In this document: piece by piece, positions 1 through 46,573 of the stretch
How the letters are laid out: the number at the start of each line of letters is the position of its first letter
Numbering within the stretch: the stretch's first letter is position 1
Origin: Prevotellaceae bacterium
GTDB taxonomy: Bacteria > Bacteroidota > Bacteroidia > Bacteroidales > Bacteroidaceae
Length of the DNA stretch: 46,573 nucleotides
Reading direction: 5' to 3'
Assembly: GCA_022508585.1 (NCBI GenBank)
Contig: JAFLUU010000001.1
Span: forward strand, 1-46,573
The notes under the pieces: model-generated
Told to the model about the DNA's origin: nothing
Database searches by the model: none
Seen by the model: only the letters and a program-made list of their open reading frames with translations
Position numbers and translations under genes: made by a program

Positions 1-125
1 TTCACGACATTTCTACGCGCGCGGAGGCTCAAAAATCGTGCGCGGAGGCCTTTTCCATAAACTTTAAGGGGGTTAGGTGCACCATTGACGATACTCTGTG
101 TTGTGAGCACGATATTGGGCTATAC
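1..125. repeat. Partial copy (type-1 arm plus tail) of a ~300-bp composite palindromic intergenic repeat family, truncated by the window edge
   Basis: nt 1-80 (ttcacgacatttctacg..gaggctcaaaaatcg..ggaggccttttc..ggttaggtgc) align position for position with 35553-35632. Weaker homology continues to about nt 125. Confidence 0.8.
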
Positions 126-165
126 GCGCTCAATGATATGAGAAGGGGCGTGATGAAAAGGAGGA

Positions 166-1185
166 CTACGCTGCTCGCCTCATACCAATAAGAATAGGAC
201 AATATCTCTTCAGCACGAGAATAATAGGCACGAAGGCTAATAATGTCAAGATGCTGACGACAAATGTAGAAAAATCAGTGAGTATACTACCCCACTCTTG
301 CTTATAAATTATCTTCAACAGTGCATGATTTATCTCTTGGTGAAAGGTTAGGATGACGATGTTGCCATTGGCAATGAGGATTACGGCTTTGCTCTTAACT
401 TTGTCGAGACGCAAGGAGACTATAAGCAGGAACGATATGCCTGCAACTGCACTTAATGCAAACAGTAGTATGTTATGACCATAGAGGGCACGATATAGGT
501 AAGCAGTATCGTTATAAAAGCTGATAACGTAGGTTATCAGCACCAACACAACAACTATCATAACAGTTTGATAATTACTTAATCTCGTGATTATATTACA
601 AATTTTATTGAAAATATCGCTCGTGCGGCAAACTCCGCCAAACAAGAAGAATGGCATAGCTAAAAACATATTAGTTACGGACCACGCTATGTCTATATGG
701 AGAATATTATAGACTATAGCACCAACAATCGATAATAGTAGCAGAATACAACGCGACTTGCCACTTTGGCCAAACAGATGTACGATAATTTTAACAAGAA
801 TGAGCGTGTAAACAAACCAGAGTTTGTTGCACCCTGCGATGTCGCCGATAGAATGAAAGCCTGTGAGGATTGCCAATGCCGTTGTACCGCCATGAGCGGA
901 GAAGATATGAGGCAACGCTTTGACGGTGGCTAATATTAAATATGGCACTGTCAAGGTTATAAATAGTTTCTTCCAGAAGTGGTCGTCTTTGGTGGCCAAC
1001 TTCATAAGATAGCCCGATATAAAGAAAAACACTGCCACGTTAAATGAATATACAAACGATGTCAGGTGCTCAGGGAAGCAGTGTCCGTAGATTACGAACA
1101 GCATTGCGAGGGCTCTTATCCAGTCTACCCAATTTTTGCGTGTGGTTTGTGATTGCGGTGTTGCATTGTCTGATTGATTGCTCAT
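166..1185 (-). CDS. Acyltransferase family 3 (OafA/NolL-like) integral membrane O-acyltransferase
   Basis: The ORF is polytopic and hydrophobic. Its N-terminal signature WVDWIRALAMLFVIYGHC is typical of acyltransferase-3. I prefer the internal start MSNQSDN (ATG at 1183-1185) over the ORF-track start at 1251. Confidence 0.75.
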   Translation of the reverse strand: MSNQSDNATPQSQTTRKNWVDWIRALAMLFVIYGHCFPEHLTSFVYSFNVAVFFFISGYLMKLATKDDHFWKKLFITLTVPYLILATVKALPHIFSAHGGTTALAILTGFHSIGDIAGCNKLWFVYTLILVKIIVHLFGQSGKSRCILLLLSIVGAIVYNILHIDIAWSVTNMFLAMPFFLFGGVCRTSDIFNKICNIITRLSNYQTVMIVVVLVLITYVISFYNDTAYLYRALYGHNILLFALSAVAGISFLLIVSLRLDKVKSKAVILIANGNIVILTFHQEINHALLKIIYKQEWGSILTDFSTFVVSILTLLAFVPIILVLKRYCPILIGMRRAA

Positions 1186-1406
1186 TGCTTGTTGTGTTAT
1201 AAAGGTTAGTAGCTGCGTAAAGGCGCAGGAAGCACTAACCTTTATGCACAAAGAAAGCGCAGACCTGCCATTTCTCTACCAGGCCTACCACAGCCTCTCT
1301 TACCAAATGGGTATAGTCTACGCCTACGCGTATACCTATTGGTAAGAGAGTTGCTCAAAAAAATCTCGTGCGAGGTGGTAGTTCGGTAGAGAAGCGAACA
1401 ATAAAT

Positions 1407-1430
1407 CATCGTGTTTCACAAAACACGATG
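1407..1430 (-). terminator. Hairpin downstream of mltG (10-bp perfect stem catcgtgttt/aaacacgatg, 4-nt loop)
   Basis: A perfect inverted repeat is visible in the sequence. On the minus strand it is followed by an A/T-rich stretch. It overlaps the predicted transcription start region of the next promoter. Confidence 0.4.
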
Positions 1431-1438
1431 CAAAAGTA
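1431..1438 (-). promoter_or_regulatory. Bacteroidetes-type -7 promoter box (TACTTTTG on the minus strand)
   Basis: It matches the TAnnTTTG consensus and lies upstream of the acyltransferase gene. Confidence 0.45.
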
Positions 1439-1497
1439 GCGTTTTTTATCAACTACAAGAATAATTGAGAGAGTTTTTAGTACAAACAGATATAAAA

Positions 1498-2517
1498 TTA
1501 CTTGATTCCGCGTGCATTTAATGCCTGAACGTATCGGGTGGCATTAGCTTTGTGCTCGGCGTAAGTGGCAGCGAAAGCGTGGGTGCCGGAGAAATCGCTG
1601 TTGGCACACATAAAAAGATAATTATGTTCCTCATGGTTAAGGACTGCATCGATACTGCTTACCTGCGGTATGCGTATAGGGCCGGGAGGTAGCCCATTGT
1701 TGCGATAGGTGTTGTAGGGACTTGACGTGGCGAGCATATAACCATAGATGCGGCGCAGACTGAAGTTGCGCAGAGCGAACTTTACCGTAGGGTCGGCCTG
1801 CAAAGGCATACCGCAATGCAGGCGATTGAGGTATAGACCGGCCACAGTGGGCTTCTCTGCGTTATTAGCCGTCTCAGCATCGACTATCGATGCCAGCGTG
1901 TAGACTTGCTCGCGACTGAGATGGAGATCGTAGGCTTTCTGAGTGCGCTCCGCCGTCCAGAAGCGGTCGCGCTCTTTGGCCATGCGTTGTAAAAAGCCGG
2001 CAGGAGCTATGTCCCAGTAAAGTTCGTAAGTGTTGGGTATTAACAGAGTGGCCGAAAAAACAGTGTCGACACCATATTTTGCACACTCGGTTGAGTCATT
2101 GAACACGGTTGCGAGCGATGCGGAGTCTGCCATCAGCTGCCGCGCGACCTTAGATAGTGCCATCTCTTTGGTCCAAGTAGAAGGGATGGTGATTGCTACG
2201 GGAGTCTGATTGCCACGATAGACATTGGCCACAAGGCGCCATAGCGACAACGACGGCGTTACCTCATAGCAACCGGTGTTAAGGCTCCACCTCACCCCGC
2301 ACAGCGCTGCGGCTGCCCTGAAAGCGAGAGTATGGCGCGGCTGCACGCTGTCGAGCTTGCTGACGACGGAGTCGAGGTTGTCGTCGCGGTCTATATAAAT
2401 CCTCATGGGGCGACCGACGGTGCTTACGGGCACAATAAGCATATAAGCCACCACAGCTGCCACTGCAAGGAGCATAAGTATCAATGGTAAGTGGTTTTTT
2501 TTCTTGCGTCGAGCCAT
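1498..2517 (-). CDS. mltG: Endolytic murein transglycosylase MltG (YceG family)
   Basis: 339 aa with an N-terminal membrane anchor (RRKKKNHLPLILMLLAVAAVVAY). YceG-like motifs are present: SREQVYTLASIVDAET, LQADPTV, YNTY and GLPPGPI. Confidence 0.85.
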   Translation of the reverse strand: MARRKKKNHLPLILMLLAVAAVVAYMLIVPVSTVGRPMRIYIDRDDNLDSVVSKLDSVQPRHTLAFRAAAALCGVRWSLNTGCYEVTPSLSLWRLVANVYRGNQTPVAITIPSTWTKEMALSKVARQLMADSASLATVFNDSTECAKYGVDTVFSATLLIPNTYELYWDIAPAGFLQRMAKERDRFWTAERTQKAYDLHLSREQVYTLASIVDAETANNAEKPTVAGLYLNRLHCGMPLQADPTVKFALRNFSLRRIYGYMLATSSPYNTYRNNGLPPGPIRIPQVSSIDAVLNHEEHNYLFMCANSDFSGTHAFAATYAEHKANATRYVQALNARGIK

Positions 2518-2539
2518 TGTTATCGTTTAAGACACTATG

Positions 2540-2547
2540 CAAAGGTA
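2540..2547 (-). promoter_or_regulatory. -7 promoter box (TACCTTTG on the minus strand) for mltG
   Basis: TAnnTTTG match, 23 nt upstream of the mltG ATG. Confidence 0.5.
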
Positions 2548-2632
2548 AAGAAAAAAGAGGAGACGGCATAATTTGGCGAAGCTTTTGCGGAAATATATAA
2601 ATATAATAAGGTATGAAGTCGGAAAATTCACT

Positions 2633-2640
2633 TAATTTTG
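2633..2640 (+). promoter_or_regulatory. -7 promoter box TAATTTTG
   Basis: TAnnTTTG match, 48 nt upstream of the ATG at 2689. Confidence 0.5.
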
Positions 2641-2688
2641 CACGAAAGAATAATCAGTTAAGATCTATAACATAATATTTCCGAACTT

Positions 2689-3576
2689 ATGACAAAGCGC
2701 ACGCTCAATGTGGGAATAATACAGCAGCACAATACTGCCGACATTGCCGACAACATATCACGACTCGACAGCAAAATAGAGAAACTTGCCGAGGAGGGTG
2801 CTGAACTCGTGGTACTGCAAGAACTGCACAACACGCTTTACTTCTGCCAGGAGGAGAATACGGAGCTTTTCGACCTCGCCCACCCTATCCCGGGCGTAGA
2901 TACGGAGCACTTCGGCGAGGTTGCGTGCCGCTGCGGCGTGGTATTAGTCTGCTCGCTATTTGAACGCAGGGCGGCAGGCTTGTATCACAACACTGCCGTG
3001 GTCTTCGACAAAGACGGCAGAATCGCGGGCAAATACCGCAAGATGCACATTCCCGACGACCCCGCTTATTACGAAAAGTTCTACTTCACTCCGGGCGACC
3101 TCGGCTTCCAACCGATACAGACGAGCGTGGGAAGGCTCGGCGTGATGGTCTGCTGGGATCAGTGGTACCCCGAAGCGGCACGCCTTATGGCTATGCGCGG
3201 AGCCGAGTTGCTGATTTACCCCACCGCCATAGGTTACGACAACCGCGACAGCGCCGAGGAGCAAGAGAGGCAGCGCGAAGCGTGGACTACAGTGCAGCGA
3301 GGACACGCCGTTGCCAACGGTCTGCCCGTCATCGCGGTCAATCGTGTGGGGCAAGAGTTCTGCAACGATACCGACAACGGTATTCTCTTCTGGGGCAGCA
3401 GCTTTGTGGCCGGGCCGCAGGGCGAACTGCTCTATCGCGCGCCCAAAGACTGCGAGGAGGAAACTATTGTGAGCGTAGACCTCAACCGCAGCGAAGAAGT
3501 GAGGCGCTGGTGGCCGTTCCTTAGAGACCGCAGGATAGAAGAATACGGAGCAATAACCAAGCGTTACGACGATTGA
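2689..3576 (+). CDS. aguB: Carbon-nitrogen hydrolase, N-carbamoylputrescine amidase-like
   Basis: The nitrilase-superfamily Glu-Lys-Cys triad is in context: VLQELH, YRKMHIPD and VCWDQWYPEAAR. The CWDQW(F/Y)PE signature is characteristic of N-carbamoylputrescine amidases. Confidence 0.8.
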   Translation: MTKRTLNVGIIQQHNTADIADNISRLDSKIEKLAEEGAELVVLQELHNTLYFCQEENTELFDLAHPIPGVDTEHFGEVACRCGVVLVCSLFERRAAGLYHNTAVVFDKDGRIAGKYRKMHIPDDPAYYEKFYFTPGDLGFQPIQTSVGRLGVMVCWDQWYPEAARLMAMRGAELLIYPTAIGYDNRDSAEEQERQREAWTTVQRGHAVANGLPVIAVNRVGQEFCNDTDNGILFWGSSFVAGPQGELLYRAPKDCEEETIVSVDLNRSEEVRRWWPFLRDRRIEEYGAITKRYDD

Positions 3577-3745
3577 GAGCAGACAGATGATCTCATGGCA
3601 TAAAAACAACGACATTTTGCACCCCGCACATTACATTTGCCAAACTTATACGGCATCTTCATTACAAACGTCCACTTTTTGCGGCCATTTTGTGTAATTT
3701 TTCAAGAAAAGCGAGATTTTTTGTTGCCAAATTAAGAAAAAGACG

Positions 3746-3753
3746 TAATTTTG
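3746..3753 (+). promoter_or_regulatory. -7 promoter box TAATTTTG for dapF
   Basis: TAnnTTTG match, 29 nt upstream of the ATG at 3782. Confidence 0.5.
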
Positions 3754-3781
3754 TAACGCAAAACAGGAAAAAGACGAGGCT

Positions 3782-4633
3782 ATGTCAAAAATCAAGTTTA
3801 CGAAAATGCACGGCGCAGGCAATGACTACATCTATGTCGACGCTATGCAATACCCCCTCGCCCACCCCGAGAAGTTAGCCGTTGAGTGGAGCGCGCCTCA
3901 CACGGGCATCGGTAGCGACGGCCTTATTCTAATAGACCGCTCCGAGGTGGCCGACTTCAAGATGCGTATGTTTAACAACGACGGCAGCGAAGGTATCATG
4001 TGCGGCAACGGCGTGAGGTGCGTCGGTAAGTTCGTCTACGACAAGGGGCTGACCTCCTCAAAGAGTGTTACGGTGGAGACGCTCGGCGGTATCAAGGTGC
4101 TGCAACTCACCACCGACAATAATAATAAGGTAACGAAGGTTCGCGTCGACATGGGGCGGCCTTCTTTGCATAACAAGGAGCAGTTAGCCAACGACAGCGG
4201 CTCTATGACCGAAGGTCTCGTGCAAGCCGACGGGCGCGACTACATCGGCACTTTTGTCTGCATGGGTAATCCGCATTTCGTAATCTTTGTTGACGACATC
4301 GAAGCGATAGACCTCACCACAGAGGGGCGTGCGTTAGAGACGCACTCTATCTTCTCCCAGCGATGCAACATAGAGTTCGCCGAAGTGAGGGATAGCGGCG
4401 TTATTCGCACTCGTGTGTGGGAGCGCGGCACCGGTATAACCCTCGCCTGCGGCACCGGAGCCTGCGCCACGGCGGTGGCTGCTATCGTTACGGGCAAAGC
4501 CATCGGGCGTGCAACGATTGCGATGGACGGCGGCGACCTCGAAATCGAATGGGACGGCTCGGAAAACTTGTATATGACCGGTCCTGCCGCCACCGTCTTC
4601 GATGGAGAAATAGAGGATAGCAATACCATATAA
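3782..4633 (+). CDS. dapF: Diaminopimelate epimerase
   Basis: FTKMHGAGNDYIYVD at the N-terminus and both catalytic Cys contexts (MCGNGVRC and ACGTGACA) are present. Confidence 0.92.
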   Translation: MSKIKFTKMHGAGNDYIYVDAMQYPLAHPEKLAVEWSAPHTGIGSDGLILIDRSEVADFKMRMFNNDGSEGIMCGNGVRCVGKFVYDKGLTSSKSVTVETLGGIKVLQLTTDNNNKVTKVRVDMGRPSLHNKEQLANDSGSMTEGLVQADGRDYIGTFVCMGNPHFVIFVDDIEAIDLTTEGRALETHSIFSQRCNIEFAEVRDSGVIRTRVWERGTGITLACGTGACATAVAAIVTGKAIGRATIAMDGGDLEIEWDGSENLYMTGPAATVFDGEIEDSNTI

Positions 4634-4682
4634 GACAAGCAGATATTGCTCGAGTTTAATTGTTTGGAAATAACCTGTTAAC

Positions 4683-5909
4683 ATGACACAGATAAACGAC
4701 AACTTTCTGAAGCTGCAGAAGAGCTACCTTTTTGTTACGATTGCCAAGAAAGTGGCGGCATTCAAGGAGGCTAACCCTCAGGCGAAGATTATACGACTCG
4801 GCATCGGCGACGTTACGCGCCCTCTTGCCCCCGCTGTAATCAATGCGATGCACCATGCGGTGGACGAACTGGCCAATGCTGACACATTTCGCGGTTATGG
4901 CCCTGAACATGGCTACGATTTTCTGCAAGACGCAATCATTGCCAATGACTTCAAGCCGCGCGGCATCAGTCTTGAGCGCGAAGAGGTATTTGTCAACGAC
5001 GGAGCGAAAAGCGACACCGGCAATATCGGCGACATTCTCGGTCTGAAAAACAGCATCGGCGTTACTGACCCGATTTATCCGGTCTATATTGACTCCAATG
5101 TGATGAACGGACGCGCCGGCGAGTTCATTAACGGCCTGTGGAGCAACATAATCTATATGCCATGCACTGCAGAGAACAACTTCGTGGCGCAAATCCCCGA
5201 CAAAAAGATAGATATTATTTACCTTTGCTACCCTAATAATCCCACCGGCACGGTTATCACTCGCGAGCAGCTCCAAAAATGGGTTGAGTATGCGCTTCGT
5301 AATAAAAGCCTAATCATGTACGACGCTGCCTACGAGGCTTATATTCAAGACCCCGACATTCCTCACTCTATCTACGAGATTGAAGGGGCTAAGAAGTGTG
5401 CGATAGAATTTCACAGCTACTCTAAGACTGCAGGCTTCACCGGTGTGCGCTGTGGTTACACCATTGTACCTAAGGAACTCACTGCATTCAATGCTGAGGG
5501 CGACGAAATCGCGCTCAATCCGCTGTGGGAGCGTAGGCAGAGCACCAAATTCAACGGGGCGAGCTACATTACCCAACGCGGTGCCGAGGCGATCTACAGT
5601 CCCGAGGGTAAAAAGCAAGTCAAAGAAACGATTGACTATTATATGACCAACGCAAGAATAATGCGCGAGACTCTTTTGCAAACCGGCCTCACCATTTTCG
5701 GCGGCGAGAACGCGCCTTATATCTGGGTTAAGACTCCGAAAGAATTCGGCAGCTGGGAAATGTTCGACCACCTGCTGAACAATCTCCACCTCGTCTGCAC
5801 TCCCGGCGTCGGCTTCGGCCCGAGCGGCGAGGGCTACGTGCGTCTGACGACATTCGGCAATAGAGAAGACTGCATCGAAGCGATGGAGCGTCTGAAGAAA
5901 GGACTTTAA
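4683..5909 (+). CDS. dapL: LL-diaminopimelate aminotransferase (DapL, class I aminotransferase)
   Basis: INDNFLKLQKSYLF at the N-terminus and the PLP-lysine context SYSKTAGFTGVRCGY are present. The protein is 408 aa and sits next to dapF. Confidence 0.88.
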   Translation: MTQINDNFLKLQKSYLFVTIAKKVAAFKEANPQAKIIRLGIGDVTRPLAPAVINAMHHAVDELANADTFRGYGPEHGYDFLQDAIIANDFKPRGISLEREEVFVNDGAKSDTGNIGDILGLKNSIGVTDPIYPVYIDSNVMNGRAGEFINGLWSNIIYMPCTAENNFVAQIPDKKIDIIYLCYPNNPTGTVITREQLQKWVEYALRNKSLIMYDAAYEAYIQDPDIPHSIYEIEGAKKCAIEFHSYSKTAGFTGVRCGYTIVPKELTAFNAEGDEIALNPLWERRQSTKFNGASYITQRGAEAIYSPEGKKQVKETIDYYMTNARIMRETLLQTGLTIFGGENAPYIWVKTPKEFGSWEMFDHLLNNLHLVCTPGVGFGPSGEGYVRLTTFGNREDCIEAMERLKKGL

Positions 5910-5940
5910 TCAAAATGACAAGCATAAATAAATATATCCT

Positions 5941-8130
5941 ATGGCAAGATTAAGATTTAATGTGGTAGAAGCGGCTTTCAAAAAGAAGGCTTTGGAAATA
6001 AAGATGCCTACAGAGCGTCCCTCCGAGTACTTTGCAAAATATGTATTCAACAAGGAAAAGATGTTCCAGTATCTTTCTCCCTCCACCTACGAGCAATTGT
6101 GCGATGTGATCGAGAATGGCACACGCCTCGACCTCTCTGTGGCCGATGAGGTGGCCAAAGGTATGAAGAAATGGGCGCAAGAGTTCGGAGTTACCCACAT
6201 TACCCATTGGTTTCAGCCACTTACTGAAGGTACTGCCGAGAAACACGATGCCTTTGTTGAGCATGGAGACAACGGCGGCATGATTGAGAAATTCAGCGGC
6301 AAGGCTCTCGTACAGCAGGAGCCGGATGCGTCCTCTTTCCCCTCCGGTGGTATACGCTCCACCTTTGAAGCTCGCGGATACAGCGCGTGGGATCCGGCTT
6401 CGCCCGTCTTTGTTGTCGGCGATACGCTCATGATTCCTACCGTGTTCATCTCTTACACCGGCGAGGCTCTCGATTACAAAGCGCCCCTCAAGAAAGCGCT
6501 GGCAGCTGTCGACAAAGCTGCGACTGCCGTTTGTAAATATTTTGATCCGGAGGTTACAAAAGTTACTGCCAATCTTGGTTGGGAACAGGAGTACTTCCTT
6601 GTAGATGAAGACCTCTACGCTGCGCGCCCTGACCTGCTGCTTACAGGCCGCACTCTCACGGGACATGATTCAGCCAAGAATCAGCAAATGGAAGACCACT
6701 ATTTCGGAGCTATTCCCGACCGCGTGGCAGAATTTATGAAGGATCTTGAGATCCAAGCTCTTGAGTTAGGCATTCCGTGCAAGACTTGTCATAACGAAGT
6801 CGCTCCCAATCAGTTTGAGCTCGCCCCTATTTACGAAGAATGCAACTTGGCTGTAGACCACAATATGCTGCTGATGAGCCTTATGCGCAAAGTAGCTCGC
6901 AAGCACGGCTTCCGTTGTCTACTGCATGAGAAGCCCTTTGCCGGAATTAACGGTAGCGGCAAGCACGCCAATTGGTCGCTGGCTACAAACACGGGCGTAG
7001 TACTTCATGCCCCCGGGAAAACTCCGGAAGACAACCTTAGATTTCTCGTTTTTGCAGTGGAAACACTCGTAGGACTGCACAAACATAACGGACTGCTCAA
7101 GGCTTCTATCATGAGCGCGACCAATCAGCATCGTCTTGGGGCGAACGAAGCACCACCGGCAATCATCTCGGCATTTTTGGGCAAGCAAATTTCCGAAGTG
7201 TTCGACAAAATAGAGAATTCCTCTAATGAAGAGCTCATTTCTATCAAGGGTAGTAGCGCTTTGAGCCTTGATATTCCACAAATTCCCGACCTGCGCATAG
7301 ATAATACCGACCGCAACCGCACTTCTCCCTTCGCTTTTACAGGTAACCGCTTCGAATTCCGTGCCGTTGGTTCGCAAGCCAATTGTGCAGAGGCAATGAC
7401 CGTACTTAACACTGCCGTGGCCGAAGCCCTTACCGATTTCAAGACGCGAGTAGACGAACATATAGCCAATGGCGAGGACAAGACGACTGCCATTATCCGT
7501 GTACTGCGCGAAGACATCAAAGCCAGCAAGCCCATTCACTTCGAGGGCAATGGTTACTCCGACGAATGGAAAGCTGAAGCCGAGCGTCGTGGTTTGGACT
7601 GCGAGACTTCCTGTCCGCTCGTTTTCGACCGTTATCTCGACCTCGAGACAATCAAGATGTTCGAGGAGCAGAATGTAATGCGTGAGTTAGAGTTGAAAGC
7701 TCGCAACGAGATCAAATGGGATACTTACACTAAAAAGATACAGATTGAGGCTCGTGTGTTTGGCGACATGGCGATGAACCAGATTATTCCCGTTGCTACA
7801 CGTTATCAGAGTCTTCTGATCGACAATGTTAGCAAGATCGCCGCCACTTTCAGTGCTGAAGAGGCAGAACAACTTAACGCTGACAATCTGAAGATTATCC
7901 GTGAGATTTCGGAGCATACTCGCTTCATCATAGAGAACGTGAACGCCATGGTGGAAGCACGCAAAGTGGCCAATCGTATAGAGTCGGAACGTGAAAAAGC
8001 TATTCAGTATCACGACACAGTGCAACCTTATCTCGATAGTATCCGCTATCATGCGGACAAGCTCGAACTATTAGTAGAGGACGAGCTATGGGTGTTGCCC
8101 AAATACCGCGAACTGCTCTTTATCCGATAA
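5941..8130 (+). CDS. glnN: Glutamine synthetase type III
   Basis: 729 aa, the typical GSIII length. The GSIII N-terminus (PSEYFAKYVFNKEKM) and catalytic core motifs (EVAPNQFELAP, NGSGKHANWS) are present. Confidence 0.92.
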   Translation: MARLRFNVVEAAFKKKALEIKMPTERPSEYFAKYVFNKEKMFQYLSPSTYEQLCDVIENGTRLDLSVADEVAKGMKKWAQEFGVTHITHWFQPLTEGTAEKHDAFVEHGDNGGMIEKFSGKALVQQEPDASSFPSGGIRSTFEARGYSAWDPASPVFVVGDTLMIPTVFISYTGEALDYKAPLKKALAAVDKAATAVCKYFDPEVTKVTANLGWEQEYFLVDEDLYAARPDLLLTGRTLTGHDSAKNQQMEDHYFGAIPDRVAEFMKDLEIQALELGIPCKTCHNEVAPNQFELAPIYEECNLAVDHNMLLMSLMRKVARKHGFRCLLHEKPFAGINGSGKHANWSLATNTGVVLHAPGKTPEDNLRFLVFAVETLVGLHKHNGLLKASIMSATNQHRLGANEAPPAIISAFLGKQISEVFDKIENSSNEELISIKGSSALSLDIPQIPDLRIDNTDRNRTSPFAFTGNRFEFRAVGSQANCAEAMTVLNTAVAEALTDFKTRVDEHIANGEDKTTAIIRVLREDIKASKPIHFEGNGYSDEWKAEAERRGLDCETSCPLVFDRYLDLETIKMFEEQNVMRELELKARNEIKWDTYTKKIQIEARVFGDMAMNQIIPVATRYQSLLIDNVSKIAATFSAEEAEQLNADNLKIIREISEHTRFIIENVNAMVEARKVANRIESEREKAIQYHDTVQPYLDSIRYHADKLELLVEDELWVLPKYRELLFIR

Positions 8131-8202
8131 GTAACGGAGCAGAAACTGCCGCAAAATAAAGAAATACTAAATCAAAAGAATAAGAATTTCGTCGAAAATG
8201 TT

Positions 8203-8210
8203 TATATTTG
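8203..8210 (+). promoter_or_regulatory. -7 promoter box TATATTTG, in the loop of a 22-bp-arm inverted repeat
   Basis: TAnnTTTG match, 53 nt upstream of the ATG at 8263. It is flanked by inverted repeat arms at 8170-8191 and 8218-8239. Confidence 0.45.
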
Positions 8211-8262
8211 CATTGTTCGAAGTTCTTATTCTTTTGATTTTTATATTTATTAGCGTCATATT

Positions 8263-8958
8263 ATGAAGACAAATCGACCGACTGTAATACTTGCGCTCTC
8301 CACCATATTGATAGGCGCGCTACTCATAACTTTTCCAGCTAACGCAACGAAATGGCTCGTGATGGCCATAGGCGCACTATTCCTCATACCAGGAATTGTA
8401 TCAGTGGTTTCATACATAATACAAAGAAAACATAACCCAGACGTAACTGAGCCAAACAAAGAAAATGGAAAGAATAAGCCAAGCTCTTTCCCATTCGTAG
8501 GTATTGGAAGTATCTTATTTGGCAGTGTGCTACTTGCTGCGCCGAACATTTTCCTAAGCGCACTGCTCTACCTGCTTGGCGCATTCCTTGTACTAGCCGG
8601 ATTAGTGCAAGCTTACCGCCTCTCTCGGTTTCACAAACAATATAATATAAATGCCGTTAACTATATCATATCCGTCCTCATAAGTATAGCCGGTATCGTA
8701 GTAATTGTGCTTAACTATAAGATAGGTGCTCCTATTCCCACAGTTCCGGCCAACGAGCCCCACGGCGAACTACCTTCTTTCATTTTCGGCATTACGAGCG
8801 TAGTCTATGGTTTAACGGAAATCATTTATGCCATACAATTTAGAAAAAGCAAACAACCTAACAACGTCATTTCCACACAATCTAATGATGTAACCATAGA
8901 TAATACAGCTAAAAACACATCAATTATTGATGCAGAGATAATTGACGAGGGAAAATGA
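8263..8958 (+). CDS. Hypothetical integral membrane protein (about 6 TM segments, DUF308/HdeD-like topology)
   Basis: Repeated hydrophobic helices and a polar C-terminal tail are visible. I recognise no catalytic motif. The gene is AT-rich relative to its neighbours. Confidence 0.6.
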   Translation: MKTNRPTVILALSTILIGALLITFPANATKWLVMAIGALFLIPGIVSVVSYIIQRKHNPDVTEPNKENGKNKPSSFPFVGIGSILFGSVLLAAPNIFLSALLYLLGAFLVLAGLVQAYRLSRFHKQYNINAVNYIISVLISIAGIVVIVLNYKIGAPIPTVPANEPHGELPSFIFGITSVVYGLTEIIYAIQFRKSKQPNNVISTQSNDVTIDNTAKNTSIIDAEIIDEGK

Positions 8959-9521
8959 TTACACTCACGTTGACGCGCCACGGCCAAACAACAGAAAACC
9001 TGGAAGGAATTCTGCAGGGACAATCGCCAGGCCACCTCAACGCTACCGGCATTATGCAAGCAGAGGTACTGCGCGACCTACTGCGAGTAGAGGACTATGA
9101 TCTAATGCTCTGTAGTGACCTCGAGCGCACACGCCGCACCGCCGAAATTATCAATAGCAAGCTGCATCTGCCGACAATATACACAGCTCTGCTGCGCGAA
9201 CGCGATTGGGGCGAATACACAGGCCGCCTCATTAGGAGCATTACCGAGCATCCGTCACAGTTTCCACATAGCATTGAAAATGCAGAGCAGTTAGCGGCAC
9301 GTGCAAAGCAATTTCTGAAATATCTCTTTGCCAATTTCGACGAGAAGCGAGTCCTTGCCATTGGACATGGTTATTTCAATCGTTGCGTGCAGGCTCTCAT
9401 AGAGCAGCGCAGCGTCCACGACACACCGCGCTGGGACAATACCGAGTTGCGTACTTTCCACCTCGACACAACTGTCCTCTCCCACCAAGCACCCACCGAT
9501 TATCTTGTAAGTGAAAATTAG
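8955..9521 (+). CDS. Histidine phosphatase family protein (phosphoglycerate mutase-like)
   Basis: LTRHGQT (the RHG catalytic motif) is at the N-terminus and GHG lies late in the protein. The start overlaps the upstream stop as ATGA. Confidence 0.8.
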   Translation: MITLTLTRHGQTTENLEGILQGQSPGHLNATGIMQAEVLRDLLRVEDYDLMLCSDLERTRRTAEIINSKLHLPTIYTALLRERDWGEYTGRLIRSITEHPSQFPHSIENAEQLAARAKQFLKYLFANFDEKRVLAIGHGYFNRCVQALIEQRSVHDTPRWDNTELRTFHLDTTVLSHQAPTDYLVSEN

Positions 9522-9582
9522 CATCACATACGACATTGCGATCTCGGCGAAACGCTTCTCAAGTAAACCATACTAAAAAATT

Positions 9583-9620
9583 ATGTGCCCTGTACGAATT
9601 ATCATTCATGCAGGGCACAT
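9583..9620. terminator. Bidirectional hairpin between convergent genes
   Basis: atgtgccctg and cagggcacat form a 10-bp perfect stem around an 18-nt loop, between the gene ends at 9521 and 9639. Confidence 0.5.
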
Positions 9621-9638
9621 TCTTCGAATAGACGGATA

Positions 9639-11444
9639 TTATCTCAACACTTTCTTATCATTATAAATGTAGATTCCGTTAGTAGGACTCTCTACAACGC
9701 GACCTTGGAGGTCGTAATACGTATTAGGCTTGCCTCTTGAAACCTTAGTCGTGGCGGAATATTCGGAAACAACATCATCAATAGCAGTAATAGACACCGG
9801 CTGATAAACACGCACCCAGTCGAACTGCGTTTCATAGGTATGATTAGTGTCAGCATTGGCAGCCCACGAGCCATTGCCTACACTCTGATTAAGAATGAGG
9901 TAGAATGGTGCATCGAAAGGCCACTGCCCGTTGTTAAGCGCATTGCTGTCAGTACTTTTAGTGTAAGACCACACAAGTACACCGTCAACGTACCACGTTA
10001 TGGCCTTCTCATTCCAATCCATAGCGAAAGTATGCCAACAATCATAGTCGAGATTGCTCTTAGTCTGCGAGTTAGTGCCTTGATGCAGGTTGTACGTCCA
10101 GTTTGTGTGGATAGTGTGCCAGCTTTGGGTGGAGTTGTCAATTGTCTCCCAAATGTCAATTTCGCCATCGTTGGGCCAGCCATTCACAGTCTTGGCAGGC
10201 ATCATCCAGAAAGCGGGGAAATTGCCCTTCCACTGGTTCGTTTTGATACGAGCCTCAACATGACCATAGCGGAAGTCGAAACGCCCTTCACTTTTGATGC
10301 CGCCGGTAATCATAGGCACATTGTCGCCGGCAGTATCAGGGTTTGGAATTGCAAGACAATGCAACGAGCCGTCCTTTTCATAGACCACAAGCGGAGAATC
10401 GGAGCACCAGCGGTTCCAGGTAGCATTGCGACGCGGAGTACGCTGCCACTTGTCGGCTGTAGGCTCGCCCTCGCCGTCAAATTCGTCGCTGAAAACCAAT
10501 ACATCGGCAAGATCGCTGCTACGTTCCCACAAGGCAGTTATACGTATGTCGCCGTCCACGCTGTCGGCAGGAACGGTAGTCAAAGCTTTCTTGGCCTCGA
10601 CCCGATATTCGCCCCATTGGCGTTGTCCGTCCACATACTGAGAGCCGTCAAGGTTCTTGCCATGACGGATTACCACGCTGTCAGGGCAGGAATAGCCGTT
10701 CATACCCTGCGCAGAGAAGGTAAACGATTGACCAAGGACGATCTTGTCGCCAAAACCGCCGCCGTTGGTTTTAGGATAGATGTTACCGTTACGAGTAATG
10801 ATAGTCATCTTTGCCATTCGCGGCACCCTTTCCTCCAATATGGCGATACAAGTCTCGTAATCTTCGGGCACATTGTCGTTTTCCGCGATCTCCCAAAGAG
10901 AACCCGCGTCATCCGTAGACCATACACTGATAGGATAGTCCAACTGAGGCGCAGCACACATATAATTCCTTACACCCTCAGTCGTAAGGAAGGCAAAACC
11001 GCCCTCAAGCTCGGTAATGCTGACCGGAGTAGGCGTATCGAGCAGACGAGTGGCCTGCGTGCCGCCGGTTGTTCCGACATTAAGGAACTTCTGCGCACCC
11101 ACATTATATATATACCACTCCTCTTCGTAGCTCACAAACATCCACGCGCCTTGCGGAGAGGTTGCGTCGAAAGGTTCCGAGTACGACTTATTTTTTACCG
11201 CGTGTCCGGCGTCGCCCGTCATGCCGGCAGCCCACACATTCGTCTGATTGTTAGAGGGAGAGTAGATAGCGTATGCCGTAAAGTGCGGATTATAAATCGT
11301 ATAGGTCTTGCGTTGAGACAATTCGCCTATCGAGCTGACCGTATTTTGCGCACTGGCTGTACATGCCAATAATGCAACGAGAAGAACAAGTTTACGCCCA
11401 AGTCCCAATGCGGACACAAGGGCATCTTTACGAAGTTTTTTCAT
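9639..11444 (-). CDS. Secreted glycoside hydrolase family 16 (beta-glucanase-like) with a T9SS C-terminal sorting domain
   Basis: A signal peptide is present. The GH16 catalytic motif is DGEIDIWE (ExDxxE). The C-terminus YYDLQGRVVESPTNGIYIYNDKKVLR is typical of T9SS type A sorting domains. Confidence 0.8.
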   Translation of the reverse strand: MKKLRKDALVSALGLGRKLVLLVALLACTASAQNTVSSIGELSQRKTYTIYNPHFTAYAIYSPSNNQTNVWAAGMTGDAGHAVKNKSYSEPFDATSPQGAWMFVSYEEEWYIYNVGAQKFLNVGTTGGTQATRLLDTPTPVSITELEGGFAFLTTEGVRNYMCAAPQLDYPISVWSTDDAGSLWEIAENDNVPEDYETCIAILEERVPRMAKMTIITRNGNIYPKTNGGGFGDKIVLGQSFTFSAQGMNGYSCPDSVVIRHGKNLDGSQYVDGQRQWGEYRVEAKKALTTVPADSVDGDIRITALWERSSDLADVLVFSDEFDGEGEPTADKWQRTPRRNATWNRWCSDSPLVVYEKDGSLHCLAIPNPDTAGDNVPMITGGIKSEGRFDFRYGHVEARIKTNQWKGNFPAFWMMPAKTVNGWPNDGEIDIWETIDNSTQSWHTIHTNWTYNLHQGTNSQTKSNLDYDCWHTFAMDWNEKAITWYVDGVLVWSYTKSTDSNALNNGQWPFDAPFYLILNQSVGNGSWAANADTNHTYETQFDWVRVYQPVSITAIDDVVSEYSATTKVSRGKPNTYYDLQGRVVESPTNGIYIYNDKKVLR

Positions 11445-11464
11445 AGGTATTATTGTTTAGGTTA

Positions 11465-12787
11465 CTATTTAGTCATCTCCTGCTCGATAGCACGAATTTC
11501 CTCTTTGTAATTCGGCGCCGTCTTAATCTTTATATCCACCTGCCGACAGGCGTGTAGCACCGTGGTGTGGTCGCGTCGACCGATGTGCAGCCCTATTTGC
11601 GTGCTGCTCATGTTCGTATGCTTCTGCATCAGATACATGGCAATCTGCCTGGCCTTCACAATGTTAGCCTTGCGCGAGGCAGAGTCCATATCCTTGTGCG
11701 TAATCTTGTAGAACTTGCACGTAGTGCTTACCACCAGTTCCGGAGTAATCACTTTAGCCTTAAAACGCACCAAGCGAGAGACTATACGCTCCGTCATTTC
11801 GAGCGTAATCTCGCTGTCGTTGAGTATAGACTGCACAAGGAGCGAGTTGATCACACCCTCCAGATCGCGCACGTTATCCGTTACATTCGTCGCAATATAG
11901 TCCACCACGTTTTTGGGGATATTCAGCTGATTTTTACGTATCTTAGCTTTCAGAATATTGCGGCGCAACTGTTCATCGGGGCGCAAAATTTCAGCAGTAG
12001 CCCCCATAACGAAACGCGAACTTACCCGCTCCTCAAAACCCTCCAACTTTGAGGGTGCTTTATCGGACGTAAAGATGATTTGCCGCCCGTTGCGCTGCAG
12101 ATGGTTGAAGATGTTGAACAGCGCCTCCTGCGTCTTGGCCTTACCCGAAATCTCATGTATATCATCCACTATCAGACAGTCGATAGACTGGTAGAAATAC
12201 ATAAAGTCATTAAACTTATTCTTCGGTACAGAGTCCGTGTACTGAATAAGGAAGTCGTGCGCCGAGACATAAAGCACTCGCTTCGAAGGATCATTCTCCA
12301 ATATTTTCAGACCAACCGCGTTAACCAAATGAGACTTGCCGACACCGGAGCTTCCGTATAGGAAAAAAGGGTTAAACGCGGTCTGCATCGGCTTAGTCGC
12401 GATAGTCATAGCTATAGAGCGCGCCAATTTGTTAGCATCACCCTTAACGAAGTTATCAAAAGTGTAAGCATCGCTCAGATGCGAATTAAAAATCGGTCTG
12501 GTGGGCTTCACCTCGTTAGCCACAGGCATATTGACAGGCGCTTCCTCCTTGACCCGTATATCCACATCGATAACCCCGAACACTTTGTCGACTTCCGCCT
12601 GCAGCATTTGGCCAAAATGCTCGGCCAAGTACTCGTAGAAGAAATTATTAGGCACCTGTAGGAACACTTTGTCCTCCTCCACTCCGAGAAAGACGATATG
12701 CTCAAACCATGTAGCGAACGTGTCTTGAGAAATCCGGGGGCGGATAGCCTCAAGCACCTCAGTCCATTTGTCTTGGTTCGCAATCAT
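11465..12787 (-). CDS. dnaA: Chromosomal replication initiator protein DnaA
   Basis: The AAA+ Walker A (GSSGVGKSHL), Walker B (LIVDDIH) and C-terminal DNA-binding domain (ARQIAMYL, IGRRDHTTVLHA) are all present. Confidence 0.95.
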   Translation of the reverse strand: MIANQDKWTEVLEAIRPRISQDTFATWFEHIVFLGVEEDKVFLQVPNNFFYEYLAEHFGQMLQAEVDKVFGVIDVDIRVKEEAPVNMPVANEVKPTRPIFNSHLSDAYTFDNFVKGDANKLARSIAMTIATKPMQTAFNPFFLYGSSGVGKSHLVNAVGLKILENDPSKRVLYVSAHDFLIQYTDSVPKNKFNDFMYFYQSIDCLIVDDIHEISGKAKTQEALFNIFNHLQRNGRQIIFTSDKAPSKLEGFEERVSSRFVMGATAEILRPDEQLRRNILKAKIRKNQLNIPKNVVDYIATNVTDNVRDLEGVINSLLVQSILNDSEITLEMTERIVSRLVRFKAKVITPELVVSTTCKFYKITHKDMDSASRKANIVKARQIAMYLMQKHTNMSSTQIGLHIGRRDHTTVLHACRQVDIKIKTAPNYKEEIRAIEQEMTK

Positions 12788-12822
12788 GGTATTTATATCA
12801 TCGTTGCACTATAAACGGACTG

Positions 12823-12830
12823 CAAATTTA
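12823..12830 (-). promoter_or_regulatory. -7 promoter box (TAAATTTG on the minus strand) for dnaA
   Basis: TAnnTTTG match, 36 nt upstream of the dnaA ATG. Confidence 0.5.
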
Positions 12831-12945
12831 ATGTAAATTAAGCAAAATACAGTACCACGAGGGCACTTTTTATCAGATTTGCACAACAGAGACGTGAAGA
12901 AAGCCTATAACGTTATTTATAAATAATCTCTATATAAACAACTTT

Positions 12946-15900
12946 CTAAGACATTGGCTTTATCATTGATTCAATAAAGTTTATTTCTTCTTCAGTTAAA
13001 TTGTATTTCCGATATAGTTGCTTATCTATTTCTGCCACACTCTTGCTCCAATCTATATCCGACTTTGCCGTAAAGTCTTGAATTGGAACAAAAGCAAAAC
13101 TATCTCTTGAGATTTGTTGTGTAATGACTTTTAATGATAGTAGATAACGTAAGAATTTTGTACATAAATATTTTGCAGCATTATCTACAATAATTTTATC
13201 CGCGGAATGGTAGACGAGAAGATAAGTCTCCGAGCAAATAACATTGGGTTCTAAAACTTTAACCTTAGGAAGAACCTTTCGTTTTCCGTCTTTATCTGCA
13301 CGACCAGCCGATTCACTTGCTCTTGAACAAATAACTTTCCATTCATCCACGACATTACTATTTACAACAACATCTGCGCGGTCAACATACGACACGCCTT
13401 GACGTCCATACAAGGCAACAGACGACGAATTACTATTCTCGTAGCCAACATAATTTGTCGGGAATCCAAAAGGTTTCCTACTAAATACAATAGAAGATAA
13501 TGTCTCTTCTTCTTTACTCGACACTTTTTGCAGTAAATCTATAGCAGCAGTACTTCTTACAAATACAGAATGTTCGTTTAGTTTTCTATAAGACACCTTT
13601 CGCTCTCCTGCTGTTATATTTTCAAAGCGGCACTCTCCGTGATAATCATGTTCGTGAAGAAAGTAGCATATTCCTCCTGCTATATTGACTGTCGGAAAAA
13701 TATCTCTGGAGTCAGTATAGTCAAACAAAGTTTTTATGCGGTCATCATTCAGCATGTCCTCTCTAAAAGCATCGAGCCCCTTACCTCCAGCGTACCACCT
13801 TGCTGGCATAATCATCGACATATAGTTAGGTATAAGCCTCTTTGCCATATCAACAAACAAGTTATAAACAGGAATTGCGCTCGCTTGTGCTCCTCCGTCC
13901 ATTTCTTGATACGGCGGATTACCTACTATCGCTTTTATTCTCATATCTTTTCCTACAAGATTGCTAACTTTCTTTATAAAAAGTTCCGGCTGGTTTTTAA
14001 TTTTGTTGATTAAGTCATCGGGAGCCCACATATTGGTCTTGCCTTTGCGGAAGCCAAACAGTGTGCGGCGCGTGATAGTTTTTGCCATAGGCGTTTTGCA
14101 TATCACAAAAATGTTATCTGCTATTACTGCGTCCCAAATAGCCTGATGCTCAGCGAGAGTGCGAGGCGAGGAAACATTATCGCGCAGACGCGAACGATAG
14201 ACATTATATGCCAAATACAGCGGATAAAGTCCTGATTTGCTGTTAATCTCAAGCAAACACGCGTCGGGACGGAACACATCGGCGGTAACATTGTCGCGCT
14301 CCACGAAGCGCGGCTCTTCTATAGTGTCGGAGAAGTCCTCATTGAAGAAAGTGTAGCCTCCAAGGCAGTCGCTCATATGCATATTGACCACGCGCCACGG
14401 TGTAAGCACCGTTTCCTTATCAGGATTGCGGAAAGTGCTGAAAATATCAGCGATGCGCCCGATGCGTTCCTCCACCGTTAGGTTGTCTGCCGCGCGAGCC
14501 ATTTGTCTGATGCGCTTAGCCGCAGCAGTAAAAATGTCGGGATCGTAATATTTCTTGAAATCATTGAAATGTTCCTTGCTCACACCGCGCGGCATAAACT
14601 CTTCCCATGATGTGTCGTCGACAAGCGCGGTGAAATTATCTATCGTCAGCTCCCTGTCCTCGTCCACGATGTTTGCACCATATATAAGCAGGGGCATACG
14701 GATGCTGATGCCGCGCAGTATGGAGATAGCATCGTCTCTTAGCTTGCGCCGCTTTGCCAATTCCTCGCGGCGAGCACGCTCTTCGTCGCTAAGCTCGCTT
14801 TTCTTTTTCTTGTTAAGCCTCTCCATCTCGGCATACTCCTCATTAGTCAGCCCCTGCTCGTTGACAGCAATCTTATTCGACTTAGCAATCGCTTTGGTCT
14901 TGCCGATAATGCCCTTGAGGTTGTTAAACTCCTTGAGTTCAAGTGCAGAGAGCTTCATCAGCTCGTCGTTATATAGGTAGCCGTCCTCAAAACCATTGCG
15001 CACCACTCTCTCCACATACACGCGCTTAAGCTGTTGGAGCATCTGCTCCGTGTCATACTGCTTCATTCGGCTGCCCTCAATGCCGATGACGGGGCAGAAG
15101 TTGAGAAACTCTCTCAGTAGCCTGCGGTCATCGTCCGTCTGCTTGCCGGCCTTGCGCGACACCTTGGCCGTCTCGGCTAATACGCGCAGCGTGCGGTCGG
15201 GGGCGAAGTCAAAGACATAGCAATCCTCCTTGACGCGCCCACAGATGGTGGCAGGCGTCTGCACACGGAAGATGGTCTGCATATAACTCGCGGCAGCAGT
15301 GTTGTAATTGCCCGACAGCATCAGCACGCCCGTCCATGCCGGCACACTGACACCCGTAGTCAGCCTGCCGCACGACAGCGTGATGGTCTCGGTGGCCGAC
15401 GGGTCAGCAGTGATTGCCTGTTGCACTTTTTCGAGAGCGTTATTATAACGCCGGGTATCGTCGTCTTCTTTTACCCCCATGTCGCCGGCCACATTCACTA
15501 TCTTCACGCCGCGTGCTCCGAAGCAGTCGTGGTCTAAGAGCATCTGCTCGAGGGCGGCAGCCTCCTTCACGCCCGGCACTATCCACAGCGTGTGGCGAAA
15601 GATATTGCGGTAGCGCTCGTTGGCAAAGGGATACATGCTGTGCTCATCGGTCTTGGTCAGCAAGTTAAGGAAGCTCTGAATATATCGCTTATGCACAAAC
15701 TCGCCGCTATCGTCGACACGAAAGAACTCCTTGAAGTTGAAAGCCAGTTCTTCATCGGCAAACTCGTTAAGCAGACGCCCGAGGTCATAGGTATAGATGT
15801 GCATCGTGGGCAGCGCGGCGTAGGGGTTGTGGTCGCCCGGGTGGTCGATGTCCCATTGCGCCTTGGCGCGCTGCTCCATCACATAGTCCCATGTGTAAAT

Positions 15901-16914
15901 CTCGTCCTCGCTGTAGTCATTGAGCAGATTAAAGGGCGTACCCGAGAGGTTGAGCACCTTGGTAGTCTCCTTCACAAGCTCATTCAGCACACTCTTTCCT
16001 AATTCGGTCTGAGTGCCTTCGTGAGCCTCGTCCACGATTATCAAATCCCACTCCGCCGAGAACAGTTCATCGTTCTTGTCGAAGTGGCCGCCCACCAACT
16101 CCGAGCCGCGCAAGTCCTGCATCGACGCAAAGTAGACATAGCCGCCCTCTCCCTTCCTCGAGCGGCTCTCAAGCGACTGAAAGCTCTCGCTTTTACTCTT
16201 AGAGCCGTACATAAATGTGGCATCGTCATAAAAAATCTTGCCGAAATCTTCAAACCACCCCTCGTCCACCACCGGACGGTGCGTCAGTATGAGCACACGC
16301 TGCATAGGCTGATGCTTCTTGCCGTCAGCCACAGTCTGATTCCACTCCTTCACCACCTGCAAGGCCGACAGCGTCTTGCCGAAGCGCATCTTGGCGTTCC
16401 AGAGCATCTTGTTGCTGCGCCGAAAGTGCTTGAGCGTGCTGCCGATAGCCTCTCTTTGCTCCGCACGAAACACTATAGGCGACCTACGCGTGCCGACCTG
16501 CCCTGCATTGAGCGCAGCCCTGCCTGCCTTGGCGGCAGCAATTGCCTGTTTGGCTGTCTCAAGGTCGCACACATACCACTCGTTGGCACCGTCCACATGG
16601 GGAAACTTCTTTTTCTTCACACCCGAGCGGTCAAGCACCTCATGCACTTTATGATCATTGATGCCGCAGAGCCTGCCGCCCTTAGAGAATATCGCCACCT
16701 CGGTGTGCAGCAGCTCATAGGCGATGCCGGCTGTCTTAGTGTACTGGTCGATGCGCCGGCGCGCCGTCCTGTTGAGTACAACGCTGTTAGGCGGCAGATT
16801 GATGTCGCCGTCCTCGAAAGTAGCCTCGCCAATCTTTACACAATCACGGTGCGCCGCGTCATTGATGCGGAACACATAAATCAATTTGGCCTTAAGGTCA
16901 GAAAAATACTCCAT
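12946..16914 (-). CDS. 1322-aa fusion protein with a T5orf172/GIY-YIG-like nuclease domain, an SF2 (ResIII/SNF2-like) helicase, a charged coiled-coil coupler, a gamma-class N6-adenine DNA methyltransferase (Eco57I/TaqI-like) and a target-recognition domain. It is a Type ISP-like restriction-modification or defence enzyme.
   Basis: aa 8-125: LIYVF..VKIGEAT..RRRI..HEVL..NEWY (T5orf172/GIY-YIG pattern). Helicase motif I is AKMRFGKT (16372-16395), motif II is IIVDEAH (around 16021-16035), motif III is LSGTP, and motif VI is QTIFRVQT. aa 690-730 form a Lys/Arg/Glu-rich coiled coil. MTase motif X is ETVLTPWRVVN (around 14383-14403), motif I-like is LLEINSKSGLYP (14221-14256), and motif IV is NPPY (13909-13920). 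The C-terminal TRD ends LYRKYNLTEEEINFIESMIKPM. Confidence 0.8.
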   Translation of the reverse strand: MEYFSDLKAKLIYVFRINDAAHRDCVKIGEATFEDGDINLPPNSVVLNRTARRRIDQYTKTAGIAYELLHTEVAIFSKGGRLCGINDHKVHEVLDRSGVKKKKFPHVDGANEWYVCDLETAKQAIAAAKAGRAALNAGQVGTRRSPIVFRAEQREAIGSTLKHFRRSNKMLWNAKMRFGKTLSALQVVKEWNQTVADGKKHQPMQRVLILTHRPVVDEGWFEDFGKIFYDDATFMYGSKSKSESFQSLESRSRKGEGGYVYFASMQDLRGSELVGGHFDKNDELFSAEWDLIIVDEAHEGTQTELGKSVLNELVKETTKVLNLSGTPFNLLNDYSEDEIYTWDYVMEQRAKAQWDIDHPGDHNPYAALPTMHIYTYDLGRLLNEFADEELAFNFKEFFRVDDSGEFVHKRYIQSFLNLLTKTDEHSMYPFANERYRNIFRHTLWIVPGVKEAAALEQMLLDHDCFGARGVKIVNVAGDMGVKEDDDTRRYNNALEKVQQAITADPSATETITLSCGRLTTGVSVPAWTGVLMLSGNYNTAAASYMQTIFRVQTPATICGRVKEDCYVFDFAPDRTLRVLAETAKVSRKAGKQTDDDRRLLREFLNFCPVIGIEGSRMKQYDTEQMLQQLKRVYVERVVRNGFEDGYLYNDELMKLSALELKEFNNLKGIIGKTKAIAKSNKIAVNEQGLTNEEYAEMERLNKKKKSELSDEERARREELAKRRKLRDDAISILRGISIRMPLLIYGANIVDEDRELTIDNFTALVDDTSWEEFMPRGVSKEHFNDFKKYYDPDIFTAAAKRIRQMARAADNLTVEERIGRIADIFSTFRNPDKETVLTPWRVVNMHMSDCLGGYTFFNEDFSDTIEEPRFVERDNVTADVFRPDACLLEINSKSGLYPLYLAYNVYRSRLRDNVSSPRTLAEHQAIWDAVIADNIFVICKTPMAKTITRRTLFGFRKGKTNMWAPDDLINKIKNQPELFIKKVSNLVGKDMRIKAIVGNPPYQEMDGGAQASAIPVYNLFVDMAKRLIPNYMSMIMPARWYAGGKGLDAFREDMLNDDRIKTLFDYTDSRDIFPTVNIAGGICYFLHEHDYHGECRFENITAGERKVSYRKLNEHSVFVRSTAAIDLLQKVSSKEEETLSSIVFSRKPFGFPTNYVGYENSNSSSVALYGRQGVSYVDRADVVVNSNVVDEWKVICSRASESAGRADKDGKRKVLPKVKVLEPNVICSETYLLVYHSADKIIVDNAAKYLCTKFLRYLLSLKVITQQISRDSFAFVPIQDFTAKSDIDWSKSVAEIDKQLYRKYNLTEEEINFIESMIKPMS

Positions 16915-16918
16915 ATCG

Positions 16919-17935
16919 CTATCCTTTAATCAAGTCCACAAATCTTATTTTCTGCTTCTCCCCTTTTGCGCTCCAGTCCTTCACGAGCGCATAAGTGCCA
17001 TTGTGGGCGCGCAGCTCGTCAGTCCTGCACCCTTGGCAGTGCTCGATGCGCTCCACCGTCCCGAATAATTCCTCCTCCACCTCCCTGCGTTCGCCGCAAG
17101 AGTCGGGGACGACACATTTCAAACCGTCCATCTGCCAGATGTTCCAAGAGATGATGTAAGCAATGTATTTTACGGACTTCAGCAGCGGCTCCCTTTCAAA
17201 CTTAGCCTTATAATAGTCCGTAAAAGTATGTAACAAGTTCATACGCGCCAGCAGCAGGTTGTCGCCCTGCCAGTCATAGCCGTAGATGCTCTGATAAGCC
17301 GACTGCGCCGCCTTAAGCCATTCGGCGGAAGTCTCGCAGTTTTCGCTAACCACCCTCAGCTTGCGGTCAAGCAAGCCGATGCGTTCCTCTATGGGGATAA
17401 ACCTGCCGGTAGTAGCGTCATAGCGGCTCACAAGGTAGGGAGCTTCGCCGCAAGTAATCTCAAGGCGGTTTTCATTGACATAGCTGCGCCAAGTTTTACC
17501 CTCGGGAAAGTTCACTGGCTCCTTGTTTACTGTCCAAGAGTGGCTGCCGTCGGGAGCATCTACCTCGACATTAAACACACCCTCGCGGCCGAACCACGCA
17601 GAGTCCACCAAGTTGTTCTGCGCATTGCAAATCCACGACGGAGTGAACACCTCCGCCATCTCCTTAGCCCTCGCCTGCTGACTCAAGCGCGACTTGAGCA
17701 CGCGGGGGAGCACCACATCGCTCCGACTGCCGCTCACAAGATGCGACATAATCTCGTCGGCGTAGCCATAGCCTTCGCCAAGCTCCTCATAGTCGTGAGT
17801 AGCCCAAAAGATGTTGCGGCCGGTAGTATGATCGCGGAGCAATATGTCTAATAGCTCCGGCGCATAGTCAGCCAAATCGTTCTCCCTGATGTCTACACCA
17901 AGGTTGTTGCCACTTATAGCATTTGCTTTTGGCAT
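16919..17935 (-). CDS. 338-aa partner protein. It resembles the N-terminal half of a gamma-class N6-adenine methyltransferase (motif X, I and II/III-like), lacks an NPPY-type motif, and has a C-terminal 4-Cys putative zinc-binding cluster.
   Basis: The MTase-like motifs are AEVFTPSWICN (motif X-like), LEITCGEAPYL (compare M.TaqI EPACAHGPFL) and IYGYDWQGDNLLLARMNLL (HsdM/Eco57I motif II-III-like). I found no (N/D)PP(Y/F/W). The Cys cluster is C274-x5-C280...C300-x2-C303. The stop lies 4 nt before the start of the 1322-aa ORF. Confidence 0.65.
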   Translation of the reverse strand: MPKANAISGNNLGVDIRENDLADYAPELLDILLRDHTTGRNIFWATHDYEELGEGYGYADEIMSHLVSGSRSDVVLPRVLKSRLSQQARAKEMAEVFTPSWICNAQNNLVDSAWFGREGVFNVEVDAPDGSHSWTVNKEPVNFPEGKTWRSYVNENRLEITCGEAPYLVSRYDATTGRFIPIEERIGLLDRKLRVVSENCETSAEWLKAAQSAYQSIYGYDWQGDNLLLARMNLLHTFTDYYKAKFEREPLLKSVKYIAYIISWNIWQMDGLKCVVPDSCGERREVEEELFGTVERIEHCQGCRTDELRAHNGTYALVKDWSAKGEKQKIRFVDLIKG

Positions 17936-18218
17936 AATCTATATTTTGGCAAAAGCACTTATCGGGAGTACAGACTCTTAACACAACTTTATAGATACGA
18001 AAAAGCGCGGACGCTTATCCGTACCTGAGGTTGTGAGAAAAGACCTGCCATAAATGATAAGTAATAATCCACGCTATAATGCGCAGACACTATACACTTA
18101 TTCAAATTTAGGCTCTTATGAAACTTCTCACATTTCAGGTACGCCGAATAACTGCTAATGCTGTTAGTATTCCAGTAAAGGGCTGTAGTCTCATCGCGAT
18201 GAGCGTAACAACTCACAG

Positions 18219-18226
18219 CAAAAGTA
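18219..18226 (-). promoter_or_regulatory. Candidate -7 box (TACTTTTG on the minus strand) upstream of the two-gene RM-like operon
   Basis: This is the only TAnnTTTG match I found between 17936 and 18360. It would give a leader of about 280 nt, so the assignment is tentative. Confidence 0.3.
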
Positions 18227-18354
18227 GTAACTTTTTGGGATAAAGCATCTATTTAACTCTAAAAATCGCCACTAAACCACCTCGCCACCACAACAAATTA
18301 GAATATTTTTTGCCCTATGCGTGCGTACATTATTATAAATACTCTATATATTGT

Positions 18355-18652
18355 TTGAAATACCGTGCGAACTCATAGAAATGTCGTGCGCGCCCGATTT
18401 TAGCGCCTCCGCGCGCGTAGAAATGTCGGGAAAGTTCAAAAATTCCTATAAGAATTTCTAAAAAATCTTATAAGAATTCTCGGAAATTTATATAAGAATT
18501 TTTGAAAATTCTTATATGATTTTTTCAAAATCAACGAGCAAAAAACAAATGCGCAGGCTCAAAAATCAGACGCCGAGGCCTTTTCTATGAAGTTTGAGGG
18601 GGTTAAGTGCAGCAAGGACGAGGTTTTATGTAATTTTGAGGGGATAAGGTAC
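18355..18652. repeat. Full copy B of the composite palindromic intergenic repeat (arm, four-palindrome core at 18441-18522, arm)
   Basis: The core is about 93% identical by eye to the cores at 26253-26334 and 35463-35544. The left arm is the reverse complement of the type-1 arm (gtagaaatgtcgggaa, 18417-18432). The right arm is type-2 (aacgagcaaaaaacaaatgcgcagg..ggttaagtgc). Confidence 0.85.
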
Positions 18653-18674
18653 GGCTTTGGCGATATTGTAAAAC

Positions 18675-18710
18675 AAAAAGAGAGGAAAACTAAGTTTTTC
18701 CTCTCTTTTT
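18675..18710 (-). terminator. Hairpin immediately downstream of tRNA-Asp
   Basis: aaagagaggaaaac and gtttttcctctcttt form a ~14-bp stem flanked by A/T runs, 2 nt from the tRNA 3' end. Confidence 0.6.
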
Positions 18711-18712
18711 GT

Positions 18713-18789
18713 TGGCGGTGCGTACGGGACTCGAACCCGTGACCCCCTGCGTGACAGGCAGATATTCTAACCAACTGAACTAACGCACC
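18713..18789 (-). tRNA. tRNA-Asp (anticodon GTC), CCA encoded
   Basis: The reverse complement is GGTGCGTTAGTTCAGTTGGTTAGAATATCTGCCTGTCACGCAGGGGGTCACGGGTTCGAGTCCCGTACGCACCGCCA. It folds by hand into a cloverleaf with a 7-bp acceptor stem, anticodon loop CTGTCAC and T-loop TTCGAGT. Confidence 0.93.
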
Positions 18790-18834
18790 AACATTTCATT
18801 TTTCTTTGCCGCGCTTCTCTCTCGAAACGCGATG

Positions 18835-18842
18835 CAAAAGTA
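18835..18842 (-). promoter_or_regulatory. -7 promoter box (TACTTTTG on the minus strand) for tRNA-Asp
   Basis: TAnnTTTG match, 46 nt upstream of the mature tRNA 5' end. Confidence 0.45.
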
Positions 18843-18952
18843 ATAGCTTTTTTTATACTGACAAAGAAAAAACGAGTTTTTTTGTATTTCAAGGCTACTT
18901 TTTAGCCTTAAGGCAGCCTTCTGAAGTGTTTGGCTACATGATTGAGGCACAA

Positions 18953-19480
18953 TTAGAGCAGTTTTTGATATAAGATTATAGGTTTATAGCCTTCGCTTGT
19001 CTGCTGCCAGTCGTCCAGCAAACCGACTTGCCTGTAGCCGGCATGGGCAAAAAGGCGGACACTGCGCTCATTATTTGGCGAGACATAGGCATACAGCTGG
19101 TGTATGAGTAGCATCTGTGCCGCATATTGCTCCACCAGCTTCAGTGCCTCGCGGCCTAATCCGCGCCCTTGGTATTCGGTGAGCACGGCAAGCCCTACTT
19201 CGGCGCGCTGATGACGCGGCGAGAAGTCGGTGAGGTCGATAAACCCTACCGAAGCGAGCGTCTGCTCATCTTCTATCACGAGGCGCAGCTGATGGTCGAC
19301 ATAAATATCGCCGGTGGCAGCGTCTATGAAACGACTGACGGCGCTACGGCTCATAGGCTGAACCATAGCCGTGCTGTCCCACATGGTTGTGTCATTCTCA
19401 AGCTTGTACATGAGCGGCAGGTCGCGGCTTTCTATAGGGCGCAGACTAACGATTGCCGATTTGAGCAGTTGCGGCTTCAT
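18953..19480 (-). CDS. GNAT family N-acetyltransferase (RimJ/RimL-like)
   Basis: The acetyl-CoA binding motif is in context (YQGRGLGREALKLV). I prefer the start MKPQLLK (ATG at 19478-19480), which overlaps the upstream stop as ATGA. Confidence 0.8.
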   Translation of the reverse strand: MKPQLLKSAIVSLRPIESRDLPLMYKLENDTTMWDSTAMVQPMSRSAVSRFIDAATGDIYVDHQLRLVIEDEQTLASVGFIDLTDFSPRHQRAEVGLAVLTEYQGRGLGREALKLVEQYAAQMLLIHQLYAYVSPNNERSVRLFAHAGYRQVGLLDDWQQTSEGYKPIILYQKLL

Positions 19481-20676
19481 GGTGTGAAGATAAACAGGTT
19501 TGTGAGTATCATCTGTTGCTCCGGCAACAGAGTACCGATAGAACATTTGCGGCCTTCGGGCAGGGAGTGCGCGAGCTTTAGTATTTGGCCGTAACTGTAT
19601 TGCTCCGTATCATAAACGATATAGTCCGGCTTTACGTTTCCGAAAAGGCTTGCAAGCTGCTGTCCGTCGGCAACGGCGGAGTTGTGCAGGGTTATATCGA
19701 GAGAGTATTTGGCTGCGAGGGTTTTGACTATGTCCGCATTCTTATCGCTTACGAGGCAGAGTAGCTGCGGTTTATGCGGAGCGATGCGGCTCTTGATTTT
19801 GTAGACGAACTGTCTATAATATCTGTTGATGAAAGAAAAAGCCGCGAGCACGTAAATGGCGATGTGTATCAAAATACGCAGCAGGAAGATATGGCTGTTG
19901 AAATGTTTCTTGAAGAAGATGAAGATGGCCTTATAAAAATTGTTGACGTAGGAGTATGTATTGCGGCGAGTGCTCTCTCCTTTATAATGCAGGATTTGCG
20001 TTGGCAGATAGTAGTTGTTTCTGCCTGCCTTGAGCATTCTATATGAAAGATCGGTGTCTTCGCAGTACATAAAGAAGTCTTCATCGAAGATACCAACGTC
20101 TGTCAACACATCGCGCTTGACCATCATAAACGCTCCGGAGACAATCTCTATCTTGGCCGGCTCATCTAGCGGCAGATACTGCAAGTAATAGTAGCCGAAG
20201 GTCTTTGTTTTGGGGAAGAGTTTGCTCAGTCGTGTAATCTTGCAGAACGATGCCCACGGAGTGGGCACGCCGCGGCGCGACTCGGGGGCGAATGTGCCGT
20301 CGGCGTTGAGCATCTTCACGCCCATGCAGCCTGCATCGGGATGATTCTGCATGAAATCGAGGCAGCGCGTGAGCGTGTCTTCGCTGACAAAGGTGTCGGG
20401 GTTGATGCAGAGCACATATTCGCCCTGTGCCATGCGGAATGCTTGATTGTTCGCCCTGCCAAACCCCGGATTGTCGGCGTTGGCGATTATGCGCAACTCG
20501 GGAAACTCCTCCTTCGGGAAGCATTCGTGCAGGTAGGCGACGGAATCGTCGCTTGAGTTGTTGTCTACCACAAAAACCTCCCACTCTATGCCCTTCGCCG
20601 CCCTGCGTAGCGACTGTAAGCACTGGTAAACATAGTACTTTACATTGTAATTGACTATTATGACGGACAAGAGCAT
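19477..20676 (-). CDS. Glycosyltransferase family 2
   Basis: The N-terminus LSVIIVNYNVKYYVYQCLQSL, VVDNNSSDDS, and DxD-like FMYCEDTDLSYR are typical of GT2. Confidence 0.85.
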   Translation of the reverse strand: MLLSVIIVNYNVKYYVYQCLQSLRRAAKGIEWEVFVVDNNSSDDSVAYLHECFPKEEFPELRIIANADNPGFGRANNQAFRMAQGEYVLCINPDTFVSEDTLTRCLDFMQNHPDAGCMGVKMLNADGTFAPESRRGVPTPWASFCKITRLSKLFPKTKTFGYYYLQYLPLDEPAKIEIVSGAFMMVKRDVLTDVGIFDEDFFMYCEDTDLSYRMLKAGRNNYYLPTQILHYKGESTRRNTYSYVNNFYKAIFIFFKKHFNSHIFLLRILIHIAIYVLAAFSFINRYYRQFVYKIKSRIAPHKPQLLCLVSDKNADIVKTLAAKYSLDITLHNSAVADGQQLASLFGNVKPDYIVYDTEQYSYGQILKLAHSLPEGRKCSIGTLLPEQQMILTNLFIFTP

Positions 20677-20683
20677 ATGTTTC

Positions 20684-21085
20684 TTAGTTCTTTTGTCGCT
20701 GCGGTAAGCAGAAAATCAACGCTATGCCCAGCATGGCGCTCAGATAGAAGGGCGATTGGCTCGCCGTGATGTAGAATGCTAAAAAGTTGATGAGGATAAC
20801 CAACAATACTGCCACTATTCGCAGCTGCGAGAGGGAGTCGTGGTATTTCTCTTTCTGCATTCCTTGCAGTGATTGCATCTTGCGTTTAACCATTGGCAGG
20901 GCAAACATTTTCATTGCAAGATAAGCGGTAATAAGGCTGAGCGTTATGGTGGCGAGGTTGAGCAGATATGTCGCCAGCTCGTCGAGCATCGGCGTGGCAG
21001 TCGGGATAATGCCTGCAAGGTAGAGGGCAATAAGCACTGACGGCACGAGCCATGTTATTGCATATAAAGTGTATGTCGTTTTCAT
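20684..21085 (-). CDS. Hypothetical small membrane protein (4 predicted TM segments)
   Basis: 133-aa hydrophobic ORF in a same-strand run with its neighbours. No recognisable motif. Confidence 0.5.
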   Translation of the reverse strand: MKTTYTLYAITWLVPSVLIALYLAGIIPTATPMLDELATYLLNLATITLSLITAYLAMKMFALPMVKRKMQSLQGMQKEKYHDSLSQLRIVAVLLVILINFLAFYITASQSPFYLSAMLGIALIFCLPQRQKN

Positions 21086-21104
21086 CTGGCTGTAAGGGAA
21101 AAGG

Positions 21105-21716
21105 TTAGTTGAGATTTATTCGGTTGAGAATGGAGCGGGCTAAGGTTATCTCGTCTGTATATTCCAACTCCTCGCCCACAGAAATGCCGCTGGCGATGGT
21201 TGTGAGTTTGACATCGAAGTTTTCCAATTTCCGACCGATAAAAAAACGCGTAGTCTCGCCGTCCGTCGTAGAACTGAGCGCCATTATCACTTCCTTGACC
21301 TCGCCCGTTGCCACGCGCTCGACTAATTGCTCTATGGTGAGGTCGCCCGGGCCAATGCCGTCCATTGGCGAGATGATGCCGCCCAGCACATGATAAAGCC
21401 CCCTGTATTGTTGGGTATTCTCGATCGCCATTACATCCTGCACGCTCTGCACTACGCACAAGGTGCTGCGGTCGCGGCGCTGGTCGCTGCATATTTCGCA
21501 TATCTCGGTGTCGGAAATATTGTGGCAAATTCGGCAATACTTTACTTCTTCACGAAATTTGCTAATGCTGTCGGCGAAGTTCCTTACAGCGCCCTCGGGC
21601 TGCCGAAGCATGTGGAGGGCAAGCCTTAGCGCGGTACGGCGCCCAATGCCGGGAAGAGTGTTGAAGGCTTCCACAGCCTGCTCCAACAATCGCGAGGGGT
21701 AGTCGTTGACAATCAT
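21105..21716 (-). CDS. recR: Recombination protein RecR
   Basis: The helix-hairpin-helix [13 protein letters not shown], the zinc finger [16 protein letters not shown] and a Toprim domain are present. Confidence 0.93.
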
Positions 21717-21746
21717 TAGCTCGGTGTTTATAATGCTGATAACGAC

Positions 21747-22370
21747 CTAAGAATCTGCGGCGAGCGAAGTGAGAATGTCGTCGATGTGATCCAATATCTC
21801 CTGACGCCCTATCCGTTTGGCGGAAGAGACTTCAAAATGCGGCGGAAGCTCCTCCCATTGTTCGCCGAGACCATTCAGAAAAGCCTTCACGCTTTTCCCG
21901 AACGAGCCCTTGCGAGATTTATCAGCCTTCGTGAAGATAATCGTAAAGGGAACACCATTCTCTCCGAGCCACTCGATGAAATCCAAGTCGATGCGCTGCG
22001 GAGGTATGTTCCCATCGATTAAAAGAAACAGGTTTACCATTTGTTCGCGCCGCAAGATGTAGCCTTTAATCATCTGTGCCAGTTGTTCCTGCTGCTTCTT
22101 GCCGCGTTTGGCATAGCCGTAACCCGGCAAATCCACCAGATACCACTCGTTATTGATGAGGAAATGGTTGATCAGAATAGTCTTGCCGGGAGTAGACGAG
22201 GTCATCGCAAGTTTTTCGTTGCCGGTCAGCATGTTTATAAGGCTGCTCTTACCAACATTGCTGCGCCCGATGAAAGCAAACTCTGCCTTGTCGGTGTTTA
22301 TGCACTTCTCCACGCTTATTGCGCTGCTCTCGTATTTGGCGGACTTAATCTGCATGGCGCTTTTTCGCAA
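21747..22370 (-). CDS. engB: Ribosome biogenesis GTP-binding protein YihA/YsxC (EngB)
   Basis: G1 is [10 protein letters not shown]3 is DLPGYGY and G4 is TKADK. An alternative start, MQIKSA at 22355, is possible. Confidence 0.88.
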
Positions 22371-22980
22371 TCTTGTTTTTTATAATAATGTAGACAAGTG
22401 CCAAAATCAGCACGGCAACGATGAAAATAACGATTGGTCGCTCATATTCTTTCAGCGCGCTTTGCAATTGCTCCTTCGGAACGACGGAATGGAGGTAATA
22501 ACCGAGCGCAGCGAGCACCGCGTTCCAAGCACCGGCGCCAATAGCGGTATAAAGTGCGAACTTGGCGAAGTTCATCTTGGCCAGACCGGCAGGAATGCTG
22601 ATCAACTGGCGCACTGCAGGCACCAGGCGCCCCACGAGTGTAGCCGCAGCGCCGCGTTTGTCGAAGTAAGCCTCCGCTTTCTCGATTTTCTCTTTATTAA
22701 GCAGGCACAAACGCCCCAATCGGCTCTCGGCAAAGCGGTAAACTATGGGGCGACCGACATAATAGCTCAGCGCATAGTTTACAGTGGCGCCAATCAGGCT
22801 GCCAAGCGTGGCGAACACGATTACTAACCACACATTCATGCTCCCTTCGGCGGCCATATAGGCAGCCGGCGGCACCACGATCTCGCTGGGGAAAGGAATG
22901 AACGAGCTTTCCACAGCCATAAGTAATGTAACATAAAAATAGTCGAGCTGTTCAGCGAGGTGATAGAAGAAATCGAGCAT
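22345..22980 (-). CDS. DedA family (SNARE-associated) membrane protein
   Basis: [31 protein letters not shown] and multiple TM helices match the DedA family. Confidence 0.8.
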
Positions 22981-23001
22981 CTTTCGGATAGTTTTGTTCT
23001 G

Positions 23002-24768
23002 TTAGCTTTTCAGACCCACCGTGCGGTTAAATACAAGGTGGTCGGGCATCGACTCCGGATCCACATTATAGTATCCGATACGCTGGAACTGGAGGTAATC
23101 CAAGGGCTTGCAATTAGTAAGCCACTGCTCGCCATACGCTTTCACCACCTCCAGGCTATGAGGGTTGAGATACTTGCGCATATCGTCGATGTCAATGCGA
23201 TCTTTGCCCTGCTGTTTGCTGTAGGCAGCCACCTCGTCGCGCGGATTCTCCACGAGCCAGAGCCTATCGTAGTTCCTAACCTCCGCTTCCACGCAGTGGT
23301 CGCAGCTTACCCAGTGGAGCGTCTTTCCTTTAATCTTGCGGTCGGCTCCGGGCAGCCCGCTACGAGTGTCGGGGTCGTACTCAGCATATATCTCCACGAT
23401 ATTGCCGTCGGCATCTTTCTTGCAGCAGTTCGTTTCGGGGCACTTGATGATATAACCATTCTTTAGCCTAACCTCTTTGCCCGGGCCAAGGCGGAAGAAC
23501 TTCTTGGGAGCGTCTTCCATAAAGTCGTCGCGCTCTATCCATAGCTCGCGGCTGAAGGCAATTTCGTGGGTGCCGTCTTTCGGACGCTCAGGGTTGTTCT
23601 GAGCCGTCATCATCTCCACCTGTCCCTCCGGATAGTTGGTCAGAATGAGCTTGACAGGGTTCAGCACCACGCTCACACGAGTGGCACGACCATTGAGGTC
23701 TTCACGCGCAGCGCTCTCCAAGAGTGCCATCTCGTTGAGAGCATCGAAAGTAGTGTAACCGATTTTGTCGATGAACTTCACGATACTCTCCGGCGAGTAA
23801 CCGCGGCGACGGAAACCGCTGATTGTGGGCATACGGGGGTCATCCCAGCCACTTACCACGCCCTCTTTAACCAGCATCAGCAGGTTGCGCTTCGACAGCA
23901 AAATATGAGTCAAGTTTAGCTTGTTGAACTCCGTCTGACGGGGGCGGTTGTCGTCAAGAGGCTTGTCGTCGCCACCGGCAATCTTCGCCCAATCGACAAA
24001 AAGGTCGTAAAGCGGACGATGACTCACGAACTCCAAGGTGCAGAGGCTGTGAGTAACGCCCTCCCAATAGTCGCACTGACCATGAGTGTAGTCATACATC
24101 GGGTAAGCGTTCCACTTGTTGCCCGTTCGCCAATGCGGCATATTCAGCACGCGGTACATAATCGGGTCGCGGAAGTGCATGTTGGGCGAAGCCATGTCGA
24201 TTTTGGCGCGTAGCACCATCTTGCCCGGCTCCATAGTGCCGGAGTTCATTTGTTCAAACAGCGCAAGGCTTTCTTCCACGGGGCGGTCGCGATAAGGCGA
24301 GTTCTGCCCAGCCTGGGTGGGCGTCCCCTTCTGTCGGGCAATCTCCTCGGCGCTCTGTTCGTCCACATACGCCTTTCCTTCCTTGATAAGCTCGACCGCC
24401 AAGTCCCAGAGCTGCTGGAAATAGTCGCTCGCATAAAGCAGTTTGCCCCACTTGAAGCCTAACCACTCGATGTCGCGCTTGATAGCCTCCACATATTCAG
24501 TGTCTTCCTTCTGCGGATTTGTGTCATCCATGCGCAGATTGCACACACCGCCGTACTTCTTGGCTATACCGAAGTCGAGCGCTATGGCTTTGGCGTGGCC
24601 GATGTGCAGATAGCCGTTGGGCTCTGGTGGAAAGCGCGTCTGAATGCGTCCTCCGTTCTTGCCCTCCTGCAAATCCTTCTCCACCATCTCCTCAATGAAA
24701 TTGAGGCTTTTCTTTGTGCTGCCCTCTTCCTGCGCAGGGACAACGTTTATGTTGGTATTCTCGCTCAT
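23002..24768 (-). CDS. glnS: Glutamine--tRNA ligase
   Basis: The class I HIGH motif (RFPPEPNGYLHIGHAKA), the KMSKS-like motif (LLSKRNL) and GlnRS-specific blocks are present. 588 aa. Confidence 0.93.
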   Translation of the reverse strand: MSENTNINVVPAQEEGSTKKSLNFIEEMVEKDLQEGKNGGRIQTRFPPEPNGYLHIGHAKAIALDFGIAKKYGGVCNLRMDDTNPQKEDTEYVEAIKRDIEWLGFKWGKLLYASDYFQQLWDLAVELIKEGKAYVDEQSAEEIARQKGTPTQAGQNSPYRDRPVEESLALFEQMNSGTMEPGKMVLRAKIDMASPNMHFRDPIMYRVLNMPHWRTGNKWNAYPMYDYTHGQCDYWEGVTHSLCTLEFVSHRPLYDLFVDWAKIAGGDDKPLDDNRPRQTEFNKLNLTHILLSKRNLLMLVKEGVVSGWDDPRMPTISGFRRRGYSPESIVKFIDKIGYTTFDALNEMALLESAAREDLNGRATRVSVVLNPVKLILTNYPEGQVEMMTAQNNPERPKDGTHEIAFSRELWIERDDFMEDAPKKFFRLGPGKEVRLKNGYIIKCPETNCCKKDADGNIVEIYAEYDPDTRSGLPGADRKIKGKTLHWVSCDHCVEAEVRNYDRLWLVENPRDEVAAYSKQQGKDRIDIDDMRKYLNPHSLEVVKAYGEQWLTNCKPLDYLQFQRIGYYNVDPESMPDHLVFNRTVGLKS

Positions 24769-24964
24769 AATCTATCTTAAGCAATATATAATTCTTTAAT
24801 TTGCCGCGAAGTTAGCCATAAATTCCCTAAGCCACAAATTTTACGCGCGTACAATTATTTATATAAGGGCATAAAACCAATCGTTACCACTATCCTATCA
24901 AAACAATTCGGACATCAGACCGCAACAAGTCCAATGCCCGAATTAGCATTTAAGCAAAAAATCG

Positions 24965-25858
24965 CTACAAACTCAGCGCGAGACGACAACCTTGACAGCT
25001 GCCTATATAAGTAGTCTCGTTTCCGGCACGGTCAATCGTATAACAAGACTTTGCATCGCCCAACCAGCAACCACCACGCTGCACCTTAAGACTACCGGAA
25101 GCTGGGCCGGTGGGATTAGTCTGCTCAGAGTCGGGATAAAAGCCATACCAATCCTGACACCACTCCCAAGCATTTCCGCTCATGTCATAAATTCCCAACT
25201 CATTCGCCTCTTTTGTACCTACAGAGTGTGGCCTTTGATTACAATTCTCTATGTACCACGCAACATTGTCTATCTCATCGCTCCCACTATAAGTATAGCC
25301 TTTACTCTTATTGCCTCCTTTCGCTGCAAACTCCCACTCAGCCTCCGTAGGCAAGCGGAAATTCTCTCCTGTCAGCTCATTAAGTTTTGCAACAAACTCC
25401 TGGCAGTTATCCCAACTAACATAATCTACAGGCAAATCTCCACCCTTAAAATAAAAACTCGGATTTTCTCCCATCACAGCTTCCCAGAGAGCTTGAGTAA
25501 CCTCAGTCTGACCGATATAATAACTGCTAAGCGTTACACTATGCACCGGTTGCAAATGCCGCATACCTTCATTACTGCCCATTTCAAATGTGCCGCCTTC
25601 AACAGCAACCATGACAAATGACACACCATTCACTGTATATGTCTTATTTTTACCGGAAAAGTGAGTATTATCGCCTTCCGTACCATTATCATCGCTTTCG
25701 TCCTTATCTTTATCGTTGCTGCTACCTCCTTGCGTGCCACCGCCAGCACCCTGCTCGAAATCTTCGGGATTATCATCATCCTCACTACAACTAACACACA
25801 CCAGAGTGCTCGCAAAGAACACAGCAATCATTAAACTGAAGAAATTAAATTTTCTCAT
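24965..25858 (-). CDS. Lipoprotein with a formylglycine-generating-enzyme (SUMF1/EgtB/PvdO) family domain
   Basis: A lipobox is present (LVCVSCSEDD), followed by an acidic low-complexity linker. FGE-sulfatase domain blocks are present: GQTEVTQALWEAVMG, LPTEAEWEFAAKGG, GNAWEWCQDWY and RGGCW. Confidence 0.75.
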   Translation of the reverse strand: MRKFNFFSLMIAVFFASTLVCVSCSEDDDNPEDFEQGAGGGTQGGSSNDKDKDESDDNGTEGDNTHFSGKNKTYTVNGVSFVMVAVEGGTFEMGSNEGMRHLQPVHSVTLSSYYIGQTEVTQALWEAVMGENPSFYFKGGDLPVDYVSWDNCQEFVAKLNELTGENFRLPTEAEWEFAAKGGNKSKGYTYSGSDEIDNVAWYIENCNQRPHSVGTKEANELGIYDMSGNAWEWCQDWYGFYPDSEQTNPTGPASGSLKVQRGGCWLGDAKSCYTIDRAGNETTYIGSCQGCRLALSL

Positions 25859-25985
25859 AATGAAACAACACTTTTATTTATCGCTAAAATAGTTAAACGC
25901 TTTGTAGAATCAAACAAAAATACTTTTGCAAATTTTGCAAAAAAATATCTTAAGTTACCCAAATACCTCCATTACAATCATAATG

Positions 25986-25993
25986 CAAAGGTA
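25986..25993 (-). promoter_or_regulatory. -7 promoter box (TACCTTTG on the minus strand)
   Basis: TAnnTTTG match, 128 nt upstream of the ATG at 25858. Confidence 0.35.
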
Positions 25994-26125
25994 ATGAAAC
26001 AACAACACATAAGCGCTATTTTGTAAGATTATTTTACAGGACATAATCAACTTGCAAAAACAAACAATGTTCTATAAATTCCTGCGAATTTTGTCGGTAT
26101 AGCCCAAAATCGCATACACACTATG

Positions 26126-26424
26126 CGAAACATCGTTCTATCAGTTCGCAAAGTCGTGCATTCTGTGTAAAACATCGTCAAAACTTCTCCTAATGTCGTG
26201 CGGACTCACAGAAAAGGTCTCCGGACTTGTAGAAATGTCGTGAAAATTCAAAAAATATTATAAGAATTTCTAAAAAATCATATAAGAATTCCCGAGAATT
26301 TATATAAGAATTTTTGAAAATTCTTATATGATTTTTTCAAATTCCACGAGCAAAAAACAAATGCGCAGGCTCAAAAATCAGATGCCGAGGCCTTTTCTGT
26401 GAGTCCGCACGACTTTTCTCACAC
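26126..26424. repeat. Full copy C of the composite palindromic intergenic repeat (core 26253-26334)
   Basis: It has the same architecture as copy B. Six ~21-bp units lie to the left (TCGT at 26133, 26154, 26175, 26196 and 26238). The core holds four palindromes, and a type-2 arm lies to the right. The outer inverted repeat pairs gtgcggactcacagaaaagg with ccttttctgtgagtccgcac. Confidence 0.85.
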
Positions 26425-26461
26425 ATAAATGAACTAAACATAAATTGCGAACTATTAGTAC

Positions 26462-26498
26462 AAAAAAGTAGAGGCGTCGAAACAAGTCCGACGCCTCT
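26462..26498 (-). terminator. Rho-independent terminator of rubrerythrin
   Basis: The perfect 10-bp GC-rich stem agaggcgtcg/cgacgcctct has a 9-nt loop. A T-run follows on the minus strand (aaaaaag on plus). Confidence 0.7.
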
Positions 26499-26538
26499 AT
26501 AAACAATAGCAACGTAAGGGAACACGTCCCTTACAATA

Positions 26539-27081
26539 TTAATAATTCTGAGCCAAAAGCTGGAAGTATGCCTTCGGATGGTCGCAAACAGGGCAAACCT
26601 CGGGAGCCTGCTTGCCGATAACGAGATGACCACAGTTGGAGCACTGCCAAATACAGTCGCCGTCCTTAGTGAACACAACCTTATTCTGCAGATTTTCGAG
26701 CAATTTGAGATAACGCTCCTCATGATGCTTCTCGATAGCGCCAACCATCTCAAATTTGTCGGCTATCTCGTCGAAACCTTCCTCACGAGCCTCCTTTGCA
26801 AATTGAGCATACATATCTGTCCATTCGTAGTTCTCACCAGCAGCAGCGTCCTTGAGGTTCTCCTCGGTAGAGGGGACTGCGCCTCCATGCAAGAGCTTAA
26901 ACCAAATCTTGGCGTGCTCCTTCTCATTGTTGGCCGTCTCCTCAAAGAGAGCGGCTATCTGTACATAACCGTCCTTCTTAGCCTTAGAAGCATAGTAGGT
27001 GTACTTGTTGCGTGCCTGCGACTCGCCAGCAAAGGCGGTCATCAAGTTTTGCTCGGTGCGAGTTCCTTTTAATTCTTTCAT
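26539..27081 (-). CDS. rbr: Rubrerythrin
   Basis: The ferritin-like diiron domain carries ExxH motifs ([18 protein letters not shown]). The C-terminal rubredoxin-like domain has CxxC...CxxC (CSNCGH..CPVCDH). Confidence 0.92.
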
Positions 27082-27125
27082 AGTTGTTTAGTGATTAAAA
27101 AATTAGTGGTTTTGTTATAGTTGTG

Positions 27126-27821
27126 TTATTCTTTGTTTTGGCAGCAACCGCAGCTGCATCCGATGAGGCACCACACAACAGCTGCCAGCAGGGCGCCTAC
27201 AATGGGAGCGACGATAAATACCCAAAGGTCAGCGAGTGCCTGACCGCCTTCAAAGAGAGCAGGGCCGATGGAGCGGGCGGGATTGACAGAAGTGCCAGTA
27301 TAATGAATGCCTACGAGGTGAATAAGCACGAGAGAAAGACCGATAGCAAGACCGGCAAACTGACCTGCGCCCTTCTTCTCGTCGGTAGTTCCGAGCACTA
27401 CAAGAACAAAAATGAAAGTAAGCACTGCTTCAACAATGAAGCCGGCTAATTGATTGCCTGCGCCTGCAGTAGAGTTGGCGCCAGTGAGAGTACCTCCGAA
27501 ATCGGTAGTAGTAACAGAAGTGAACAGATACAAAATTGCGGATGCGAGGATTGCACCTACGATCTGGAAGACGATATAACCAGCGGCGTCCTTAACACTG
27601 ATGCGCTTGGAGACAAGGCAACCGATAGTAATGGCAGGATTGATGTGGCAGCCACTAATACCTCCGATGGTATAGGCCATTGCTACCACAGCGAGACCGA
27701 AAGCGAGCGCCGTGCCGACTACGGAAGCGGTGTCAACACCACAACTAAGACTTACGGCAGTACCGCAGCCCAAAAGTGTCAGTACAAAAGTTCCTACTAA
27801 CTCTGCAAAATACTTTTTCAT
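27126..27821 (-). CDS. aqpZ: MIP family channel (aquaporin Z-like) with a Cys-rich C-terminal tail
   Basis: Two NPA motifs are present (HINPAIT, SVNPARS). I prefer the start MKKYFAELVGTF (ATG at 27819-27821). The tail reads CLIGCSCGCCQNKE. Confidence 0.85.
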   Translation of the reverse strand: MKKYFAELVGTFVLTLLGCGTAVSLSCGVDTASVVGTALAFGLAVVAMAYTIGGISGCHINPAITIGCLVSKRISVKDAAGYIVFQIVGAILASAILYLFTSVTTTDFGGTLTGANSTAGAGNQLAGFIVEAVLTFIFVLVVLGTTDEKKGAGQFAGLAIGLSLVLIHLVGIHYTGTSVNPARSIGPALFEGGQALADLWVFIVAPIVGALLAAVVWCLIGCSCGCCQNKE

Positions 27822-27864
27822 TGGATTTAGAATTATTGGGGTTAATAATAACAAAATTCTATAG

Positions 27865-28341
27865 TTAATTATTTATCAACGCAATGGCATAAGCAGAGAT
27901 GCCCTCCTCTCTGCCGGTGAAACCGAGGCGCTCCGTAGTAGTCGCTTTGATAGAAACACAATTTAGGGGAACATTCATAATGGCGGCAAGGCACTCTTGC
28001 ATCGCGAGAATGTGCGGATTTATCTTAGGACGCTCACAACAAACAGTAGCATCTATATTACCAATTGTGTAGCCCTCTTTTTTCAGCATCTCCACGACTT
28101 CCGCCAGCAGCCGCTTGCTGTCTATGCCTTTGTAGCGAGGATTCGTGTCGGGAAAATGGTAACCAATATCACGCAGACAAGCCGCCCCAAGAAGAGCATC
28201 GCAGATAGCGTGAATAAGCACGTCAGCATCACTGTGGCCGAGCAGGCCGAAATCCACATCGAGCTTTATTCCTCCAAGCCAGAGCTCACGATCAGCGACA
28301 ATGCGGTGAACATCGTATCCAAGACCGACTTTCATTGGCAT
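27865..28341 (-). CDS. ispF: 2-C-methyl-D-erythritol 2,4-cyclodiphosphate synthase
   Basis: GLGYDVHR and GHSDADVLIHAICDALLGA are canonical IspF motifs. 158 aa. Confidence 0.93.
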   Translation of the reverse strand: MPMKVGLGYDVHRIVADRELWLGGIKLDVDFGLLGHSDADVLIHAICDALLGAACLRDIGYHFPDTNPRYKGIDSKRLLAEVVEMLKKEGYTIGNIDATVCCERPKINPHILAMQECLAAIMNVPLNCVSIKATTTERLGFTGREEGISAYAIALINN

Positions 28342-28360
28342 TTCGTCTTATTTTAATCAT

Positions 28361-29566
28361 TTAGCGACGACGACCGCGTCCAAAAAGATCTTTCAAACCG
28401 TCCATGTCAAAGCCCAAAGTAACGCGAAGGGTTTGATCTAACGGATTAGCAGCAGCAGTAGAGATGACATAACCGGCATCAATAGAAAAGACATTCATCT
28501 TAAACCCTGCGCCCACGGTAAAATATTTGCGCCCACCTTTAGTATCTGCCTCGTGATGGTAACCTGCACGCAAAGAGAAGTTATCATTATAAATATACTC
28601 CGCGCCAAGCGACCATTGAATTTCATCTAATTCCTCGGAGAAGCCACCGGGAGCATCGCTGAAACTCTTAAAAATTCCGGAGACAGAAGAAATGTTGTAA
28701 TAGTTCTCTTCTCGATACTGCTGGTATTCGGCAGTATGATCTTTGCCATCATCCGTACTGAACCCAAGCGCTTTTGCACACTGCGCATCAGTGGGATATG
28801 TAGGTACAAGCAGTTTATTCGCATCGGCAACGATAGAAAAACGATTATACTCGTTAATCGGAATTGTATAACAGAAACCCAGACGCAAAGTGGTGGGAAT
28901 AAAATAAGAATAATCATCGCCATAGTTGACTTTGCCACCAAGATTAAAGATGCCGCCACCAATACTGAGCTGACACTCGCGACTACCGGCATTTACATAA
29001 GTTGTATAATAGGCGGAAAGATCTGCAGCAAAAGTAGAACCGGGCTTAGAACTGTCGTCGCTTTTACCGGAAAGATCAGAATAGATGTAACGAAAGGTAA
29101 CACCTGCCGAGAAAGTCTCGCTGAGCATACGACTATAAGCTACATCGACTGCCATCTCGTAAGGCTTTATACTCATATTTTCATTGCCATTTATCATAAC
29201 ATCGCCAAGCGAGAAATAACGCAGCGAACCGGAAACAGCTTGGTAATCGCCGACACGATAGTAGCCAGCAAGATAAGCCAGATCAATATCATTGACCAAT
29301 TGGCGGAGCCATGGAGTATAATTGAGGGCAACACCACCCTTGGAAATAGCAAAAGGGTATTTTGCTGCGTTCCAAGCCTGCGAGTTAATATCTGGTTCGG
29401 TAGCAGCACCGACATCGCCCATACCACCTGCCCTCGCGTCGGGAGCAATACTCTGAGAGACGACAGCAGTCTGCACAGGATTGAACTTTTCTTTTATATC
29501 TTCTGCATTTAATCCCACAGGGATAATGAATATAAACGCAGAAAGTACACTAATAAGCCTATTCAT
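28361..29566 (-). CDS. porV: Type IX secretion system outer-membrane protein PorV (LptO)
   Basis: A signal peptide and ARAGGMGDVGAAT near the N-terminus are present, with a beta-barrel-like alternating pattern. The gene lies directly downstream of porU, which is the usual arrangement. Confidence 0.8.
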   Translation of the reverse strand: MNRLISVLSAFIFIIPVGLNAEDIKEKFNPVQTAVVSQSIAPDARAGGMGDVGAATEPDINSQAWNAAKYPFAISKGGVALNYTPWLRQLVNDIDLAYLAGYYRVGDYQAVSGSLRYFSLGDVMINGNENMSIKPYEMAVDVAYSRMLSETFSAGVTFRYIYSDLSGKSDDSSKPGSTFAADLSAYYTTYVNAGSRECQLSIGGGIFNLGGKVNYGDDYSYFIPTTLRLGFCYTIPINEYNRFSIVADANKLLVPTYPTDAQCAKALGFSTDDGKDHTAEYQQYREENYYNISSVSGIFKSFSDAPGGFSEELDEIQWSLGAEYIYNDNFSLRAGYHHEADTKGGRKYFTVGAGFKMNVFSIDAGYVISTAAANPLDQTLRVTLGFDMDGLKDLFGRGRRR

Positions 29567-29637
29567 TTTGTTTTTTATTGTTCGTCAGTAATCTTATAAA
29601 CTCAAAAATTTTGTTTTTATTGTATAATGCAGAGGTT

Positions 29638-32600
29638 TTATCGTCGATGAATTATCAATTTCTGTCTGCCTGTACTTTTTTTACTCTCGTTACAACTAAT
29701 TCCAACCTCATATACATACAAACCATCCTGTAAAGGCACTCCATTATTAGAAGTAAGATTCCAATGAATGGTATGATAGCCGGAAGTTGTTACGGCATTC
29801 TCGGTATGAGTCCAGACGCGCTGCCCATAAAGGTTATAGACATCAATAGTGAAAATCGTTTCGGAATTTGGACGGTCATAAGTAATAATAAATGTGGTAG
29901 AGCTGTAAGCAGGATTATCACTAAGCGCAACAGAGTTGAGCTGCGGACGCATATTAGCATCAACCACGAAGTCAAGCACAGCAGAAGAGGAATTATTCTT
30001 CACGTCCCACGCACGGAAAAGCAGACTATGTTTGCCGTCTTCAAGAGCAGGAATCATAAACGCTACCTTACCGGAGGTATAACTGCCAAAGTCGTTCTCG
30101 TAGTATGGATTAAGGTTATACGAAGTGCTTTCCTTGCCGTCTATAATGAGCAGAAGATCGTGCCCGACCCCATTGCCACTGATATTGATGCCGTCGGTAT
30201 CAGAAAGAGTGGCATAGAAATACGGAGTATCGTTGACAATCTGTCCATTACGGAAATCTGGGGTATTAAGATAAACAAACAATTTCGGTCCCTGCTGCCC
30301 GGGGACAAAATCCTCGCTCGTTCCGCCAATAGTGAAGCGCTTGTCGGTTCCATTAGCTTCGACGGAGCGGTCAGTGTTGACAGCATATAACTTAACCATG
30401 CCCTTACCATCACTATATTTGATATCAAGAGGAATAGGCAGTACCACACTGAAATTACCACCCGACACAGAATCGTTACCCTCGAATAGGAGATGATCGT
30501 ATGTGTAATAAGAAAACGGATTAACACTTTCGTTGAGATTATTCTTACATACGATTGTGTCTTGACTATCATAAAGAGTCACTGCGACCTGCCCATTAAA
30601 CATTGGCATCAGATTGCCGTTCTCATCTTCGATATGACCGGAGAAACGAGCCTTACTACCTGCCGACAAATTGGGCAGAGAGCCATTCTTGAGGGCAACG
30701 CCATTGATACTGTCAAGCACCACGGTGTGAGTGGGCATCGCAAGACATATAGCAGGGTCGCCCATGAGAGCATATTTGAGTTTATTCTCGCTATAGTCGC
30801 GGTTCTGCATTATTTCGCCCTCCACAGAACTTACAAGATTGACCTTGGTAAGGCGCATAGCATCGCCAATAGTATTACGCTTGCCTTTCTCACGTCCAAA
30901 CACGTAATAGACATAATAATTATTGATATAACTGTTCTGAGTGCTGTAAACAGCACGTGCGGAACTCATAAAAGCAATAGCTGCACCATTAGGATTGAGC
31001 ATACTCTCCACACCGATATTCTCTTCCTCGCGGTCATAAGGAGTAATCTCGCAAGAGGCCACAACCCACATCGGCACTTTTAAACTGGAGAAGTTCTTAA
31101 AGTCTGCTGTCTTGAGAACCATTTCCTTAGACACGCAATAAGGAGCGCCATGACCGGTGTAGTTCATCAGCAACGCGCCCTTGCTCATAGCCGTCTTGAT
31201 GTCTGTAGTCGCTTGCGGGTAAGTAAACCCTGTTGCAGTGGTAACACGCGGATATTTATCCCAATAAATGCGGTCAACCTTGAGATTAGGATAATATTGT
31301 TCCACATTCTGCGCCGCACTCTCCGCAGCGCTCATGTGTTTGTTGCCGTCACCATCGTCAGCAAGGAAGTATACATTATTTTTCCAGCTGCCAGTGTTTT
31401 TATTCTCCACGTAATTGAAGATTTTGTCGACCAAAATCTTAGCTTCTGCGGCAGTGGTGGCAGGCAGGCGGCCAATACCTATGTCAACCTTGTCATACTT
31501 GATATTATCACCCTCGCCGTCGTCAAGCAAACCGAAATAGTCATCGCTAACGAAGCACGTAACCTCACTTACAGAGGGCTCGCTCTCATAACAGAGCAGA
31601 TAATCCTTCGGATCTTTGCGCCGGCAGGCTTCGGTAAGGCAGCGGTTGTCCCACAAACCATTGCCAAAAAGCAAAAGATACTTAGGCATACCACCTTCGT
31701 TGTTGCGGTCGTAGAGCATCTTGAGATACCGCCGATAAGCACCGGCATCCGGAGTGCCGGAGGAGTACTCGTTATACAATTCGTCGGCACGCACGATTTT
31801 TACGCGCAGCGAGTCATGGGCACGGTGCATCTCAGCCAAGCGTTGAGCCTGCTCCATGAGTTTTCCGCTCTCAGGAATGATGATAACCATGTCAGCTACG
31901 GAATCGGCATGGAGATCCTGGTTGGCAATAACGCCCACTTTCTCCGGTGCAGGGTAAGCAGCATTTACATTCACGGCCACATAGCGCAAAGTCGGATTCT
32001 CTACATCAAACTCCAGCGTACCGCCGTTCAAATTGCCCTTCACTTGAGCCACAGGGTTGCCCGGATAGCCGATACGCCATATCTGTGTGTTGGCATTAGC
32101 CCCCTCCATGCGCATAGTAGAGGGGCGAGAGGAATAATGACTGAACACAAGGAAGTCATCATTGAGCTTCAGCTTACGACGATAGCAAATCTTGACATAA
32201 TCCAAGCGCGCGGAATGCCCTTGAGTCGTAACGATGCGCAGATTGTTGGTATTGGCGATGTTATCCAGCTGGAAAGTGCGACTACCATTGGTTGCCTTGT
32301 CAAATTCGCTGGTCAGTGCGCCCATAGAGATGCTACCGATGCTCTTTGAGTTGAAATAATACTGTGAATTAGTGATATTAGAGGACGCAGCCGCAATATT
32401 GACGGTCAAAGACGCAGCATAATTATTGTCCGCATCGGGGGTATTGACTGTAAGAGTGCGGTCATTGCCATTTGCAAAGTTATAATCCTCATAAAACGTG
32501 CGACCACCGGTGTACCAGCTGTATTCATCCTTGTCATAAATGTAGTGCTCGGGATAAGTAGTGATTGTCTGGTACGTATAGGTCGGTACGTCTAGCATAG

Positions 32601-33471
32601 TCATCTGCAGAGGGTCATCGCCCTCGGTCAGGAAATAGTAAGAATAACTCGAATAAGTGTTATTGGCGTGAGTGGCAAAGCAAGTGCCATTCTCATTATT
32701 AGGATTATCGAGCGCCCATTTACCCCACCTCACAGTACCTTCGGCAAAGAAGAGCAACGCATCGCTGCGGCGGTAGAGGGGCACCTCTTCGAGGTCGTCA
32801 TAATCGCTATCAGCGTCAGAGCCGTAGCGTATCAAGTCGTTTTGCAGACGTCCGCCATAGCCATAGAGCTTAACGCGGTCGGGATTGCTGAAACCGAGGC
32901 CGGCAAGAAAACTACGGCTGAGCTGATAAATACCTTCATTGCTTACACGTATCTTTACCCACTTGCCGCTACTCAAAACCGAGTGTTCCTTATAACGAGC
33001 ATTGCCGTTGGCCGCAGCGAAAGCGCCGGCACGAGCATAGTTCTCTACGGTCTGTGTTTCATTGGGCACAACGTTGAGCTTACAACTGAGCAACTTGAGC
33101 CATTTGCCGTTGCGCTTGACAATAGGCACAAACTGCACATCGAGCATTCCCACCTTGCGACTCACACCGAGGTGAGCGGAGACCTTTATATCCTCGCCGA
33201 TTTCGTCAGCATTGACAGCCACCTTCTTAACCTCGGCCTTGGTCAGTTCCGCATACTCGGGATATTCCAGAGTAACGGAATAGCCTTTCTTACTGTAGTC
33301 GACACCTAAGTCTATCGTGCGGCAAAACACAGGCAGGTCGTTGTCAAAGTCAATATTGCCCCAATTGATATGCGTAAACTCGCTTTGAGCACTCATCGAG
33401 CCCACTACCAGCGATAGCAAACAGAGCAACGCCACCTTTGCCGCCTTATAATATAATATGTCAATACGCAT
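29638..33471 (-). CDS. porU: Type IX secretion system C-terminal signal peptidase/sortase PorU (peptidase C25, gingipain-like)
   Basis: 1277 aa with a signal peptide. The C25 catalytic contexts are YTGHGAPY (His) and VVASCEITPYD (Cys). A C-terminal beta-sandwich sorting-like domain is present, and the gene is paired with porV. Confidence 0.82.
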   Translation of the reverse strand: MRIDILYYKAAKVALLCLLSLVVGSMSAQSEFTHINWGNIDFDNDLPVFCRTIDLGVDYSKKGYSVTLEYPEYAELTKAEVKKVAVNADEIGEDIKVSAHLGVSRKVGMLDVQFVPIVKRNGKWLKLLSCKLNVVPNETQTVENYARAGAFAAANGNARYKEHSVLSSGKWVKIRVSNEGIYQLSRSFLAGLGFSNPDRVKLYGYGGRLQNDLIRYGSDADSDYDDLEEVPLYRRSDALLFFAEGTVRWGKWALDNPNNENGTCFATHANNTYSSYSYYFLTEGDDPLQMTMLDVPTYTYQTITTYPEHYIYDKDEYSWYTGGRTFYEDYNFANGNDRTLTVNTPDADNNYAASLTVNIAAASSNITNSQYYFNSKSIGSISMGALTSEFDKATNGSRTFQLDNIANTNNLRIVTTQGHSARLDYVKICYRRKLKLNDDFLVFSHYSSRPSTMRMEGANANTQIWRIGYPGNPVAQVKGNLNGGTLEFDVENPTLRYVAVNVNAAYPAPEKVGVIANQDLHADSVADMVIIIPESGKLMEQAQRLAEMHRAHDSLRVKIVRADELYNEYSSGTPDAGAYRRYLKMLYDRNNEGGMPKYLLLFGNGLWDNRCLTEACRRKDPKDYLLCYESEPSVSEVTCFVSDDYFGLLDDGEGDNIKYDKVDIGIGRLPATTAAEAKILVDKIFNYVENKNTGSWKNNVYFLADDGDGNKHMSAAESAAQNVEQYYPNLKVDRIYWDKYPRVTTATGFTYPQATTDIKTAMSKGALLMNYTGHGAPYCVSKEMVLKTADFKNFSSLKVPMWVVASCEITPYDREEENIGVESMLNPNGAAIAFMSSARAVYSTQNSYINNYYVYYVFGREKGKRNTIGDAMRLTKVNLVSSVEGEIMQNRDYSENKLKYALMGDPAICLAMPTHTVVLDSINGVALKNGSLPNLSAGSKARFSGHIEDENGNLMPMFNGQVAVTLYDSQDTIVCKNNLNESVNPFSYYTYDHLLFEGNDSVSGGNFSVVLPIPLDIKYSDGKGMVKLYAVNTDRSVEANGTDKRFTIGGTSEDFVPGQQGPKLFVYLNTPDFRNGQIVNDTPYFYATLSDTDGINISGNGVGHDLLLIIDGKESTSYNLNPYYENDFGSYTSGKVAFMIPALEDGKHSLLFRAWDVKNNSSSAVLDFVVDANMRPQLNSVALSDNPAYSSTTFIITYDRPNSETIFTIDVYNLYGQRVWTHTENAVTTSGYHTIHWNLTSNNGVPLQDGLYVYEVGISCNESKKSTGRQKLIIHRR

Positions 33472-33487
33472 AATTTATGTTCCTCTC

Positions 33488-34105
33488 TTACTTAACGTTA
33501 AATTCGGTCAGCACATCGTCGTTAAGCCTGCCCTCTATGTGGCTATCTATCTCCACCACAGGCTTATGGTCGGGTTTGCCTATCAGTAGCAGGTCGCCCT
33601 GCCGCAGAGTGAAGAAACGACTCACCCGTTCTATTACCTCACCGGCCAGAAGCGCCACATCGTCTATCATTATGGTGCTCATTTCTTTACCGTTGATGAC
33701 AAGCGAGACAATTTGCTTACCAGTCAAAGGGCGAACGTCGGTCGGCGTGAACTGACCCACGCACACCGAGCCGTCAAAGCTCTTGGCCATATCCCACGGC
33801 TCGCCCTTGGCGCTCAACTGCCGGAGCACGTCTTCAGCAGTGAAGTCAACAGCCACACACGCAGCGTCGTAATATCTATAAGCGAAGCGAGCGGGAATGC
33901 TCTTGCCCATGCGGCAGATACGTAACGCGAGATAAGGTGAGGCACTCATCTCTCCGGTGAAGTCAGGCACAAACATCGGCTTGCCGTTAGTCAACAACGC
34001 AGAGTCTGCCTTAAACCAAATGCGCGGACACGCCTCCATAATATTTAACGCATTCTCGTCTGTTTTATTATATACTTGCGTACTTTCTGCAACGATTATC
34101 TTCAT
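33488..34105 (-). CDS. Fumarylacetoacetate hydrolase (FAH) family protein
   Basis: The FAH-fold blocks are PMFVPDF, AVDFTAEDV, AKSFDGS and LRQGDLLLIG. I prefer the internal start MKIIVAE (ATG at 34103-34105), because a -7 box lies inside the longer ORF. Confidence 0.75.
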   Translation of the reverse strand: MKIIVAESTQVYNKTDENALNIMEACPRIWFKADSALLTNGKPMFVPDFTGEMSASPYLALRICRMGKSIPARFAYRYYDAACVAVDFTAEDVLRQLSAKGEPWDMAKSFDGSVCVGQFTPTDVRPLTGKQIVSLVINGKEMSTIMIDDVALLAGEVIERVSRFFTLRQGDLLLIGKPDHKPVVEIDSHIEGRLNDDVLTEFNVK

Positions 34106-34126
34106 CTCCAAAAAAGTTTTGACAGG

Positions 34127-34134
34127 CAAATTTA
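34127..34134 (-). promoter_or_regulatory. -7 promoter box (TAAATTTG on the minus strand)
   Basis: TAnnTTTG match, 22 nt upstream of the ATG at 34105. Confidence 0.5.
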
Positions 34135-34199
34135 ACGCAAGCCGAGCAAAGAGCAAAATTTATTTGAATTTTTCAGAAGCGTATTCTTCCCTTTATTCG

Positions 34200-34207
34200 T
34201 ACTTTTG
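34200..34207 (+). promoter_or_regulatory. -7 promoter box TACTTTTG
   Basis: TAnnTTTG match, 55 nt upstream of the ATG at 34262. Confidence 0.5.
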
Positions 34208-34261
34208 CATAACATATTAGTCGCAACAATAAATTACTAAACCCACTCAAATTTTTCGCCT

Positions 34262-35317
34262 ATGGTTAACTCTTCTATCTCGCGCGTCATCTCGCGGCTC
34301 CGTTTCCCCTTAATGGTGGGCGTAGTATTCATCCACTCCAAAAGTATCTTCATCAAACCGGAGATGCCCTTGCTATCAAACATCGCAACATTCTTCTCCT
34401 CCATACTGCCATCGTTCTGCGTGCCACTATTCTTCACATTCTCCGGCTATCTATTCTTCGCCAGCACACCAAACCTCACTCCCAGCGACTATGGCCGCAA
34501 GCTAAAGAAACGATTTCGCACCCTTGCCGTGCCTTACCTCTTCTGGAACTCCTTGACAATAGCCGCCCTTTGGATAACTGGCCGCCTCGTGCCATCAATA
34601 GCCAACCCTGTGTTTGAAACGGCATCATCTACCCTCTCCCCAGAATTGTTAAAATGCTTTTATTGCCTATCCGACGGATTTCCTATCGCCTATCAGTTTT
34701 GGTTTGTGCGCGACCTTATGATAGCTATCGTCTTCTCCCCTATCGTATACCTCATTGTTAAGAAGACACCAATCGGGATAATATGCCTAACGATTAGCTA
34801 CTTTATCCTACCGCACATGACAGCGTGGTATTTCTTCTCATTAGGAGCATATTTCGCAGTGCAACAGAGAGATTTCATCGCTTTATCAAACAAATTATTC
34901 AAATACGCCGTCATTATCGGGACACTCTCGCTCATTACGCTGATAGCGATTGGCAATATATTTAAAGCCGCGGAGTTTTACATTATCAGCTCGATGATTG
35001 TGGTGGTAGCAGTTGCCGCCAAATGCATCGGCACTCACAGCAAATACAACCATTTCTTCTCCAAATATTGCAGAACCGCTTGGCAATATACAGGAGGTCG
35101 TTACGACCCCTCATTTTTCTTATTCTGTTACCACACGCTGCCGCTCATGGTAATAAAAAAGATAAGCAGTTCGTTCTTGGCAGACAAAAGCGAATGGTTC
35201 TGGATTGTCGATTACTTCTTCAACCCGATTATCGTCACAATCATAGGCGTTGTATTGTACAAGTATCTCTACAAATACGCGCCACGCCTGCTCTCTTTCG
35301 TTACAGGAGGGCGATAA
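34262..35317 (+). CDS. Acyltransferase family 3 integral membrane protein
   Basis: The ORF is polytopic. The N-terminus (RLRFPLMVGVVFIHS) and FFTFSGYLFF are typical of acyltransferase-3. It is a diverged paralogue class of the gene at 166-1185. Confidence 0.75.
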   Translation: MVNSSISRVISRLRFPLMVGVVFIHSKSIFIKPEMPLLSNIATFFSSILPSFCVPLFFTFSGYLFFASTPNLTPSDYGRKLKKRFRTLAVPYLFWNSLTIAALWITGRLVPSIANPVFETASSTLSPELLKCFYCLSDGFPIAYQFWFVRDLMIAIVFSPIVYLIVKKTPIGIICLTISYFILPHMTAWYFFSLGAYFAVQQRDFIALSNKLFKYAVIIGTLSLITLIAIGNIFKAAEFYIISSMIVVVAVAAKCIGTHSKYNHFFSKYCRTAWQYTGGRYDPSFFLFCYHTLPLMVIKKISSSFLADKSEWFWIVDYFFNPIIVTIIGVVLYKYLYKYAPRLLSFVTGGR

Positions 35318-35340
35318 TAACATCTTCTCACTTTCCCAAA

Positions 35341-35653
35341 AGTCCTCAAAACAGAGCTAAATCGCGCCGAAATTTTACCTAACCCCCTCAAAGTTTGAAA
35401 AAACATCGTGCGCATCTGATTTTTGAGCCTCCGCGTTTGTTTTTTCATCGTGAAACTTAAAAAATTCTTATAAGAATTTCTAAAAAACCTTATAAGAATT
35501 TCCGGGAATTTATATAAGAATTTTTGAAAATTCTTATAAGATTTTTTCATTCTTCACGACATTTCTACGAATTTCGAGGCTCAAAAATCGTACGTGGAGG
35601 CCTTTTCTGCGAACTTTGACGAGGTTAGGTGCAGTTTTGAGAATATAAGGTGC
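35341..35653. repeat. Full copy D of the composite palindromic intergenic repeat (core 35463-35544), with arms swapped relative to copies B and C
   Basis: The core is in the same plus orientation as in B and C. The left arm is the reverse complement of type-2 (35428-35454) and the right arm is type-1 (35553-35632). The terminal inverted repeats are cctaaccccctcaaagtt and aactttgacgaggttagg. Confidence 0.85.
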
Positions 35654-35875
35654 GACCATGACGATATTTAGTGCTGTGAATACGGCAATTTATTATAGTC
35701 TTAATGATTGCTATCAATCTCTTGTAGACATTGATAGCCGCATTGATAAACATCGAGCAAAGCGCGGTGTTTCAATAAGACTGCGCTCTCGCCATATTTA
35801 CATGATAGTCCGCGTTACCAGCGATACGTTTGCCGATATGGCTCATGAAGGCTTTGCCTTTGTTATTTTTTTTCG

Positions 35876-35883
35876 TACTTTTG
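35876..35883 (+). promoter_or_regulatory. -7 promoter box TACTTTTG
   Basis: TAnnTTTG match, 59 nt upstream of the ATG at 35942. Confidence 0.5.
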
Positions 35884-35926
35884 CAGTTTGAAATACACCT
35901 TATTTATAATAACGACAATATTTTAA

Positions 35927-37564
<1,638 letters not shown>

Positions 37565-37577
37565 TAAACAGACCAAG

Positions 37578-38333
37578 ATGAGTGTTACATTTATTGCCGG
37601 CCCTTGCGTAATCGAGTCCGCCGAACTGCTTGACACGGTGGCTGCGGAGATTGCGCGTATCAACAAGACTTACGGCCTCGACATCATTTTCAAATCTTCG
37701 TTCGACAAGGCAAACCGCACCTCGCTCAAATCTTTCCGGGGGCCGGGCTTGGAGAAAGGCGTGCAGATGCTGGCCGACATTAAAGAGAAGTATGGGCTGC
37801 GTATCCTGACGGATATACACGAGGCGTGGCAGGCAGAGCCCGTCAGCGAGGTGGCTGATGTGCTGCAGATACCGGCTTTTCTCTGCCGCCAGACCGATCT
37901 GCTCGTAGCTGCCGCCAAGACGGGACGCACAGTCAACATCAAGAAGGCGCAGTTCCTCAGCGGCAAGGATATGCAGTACCCTGTGGAAAAGACGCAGGCC
38001 GCCGGTGCCACCGAGGTGTGGCTTACGGAACGCGGCAACAGCTTCGGTTACAACAATTTCGTCGTTGACTTCCGCAACATTCCCGATATGCTGCAGTTCT
38101 CTCCCACCGTGATAATGGACTGCACCCACTCTGTGCAGCGCCCCGGGGCGGGCAATGGATTTACCGGCGGCGACCGACAGTTTATCCCTGCTATGGCGTT
38201 GGCGGCCAAGGCATTCGGCGCCACAGGCTACTTCTTTGAAACACACCCCGACCCTTCCGCTGCTCTCAGCGACGGCACTAACATGTTGCCCCTCGACCAG
38301 TTTGAGGGTGTGGTCAGGAGTTTATTGGACTAA
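37578..38333 (+). CDS. kdsA: 3-deoxy-8-phosphooctulonate (KDO-8-P) synthase
   Basis: FIAGPCVIES, FKSSFDKANRTS, QIPAFLCRQTDL and DCTHSVQ are present. I chose the start MSVTF (ATG at 37578-37580) rather than the ORF-track start, which overlaps the upstream gene. Confidence 0.9.
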   Translation: MSVTFIAGPCVIESAELLDTVAAEIARINKTYGLDIIFKSSFDKANRTSLKSFRGPGLEKGVQMLADIKEKYGLRILTDIHEAWQAEPVSEVADVLQIPAFLCRQTDLLVAAAKTGRTVNIKKAQFLSGKDMQYPVEKTQAAGATEVWLTERGNSFGYNNFVVDFRNIPDMLQFSPTVIMDCTHSVQRPGAGNGFTGGDRQFIPAMALAAKAFGATGYFFETHPDPSAALSDGTNMLPLDQFEGVVRSLLD

Positions 38334-38345
38334 CTTGCTATAACT

Positions 38346-39290
38346 ATGTGGAACGAAACTGCCATAAAATGCCTCCGCGACGAGGCGCAGGCTCTGCTCG
38401 ACCTTATACCGAAACTCAACACTGATTTCGACCGCGCTATCGACCTTATCCTCGCCTGCAAGGGCAAGGTTATCATAACCGGTGTGGGAAAGAGCGGCCA
38501 TATCGGCGCAAAGATTGCCGCCACCTTGAGTAGCACCGGCACGCCCAGCTTCTATGTCAACCCTCTCGACCTTTATCACGGAGATCTCGGGGTTATCAGC
38601 GACGACGATGTGGTTATCGCTATCAGCAACTCCGGTTATACCGACGAGCTGCTGCGTATCGTTCCCTCGCTCAACGAACGCCAAATTCCGATCATCGGAA
38701 TGAGCGGCAATCCCGACTCTTTGCTTGCGCAGAACTCGTTTGCGCACCTAAACATCGCCGTTGAGCGCGAGGCCGACCCGCTAAACCTCGCCCCCACCTC
38801 CTCCACCACCGCCACGCTGGCCATGGGTGATGCTATCGCCTGCTGTTTGGTCAAGGCGCGCGGCTTCCGTGAAACGGACTTCGCGCAATTCCACCCTGGC
38901 GGCATGTTGGGAAAACGCCTGCTCACAAAAGCGAGCGATGTGATGCACACTCAAGAACTGCCTATAGTGAGTCTGACCACTCCCCTGCCCGAAGCGGTAA
39001 CGATTATCAGCCAAGGCCGCCTTGGCATCTGCATTGCTATCGACAATGAGCAGATTTGCGGCATCATTACCGACGGAGATATTCGCCGCGCGATGCAACA
39101 CTCCAAGGCCGAGTTCTTCTCGCTCAAAGTGGAGGACATAATGACCCGTGCCCCCAAGATTGTGCCGCCCACGATGAAGATTGCGGAAATCGACCGCATT
39201 CTGAACAACAATAAAATCCACTGTGTCCTCGTTGCCGACGAGAATAATCACTTGCTCGGCGTGGTGGACTCTTTCAGCACCGTGATATAA
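38346..39290 (+). CDS. kdsD: Arabinose-5-phosphate isomerase (KpsF/GutQ family; SIS plus tandem CBS domains)
   Basis: The SIS motif GVGKSGHIGAKIAATLSSTGTPS and C-terminal CBS pairs are present. The gene is adjacent to kdsA. Confidence 0.88.
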   Translation: MWNETAIKCLRDEAQALLDLIPKLNTDFDRAIDLILACKGKVIITGVGKSGHIGAKIAATLSSTGTPSFYVNPLDLYHGDLGVISDDDVVIAISNSGYTDELLRIVPSLNERQIPIIGMSGNPDSLLAQNSFAHLNIAVEREADPLNLAPTSSTTATLAMGDAIACCLVKARGFRETDFAQFHPGGMLGKRLLTKASDVMHTQELPIVSLTTPLPEAVTIISQGRLGICIAIDNEQICGIITDGDIRRAMQHSKAEFFSLKVEDIMTRAPKIVPPTMKIAEIDRILNNNKIHCVLVADENNHLLGVVDSFSTVI

Positions 39291-39294
39291 AGCA

Positions 39295-40599
39295 ATGCGC
39301 ATGAACTATAGATTTAAGGCATGGCTCTGCAGCAAGCGGTGGACATCTATAATAATGTTCGCGTGCGTACCTTATATATATATAAGCGCGCAAGGCATCG
39401 AGGCGATGCGGCAAGCAGTGGAGGCAGAGGGGGCAAAATTCAGCGACAACAACAGTGTTGTCTTTTTCAGCAGCGGAAAGGATAAATTCAAGGACTTATT
39501 TCAAGCCGTGCGCGAGGCTAAGGAAACTATCCACATGGAATACTTCAACTTCCGCGACGATTCCATAGCCAACACCCTCTTTGACAGCCTCGCCGTCAAG
39601 GTCAGGGAGGGCGTGAAGGTGCGACTGCTCTACGACGCCTTCGGAAACAGCAGCAACGACCAGCCAATCCGCTCCAAGAGGCTCAAAGAAATACGCGCCA
39701 CCGGCATTGAAATCTACGAGTTCGACCCGATTAAATTTCCATGGGTTAATCATATCATTCCCCGCGACCATCGCAAAATAGTAGTAATCGACGGAAAGTC
39801 CGCTTACAGCGGCGGCATGAATGTGGCCGACTATTATATTGTCGGCAAGCCTGAATTCGGGGGCTGGCATGACCTTCACTACCGCATTGAGGGTGATGCT
39901 GTGGGCGAATACCAGAAAATCTTTCTGCGCGCGTGGAAATGGACTACCGGCGAAGACATTAGCGGCTCCGAGCTATACCCAGGGCTCAGTTTACCCGAGA
40001 ATAAATTGCCCAATCTCGCCACGGATGACACTCCCACCGCAGGACATAAAGAGATTGCCATCATCAATCGCGAGCCGCGCACTACTCCAAAGATTATCCG
40101 TCGCACTTTCCTGCACTGCATCGACAATGCGCAGCACCGTATCATGCTTATCAATCCATACTTCACTCTTAACCACACGATTGTCAAAGCTATCAAGCGT
40201 GCTATAGCGCGTGGGGTGGATGTGCAGATTATGGTGTCTGACAAGAGCGACATTCCTATCACGCCCAACATCGTTGACTACCAGGCGCACCGCTTAATGA
40301 AAGCCGGCGCCAAGGTTTATTATTACACCGGCGGCTTTCATCACTCCAAGATTATGATGATTGACGGTGAGTGGAGCTATGCAGGCTCTGCCAACCTCGA
40401 TAACCGCAGCCTGCGGTGTGATTACGAAGTCAACGCCCTTATTCTCGACCCCTACTCCACCGCGCAGCTTGAGGCCATCTTTACCCGCGACCGCGATAAC
40501 CATTGTTTCCTGCTCACGCCGGAGAGATGGAAAGCGATGCCGCGCTCACGACACCGCGCCGCCTGGTTTTGGCATTTCCTGCTCACCCATTGGGTTTAA
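39295..40599 (+). CDS. cls: Phospholipase D family protein, cardiolipin synthase-like
   Basis: There are two HKD motifs (RDHRKIVVIDG..GGMN and FHHSKIMMIDG..GSANLDNRS) and an N-terminal hydrophobic segment. Confidence 0.8.
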   Translation: MRMNYRFKAWLCSKRWTSIIMFACVPYIYISAQGIEAMRQAVEAEGAKFSDNNSVVFFSSGKDKFKDLFQAVREAKETIHMEYFNFRDDSIANTLFDSLAVKVREGVKVRLLYDAFGNSSNDQPIRSKRLKEIRATGIEIYEFDPIKFPWVNHIIPRDHRKIVVIDGKSAYSGGMNVADYYIVGKPEFGGWHDLHYRIEGDAVGEYQKIFLRAWKWTTGEDISGSELYPGLSLPENKLPNLATDDTPTAGHKEIAIINREPRTTPKIIRRTFLHCIDNAQHRIMLINPYFTLNHTIVKAIKRAIARGVDVQIMVSDKSDIPITPNIVDYQAHRLMKAGAKVYYYTGGFHHSKIMMIDGEWSYAGSANLDNRSLRCDYEVNALILDPYSTAQLEAIFTRDRDNHCFLLTPERWKAMPRSRHRAAWFWHFLLTHWV

Positions 40600-40638
40600 A
40601 ATTTCCATATTTGATTTTATCTGCTTTTATAATGTGAT

Positions 40639-42582
40639 ATGCCACAGTGTAAATGTCATTGCCATTGCAAATGTAGTTCCGCCAGTCAGCAAGAACATCA
40701 CTCAACGGTGCGCGATAAGTTAGTGCAAATCATTGTATGCGCGCTCCTGCTTGCGGCGGCTATCATTGTTGAGAGGATCTATTGCCTCCAGATGTGGCAA
40801 CTGCTACTCATATACATTGTTCCTTATTTGATTGTCGGGCATGAGACACTCAAGGAGGCTGCCGAGGGCATTGCTCACGGCGAATTTTTCAGTGAGCATT
40901 TCTTAATGACCATCGCCACCCTCGGTGCTTTAACTATCGGCTTCCTGCCGCAAGGTGAGCCCGAGTTTGCCGAGGCCGTGTTCGTTATGCTGTTCTTTCA
41001 GGTCGGCGAACTGTTTGAGGGCTACGCTGAGGGGCAGAGTCGCAAGAGCATTGTCCACCTTATGAACATCCGTCCCGACACGGCCAATGTAGAGCGTGAA
41101 GGCGAGGTCGTTGCCGTCAGTCCCGAGCAGGTGCAAATAGGCGAAGTTGTAGTGGTACGCCCTGGCGAGAGAGTGCCCCTCGACGGCATTGTAGTGGAAG
41201 GCACCTCGCAGCTCAACACTATGGCTCTCACCGGTGAGAGCCTGCCACGAGAGGTGGCGGTAGGCGACGAAGTGCTCTCCGGTTGCATCAATATGCAGGG
41301 GCTACTGCGTGTGCGCACCACCAAAGCTGCAGCCGAGAGCACTGTTTCCAAAATTCTTGCCCTCGTAGAGAATGCCAGCGAACACAAATCCAAAAGCGAG
41401 ACATTCATCAGCCGTTTTGCGCGTATATATACTCCAATCGTAGTCTTTGCAGCCATTGCGCTGGCCTTTATTCCGCCGCTATTTGCCACCAATTACTTAG
41501 ACGCGATGACTATCTGGCTGCATCGTGCCTTAGTTTTTCTTATTGTCTCCTGTCCTTGTGCGCTTGTTATCTCTGTGCCACTCACTTTCTTCGGCGGAAT
41601 CGGCGGCGCTTCGCGCAAAGGGATACTTGTCAAGGGTGCGAATTTCCTTGACGCGCTGGCAAAAACAGAGACCGTCGTCTTTGACAAGACCGGTACGCTC
41701 ACTCATGGACATTTTGCTGTTACTGCCATTCATCCCGAGCAGATTGACGAACAACACCTGCTACATCTTGCTGCGCATGTGGAGCATTACTCCACCCACC
41801 CCATAGGAGCGGCTCTGCGCGAGGCATTTCCCAACGAAGCCACCGACGGTTGCCTCGTCAGCGAGGCGGAAGAGATAGCAGGTCATGGCATTCGTGCCAA
41901 AGTGGAAGACAAAATCGTCAGCGTTGGCAACACTAAGATGATGGAGCTTGTGGGAGCGCAATGGCACGAGTGTCATCACTGCGGCACTATCATTCATGTT
42001 GCCATTGACGGCGAATATGCCGGGCATATCGTCATCAATGATCAACTTAAGCCCGAAAGTACGAAAGCTATCAGGCAACTACGAGCCACAGGAGTGAGCA
42101 AAATCGTTATGCTCACCGGCGACCGCAAAGATGTGGCCGACAATGTTGCCCACGAGCTCGGCATTGACCAATGGCAAAGCGAGTTATTGCCAACCGACAA
42201 GGTGAAATACATGGAGCAACTGCTTGCCAATAAAGATAGGCGCGGCACTCTCGCTTTTGTTGGCGATGGTATCAACGATGCCCCCGTACTGGCGCGTGCC
42301 GATATAGGCATTGCTATGGGTGCGCTCGGCTCCGATGCCGCCATAGAGGCTGCTGATATAGTTTTGATGGACGACAATCCCGCCAAACTCCCTACTGCAA
42401 TACGCATTGCCAAGCGAACGATAAATATTGCCAGGCAAAATGTTATCGGCGCCATCGGAATAAAAATCGCCGTCCTTATTCTGGCCACCTTCGGCATCGC
42501 ATCTATGACTCTCGCCGTCTTTGCCGATGTCGGCGTAACTATTTTGGCCGTTTTAAATGCTACCAGAGCATTGAAAACCTAA
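40639..42582 (+). CDS. Heavy-metal translocating P1B-type ATPase (Cd/Zn/Co-type) with a Cys/His-rich N-terminus
   Basis: The transmembrane CPC motif (SCPCALVIS), the phosphorylation site DKTGTLT, the TGES-like LTGESLP and GDGINDAP are present. The N-terminus reads MPQCKCHCHCKCSS..EHHS. Confidence 0.9.
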   Translation: MPQCKCHCHCKCSSASQQEHHSTVRDKLVQIIVCALLLAAAIIVERIYCLQMWQLLLIYIVPYLIVGHETLKEAAEGIAHGEFFSEHFLMTIATLGALTIGFLPQGEPEFAEAVFVMLFFQVGELFEGYAEGQSRKSIVHLMNIRPDTANVEREGEVVAVSPEQVQIGEVVVVRPGERVPLDGIVVEGTSQLNTMALTGESLPREVAVGDEVLSGCINMQGLLRVRTTKAAAESTVSKILALVENASEHKSKSETFISRFARIYTPIVVFAAIALAFIPPLFATNYLDAMTIWLHRALVFLIVSCPCALVISVPLTFFGGIGGASRKGILVKGANFLDALAKTETVVFDKTGTLTHGHFAVTAIHPEQIDEQHLLHLAAHVEHYSTHPIGAALREAFPNEATDGCLVSEAEEIAGHGIRAKVEDKIVSVGNTKMMELVGAQWHECHHCGTIIHVAIDGEYAGHIVINDQLKPESTKAIRQLRATGVSKIVMLTGDRKDVADNVAHELGIDQWQSELLPTDKVKYMEQLLANKDRRGTLAFVGDGINDAPVLARADIGIAMGALGSDAAIEAADIVLMDDNPAKLPTAIRIAKRTINIARQNVIGAIGIKIAVLILATFGIASMTLAVFADVGVTILAVLNATRALKT

Positions 42583-42648
42583 TATCTTACCAAGTCAATG
42601 CAAAAACACAAACAGCTATTCTGACAGCAAAACAAGTCACGTCCTATC

Positions 42649-44172
42649 TTAATCTTTCTCTTTAACCTTATTCAAAAGACCTTGTAGGCGACGTACTTCA
42701 TCCGGATATGCTTCCGCCTGATTTTTACGTTCTCCGTTATCTGTCTTTAGATTATATAACTGCGGAGCAGGTAGATAACCCGTCTCTATACCGGTCAGCC
42801 ATGCCACCTTCGAACCATTGCTCGGAGTAATATACTTCCATTCTCCATCGAAGATAGATAAGGTATGATCAGCAGCTTGCTCCACAACGAAAGGCCGTGA
42901 GGTATCCTCTTGACCAAGCCATGTAGCCAAAAAATTTCTGCTATCAGGTGCTGTACCTTTGGGCAATGTTGCACCAAGCAGAGAACCTAACGAAACAAAA
43001 TCATCTATATGCGACACCAATGCATCGCTAACTTTTCCTTTAGGTGTATGCCCCGGCCAGCAAACAATGAACGGAACAGCGGTACCGCCCTCAAATGCAC
43101 TGTATTTGCCACCTCTAAACGGCCCTGCAGGAGTATGACTGCCGACCAGTTCGACCGCACGATCCATATAGCCATCGTCAAGCACAGGGCCATTGTCGCT
43201 GGTTAAAATAATGAGAGTATTATCCGTCAGTTTAAGCCTCTTAAGCGCCTTGAGTATTTGTCCTACAGTCCAATCAAATTGCATAATGGCCTCGCCGCGC
43301 AGTCCCATAGGATTTTTACCGCGGAAACGTTCGTGCGGAAAACGAGGAACGTGAACATCATTGGTACACAAATACATGAAAAAAGGATTTTTCCTGTTCT
43401 TCTCAATAAAAGCTACGGCTTTAGCAGCAATAGAGTCAGCAATATTCTCATCTTTCCATAGTGCCTTACCACCACCTTTCATATAGCCGATGCGTGAGAT
43501 GCCATTCACAATGCTTTGGTCATGCCCATGATTAGGACTAGGCTTGAGATTGTAAAGTAACTCCGGATTATCCTTTCCCGTAGGCTCGCCGTCAAAGTTT
43601 GTCATATAACTAACCTCTATCGGAGCTGACGGATCGTAATTAGCCACACGTCCATTCTCTATAAAGACGCAGGGCACCCGATCAGCCGTGGCTGCCATAA
43701 TATATGAATAGTCAAAACCGATGTCTCCTAAGGCCATAGGTAACGGAGCGTTCCAATCCTGCTCTGCACCTTTATCGCCAAGGCCCAAATGCCATTTCCC
43801 CACAGCAGCAGTAGTGTAGCCTTCGCTTTTAAACATATCGGCAAGCGTATAGCACTCCGGACGAATAATCATTCCGGCATCTCCGCGTGCAATATCAGTC
43901 CCATTACGCCTCCAGGCATACTCGCCGGTCAGCAGGGAGTAGCGTGAAGGTGTGCTGGTTGCTGCCACTGCATGAGCATTAGTGAAACGAACACCTTGCG
44001 CAGCCAAATTATCCACATTCGGAGTCAGAACACGATCAGCACCATAGCAAGACAAGTCACCATAGCCAAGATCGTCAGCCACCAATAATATCACATTTGG
44101 AGCTTTCTTTTCGTCAGCCATAGCCATCAATGCAGGCAGAGCACAAATCGAAGTCGCAAGCAGTTTTTTCAT
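42649..44172 (-). CDS. Sulfatase family protein (arylsulfatase-like, Ser-type active site)
   Basis: The start MKKLLATS has a signal peptide. LLVADDLGYGD is present. The active-site motif is S-T-P-S-R (ATSTPSRYSLLTG), which is Ser-type rather than Cys-type. The ORF-track start 44220 is probably too far upstream. Confidence 0.85.
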   Translation of the reverse strand: MKKLLATSICALPALMAMADEKKAPNVILLVADDLGYGDLSCYGADRVLTPNVDNLAAQGVRFTNAHAVAATSTPSRYSLLTGEYAWRRNGTDIARGDAGMIIRPECYTLADMFKSEGYTTAAVGKWHLGLGDKGAEQDWNAPLPMALGDIGFDYSYIMAATADRVPCVFIENGRVANYDPSAPIEVSYMTNFDGEPTGKDNPELLYNLKPSPNHGHDQSIVNGISRIGYMKGGGKALWKDENIADSIAAKAVAFIEKNRKNPFFMYLCTNDVHVPRFPHERFRGKNPMGLRGEAIMQFDWTVGQILKALKRLKLTDNTLIILTSDNGPVLDDGYMDRAVELVGSHTPAGPFRGGKYSAFEGGTAVPFIVCWPGHTPKGKVSDALVSHIDDFVSLGSLLGATLPKGTAPDSRNFLATWLGQEDTSRPFVVEQAADHTLSIFDGEWKYITPSNGSKVAWLTGIETGYLPAPQLYNLKTDNGERKNQAEAYPDEVRRLQGLLNKVKEKD

Positions 44173-44213
44173 CGTTAAGTTGTTGCTATAAAAACAACGA
44201 AATTCATTTTTGT

Positions 44214-46114
44214 TTACCAAATATCTTCAGGTTCTGCACCACTATATACCCACTTAGGAGCCCACTCGAGGTAATTCCAAAGGAATGAGAGGTTAGTGTT
44301 TTCCAGAACAGATTTAACGCGTATATACCACACATCATCGGGGCTAATCGTACCTTGACAAACAATCTTACGCATACGAAGGTGCCAGCATAACGAGTAG
44401 TGTTACGCATAGAGTCCGTTATCACAGTACCACCAGCATTTTTGATACCATCGTGGAAAGGAGGTTTCATGTAACCATGATTACGCAGCACCTTATCGTT
44501 CTCGTAATTGTGATCCCAGTCTTCGGTGTCCTGTTCCCAACCAATATTGGAGTTAGCATAGTTCTGACGCAAGTCAAGAGGCAGACCAATAGGCTGCAAG
44601 TTGTCGGGATTAGTACCCAGATAGAGCTGAGCCATGCCAAACGAGGTGTTAGTCGGAGCCGCTATACGCAATTCATAGGTGCCATGATAAGGCACAGGCG
44701 GCAGACGAAGTACCATGTCGTACTGACCACGCACGTTATGCTCATCGCCCTGATAATTGTCTACCGTGGAGGAATAATAAGACATATACCAATATTTGCA
44801 AGCCTCACTGGTACTCATAGTACTGAAATAGCCAGCGGGGAATGGATGCGACTGGTTGTCAGAGATGAGACGATAACCATTAGTCATCAGTTTAGGCAGT
44901 AGCGAACTAACGTTCCAACGCAGACGTTCGTTGAGCACGGTGTTTGGCACGTCATCATCATAGATGAGAATATCATCAATTGCATAATAGAAACCATTGA
45001 GTGCATTGCTGACGTAGCCCTTGTTGCTCTCTTGGATTAAGATACCAGGACGATCCACATCATATTCTTCAAAAAACTCGCCAATCGACACATAAGTGCG
45101 ATACTTGCAGTGGCGGTTAATGCGCTTGCCATCAGTCTGCTTACCCTCGGTTAATTTGATAAGGCGACGATGACTGGTACACATTGTCTCGTAGTACTCG
45201 AAGCAGTCGATGGAAAGTTGGGAGGGGTTGTTGTAAGCATACCCCATCTCAGCGTGATGAATCACGAGCTTGTCAAGCGTGAGGCGCTCTGGCAGGAGGT
45301 GATAACTCACAAACTGGTTAACAGCATTTTCTTCGCTGGTGAGATTAGCGTCAGTAGCATTGGGATAAGCCTTAGCGCATTTCTCTTTGATTGCCTTCAA
45401 TATCTCAGCACCATTGTAGCCACCTCGGGCTCGGAAACAACCCATTTAATAACGAATATACTATCAAACTCTACAACAGCGGTGTAGCCAATGTAACGAC
45501 GCCGGATATGGATATGTATTACCATTGATATCCGTACCATTCTCCTCATGATTTTGCTCATAATCCTCGTCGCGGTACTATTCCATATTCTTGTCCCAGC
45601 CAATCTGACGCAACAAGTAAGCAAAGATTTTCATGTTAGGTGTTTGCTCAATGAGATCGGGCAAATAAGCATTAGACATCTGTAATACTCCATCAATGCC
45701 ATGCACCAACCATAAAGTCGGTAGTGAGGTACGCATTCTTAGTGCCGTTGTCAATGATAGCGTTACGTGCAATGTCTTGCGCCACCGAATCGGACAATTG
45801 AGTTATGTCGTAGTCCTTAGTGAGAAAGATAGAGTCCAGATAGTGGTGCAGAGTCTCGTTGGTAGGAGCAAACACAGTGTAATTACCGCGAGTAGAGAGC
45901 AACTGAGAGATAGTAGACTCGCTTCGCAGGCTCAGTATTACCTTAGAGCAGATGTAAGCAAAGTCAGTGTAGTTTTCCGATTCCTCAAGATAGGAGGTAA
46001 TGGTGCTACCCGTGAAAGTGTAGAGATCCGACTCGTCCACCTACTAGTCAGCAAGGCAGAGACAGTTAACAACAACGCAAAAATACGCCAACATTGTGAT
46101 TGTATCATTTTCAT
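44214..46114 (-). pseudogene. Decayed gene for a secreted fasciclin (FAS1)-domain protein with a large C-terminal domain, carrying at least 5 frameshifts and 1 in-frame stop
   Basis: The coding signal hops frames. The signal peptide MKMIQSQCWRIFALLLTVSALL starts at 46114. The FAS1 block (GNYTVFAPTNETLHHYL) lies at 45693-46040. GIDGVLQMSNAYLPDLIEQTPNMKIF ends at an in-frame TAG at 45578. Further shifts occur near 45505, 45430 and 44375. A plausible true C-terminus, RMRKIVCQGTISPDDVWYIRVKSV..EPEDIW, ends at the TAA at 44214. Confidence 0.7.
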
Positions 46115-46202
46115 AATCTTTAGTTTTGTTCAGCTTGTTATATATTATAACATATGGTACTGGTACGCGCACACGCGAGACCATACTTAGGTATTTGCAA
46201 TG

Positions 46203-46210
46203 CAAAATTA
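46203..46210 (-). promoter_or_regulatory. -7 promoter box (TAATTTTG on the minus strand) upstream of the decayed fasciclin gene
   Basis: TAnnTTTG match, 89 nt upstream of the ATG at 46114. Confidence 0.4.
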
Positions 46211-46422
46211 GCAAAGATTTTCCCAAAATCATACAAACAACTTGCTTTTTTTACATTATTTATGCAAAATATTACTATAAAAATTTGACTATTTGTATAA
46301 AATCTAAGGTTTTTACTAAGGTATATCTTGAAGATAAAACCTTAATTACTAACTAAAAACAACAAACTATGAAGAAAATCTTATCTTCTTGCAGTTATTG
46401 ATGACGTTAAATCTTCAAATAA

Positions 46423-46557
46423 CAGCAAGACACTTCCGCAAATGAGGGGGACTACAGCAAACAGCACCGTAGCTTACTAGACCTACAGGGCTGCCGAGTA
46501 GCAGCTCCGCAGAAAGGACAGCTTTACATCGTCAATGGTAAGAAAGTTCTTTACTAA
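46423..46557 (+). pseudogene. Orphan remnant of a T9SS C-terminal sorting domain (44 codons, no start codon)
   Basis: The translation ..LLDLQGCRVAAPQKGQLYIVNGKKVLY* matches the last strands of T9SS type A C-terminal domains. A stop lies immediately upstream in frame. A 10-codon signal-peptide-like stub (MKKILSSCSY*) lies at 46369-46401. Confidence 0.5.
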
Positions 46558-46573
46558 TCAATAAAACAACTGA

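Follow-up and report, generated by a model that had tools for sequence, protein, structure and literature searches.

A gene pair common in gut Bacteroidales as a candidate two-subunit, ATP-dependent restriction-modification enzyme with a T5orf172-type nuclease domain

Introduction

Type ISP restriction enzymes such as LlaGI and LlaBIII (4xqk) carry a nuclease, an SF2 helicase, a coupler, a gamma-class adenine methylase and a recognition domain, in this order, on one polypeptide. They move along DNA driven by ATP, cleave when they collide head-on and hemimethylate an asymmetric site. Their nuclease is of the Mrr/PD-(D/E)xK type (PMC2790908). In B. subtilis and Vibrio crassostreae, the conserved DnmA(YeeA)-YeeB-YeeC cluster encodes a gamma methylase of the MmeI/Eco57I type together with an SF2 helicase and a protein with a T5orf172/GIY-YIG domain (PMC9973331). 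Nuclease activity of a T5orf172 domain was demonstrated for Odn (ICP1 gp88), a stand-alone, origin-directed phage nuclease, where mutation of the catalytic Glu (E180A) abolishes cutting (PMC8263062). MANTIS (Gao_RL) and BREX both defend by methylation; their methylases depend on partner proteins, and restriction is carried out by a separate helicase-nuclease (bioRxiv 10.64898/2026.09.23.753747).

Type IIG enzymes (Eco57I, MmeI, BpuSI) combine an Eco57I-family methylase with a recognition domain, and Eco57I is accompanied by a second methylase-like gene. In Type III systems (Mod and Res, for example EcoP15I), a gene for methylation and recognition precedes one for a helicase-nuclease. Mod, a beta-class methylase, functions as a dimer, and the PD-(D/E)xK nuclease of Res is C-terminal. 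Here we describe a gene pair from a Prevotellaceae bacterium that shares features with each of these systems.

Results

The pair was found in a window of 46,573 nucleotides (contig JAFLUU010000001.1), to which all coordinates refer; all features lie on its minus strand. Two open reading frames encode a small protein of 338 aa (16919..17935) and a large protein of 1322 aa (12946..16914). The junction reads ...GGA TAG cgat ATG GAG..., and the spacer cgat between the small-gene stop and the large-gene ATG (16915..16918) is exactly 4 nt long, which suggests co-translation of both genes as one operon. In related loci, gaps of about 9-35 nt recur, as judged from tblastn coordinates. The two genes are adjacent and co-oriented, with the large gene directly downstream, in 77 of the 80 genomes fetched, and they are fused as a single chain in P0294. 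None of the four genes flanking the pair in the window recurs near it in the other 80 loci. The sequence-only reading of this DNA had described two minus-strand frames 4 nt apart as a two-gene module, and both the junction and the tabulation across genomes bear this out; every motif that it quoted for the 1322-aa frame is present in the translation.

Residues 1-140 of the large protein (16495..16914) were assigned to the T5orf172 family of the GIY-YIG superfamily and form a presumed nuclease domain with the motifs LIYVF (11-15), VKIGEAT (26-32) and NEWY (111-114). Compared to the Pfam T5orf172 profile (PF10544), this domain scores 14 bits, which is below the cut-off of 20. However, homologues score above the cut-off, with 24.8 bits for the orthologue at locus L043, 26.9 bits for a second subfamily and 41.3 bits for the helicase protein of the Arch3 layout (see below; 44.4 bits with MUG113), and the window domain is therefore placed in the family by homology. 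Residues Y13, K27, G29, R54 and H91 do not vary among the five sequences compared, four of which also align at E112; in 120 homologues, core residues of the domain are about 90-97% conserved or more. The catalytic role of these residues was assigned from Odn and I-TevI, and Odn, a member of the same catalytic domain family, shares the conserved Arg and Glu. No Pfam match to PD-(D/E)xK or Mrr was obtained in the large protein. The homologue matches and the conserved Tyr, Arg, His and Glu positions support the T5orf172/GIY-YIG-like character that had been proposed for this domain.

Residues 141-690 (14845..16494) correspond to an SF2 helicase/translocase according to Pfam, PHROG and Foldseek. 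Walker A (RFGKT, 177-181), DEAH (295-298), motif III (SGTP, 324-327) and motif VI (QTIFRVQT, 546-553) are all intact. Pfam ResIII, which carries the name ‘Type III restriction enzyme, res subunit’, matches at 148-328 (6e-14), the DNA helicase PHROG 16 matches with 1.7e-23, and Foldseek aligns this part with LlaBIII, RIG-I/MDA5, Snf2 and Chd1. The helicase is followed by a charged, coupler-like segment (residues 691-830, 14425..14844; ILRGISIRMPLLIYG at 732-746) with long helices in the AF2 model and a mean identity of 76%. An equivalent segment is kept in the helicase proteins of the Arch2 and Arch3 layouts.

The methylase part of the large protein begins with an N-half, here called N-half’ (residues 831-990, 13945..14424), containing TPWRVVN (838-844) and LLEINSKSGLYP (887-898), followed by FVICKTP. 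Lys893 occupies the position of the usual first Gly, and the motif-II acid is absent in the subfamily of the window as well as in subfamily 2. The sequence-only reading had taken this Lys to mean that methylation competence is not assured. The Lys is no sign of decay, since it is conserved as SKSG in the window, SKQG in subfamily 2, TKSG in Arch3 and MKSG in Arch2, among subfamilies that share only 24-43% identity. Moreover, N-half’ is the most conserved segment of the large protein (81% mean identity); its pLDDT in the AF2 model is below 50. The catalytic half (residues 991-1075, 13690..13944) carries GNPPYQ at 998-1003, and its NPPY (999-1002) is invariant among homologues. The methylase motifs follow each other as X, I, IV, as in gamma-class enzymes. 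Pfam Eco57I matches at 934-1073 (8e-27, profile positions 2-171), covering this region completely, so the large protein might methylate alone, which counts against the explanation we prefer below. The alignment with PADLOC model PDLC03375 begins at residue 991, and the catalytic half is homologous to a stand-alone phage protein, gp277 (N-terminus MKFDIIVGNPPYQ).

The target-recognition domain (residues 1076-1270, 13105..13689) is hypervariable, with a mean identity of 35% to 119 homologues compared to 64-81% elsewhere in the protein, and its DNA has a GC content of 0.37, whereas the 5′ portion of the gene has 0.55. It is modelled with a pLDDT of 80-90 and matches CamA and PglX/BrxX in Foldseek. 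The protein ends in conserved helices (residues 1271-1322 and stop codon, 12946..13104; DIDWSKS...QLYRKYNLTEEEINFIESMIKPMS) with 75% mean identity, and the same tail ends the type-A fused methylases and phage gp277.

For the large protein as a whole, no sequence-level match to PDB chains was obtained. In Foldseek, LlaBIII (4xqk_A) was the top match over 1487 alignment columns (E 5e-10, from a low-confidence model) and the only solved chain aligning along the whole length, followed by CamA and PglX. The AF2 model is poor (pLDDT 60.7, pTM 0.38), so what supports this match is the similarity of local domains together with their collinear order. The Type ISP-like domain order noticed from the sequence is upheld by Pfam, PADLOC and the motif positions, which agree with each other and with the structural match.

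The small gene (16919..17935) encodes a putatively SAM-binding N-terminal half of an Eco57I-family gamma methylase and a C-terminal Cys/His knuckle. Over its full length the protein matches PADLOC PDLC03390 (3e-122), and it has no Pfam match. Its core (residues 90-272, 17120..17668; pLDDT 85-97) contains X-like EVFTP (95-99), I-like EITCGEAPY (159-167), II-like YGYDWQGD (218-225) and III-like WNIWQMDG (264-271). These SAM-motif-like residues are 94-100% conserved in 188 diverse members, whether or not a catalytic half is fused, and all three acidic positions are retained. As the more canonical SAM-binding motifs are on the small protein, methylation competence probably depends on this partner. 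In the knuckle (residues 280-313, 16997..17098), which probably binds zinc, C280, C300, C303 and H311 are conserved to 67%, 86%, 88% and 90%, respectively, and AF2 places a beta-hairpin at 283-298. The knuckle is missing from a homologue encoded on an Enterococcus plasmid.

We considered the small protein as a complete gamma-class N6-adenine methylase and rejected this assignment: motifs resembling X, I, II and III are present, but the protein contains neither NPPY nor a recognition domain. Since a Pfam match and a match to a PDB fold are lacking as well, we regard it as only half a methylase. Several results count against our preferred explanation. The AF2 model of the small protein yields no significant match in the PDB and, in BFVD, only short ‘N-6 DNA methylase’ fragments. 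Its homology to N-half’ is only weakly detectable by profile comparison (hhalign probability 2.3%, E 0.02), although motifs X and I of the two sequences line up. Pfam Eco57I begins inside the small-type core in fused relatives (219-453 in P0262, 243-406 in P0267).

Species genomes with the pair number at least 591. At 90% identity, each protein matches at least 8000 clusters, and the small-protein family forms 2042 clusters at 50% identity. These cluster numbers and the pairing in 77 of 80 genomes are far beyond chance. Members are very common in Bacteroidota from the gut, the rumen and the environment, and they also occur in other phyla, on conjugative plasmids and in phages. An HTH regulator is located upstream in plasmid and phage copies.

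Several other layouts were observed. In 37 of the 150 top representatives, about a quarter of these distant relatives, the small-type domain is fused directly to G[ND]PP[YFW] and a recognition domain, and these chains (among them P0252, P0257, P0262 and P0267) carry no other N-half. In Arch2, the catalytic half is on the small gene, whereas the helicase protein still ends in the Lys-bearing N-half’ with no NPPY after it; this was seen in all 18 viral-contig loci as well as in L081 and L083/L084. Arch3 has a separate 512-aa protein composed of N-half’, NPPY and recognition domain (Eco57I 2.4e-36, N6_Mtase 1e-4), and its loci still carry the small gene. In the Tenacibaculum jumbo phages PTm1 and PTm5, C-half and N-half are the products of two distinct genes (gp277 and gp279, respectively), and no helicase accompanies these halves in either phage. 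Hence, two halves that are joined in the 37 fused relatives are encoded apart in phages, in agreement with the earlier suggestion that the partner is half of a methylase. N-half’ is kept without a helicase on one viral contig (L093) and in P0323, which counts against our preferred explanation.

PADLOC labels the large protein ‘Type IIG’ (REase_MTase_IIG) and each half ‘Type II MTase’; its restriction-modification model sets are, as we assume, derived from REBASE. Annotation pipelines label the family only ‘Type IIG’ or ‘subunit M’. The architecture is thus present in databases, but these PADLOC entries are cataloguing and not characterisation. Our literature search found no paper characterising this enzyme family, in line with the earlier statement that no characterised member was known.

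Discussion

The locus shares the Type ISP domain order but differs from Type ISP enzymes in three respects. Its nuclease is of the T5orf172/GIY-YIG type instead of Mrr/PD-(D/E)xK, it has a conserved second subunit, and the N-half of the methylase is duplicated, with one copy on a separate protein. DnmA-YeeB-YeeC has the same domain inventory, a likeness based on domain content alone; there, the domains are on three separate proteins, and no half-methylase subunit or split methylase has been reported. Arch2 resembles Type III in its gene order and in that the helicase-nuclease subunit depends on the methylase subunit for recognition. Membership in Type III was rejected because the window methylase is gamma-class and because the domain that resembles a nuclease is N-terminal and of the T5orf172 family. 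In addition, the helicase protein of this family, unlike Type III, carries a methylase N-half. The Eco57I-family methylase and recognition domain of the large protein, as well as the second methylase-like gene next to it, recall Type IIG. Type IIG enzymes cut at a fixed distance and have no ATP-dependent motor, and membership was rejected because the large protein has an SF2 helicase of 550 aa with a full set of motifs between its nuclease and methylase parts. Furthermore, its nuclease does not belong to the PD-(D/E)xK type, its partner amounts to just half a methylase, and the PADLOC tag is a database name only. The pair can be likened to MANTIS and BREX, and its methylase-recognition part structurally matches PglX/BrxX, but it lacks the AAA+ ATPase, DUF3870 and PLD nuclease of these systems, and the PADLOC Gao_RL and BREX models gave no match to it. 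In contrast to Odn, the T5orf172 domain of the window forms the N-terminus of a larger protein, a motor-methylase.

We favour the interpretation, with a rough probability of 0.58, that the pair is a two-subunit, ATP-dependent restriction-modification enzyme similar to Type ISP and Type III, in which both subunits would be obligatory and the small protein would be the SAM-binding half of a split methylase. The methylase is probably assembled across the two polypeptides. In the mechanism that we infer, both proteins would be produced together from a single operon and associate, and the recognition domain of their complex would read a short, probably asymmetric site. The small subunit would provide the SAM pocket in trans to the NPPY half, leading to methylation of host sites. 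On unmethylated foreign DNA, the helicase would translocate, driven by ATP, and the T5orf172 domain would cut. The Lys-bearing N-half’ might be a pseudo-half that docks the motor-nuclease onto the methylase and thereby couples recognition to restriction. More tentatively, and with the odds somewhat against it, the methylase active site would be built across both chains, and N-half’ would compete with the small subunit or dock next to it. In this way it would act as a switch between methylation of a site (self) and release of the helicase and the GIY-YIG-type nuclease (non-self). Such a cross-chain arrangement would account for the catalytic half being found on one gene or the other. The divergence and GC shift of the recognition domain, the non-recurring neighbours, the relatives on conjugative plasmids and the HTH regulator of plasmid and phage copies support restriction-modification behaviour.

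It is also conceivable, though rather unlikely, that the large protein works on its own as a Type ISP-like enzyme, its N-half’ and NPPY half forming the methylase. The small protein would then have an accessory role as a pseudo-methylase; it might, for instance, sense SAM, help in assembly or activation, or read the methylation state. The complete Eco57I match, the high conservation of N-half’ and the Arch3 512-aa protein, which resembles a normal stand-alone methylase, fit this possibility, and MANTIS, which needs accessory proteins for hemimethylation, is an analogous case showing that such dependence exists. It is harder to reconcile with Arch2, where the NPPY half is joined to a small-type N-half and N-half’ is left without a catalytic half, or with the phages, which retain only the small-type N-half and the C-half. 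Additionally, none of the three acidic positions is lost in the small protein, whereas N-half’ lacks the motif-II acid in two subfamilies and has Lys in the Gly-loop throughout.

An improbable reading is that the locus does not cut at all: T5orf172 would only bind DNA, and the pair would combine a translocase with an epigenetic methylase or act by BREX-like, non-cleaving exclusion. A published description of the T5orf172 domain calls it DNA-binding and ‘largely uncharacterized’, and in B. subtilis DnmA-YeeB-YeeC behaves as an orphan methylase with no protection against phages (PMC9973331), which also counts against the restriction-modification enzyme we favour; the low Pfam score of the window domain points the same way. 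However, deletion of the DnmA and YeeB homologues in Vibrio raised sensitivity to some phages (PMC9973331), and in Odn the domain is a proven nuclease that is inactivated by mutation of the matching Glu (PMC8263062). Tyr, Arg and His are invariant across subfamilies, with the Glu E112 in four of five, the helicase motifs are intact, and phages bear methylase halves alone, as would be expected when evading a restriction activity. The sequence-only reading had further considered a modification-sensing (Type IV-like) or abortive-infection system with a defective methylase. Only the Gly-loop Lys and the missing motif-II acid of the large protein speak for it, and we consider it very improbable, as NPPY is invariant, a canonical and highly conserved SAM-binding half is encoded next door, and the PADLOC abortive-infection and Type IV models gave no match. 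The recognition domain diversifies like that of a sequence-specific restriction-modification enzyme, and its hypervariability, together with the methylase-only copies in phages, would fit classical restriction-modification.

The pair looks like an uncharacterised and very common DNA-defence enzyme of gut Bacteroidales with a nuclease of a rare type. Among motor-driven restriction-modification enzymes, it would be the first with a T5orf172/GIY-YIG-type nuclease, and its fused, permuted and fully split forms are a natural series for the assembly of a two-chain methylase and for the coupling of methylation and restriction. If the cross-chain switch is true, it would represent a previously undescribed coupling of modification and restriction in such an enzyme. 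If the pair is an active restriction system, each variant should leave a specific m6A signature, and if this restriction is ATP-driven, the family is probably a major, overlooked obstacle to infection of Bacteroidales by phages, to conjugation and to their genetic manipulation.

The gene pair and its surroundings

The sequence-only reading had described two minus-strand ORFs separated by only 4 nt, and exactly these are present in the window: a small gene of 338 aa (16919..17935) and a large gene of 1322 aa (12946..16914), with the junction TAG-cgat-ATG. All motifs quoted in that reading occur in the translation in the expected order. Both proteins were matched by restriction-modification models of PADLOC and by no other PADLOC model. 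One flank of the pair is dnaA (11465-12787; Pfam 1e-54), the other is tRNA-Asp (GTC) on the minus strand (18713-18789). No ORF for a controller protein was found upstream of the small gene in window positions 17936-18712. The small gene is separated from tRNA-Asp by an AT-rich spacer of 777 nt, which carries four to five tandem 22-nt units at 18430-18531, each an imperfect palindrome (AAATTCTTATAAGAATTT). With dnaA lying just past the pair, these units could belong to oriC, mark an island boundary or serve as the operon's operator. A perfect, terminator-like 18-nt inverted repeat directly follows the minus-strand tRNA-Asp (18672-18713).

A putative methylase half encoded by the small gene

The small protein had been proposed to be a methyltransferase-half-like partner, and its relatives agree with this assignment. 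It matches the PADLOC model 'MTase_II' PDLC03390 over its whole length (3e-122), has no Pfam match and lacks an NPPY-type half. An exhaustive profile search yielded 2042 clusters at 50% identity. In 37 of the 150 best of these clusters, the small domain is fused directly to G[ND]PP[YFW] and a recognition domain; these forms have the large protein's '...FIESMIKPM' tail and no other N-half in between. The Pfam Eco57I profile starts within the small domain in two relatives, P0262 and P0267. Because fused relatives join it straight to the catalytic half and the Eco57I profile begins inside it, we read the small protein as a gamma-class methylase's N-terminal half, the part with motifs X, I, II and III. 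Among 188 diverse members, split or fused, its motif residues are 94-100% conserved; these comprise EVFTP (aa 95-99), E159-x-x-C-G-E-A-P-Y, an acidic residue at position 221 and Q-M-D270. A Cys/His knuckle (C280, C300, C303, H311) is 67-90% conserved.

An AF2 model of the small protein (pLDDT 76.9, pTM 0.76) gave no Foldseek match to the PDB below E 0.1, only Rossmann-like fragments of ~65 residues with probabilities of 0.15-0.33, and a complete methylase fold was rejected on this ground. In BFVD, significance was reached by just two short fragments named 'N-6 DNA Methylase' (E 6e-12 and 2e-3); matches to full-length methylases were weak.

Domain order and variability of the large protein

The large protein contains a ResIII helicase (aa 148-328; Pfam 6e-14) and an Eco57I methylase (aa 934-1073; Pfam 8e-27). 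Residues 991-1321 match 'MTase_II' PDLC03375 (PADLOC, 3e-75) and also the C-terminus of the 1359-position PADLOC profile 'REase_MTase_IIG'. Sequence searches of the PDB (phmmer of both proteins, the small-family profile and the separate methylase of layout Arch3, described below) returned nothing significant. Overall confidence in the AF2 model of aa 141-1322 is low (pLDDT 60.7, pTM 0.38). Its helicase N-lobe and recognition domain came out well, and most of aa 808-1013, including the second N-half (N-half', aa 831-990), has pLDDT <50. The model therefore served for fold matching at domain level alone and not for inter-domain geometry. Its top Foldseek match in the PDB is the Type ISP enzyme LlaBIII (4xqk_A; E 5e-10, 1487 alignment columns), the sole match spanning the whole chain. 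Since this match runs along the whole modelled chain, with helicase, methylase and recognition domain collinear, the order proposed from sequence as Type ISP-like is borne out. The adenine methylase CamA ranked second (target TM-score 0.49), then BREX PglX/BrxX, and lower ranks held many SF2 motors of RIG-I, MDA5, Snf2 and Chd1 type.

Mean identity over 119 homologues differs strongly between regions. It is 71% for the T5orf172 domain (aa 1-140; GC 0.55), 73% for the helicase (aa 141-690; GC 0.55), 76% for the coil/coupler (aa 691-830; GC 0.51), 81% for N-half' (GC 0.47), 64% for the NPPY core (aa 991-1075; GC 0.42), 35% for the recognition domain (aa 1076-1270; GC 0.37) and 75% for the C-terminal tail (aa 1271-1322; GC 0.33). 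This profile is the usual signature of restriction-modification specificity swapping. Along the large gene (12946-16914), GC declines steadily from 0.55 through 0.37 to 0.33, with a window average of 0.48. This fall suggests that the 3′ catalytic and recognition part was acquired by recombination from a lower-GC donor.

T5orf172 falls within the GIY-YIG superfamily. The window's N-terminal domain scores 14 bits against Pfam T5orf172, below the threshold of 20; a close orthologue reaches 24.8 bits, a subfamily-2 protein 26.9 bits, and the separate helicase protein of Arch3 41.3 bits (MUG113, 44.4 bits). In a cross-subfamily alignment Y13, K27-x-G29, R54 and H91 are invariant and E112 is aligned in four of five sequences; across 120 homologues all of these positions are ≥90% conserved. 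Homology thus backs the earlier assignment as a GIY-YIG-like nuclease. In Odn of phage ICP1, T5orf172 is a proven nuclease, and mutation of the matching Glu abolishes cutting (PMC8263062). Catalysis by the window's own domain is predicted.

Conservation and gene layouts

When one genome was scanned for each species, at least 591 species genomes proved to carry the family; cultured carriers include Alistipes putredinis DSM 17216, Rikenella microfusus DSM 15922, Parabacteroides massiliensis SN4 and Palleniella muris. Most are Bacteroidota; carriers outside this phylum include, among the matches listed, Cloacimonadales, Ignavibacteria and a Pseudoflavonifractor MAG. The expected co-conservation of the pair was observed, with the large gene following the small gene on the same strand in 77 of 80 loci. 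The other three have <1 kb of downstream sequence, and one of them (L022) begins a subfamily-2 large gene.

Three layouts were found. In Arch1, that of the window, the small gene precedes a T5orf172-helicase-coupler-N-half'-NPPY-recognition domain gene. In Arch2 (L081, L083/L084 and 18 IMG/VR contigs), a protein of 650-720 aa joins the small-type N-half and knuckle to NPPY and the recognition domain, followed by a T5orf172-helicase-coupler-N-half' protein (~1115-1140 aa) that terminates shortly past N-half', without NPPY. In Arch3 (L065), the small gene is followed by an N-half'-NPPY-recognition domain gene (512 aa), an inserted gene and a T5orf172-helicase gene. The inserted gene (L065 3170-3826) encodes 218 aa resembling a 23S rRNA intervening-sequence protein of the four-helix-bundle type, at a score of 29.9 bits that falls short of Pfam's cut-off (33.8). 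In P0294, small and large proteins are fused in a single chain. The family's gene anatomy, conservation and module shuffling are evident from these loci. Given the compositions of Arch1, Arch2, Arch3 and P0294, every restriction-type locus contains two different N-halves, one catalytic and recognition half and one T5orf172-helicase, and the catalytic half can be attached to either N-half.

Two derivatives lack the T5orf172-helicase: in L093 (7001-9754) the small gene precedes a coupler-N-half'-NPPY-recognition domain gene, and in P0323 the same parts are fused. They look like methylase-only remnants and are a partial counter-example to N-half' being confined to a motor-nuclease context. Some carriers show signs of decay or disruption: a 153-aa ORF between small and large genes, judged by eye to be IS200-family transposase-like (L043 9181-9639), an IS256 that separates the N-half from a C-half of 383 aa on a Bifidobacterium longum plasmid (L088 8125-9309), and a truncated or frameshifted large gene in L032 and L048.

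Flanking genes, plasmids and phages

Of the window's flanking genes dnaA, GH16, GNAT and GT2, none turned up again in the neighbourhood of the pair in any of the other 80 loci, and a vertically fixed position was rejected for this reason. Because flanks are unshared and relatives reside on conjugative plasmids and in IMG/VR contigs, we conclude that the defence module moves horizontally. The interval between tRNA-Asp and dnaA may be an insertion hot spot. On conjugative Enterococcus plasmids, the pair has an HTH regulator in front of it and a hypothetical gene as well as one for a DUF262 protein behind it, forming a small defence island; on the E. faecium plasmid pK195-6b-A (L086, 6705-14186), the small protein has 282 aa and lacks the Cys knuckle, and the large protein encoded after it has 1412 aa. 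Such an upstream regulator gene is present in the Enterococcus plasmid and in phage PTm1.

The Tenacibaculum jumbo phages PTm1 and PTm5 carry three adjacent, separate genes (PTm1, L087, NC_049340, 5570-8002): gp277 is a C-half that starts MKFDIIVGNPPYQ and matches PDLC03375 (3.5e-114), gp278 is the HTH regulator, and gp279 is an N-half that shares 51.5% identity with the small protein of the window (PDLC03390, 6e-113). No match to the helicase, T5orf172 or N-half' parts was found in either genome. In Fusobacterium phage FNU4 the N-half adjoins the C-half, and no helicase match was found there. PTm1 gp277 and gp279 look like a naturally split orphan methylase, which probably serves counter-defence.

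Proposed mechanism

The sequence-only reading took the Lys at the first Gly position of the SAM-binding loop (Lys893, SKSG) as a possible sign of lost methylation competence. Decay does not explain it, as the Lys recurs across subfamilies and layouts: SKSG in subfamily 1, SKQG in subfamily 2 (24-43% identical), TKSG in Arch3 and MKSG in Arch2. M.TaqI reportedly lacks the first Gly as well. The motif-II acid is absent from N-half' in the window's subfamily (FVICKTP) and in subfamily 2 (IYSICTS), and the small protein retains all three acidic positions. With close homologues, BLASTP and hhalign gave no signal between the small protein and the large-protein methylase; hhalign of diverse sets aligned the two N-halves weakly (probability 2.3%, E 0.02), with motifs X and I in register. 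Homology of the two is tentatively suggested by this register and by the Pfam alignments of the fused forms.

Our most economical model assigns one quaternary structure to all three layouts; in it, subunit assembly, the need for ATP, cleavage and the type of site are inferred. The NPPY half would have its Rossmann fold completed by the small-type N-half, which acts in cis where the two share a chain (Arch2) and in trans where they do not (Arch1, Arch3 and the phages). N-half' would be a pseudo-half linking the motor-nuclease to the methylase. Restriction would then resemble that of Type ISP or Type III systems, with an unmethylated site located by the recognition domain, ATP-driven translocation by the SF2 motor and cutting by the T5orf172 domain. 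The main rival holds that the actual methylase of Arch1 and Arch3 consists of N-half' and NPPY, the small protein being a regulator. The complete Pfam Eco57I match in the large protein speaks for it, as does the retention of N-half' without a helicase in L093 and P0323. On the other side, phages keep a methylase-only two-gene version, which argues that the small-type N-half and the C-half are the minimal working methylase.

Comparison with known systems

The large protein shares its domain order with Type ISP enzymes, but the pair lacks their defining Mrr nuclease and single self-sufficient polypeptide. PADLOC files the large protein under Type IIG, from which its complete helicase sets it apart. 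Arch2 mimics a Type III Mod-Res pair, yet methylase class and nuclease differ. Closest in domain content, on which the comparison was made, is DnmA-YeeB-YeeC (methylase, SF2 helicase and T5orf172 protein); Vibrio requires it to resist some phages, and in B. subtilis it is inactive (PMC9973331). MANTIS offers an earlier example of hemimethylation that depends on partner proteins and is coupled to a helicase-nuclease; its proteins are unrelated to the window pair, and MANTIS/Gao_RL was rejected as the family after comparison. Our literature searches found no published description of this architecture or family. Since PADLOC models exist and the searches found no description (REBASE lying outside the comparison), the family is, as far as we found, catalogued in databases and uncharacterised in the literature. 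Within it, fused, permuted and fully split arrangements are all present.

Follow-up and report, generated by a model that had tools for sequence, protein, structure and literature searches.

The closest described counterpart of the repeat considered here is BrickBuilt of Porphyromonas gingivalis (Klein et al. 2015), an intergenic, MITE-like and species-limited element that forms long stem-loops and repeats a 23-nt unit internally (PMC4596501). Its copies carry 1–22.8 head-to-tail 23-nt units between a distinct leader and a distinct tail with short IS5-type TIRs (PMC4596501). Across Bacteroidota genomes, MITE clusters that are specific to one genus number in the tens of thousands (PMC11602168). 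Each REP unit is a palindrome in its own right, 20–40 bp long, marked by a GTAG or CGTC tag and linked to RAYT transposases (REP classes in PMC3733652).

The window analysed is a 46,573-nt stretch from one genome of an uncultured Prevotellaceae species, extended by overlapping contigs to about 72 kb. The genome carries at least five copies (A–E) of a non-coding palindromic repeat of about 300 bp (270–330 bp). The five known ones fall within these ~72 kb, each of them intergenic, and all lie inside a single 56-kb stretch that includes dnaA. Neighbouring copies are spaced 8–20 kb apart, and no sixth copy was found in the outer 7 and 9.5 kb of the extended sequence. A sequence-only reading of the window had placed four intergenic copies; all four are present, and the gene tables bear out their intergenic position. 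Copy A, which the window edge cuts, is complete on an overlapping ENA contig of the same strain that extends leftward (L003, about 7082–7440), and copy E sits between an epimerase gene and tig on a second contig. The borders first assigned do not hold, as the register of units continues outward, for B to about 18679, for C over 26133–26465 and for D to about 35680. The copies and their parts are as follows.

Copy A, 1..128, + strand: right arm only, the copy being truncated by the window edge
Copy A, units in the window: Ma' (reverse complement of GTAGAAATGTCGTG at 3–16), U (GAGGCTCAAAAATC at 24–37), V (GGAGGCCTTTTC at 44–55)
Copy A, outermost units in the window: T tail at 63–80, then outer GACGATA/CACGATATT units
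Copy B, 18353..18679, + strand: subfamily B/C
Left arm of B, 18353–18436: outer unit, Ma, U', Ma
Core of B, 18437..18522, + strand: four sites, (C/T)TATAAGAAT / ATTCTTATATGAT
Site centres in the core of B: 18448.5, 18470.5, 18492.5 and 18514.5, in exact 22-bp steps
Right arm of B, 18523–18679: Mb', U, V, T, spacer unit, T, outer unit
tRNA-Asp(GTC), 18713..18789, − strand: neighbour of B, outside the element
Copy C, 26133..26465, + strand: subfamily B/C, without T tails
Left arm of C, 26133–26248: three or four M-type units, V', Ma
Core of C, 26249..26334, + strand: four sites at 22-bp steps
Right arm of C, 26335–26465: Mb', U, V, M', outer inverted-repeat partner at 26446–26464
Copy D, 35343..35680, + strand: subfamily A/D
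Left units of D: T' 35375–35395, M 35396–35416, U' 35417–35437, Mb 35438–35458
Core of D, 35459..35544, + strand: site centres 35470.5, 35492.5, 35514.5 and 35536.5
Right units of D: Ma' 35545–35565, U 35566–35586, V 35587–35607, T 35608–35628, T 35629–35649
Outermost right unit of D, 35650–35670: GACGATATT unit
Copy E, L028 9380–9790, on the contig extending the window rightward: ~19.8 kb past D, more divergent

Each copy is a pseudo-palindrome of 13–16 units in strict register. The core consists of TTATAAGAAT sites at an exact spacing of 22 bp, four in every copy, which are built on the palindrome TTATAA and read TATATGAAT in copy E. Their orientation is mixed, with an AGAAT flank on the right side in sites 2 and 3 and on the left side in the inverted site 4. 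Each arm is a series of 21-bp units that belong to a few related types, and in every unit an A- or T-tract is followed by a GC-rich word of 5–6 bp. Unit positions are mirrored between the two arms, and the outermost GACGATATT-like units fade into the flanking DNA. None of the arm units is self-complementary individually, the short palindromes being the core sites only. The words that define the units, and their order in the arms (left arms from outside to core, right arms from core to outside), are given here.

Unit M (variants Ma and Mb): word TAGAAATGTCGTG
Unit U: word GAGGCTCAAAAATC
Unit V: word GGAGGCCTTTTC
Unit T: word AACTTTGAGGGGGTTAGGTGC
Copies A and D: left T'-M-U'-Mb; right Ma'-U-V-T(-T)
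Copy B: left Ma-U'-Ma; right Mb'-U-V-T-x-T
Copy C: left M-M-M-V'-Ma; right Mb'-U-V-M'

The register can be followed word by word in copy D, where the left arm has TCGTG at 35406, GCCTC at 35427 and TCGTG at 35448, the core has TATAAG at 35469, 35491, 35513 and 35535, and the right arm has CACGA at 35555, GAGGC at 35576 and 35597, and GACGA at 35618 and 35660. The register advances by 21 bp along the arms and by 22 bp along the core, and it is mirrored at 35503/35504, where the symmetry centre of the whole copy reads TTTCC/GGGAA. Word positions in copy C are 26154, 26175, 26196 and 26238; 26259, 26281 and 26303; and 26345, 26387 and 26408. Lag 21 gives the top autocorrelation in all four copies A–D (0.38–0.44, against shuffle maxima of 0.35–0.37), lag 21 or 42 ranks first in eight of eight arms, and Tandem Repeats Finder independently called 22-bp arrays of 3.5–4.2 units at three cores. 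One arm of copy E is longer by exactly one 21-bp unit, seen as a 21-column alignment gap, and the tails are spaced at 21 bp in D and at 42 bp in B.

With respect to the general picture drawn by the sequence-only reading, a multi-copy family of long imperfect palindromes with an ordered interior, the present analysis agrees, and the order exceeds that account. The reading also held that tail units (TTTGAGGGGnTAAGGTGC) occur at each end, which is true of A and D; B has them at its right end only and C has none. Of the arm blocks said to pair between left and right, GAGGCTCAAAAATC does so in A, B and D but is restricted to the right arm in C. The reverse applies to GGAGGCCTTTTC, which is paired in C and found in the right arm only in A, B and D, because its left partner is present in C alone.

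The copies fall into two subfamilies, A/D and B/C. The central block is 90–98% identical within a subfamily, and the outer arms are 56–73% identical between subfamilies; judged from this identity gradient across copies, the central block appears to have undergone concerted evolution. The cores of B and D share 92% identity across 86 nt, in line with the earlier count by eye of about 6 differences in about 90 positions. A simple inversion relating A/D to B/C was considered and rejected, since the core orientation is constant, the V-U arm is right-hand throughout A–D, and the inner M type alone swaps between the subfamilies. The same three observations argue for a mosaic exchange.

No ORF is conserved among the copies, and the longest open frame, 81 codons, occurs in a single copy. 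The corresponding 80-aa peptide has no relative among 5.8 billion proteins, and no related ORF mis-called over other copies was found by protein search with it. Intrinsic curvature from phased A-tracts lacks support, as the tracts recur at ~21 bp and show no coherence at 10.5 bp. A resemblance to a parS half-site (CGTGAAAC in A and D) was dismissed, being conserved in neither B nor C.

Every copy lies between co-directional genes, just 3' of one of them. Copies A, B, D and E adjoin accessory or low-GC genes or synteny breaks, the accessory neighbours being acyltransferases at A and D, a type IIG restriction-modification system at B and the epimerase at E. The two acyltransferases are distant paralogues only (29% identity over 110 aa), and the idea that they represent a duplicated cassette was therefore abandoned. 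Elsewhere, the gene content of the window includes PorV and a C25 peptidase with a T9SS domain, which together with the closest protein relatives assigns it to an uncultured Bacteroidaceae/Prevotellaceae MAG. The gene tables of the 72 kb list no transposase, integrase (Pfam) or RAYT-like gene and no rep gene, and close to the copies there is no candidate gene for a binding protein.

Two sister species lack the element at orthologous sites. In one of them (ABC-F 94% identical) the order is FAA_hydrolase, 233 bp, ABC-F, compared with FAA_hydrolase, acyltransferase, element D, ABC-F in the window. In the other (trigger factor 81% identical) it is PAD, 79 bp, tig, compared with PAD, epimerase, element E, tig in the host species. 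Both sites are also devoid of the adjacent accessory gene, i.e., the acyltransferase at D and the epimerase at E, and do not represent clean empty sites. The ~45 kb covered in these two relatives contain no copy. Within the host species, the element is present at locus D in six of six independent samples, which implies that the element at D is old enough for fixation there; strain differences at this locus affect the outer right arm and the acyltransferase genes beside the element. When strains are compared at A, homology stops at a point that is ~20 bp 5' of the FMN-reductase ATG and ~130 bp away from the element. No shared direct repeat was found at any plausible end of A–D, and since the ends decay outward, with no crisp terminus, no target-site duplication is callable. 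Independent short-read assemblies of the species have contig ends inside the element, as is usual for multi-copy repeats: an ENA contig starts at window position 35569, Logan contigs end at 26352, and other Logan contigs start just past the cores of D and E.

Database searches returned no relatives. With Rfam at the gathering score, the sole match in the window is the tRNA-Asp, with none for the element, and a full copy searched at E ≤ 1 yielded sub-threshold miRNA and U4 noise only. The exact 26-mer from the core has 0 matches in 185,579 GTDB species genomes, and the triple-site pattern has five matches in the GTDB species genomes, none of which is the element. One of the five, a 22-bp TATAAGAAT tandem array in another Prevotellaceae MAG, was considered as a set of plasmid iterons and rejected, its neighbours being chromosomal (pheS, herA-like and hsp20). 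A JGI metagenome scan gave one chance match, to a mitochondrial cox2–cox3 spacer hairpin, IMG/VR pattern scans and nhmmer on 31 loci gave chance matches only, and blastn against plasmid and phage records gave nothing of note. The sequence-only reading had recognised no described element, and this is in keeping with the lack of a match in Rfam, phages, plasmids, GTDB, JGI and IMG/VR.

Based on these data, several explanations can be compared. That the copies result from local segmental duplication or from chance similarity, with no family behind them, has a negligible probability. The location of all known copies in one 56-kb stretch would fit such an origin, but the flanks of the five copies are unrelated, the element alone being in common, and the two subfamilies with their mosaic arms point to a history longer than one duplication. 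A repeat search of the window recovered a 184-nt direct-repeat family with three copies (18407, 26219 and 35429; 77–91% identity), and a 93-nt family that ties window positions 1–93 to the right arms of B and D; long inverted pairs occur both inside single copies and between copies. B, C and D share the 26-mer TATAAGAATTTTTGAAAATTCTTATA without a mismatch where shuffles give 0 expected, and GAGGCTCAAAAATC, GGAGGCCTTTTC, the tail word and GTAGAAATGTCGTG are, within the window, confined to the copies and far above shuffle expectation. The repeat families and the exact 26-mer effectively refute duplication or chance. Confinement of the copies to the window, named by the sequence-only reading as a sign of local duplication, is not observed either, with copy E outside it and independent assemblies breaking inside the element. 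It is also highly doubtful that the repeat is a true homologue of the Porphyromonas BrickBuilt/IS5-derived MITEs, with the V unit GAGGCCTTTTC as a decayed IS5-type TIR (GAGACCTTTGCA) and the outer T units as later additions. The V unit matches BrickBuilt terminal repeats at 9–10 of 12 positions, the 3' repeat of BrickBuilt_18 reads GAGGCCTTTGCA when reverse-complemented, copy C carries GAGACCTTTTC, and the internal repeats are 22–23 nt in both elements. The V units moreover form the best inverted repeat of C, where 26192–26221 pair with 26387–26416 over 30 nt at 93%. Yet a 12-nt resemblance is weak and loose, V is internal and without a left partner in A, B and D, the arms here are mutual inverted repeats whereas the BrickBuilt leader and tail are distinct, and the number of core units is fixed at four rather than variable between 1 and 23. 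In addition, BLASTn matches of BrickBuilt are limited to P. gingivalis, with homologues in P. gulae (PMC4596501).

Two further explanations would give the element a function in the host. The predicted hairpins are very stable (RNA −125 kcal/mol, z = −11.6; DNA z = −5.9), and a ~300-nt hairpin formed upon read-through could terminate transcription, stabilise the upstream mRNA or yield small RNAs. Roles of this kind have been proposed for ERIC, RUP and BrickBuilt, and the position of the copies just 3' of a gene, with D beginning 24 bp past the acyltransferase stop, is consistent with them. We nevertheless consider such an RNA-level element unlikely. The genes that precede copies B and C are already equipped with terminators of a hairpin plus T-run, that of the tRNA-Asp being located at about 18675–18710, between the tRNA and copy B. 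The orientation relative to the flanking genes varies, A–C being flanked by minus-strand and D by plus-strand genes with the core orientation unchanged. Rfam gives no match, and the Bacteroidetes promoter consensus (TTTG-N17-23-TAnnTTTG) is absent inside the element, real promoters being outside. Within a copy, the 63-nt inner left arm and the reverse complement of the right arm are 52–65% identical, whereas the same inner arms are 87–95% identical between copies of one subfamily. The covariation term of the consensus fold, calculated from six sequences, is unfavourable (+3.17), with few compensatory changes. Because of this low complementarity within copies and the unfavourable covariation term, the six sequences weakly favour DNA words kept in a fixed register over selection for a hairpin stem. 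Conserved words that outweigh pairing, together with the exact 22-bp spacing and the mirrored register, are what would be expected if the phased sites serve as a scaffold for a nucleoid-associated protein, a partition or centromere-like protein or a global regulator, with the element organising the chromosome or insulating neighbouring genes. BIMEs are said to bind IHF and gyrase. In A and D, core site 1 forms a perfect palindrome of 14 bp, ATTCTTATAAGAAT, of the kind typically bound by dimeric helix-turn-helix proteins. The copies are spread at regular distances across the dnaA-containing stretch, and four of the five (A–D) share one core orientation. A protein-binding array with a host function is still rather unlikely. 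It is strange for a housekeeping element to be missing from the orthologous sites in the sister species and from every other genome searched, the composition of the arms varies from copy to copy, the lack of coherence of the A/T tracts at 10.5 bp leaves strong intrinsic curvature unsupported, and no candidate binding protein is encoded close by.

The explanation that we favour, to which we assign an about even chance, is that the repeat belongs with the non-autonomous interspersed repeats of the MITE/BIME/BrickBuilt class, being non-coding and lineage-specific; its phased modules are candidate protein-binding sites, and its copies would have been homogenised by recombination. This assignment is based on the element being multi-copy, non-coding and intergenic, with inverted-repeat arms, absent from relatives, breaking assemblies, and mosaic with a homogenised centre. 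The MITE-like character proposed by the sequence-only reading is thus retained with respect to size, lack of coding, inverted repeats and multiplicity, and its transposability stays putative, given the fuzzy ends and the lack of a target-site duplication or clean empty site. Its REP/BIME-like character is retained for the mosaic organisation and not for the definition of a REP unit. The identity gradient, high in the centre and low at the ends, is unlike that expected from simple recent transposition of a TIR-bounded unit, and the lack of a transposase, integrase or RAYT-like gene in the 72 kb, the clustering of all five copies within 56 kb including dnaA, which may reflect a local group of copies that serves the host, and the fixation at D across the six samples also speak against a mobile repeat.

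A possible mechanism for an interspersed repeat of this kind can be outlined. Words repeated at every two helical turns, in opposite orientations in the two arms, would be sites for a trans-acting DNA-binding protein encoded elsewhere, possibly a transposase or recombinase able to recognise multiple subterminal sites, as happens at the ends of Tn7, Mu and IS21. Such a protein would spread the element into tolerant intergenic DNA. Thereafter, the copies may have swapped sequence by recombination or gene conversion and gained or lost whole 21-bp units, and exchange and unit turnover together would produce the mosaic arms and the two subfamilies. A probable side effect is that the element acts as a recombination substrate at synteny breakpoints.

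Alternatively, the repeat could be a protein–DNA platform rather than a passive selfish repeat, either one that marks or creates entry points for foreign genes, or a chromosomal iteron- or centromere-like decoy. A dimeric protein would coat the four core sites, a second factor would read the 21-bp-phased arm words, and the resulting symmetric nucleoprotein complex would mark or create the entry points. Gene entry would agree with the accessory genes found next to every copy except C, and with the absence of the D and E neighbours from the sister species. We regard this possibility as quite unlikely; if it were correct, Bacteroidales would have a novel type of site-specific system for capturing genes or organising the chromosome. 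If instead the interspersed-repeat explanation holds, it adds a well-defined lineage-specific repeat family for an uncultured Prevotellaceae species. The element would then explain the breaks in short-read assemblies of this species and mark synteny breakpoints and accessory-gene islets. As has been proposed for Bacteroidota MITEs (PMC11602168), it might be used as a marker for typing strains or for host linking. The 21/22-bp register with exchangeable units is a clean natural case of repeat evolution in whole-unit steps, and the defined words (TTATAAGAAT at 22 bp, TAGAAATGTCGTG at 21 or 42 bp) are testable candidate binding sites.

Compared with BrickBuilt, the closest described system, the repeat is similar in its Bacteroidales host, its strictly intergenic location, its size of a few hundred bp and its internal period of 22–23 nt. 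It also resembles BrickBuilt in the predicted long stem-loops, the lack of an Rfam match and the species-limited range, in ends that are fuzzy or degenerate in most copies, and in leaving the native terminators of its neighbours intact. Unlike BrickBuilt, it has four 22-bp sites in every copy, with the fourth inverted, in place of a variable head-to-tail array, and arms that share U, M and T units in inverted orientation in place of a non-homologous leader and tail. As for the general traits of prokaryotic MITEs, the repeat is below 600 bp, has no coding capacity and has inverted-repeat arms, although its termini are not sharp. With regard to dispersal through the genome, five copies lie in 72 kb, and assemblies break inside copies. 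With regard to empty sites, the element is absent at D and E in the sister species together with the adjacent gene, and at D it is present in all same-species samples.

BIMEs are intergenic mosaics in which a few kinds of short unit alternate in orientation. The repeat is similar in having few unit types whose combination varies from copy to copy, but differs from the REP/BIME class in that its arm units are not individually palindromic, in its strict 21/22-bp spacing and in the lack of a RAYT-like gene in the 72 kb. ERIC, Correia/NEMIS, RUP and BOX are intergenic imperfect palindromes or modular repeats of 100–300 bp, lineage-specific and able to form long hairpins when transcribed; BOX is modular, with boxB repeated internally. 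To our knowledge, none of them has a 21/22-bp register throughout the element or a four-site palindromic core, and they also differ in sequence, as none was recovered by the Rfam search. Several words spaced by about 22 bp, in opposite orientation at the two ends, are found in Tn7 (the 22-bp TnsB sites), Mu att and the ends of IS21, and plasmid iterons are sets of 3–7 phased 22-bp repeats. These multi-site transposon ends and iterons provide a structural analogy only, for how the units could be read: the present repeats, with five copies on the chromosome, are accompanied by neither a transposase nor a rep gene, and by no DnaA-box cluster or unwinding element. In particular, the 22-bp phasing of an iteron-type origin is present, but the orientation of the sites is mixed and there is no plasmid match. 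We classify the repeat as a variant of a known repeat class, outside every named family; most probably it is another lineage-specific selfish repeat, ordinary in origin and unusually regular in build.

The fifth element copy, E, is located on L028, the contig that extends the window's genome to the right, and together with copies A and D it is adjoined by the following genes.

Window 166–1185: Acyl_transf_3 gene, adjoining copy A
Window 34262–35317: Acyl_transf_3 gene, adjoining copy D
L028 8405–9307: NAD-dependent epimerase gene, adjoining copy E
L028 9380–9790: copy E, in the same genome, ~19.8 kb to the right of copy D

The two Acyl_transf_3 genes are only distant relatives of each other, and the GC content of the window drops to 42–43% across the stretches that contain them. 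At the orthologous sites of D and E, the two sites compared, the neighbor gene is missing in sister species. Based on these absences and the low GC at the acyltransferases, the elements appear to adjoin small islets of accessory genes. Copy E is more divergent than the other copies, with sites that read TATATGAAT; its best orientation is the reverse of that of A–D, and one of its arms is longer by exactly one 21-bp unit.

Differences in the arms are also seen within the species. In strains from two other samples (L021 and L022, positions 1–220; SRR26459667 and SRR16767943), the outer units of the right arm of copy D differ (CGCACGACATCTG..., TATCGTGCACC..., TTCACGACAAC), and the arm is positioned ~200 bp nearer the ABC-F gene. 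These differences show a rapid within-species turnover of the outer arm units. Another strain (L017, SRR26069920), where ABC-F differs by one residue, has a gene order unlike that in the window and in L003, the contig extending the window to the left: the P-type ATPase gene is followed by MaoC, nitroreductase, B3_4, FMN_red, and NUDIX, whereas in the window strain the FMN_red–NUDIX block is found beyond copy A. Between L017 and the window/L003 sequence, homology stops ~20 bp before the start codon (ATG) of FMN_red. The difference between the strains is evidently a rearrangement with junctions near element copies.

Separate GC-rich hairpins with T-runs are present between tRNA-Asp and copy B (window 18675–18710), and between rubrerythrin and copy C (window 26468–26493), so the neighboring genes retain their own terminators. 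Reading of the sequence reveals two putative tRNA-like genes back to back at L028 6270–6470, in the intergenic region that separates sod from the glycogen-debranching gene. A block at window 11465–17935, with copy B 420 bp upstream of it, comprises the genes below and a 338-aa gene without Pfam match; its GC is 38% at 13–14 kb.

Window 11465–12787, minus strand: dnaA
Window 12946–16914: Eco57I/ResIII type IIG restriction-modification gene, 1322 aa, directly adjoining dnaA

Another genome, an uncultured Prevotellaceae MAG, has tandem arrays between a herA-like gene and hsp20.

L007 (CAMHPM010000062.1) 4824–5051: 22-bp tandem array, ATAAGAATTTTGCTTTGCTCCT x5.6, then 21-bp array x3.8

The element HMM did not detect this array, which unlike the window element is not palindromic. 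The two have the word TATAAGAAT and periods of 22/21 bp in common, and the array may hint at a broader class of 21–23-bp 'brick' repeats in Bacteroidales.

What the first reader, a model, noticed from the sequence alone, without database searches (positions are those of the whole stretch)
35463..35544. Core of every full copy holds four TTCTTATAAGAA-like palindromes spaced exactly 22 bp centre to centre
**Palindrome centres:**
- Copy B: 18448/49, 18470/71, 18492/93 and 18514/15.
- Copy C: 26260/61, 26282/83, 26304/05 and 26326/27.
- Copy D: 35470/71, 35492/93, 35514/15 and 35536/37.

**Pattern:** All spacings are exactly 22 bp, about two helical turns, so the sites lie on one face of the DNA. 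The best site, AATTCTTATAAGAATT, is a perfect 16-bp palindrome. The other sites are one- or two-mismatch variants (cctataagaat, tatataagaat, ttcttatatga). The spacers are A- or T-tracts.

**Inference:** This is the signature of a cooperative binding array for a dimeric DNA-binding protein, as in an operator, iteron or centromere-like array. It is not the signature of a passive hairpin repeat. No gene for an obvious cognate regulator lies beside any copy.
Basis: seen in the sequence. Interest (0 to 1): 0.7.

Follow-up and report, generated by a model that had tools for sequence, protein, structure and literature searches.

The report
Phased palindromes inside a dispersed repeat
The four evenly spaced palindromes are real, but they are the conserved centre of a roughly 280-bp non-coding, mirror-symmetric repeat scattered between the genes of an uncultured Prevotella-like gut bacterium; that makes this a new family of a familiar kind of bacterial repeat, not a gene-specific operator.

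Summary
**Observation: confirmed.** Every copy carries four TTCTTATAAGAA-like palindromes exactly 22 bp apart.

**What it is**
- The array is the centre of a 260-300 bp intergenic repeat that is itself a large imperfect palindrome.
- The arms are built from 21-bp modules in mirror order, so the whole element is a phased array of about 12 modules.
- I found 6 full copies in about 73 kb of this genome. Contigs break at them.
- Two copies of a diverged subfamily, and other arm-derived pseudo-ORFs, turned up in related metagenome assemblies.

- In the diverged subfamily the 22-bp phasing is kept without indels.
- The 16-bp sites are 84% conserved against 42% for the spacers.
- One site position changed from A to T in all four sites.
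- The core varies far less than the arms.
- The invariant consensus is AATTCnTATAnGAATT.

**Against it**
- No promoter, regulator, rep or par gene accompanies any copy.
- The motif never occurs outside the repeat.
- Exact phasing follows trivially from tandem 22-bp units.

**Other tests**
- No strand bias supports an RNA hairpin.
- I found no homologue in Rfam, plasmids, phages or GTDB representative genomes.

**Verdict.** This is a new family of BIME-, MITE- or BrickBuilt-like mosaic repeat. Its core is plausibly, but not demonstrably, a protein-binding array.

The parts
35375..35653 (.). Copy D of the dispersed mosaic palindromic repeat (whole element, outer limits approximate)
   Evidence: - Inverted-repeat arms I8 and I9.
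- Folds as one long hairpin, z = -6.5.
- Module map.
- nhmmer hit at 35397-35612, E = 2e-62.
35463..35544 (.). Core of copy D: four 22-bp units
   Evidence: - Tandem Repeats Finder: period 22, 3.9 copies, 0% indels.
- Lag-22 self-match of 0.73.
35463..35478 (.). Site 1 of copy D, AATTCTTATAAGAATT, a perfect palindrome
35485..35500 (+). Site 2 of copy D, AAACCTTATAAGAATT. The right half-site is intact and the left half-site is degenerate.
35507..35522 (+). Site 3 of copy D, AATTTATATAAGAATT. The right half-site is intact. The site is identical in the six copies A-F and differs at one position (A to T) in copies G and H.
35529..35544 (-). Site 4 of copy D, AATTCTTATAAGATTT. The left half-site is intact, so TATAAGAATT reads on the - strand.
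35375..35462 (.). Left arm of copy D. It holds 21-bp modules: the reverse complement of TTTGAGGGGGTTAGGTGC, an AAAnnTCGTG module, and GATTTTTGAGCCTCC.
   Evidence: - Module map.
- Lag-21 self-match of 0.45.
35545..35653 (.). Right arm of copy D, the mirror of the left arm. It holds CACGACATTT, GAGGCTCAAAAATC, GGAGGCCTTTTC and two TTTGAnnnnnTAAGGTGC modules.
   Evidence: - Module map.
- Lag-21 self-match of 0.44.
18358..18652 (.). Copy B. Its core is at 18441-18522. It lies between an ORF next to a restriction-modification gene and tRNA-Asp.
26149..26417 (.). Copy C. Its core is at 26253-26334. It lies between the FGE-sulfatase and rubrerythrin genes. Its outer arms differ from those of copies A, B and D.
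   Evidence: (I15).
1..93 (.). Right arm of copy A, cut by the start of the contig. The full copy is at L122:6042-6299.
   Evidence: (D2).

Best explanation
**What it is (shown).** The 82-bp array is the conserved core of a lineage-specific family of non-coding, interspersed, mirror-symmetric mosaic repeats. Each repeat is about 260-300 bp and built from about 12 modules of 21-22 bp. The host is an uncultured Prevotellaceae/Bacteroidaceae bacterium. The copies sit only between genes, about one per 12 kb in the DNA sampled.

**How it arose (inferred).** The copies spread from a master copy that already had four 22-bp units. That origin is why the phasing is exact.

**How the core probably works (inferred, about 45%).**
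- The core sites AATTCnTATAnGAATT have half-sites one helical turn apart, and successive sites are two turns apart.
- They are probably recognition sites on double-stranded DNA for a dimeric, cooperatively binding protein acting in trans.
- The likeliest candidates are the protein that propagates or maintains the element (a transposase, recombinase or domesticated derivative) or a nucleoid-associated protein.
- A regulator of the neighbouring genes is less likely.
- The 21-bp arm modules would be further phased sites.
For: **It is a dispersed repeat**
- Three full copies and one cut copy lie in the window. The cut copy is complete in L122. Two more copies lie in another contig of the same sample.
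- That is 6 copies in about 73 kb.
- The window and several other contigs end inside copies.
- All copies are intergenic among housekeeping genes.

**It is a palindromic mosaic**
- 71.8% of cells pair across the dyad, against 35-47% when the pairing is slid.
- The single-strand fold has z = -6.5.
- The arms show 21-bp periodicity and the core 22-bp periodicity.

**The core is constrained**
- Within copies A-F, 12/88 core columns vary against 86/132 arm columns.
- Between subfamilies, sites are 54/64 identical against 10/24 for spacers (p = 2.5e-4), with no indel across the 88-bp core.
- Site position 9 changed from A to T in all four sites of the diverged subfamily. Four of five double changes across the dyad keep complementarity.
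- Further diverged copies, known only from pseudo-ORFs, keep the reading frame from site 3 through site 4 into the arm.

**It is not a one-strand RNA structure.** G-T mismatches (52) do not exceed A-C mismatches (70).
Against: **Evidence that is missing**
- No binding protein, transposase or RAYT gene was found in the roughly 95 kb available.
- No sharp terminal inverted repeats or target-site duplications were found. The outer limits fade into variable numbers of modules.
- There is no empty-site or presence/absence evidence. All same-species contigs are 100% identical to the window.

**Weak points in the evidence for constraint**
- Conservation rests on 8 DNA copies from only two subfamilies.
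- The arm alignment is blurred by module shifts.
- Concerted change could come from homogenisation among the tandem units instead of co-evolution with a protein.
- The core could be conserved because it drives cruciform or hairpin formation, not protein recognition.
Confidence: 0.55

Rival explanations
1. This is a passive minisatellite trapped inside a MITE, as in BrickBuilt of Porphyromonas gingivalis. The 22-bp units arose by slippage of a self-complementary unit. They have no binding function, and the phasing and palindromes are by-products.
For: - The layout is the same: a central tandem array of 22-23 bp flanked by non-identical arms, intergenic and multi-copy.
- A tandem array of a self-complementary unit automatically has dyad axes every 11 bp. 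Alternative hairpin registers are indeed predicted.
- 21-23 bp tandem arrays are common in intergenic DNA of Bacteroidales.
Against: - Unit number is fixed at four in all 8 copies, including the diverged subfamily. BrickBuilt ranges from 1 to 22.8 units.
- The core is the least variable part, and sites are more conserved than spacers. Neutral minisatellites should show the opposite.
Confidence: 0.2
2. The array is a host cis-regulatory or maintenance site (operator, iteron origin or centromere-like array) that acts on neighbouring genes or on replicon maintenance.
For: - The sites are phased and dimer-like, on one face of the helix, and conserved.
- A 22-bp period is classical for iterons (own knowledge: R6K, RK2).
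Against: - Copies lie next to unrelated housekeeping genes, in a mixture of orientations relative to them.
- No TAnnTTTG promoter motif lies in the core or inner arms. The ABC-F promoter-like motif lies about 220 bp beyond the end of the element.
- No rep, par or regulator gene lies beside copies A-D, whose neighbours were scanned.
- The motif never occurs alone outside the repeat.
- There are no plasmid or phage matches.
Confidence: 0.1
3. The element acts as a single-stranded DNA or RNA hairpin. It could be a REP/REPIN-type substrate of an HUH (RAYT or IS200-like) transposase, or a 3'-UTR stabiliser or terminator. On this view the palindromes matter as stems and not as duplex binding sites.
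For: - The fold is a long hairpin with z = -6.5, and core-only folds have z = -3.3 to -4.8.
- Every copy lies 60-125 bp downstream of a gene or tRNA gene on at least one side.
- Four of five double changes keep pairing.
- GTAG precedes some arm modules, as in GTAG-tagged REPs.
Against: - There is no excess of G-T over A-C mismatches (52 against 70), so no single strand is favoured.
- Covariation does not exceed shuffled controls.
- The best fold register differs between copies.
- The units are AT-rich perfect palindromes without loops or tags, unlike REPs.
- No terminator-like site was detected in the element.
- Rfam gives only sub-threshold matches to plant miRNA hairpins.
Confidence: 0.15

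Closest known systems
BrickBuilt MITE of Porphyromonas gingivalis (Klein et al. 2015, PMC4596501)
   Same: - The host is also in Bacteroidales.
- Both are exclusively intergenic and multi-copy.
- Both have a central tandem array of about 22-23 bp units flanked by leader and tail segments.
- Both are restricted to one lineage.
   Different: - BrickBuilt has a variable unit number (1 to 22.8), non-palindromic leader and tail, IS5-like terminal repeats (GAGACCTTTGCA) and promoter activity.
- Here there are always four units, the units are palindromes, and the arms mirror each other and are themselves 21-bp modular.
- A GAGGCCTTTTC motif exists here, but it is internal and points outward.
- No promoter motif was found here.
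BIMEs and REPINs of Proteobacteria, and NIMEs (dRS3) of Neisseria: bacterial interspersed mosaic elements
   Same: - Both are mosaics of several short motif types in a fixed order.
- Both have palindromes nested in a larger inverted arrangement.
- Both are high-copy and intergenic.
- These known families are bound by host proteins (IHF, gyrase) or a dedicated RAYT transposase (own knowledge).
   Different: - REP units are 20-40 bp stem-loops with a GTAG or CGTC tag.
- Here the units are AT-rich 16-18 bp perfect palindromes without loop or tag.
- No RAYT gene was seen, and the strict 21-22 bp phasing has no counterpart in those families.
Iteron arrays of theta-replicating plasmids (for example R6K gamma ori, seven 22-bp iterons) and the multi-site ends of Tn7 and Mu (22-bp transposase sites)
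   Same: Several copies of a roughly 22-bp unit lie on one face of the helix and are bound cooperatively by one protein (own knowledge).
   Different: - Those arrays occur once per replicon or at the ends of a transposon, next to the gene for their binding protein.
- Here the array is central, dispersed in many chromosomal copies, and has no such gene nearby.

Membership tests
MITE (non-autonomous IS derivative) | Short, non-coding, multi-copy, intergenic | tested here: met
   - 6 copies in about 73 kb.
- Stop codons in all frames.
- All copies are intergenic.
MITE (non-autonomous IS derivative) | Defined terminal inverted repeats with flanking target-site duplication | tested here: inconclusive
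   The whole element is an inverted repeat. The outermost modules (GCACCTAACCCCCTCAAAGTT) vary in number, so no sharp ends or duplications can be read.
MITE (non-autonomous IS derivative) | Parent IS or transposase with matching ends; empty sites in relatives | not testable with these tools
   - No transposase lies in the available contigs.
- Relatives with 94% ABC-F identity lack the element in about 20 kb, but their intergenic DNA cannot be aligned.
BrickBuilt-type MITE with an internal minisatellite | Variable number of tandem units between copies | tested here: not met
   All 8 copies have exactly four units, in a gap-free alignment. BrickBuilt has 1 to 22.8 units.
BrickBuilt-type MITE with an internal minisatellite | IS5-like terminal repeats GAGACCTTTGCA ... 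TGCAAAGGTCTC at the outer ends | tested here: not met
   GGAGGCCTTTTC and GAAAAGGTCTCC occur, but inside the arms, with the GAG end facing the core.
REP / BIME / REPIN | 20-40 bp stem-loop units with an unpaired GTAG or CGTC tag | tested here: not met
   The core units are loop-less AT-rich palindromes without a tag. GTAG precedes only some arm modules.
REP / BIME / REPIN | Associated single-copy RAYT gene flanked by the repeats | not testable with these tools
   Only about 95 kb of the genome could be read, and it holds no Y1/HUH transposase.
Plasmid iteron origin | Array next to a rep gene, one locus per replicon | tested here: not met
   - No rep gene lies beside the copies whose neighbours were scanned.
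- There are many chromosomal copies.
- There are no plasmid matches.
Operator array of a local regulator | Overlaps or adjoins a promoter; regulator gene nearby; site also found at other regulated genes | tested here: not met
   - No TAnnTTTG motif lies in the core or inner arms.
- The flanking genes are unrelated housekeeping genes.
- The motif is absent outside the repeat.
Rfam RNA families | Score at or above the family's gathering threshold | tested here: not met
   - Only tRNA-Asp passes in the window.
- The element gives 59 bits against a threshold of 249 for a plant miRNA hairpin model.

The most novel reading that the evidence does not exclude
The core is a genome-wide set of hundreds of phased, four-site binding arrays for one dedicated dimeric DNA-binding protein, either a domesticated transposase or a nucleoid-organising factor. 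That protein co-evolves with its sites, as suggested by the concerted A-to-T switch at the same site position in a sister subfamily. This would be a REPIN-RAYT-like or NAP-site partnership of a kind not yet described in Bacteroidales.
Probability: 0.2. Interest if true: 0.6.

Novelty: new member of a known kind. Interest (0 to 1): 0.35.

Why it matters
**Practical value**
- Interspersed repeats of this density (about one per 12 kb) fragment short-read assemblies of gut and rumen Bacteroidales. They also mark rearrangement-prone sites, so knowing the family helps MAG finishing and strain typing.

**Biological value**
- The element has a fixed four-site core that is better conserved than its arms, and a strict two-helical-turn module period.
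- That makes it a clean candidate for finding the protein that recognises such repeats in Bacteroidales. No REP/RAYT-like system is characterised there.

**Limit**
- As it stands this is a well-described new repeat family, not a new mechanism.

Tried and rejected
**Searches that found nothing related**
- The exact 26-mer core found nothing in GTDB representative genomes. The MAGs of this lineage end before the core, which may explain it.
- The same 26-mer in JGI metagenomes gave one chance hit, in a mitochondrial cox2-cox3 spacer.
- A scan of genomes for three TATAAGAA motifs with variable gaps gave 118 unrelated tandem repeats. None had homologous arms.
- A scan of viral contigs gave chance AT-rich hits with a flat gap distribution.
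- A pseudo-ORF spanning the core found nothing.
- An nhmmer profile of the 8 copies, run on all 1.9 Mb fetched, found only the known copies.
- Plasmids, phages and Rfam gave nothing.

**Look-ups that failed**
- Four look-ups failed because the gene call or partial protein was not on record.

**Ideas tested and rejected**
- Inverton: the core orientation relative to the asymmetric arms is the same in all 8 copies.
- Gene-cassette model: copies A and D both lie 3' of Acyl_transf_3 genes, but the two proteins share only 29% identity over 110 residues and lie on opposite sides of the element.
- Link to oriC: dnaA is in the window, but the copy density is the same on an unrelated contig.
- Noc-like or parS-like sites: the resemblances are not conserved between copies.

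**What did work**
- Translating the arms and searching protein databases for spurious ORFs found further copies.

Full report
**Observation**

The sequence is as described.
- TTCTTATAAGAA with up to 2 mismatches occurs 13 times in the window, against 2.2 expected and in 0 of 100 shuffles.
- Twelve of the 13 form three groups of four, with starts exactly 22 bp apart. The starts are 18443/65/87/509, 26255/77/99/321 and 35465/87/509/531.
- Tandem Repeats Finder reports period 22, about 4 copies and 0% indels.
- AATTCTTATAAGAATT at 35463-35478 is a perfect palindrome.
- The strictly invariant part is the half-site TATAAGAATT. It lies on the + strand in sites 1-3 and on the - strand in site 4.

**Context: the array is the centre of a larger repeat**

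- The three arrays are the centres of a longer repeat (family D1). A fourth copy is cut by the window start.
- Each copy aligns with its own reverse complement.
- As a single strand it folds into one long hairpin, z = -6.5.
- In a gap-free 220-column alignment of eight copies, 71.8% of cells pair across the central dyad. The figure is 35-47% when the partner is slid by 1-3 columns.
- The arms are modular. They hold AAATGTCGTG, GGAGGCTCAAAAATC, GGAGGCCTTTTC and TTTGAGGGGGTTAGGTGC units in mirror order on the two sides, with variable numbers of the outermost unit.
- Self-similarity peaks at lag 21 in both arms (0.44-0.45, against about 0.2-0.3 at other lags) and at lag 22 in the core (0.73).
- The element is therefore a mirror-symmetric, phased array of about 12 modules. 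The four palindromes are its middle.

**Source and copy number**

- The window is a whole metagenome contig. An overlapping 71.8-kb ENA contig and several Logan contigs are 100% identical to it.
- Both long contigs start or end inside a copy.
- The genes are those of a Bacteroidota chromosome: PorU-like C25 peptidase, PorV, dnaA, glnS, dapF and others.
- The closest named proteins are from MAGs labelled Bacteroidaceae or Prevotellaceae.
- Copy A is complete in L122 and has the same core.
- The element has stop codons in all frames, but its right-arm frame is open for about 45 codons. I searched protein databases for spurious ORFs translated from it.
  - This returned P0121-P0127, four of them 'partial' hypothetical proteins at contig ends of an NCBI Prevotellaceae MAG.
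  - A search of cluster representatives later returned P0132-P0142.
- Look-ups of these gave two more full copies, E and F, on another contig of the same sample. They also gave two copies, G and H, of a diverged subfamily from two other samples.
- That makes six full copies in about 73 kb, all intergenic.

**No homologues elsewhere**

- Nothing related was found in Rfam, plasmids or phages, viral contigs or GTDB representative genomes by exact core pattern.
- About 20-kb loci of the nearest species, with 94% ABC-F identity, also lack it.

**Is the core constrained?**

- Within copies A-F, 12 of 88 core columns vary, against 86 of 132 arm columns.
- Between subfamilies the 88-bp core aligns without any indel, so the 22-bp phasing is preserved.
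- The 16-bp sites are 54/64 identical, against 10/24 for the spacers (Fisher p = 2.5e-4). With 12-bp sites the contrast is weaker (p = 0.058).
- The invariant consensus is AATTCnTATAnGAATT.
- Site position 9 is T instead of A in all four sites of G and H. Position 4 changes in three of the four sites: T to A in sites 1 and 2, and T to G in site 4.
- Four of five double substitutions across the dyad keep complementarity. By my rough estimate, four parallel changes at one position are very unlikely under independent drift. This points to concerted evolution, either homogenisation of the units or co-evolution with a recognising factor.
- Pseudo-ORFs from further diverged copies (NFQKF[IV]YDF...) keep the frame from site 3 through site 4 into the arm. 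Here too there is no indel.

**Tests of the rival readings**

*RNA hairpin*
- G-T mismatches (52) do not exceed A-C mismatches (70), so no single strand is favoured.
- Covariation does not exceed shuffled controls.
- The best fold register shifts by one unit between copies.
- No terminator-like site is called in the element.

*Promoter or operator*
- The Bacteroidetes -7 motif TAnnTTTG is absent from the core and inner arms.
- The promoter-like motif of ABC-F lies at 35873-35885, beyond the element.
- The neighbouring genes are unrelated.
- The motif does not occur outside the repeat.

*Iteron or centromere*
- No rep or par gene lies near copies A-D, whose neighbours were scanned.
- There are many chromosomal copies.

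*Inverton*
- The core orientation relative to the asymmetric arms is constant in all eight copies.

*Classical MITE*
- No sharp terminal repeats or target duplications can be read, because the ends are variable module arrays.
- No transposase lies in the DNA available.

*BrickBuilt (PMC4596501)*
- The layout is similar. However, BrickBuilt has 1-22.8 units, non-mirrored flanks and IS5-type terminal repeats.

*REP*
- The units here lack the stem-loop-plus-tag structure that defines GTAG and CGTC REPs.

**Conclusion**

- The array is not an independent regulatory site. It is the conserved heart of a new family of interspersed mosaic palindromic repeats in Bacteroidales.
- Exact phasing is explained by tandem 22-bp units in the master copy.
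- Three things are the evidence that the sites are recognised by something: retention of the phasing, the better conservation of sites than spacers, and the concerted site change. I take the recogniser to be, most probably, a dimeric protein on duplex DNA. That step is inference, at about 45%.
- The remaining probability is divided among a neutral minisatellite, a cruciform or single-stranded-DNA substrate, and an RNA role.

Noticed in passing
window 1-93 and 35569; L002 end; L226 start: - The window is a complete 46,573-bp contig that begins inside copy A.
- The overlapping ENA contig ends inside copy D.
- A Logan contig ends inside copy C.
- The repeat therefore systematically breaks short-read assemblies.
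   Followed up: yes
window 166-1251 (-) and 34262-35317 (+): - Copies A and D each lie 60-90 bp downstream of an Acyl_transf_3 gene.
- The two proteins are only distantly related: 29% identity over 110 residues.
- The nearest species lack both the acyltransferase and the element between the FAA-hydrolase and ABC-F genes.
   Followed up: partly
window 34197-34209 and 35873-35885: The identical 13-mer TCGTACTTTTGCA contains a Bacteroidetes-type -7 motif (TAnnTTTG). It lies about 55 bp upstream of both the acyltransferase gene and the ABC-F gene, so the inserted segment is bracketed by the same promoter-like sequence.
   Followed up: no
window 11465-18789: dnaA is followed by a 1322-aa Eco57I-like/ResIII type IIG restriction-modification gene and a 338-aa ORF with no Pfam match. 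Copy B and tRNA-Asp come next. This looks like an accessory island between dnaA and a tRNA gene.
   Followed up: no
L226 (strain at about 95% nucleotide identity) against the window and L122: - In this related strain the FMN_red/NUDIX block lies, inverted, about 2.6 kb downstream of the P-type ATPase gene. In the window's genome that block abuts copy A.
- One synteny breakpoint therefore coincides with copy A.
- L226 also begins with an arm-like module, AACTTTGATAAGGTGTAAGCAG, about 80 bp upstream of ABC-F.
   Followed up: partly
L081:1916-2000, L094:~4430-4530, L084:5442-5540 (Parabacteroides): - These loci hold unrelated four-unit, 22-bp-period arrays, GACACYTATAAGAAGTGTC.
- In L081 the arrangement is also three direct units plus one inverted.
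- In L081 and L094 the array lies 60-70 bp upstream of an HU-HIG/DUF4469 histone-like DNA-binding gene.
- Nine of the ten hits with exactly a 22-bp period in the truncated genome scan are from Bacteroidales.
   Followed up: partly
L032:2640-2725 (Prevotella sp. MAG): Four (T)CTTATAAGAA palindromes lie exactly 22 bp apart in the divergent clpP-purT intergenic region, with spacers unrelated to those in the window. This could be a distant relative of the core or a coincidence of the search pattern.
   Followed up: partly
L012:~600-700 and L067:~7355-7450 (Bacteroidales MAGs): These loci hold mirror-arranged arrays with an 11-bp period. About three GTTCTTATATA units are followed by about five TATATAAGAAS units.
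   Followed up: no
L227:10359-10434: Copy E, like copy B, lies next to the 3' end of a tRNA gene. For copy E it is tRNA-Pro and for copy B tRNA-Asp.
   Followed up: no
window 35364-35644: The element gives sub-threshold Rfam matches to plant miRNA precursor models: MIR821 at 59 bits against a gathering score of 249. This reflects only its long AT-rich hairpin shape.
   Followed up: yes
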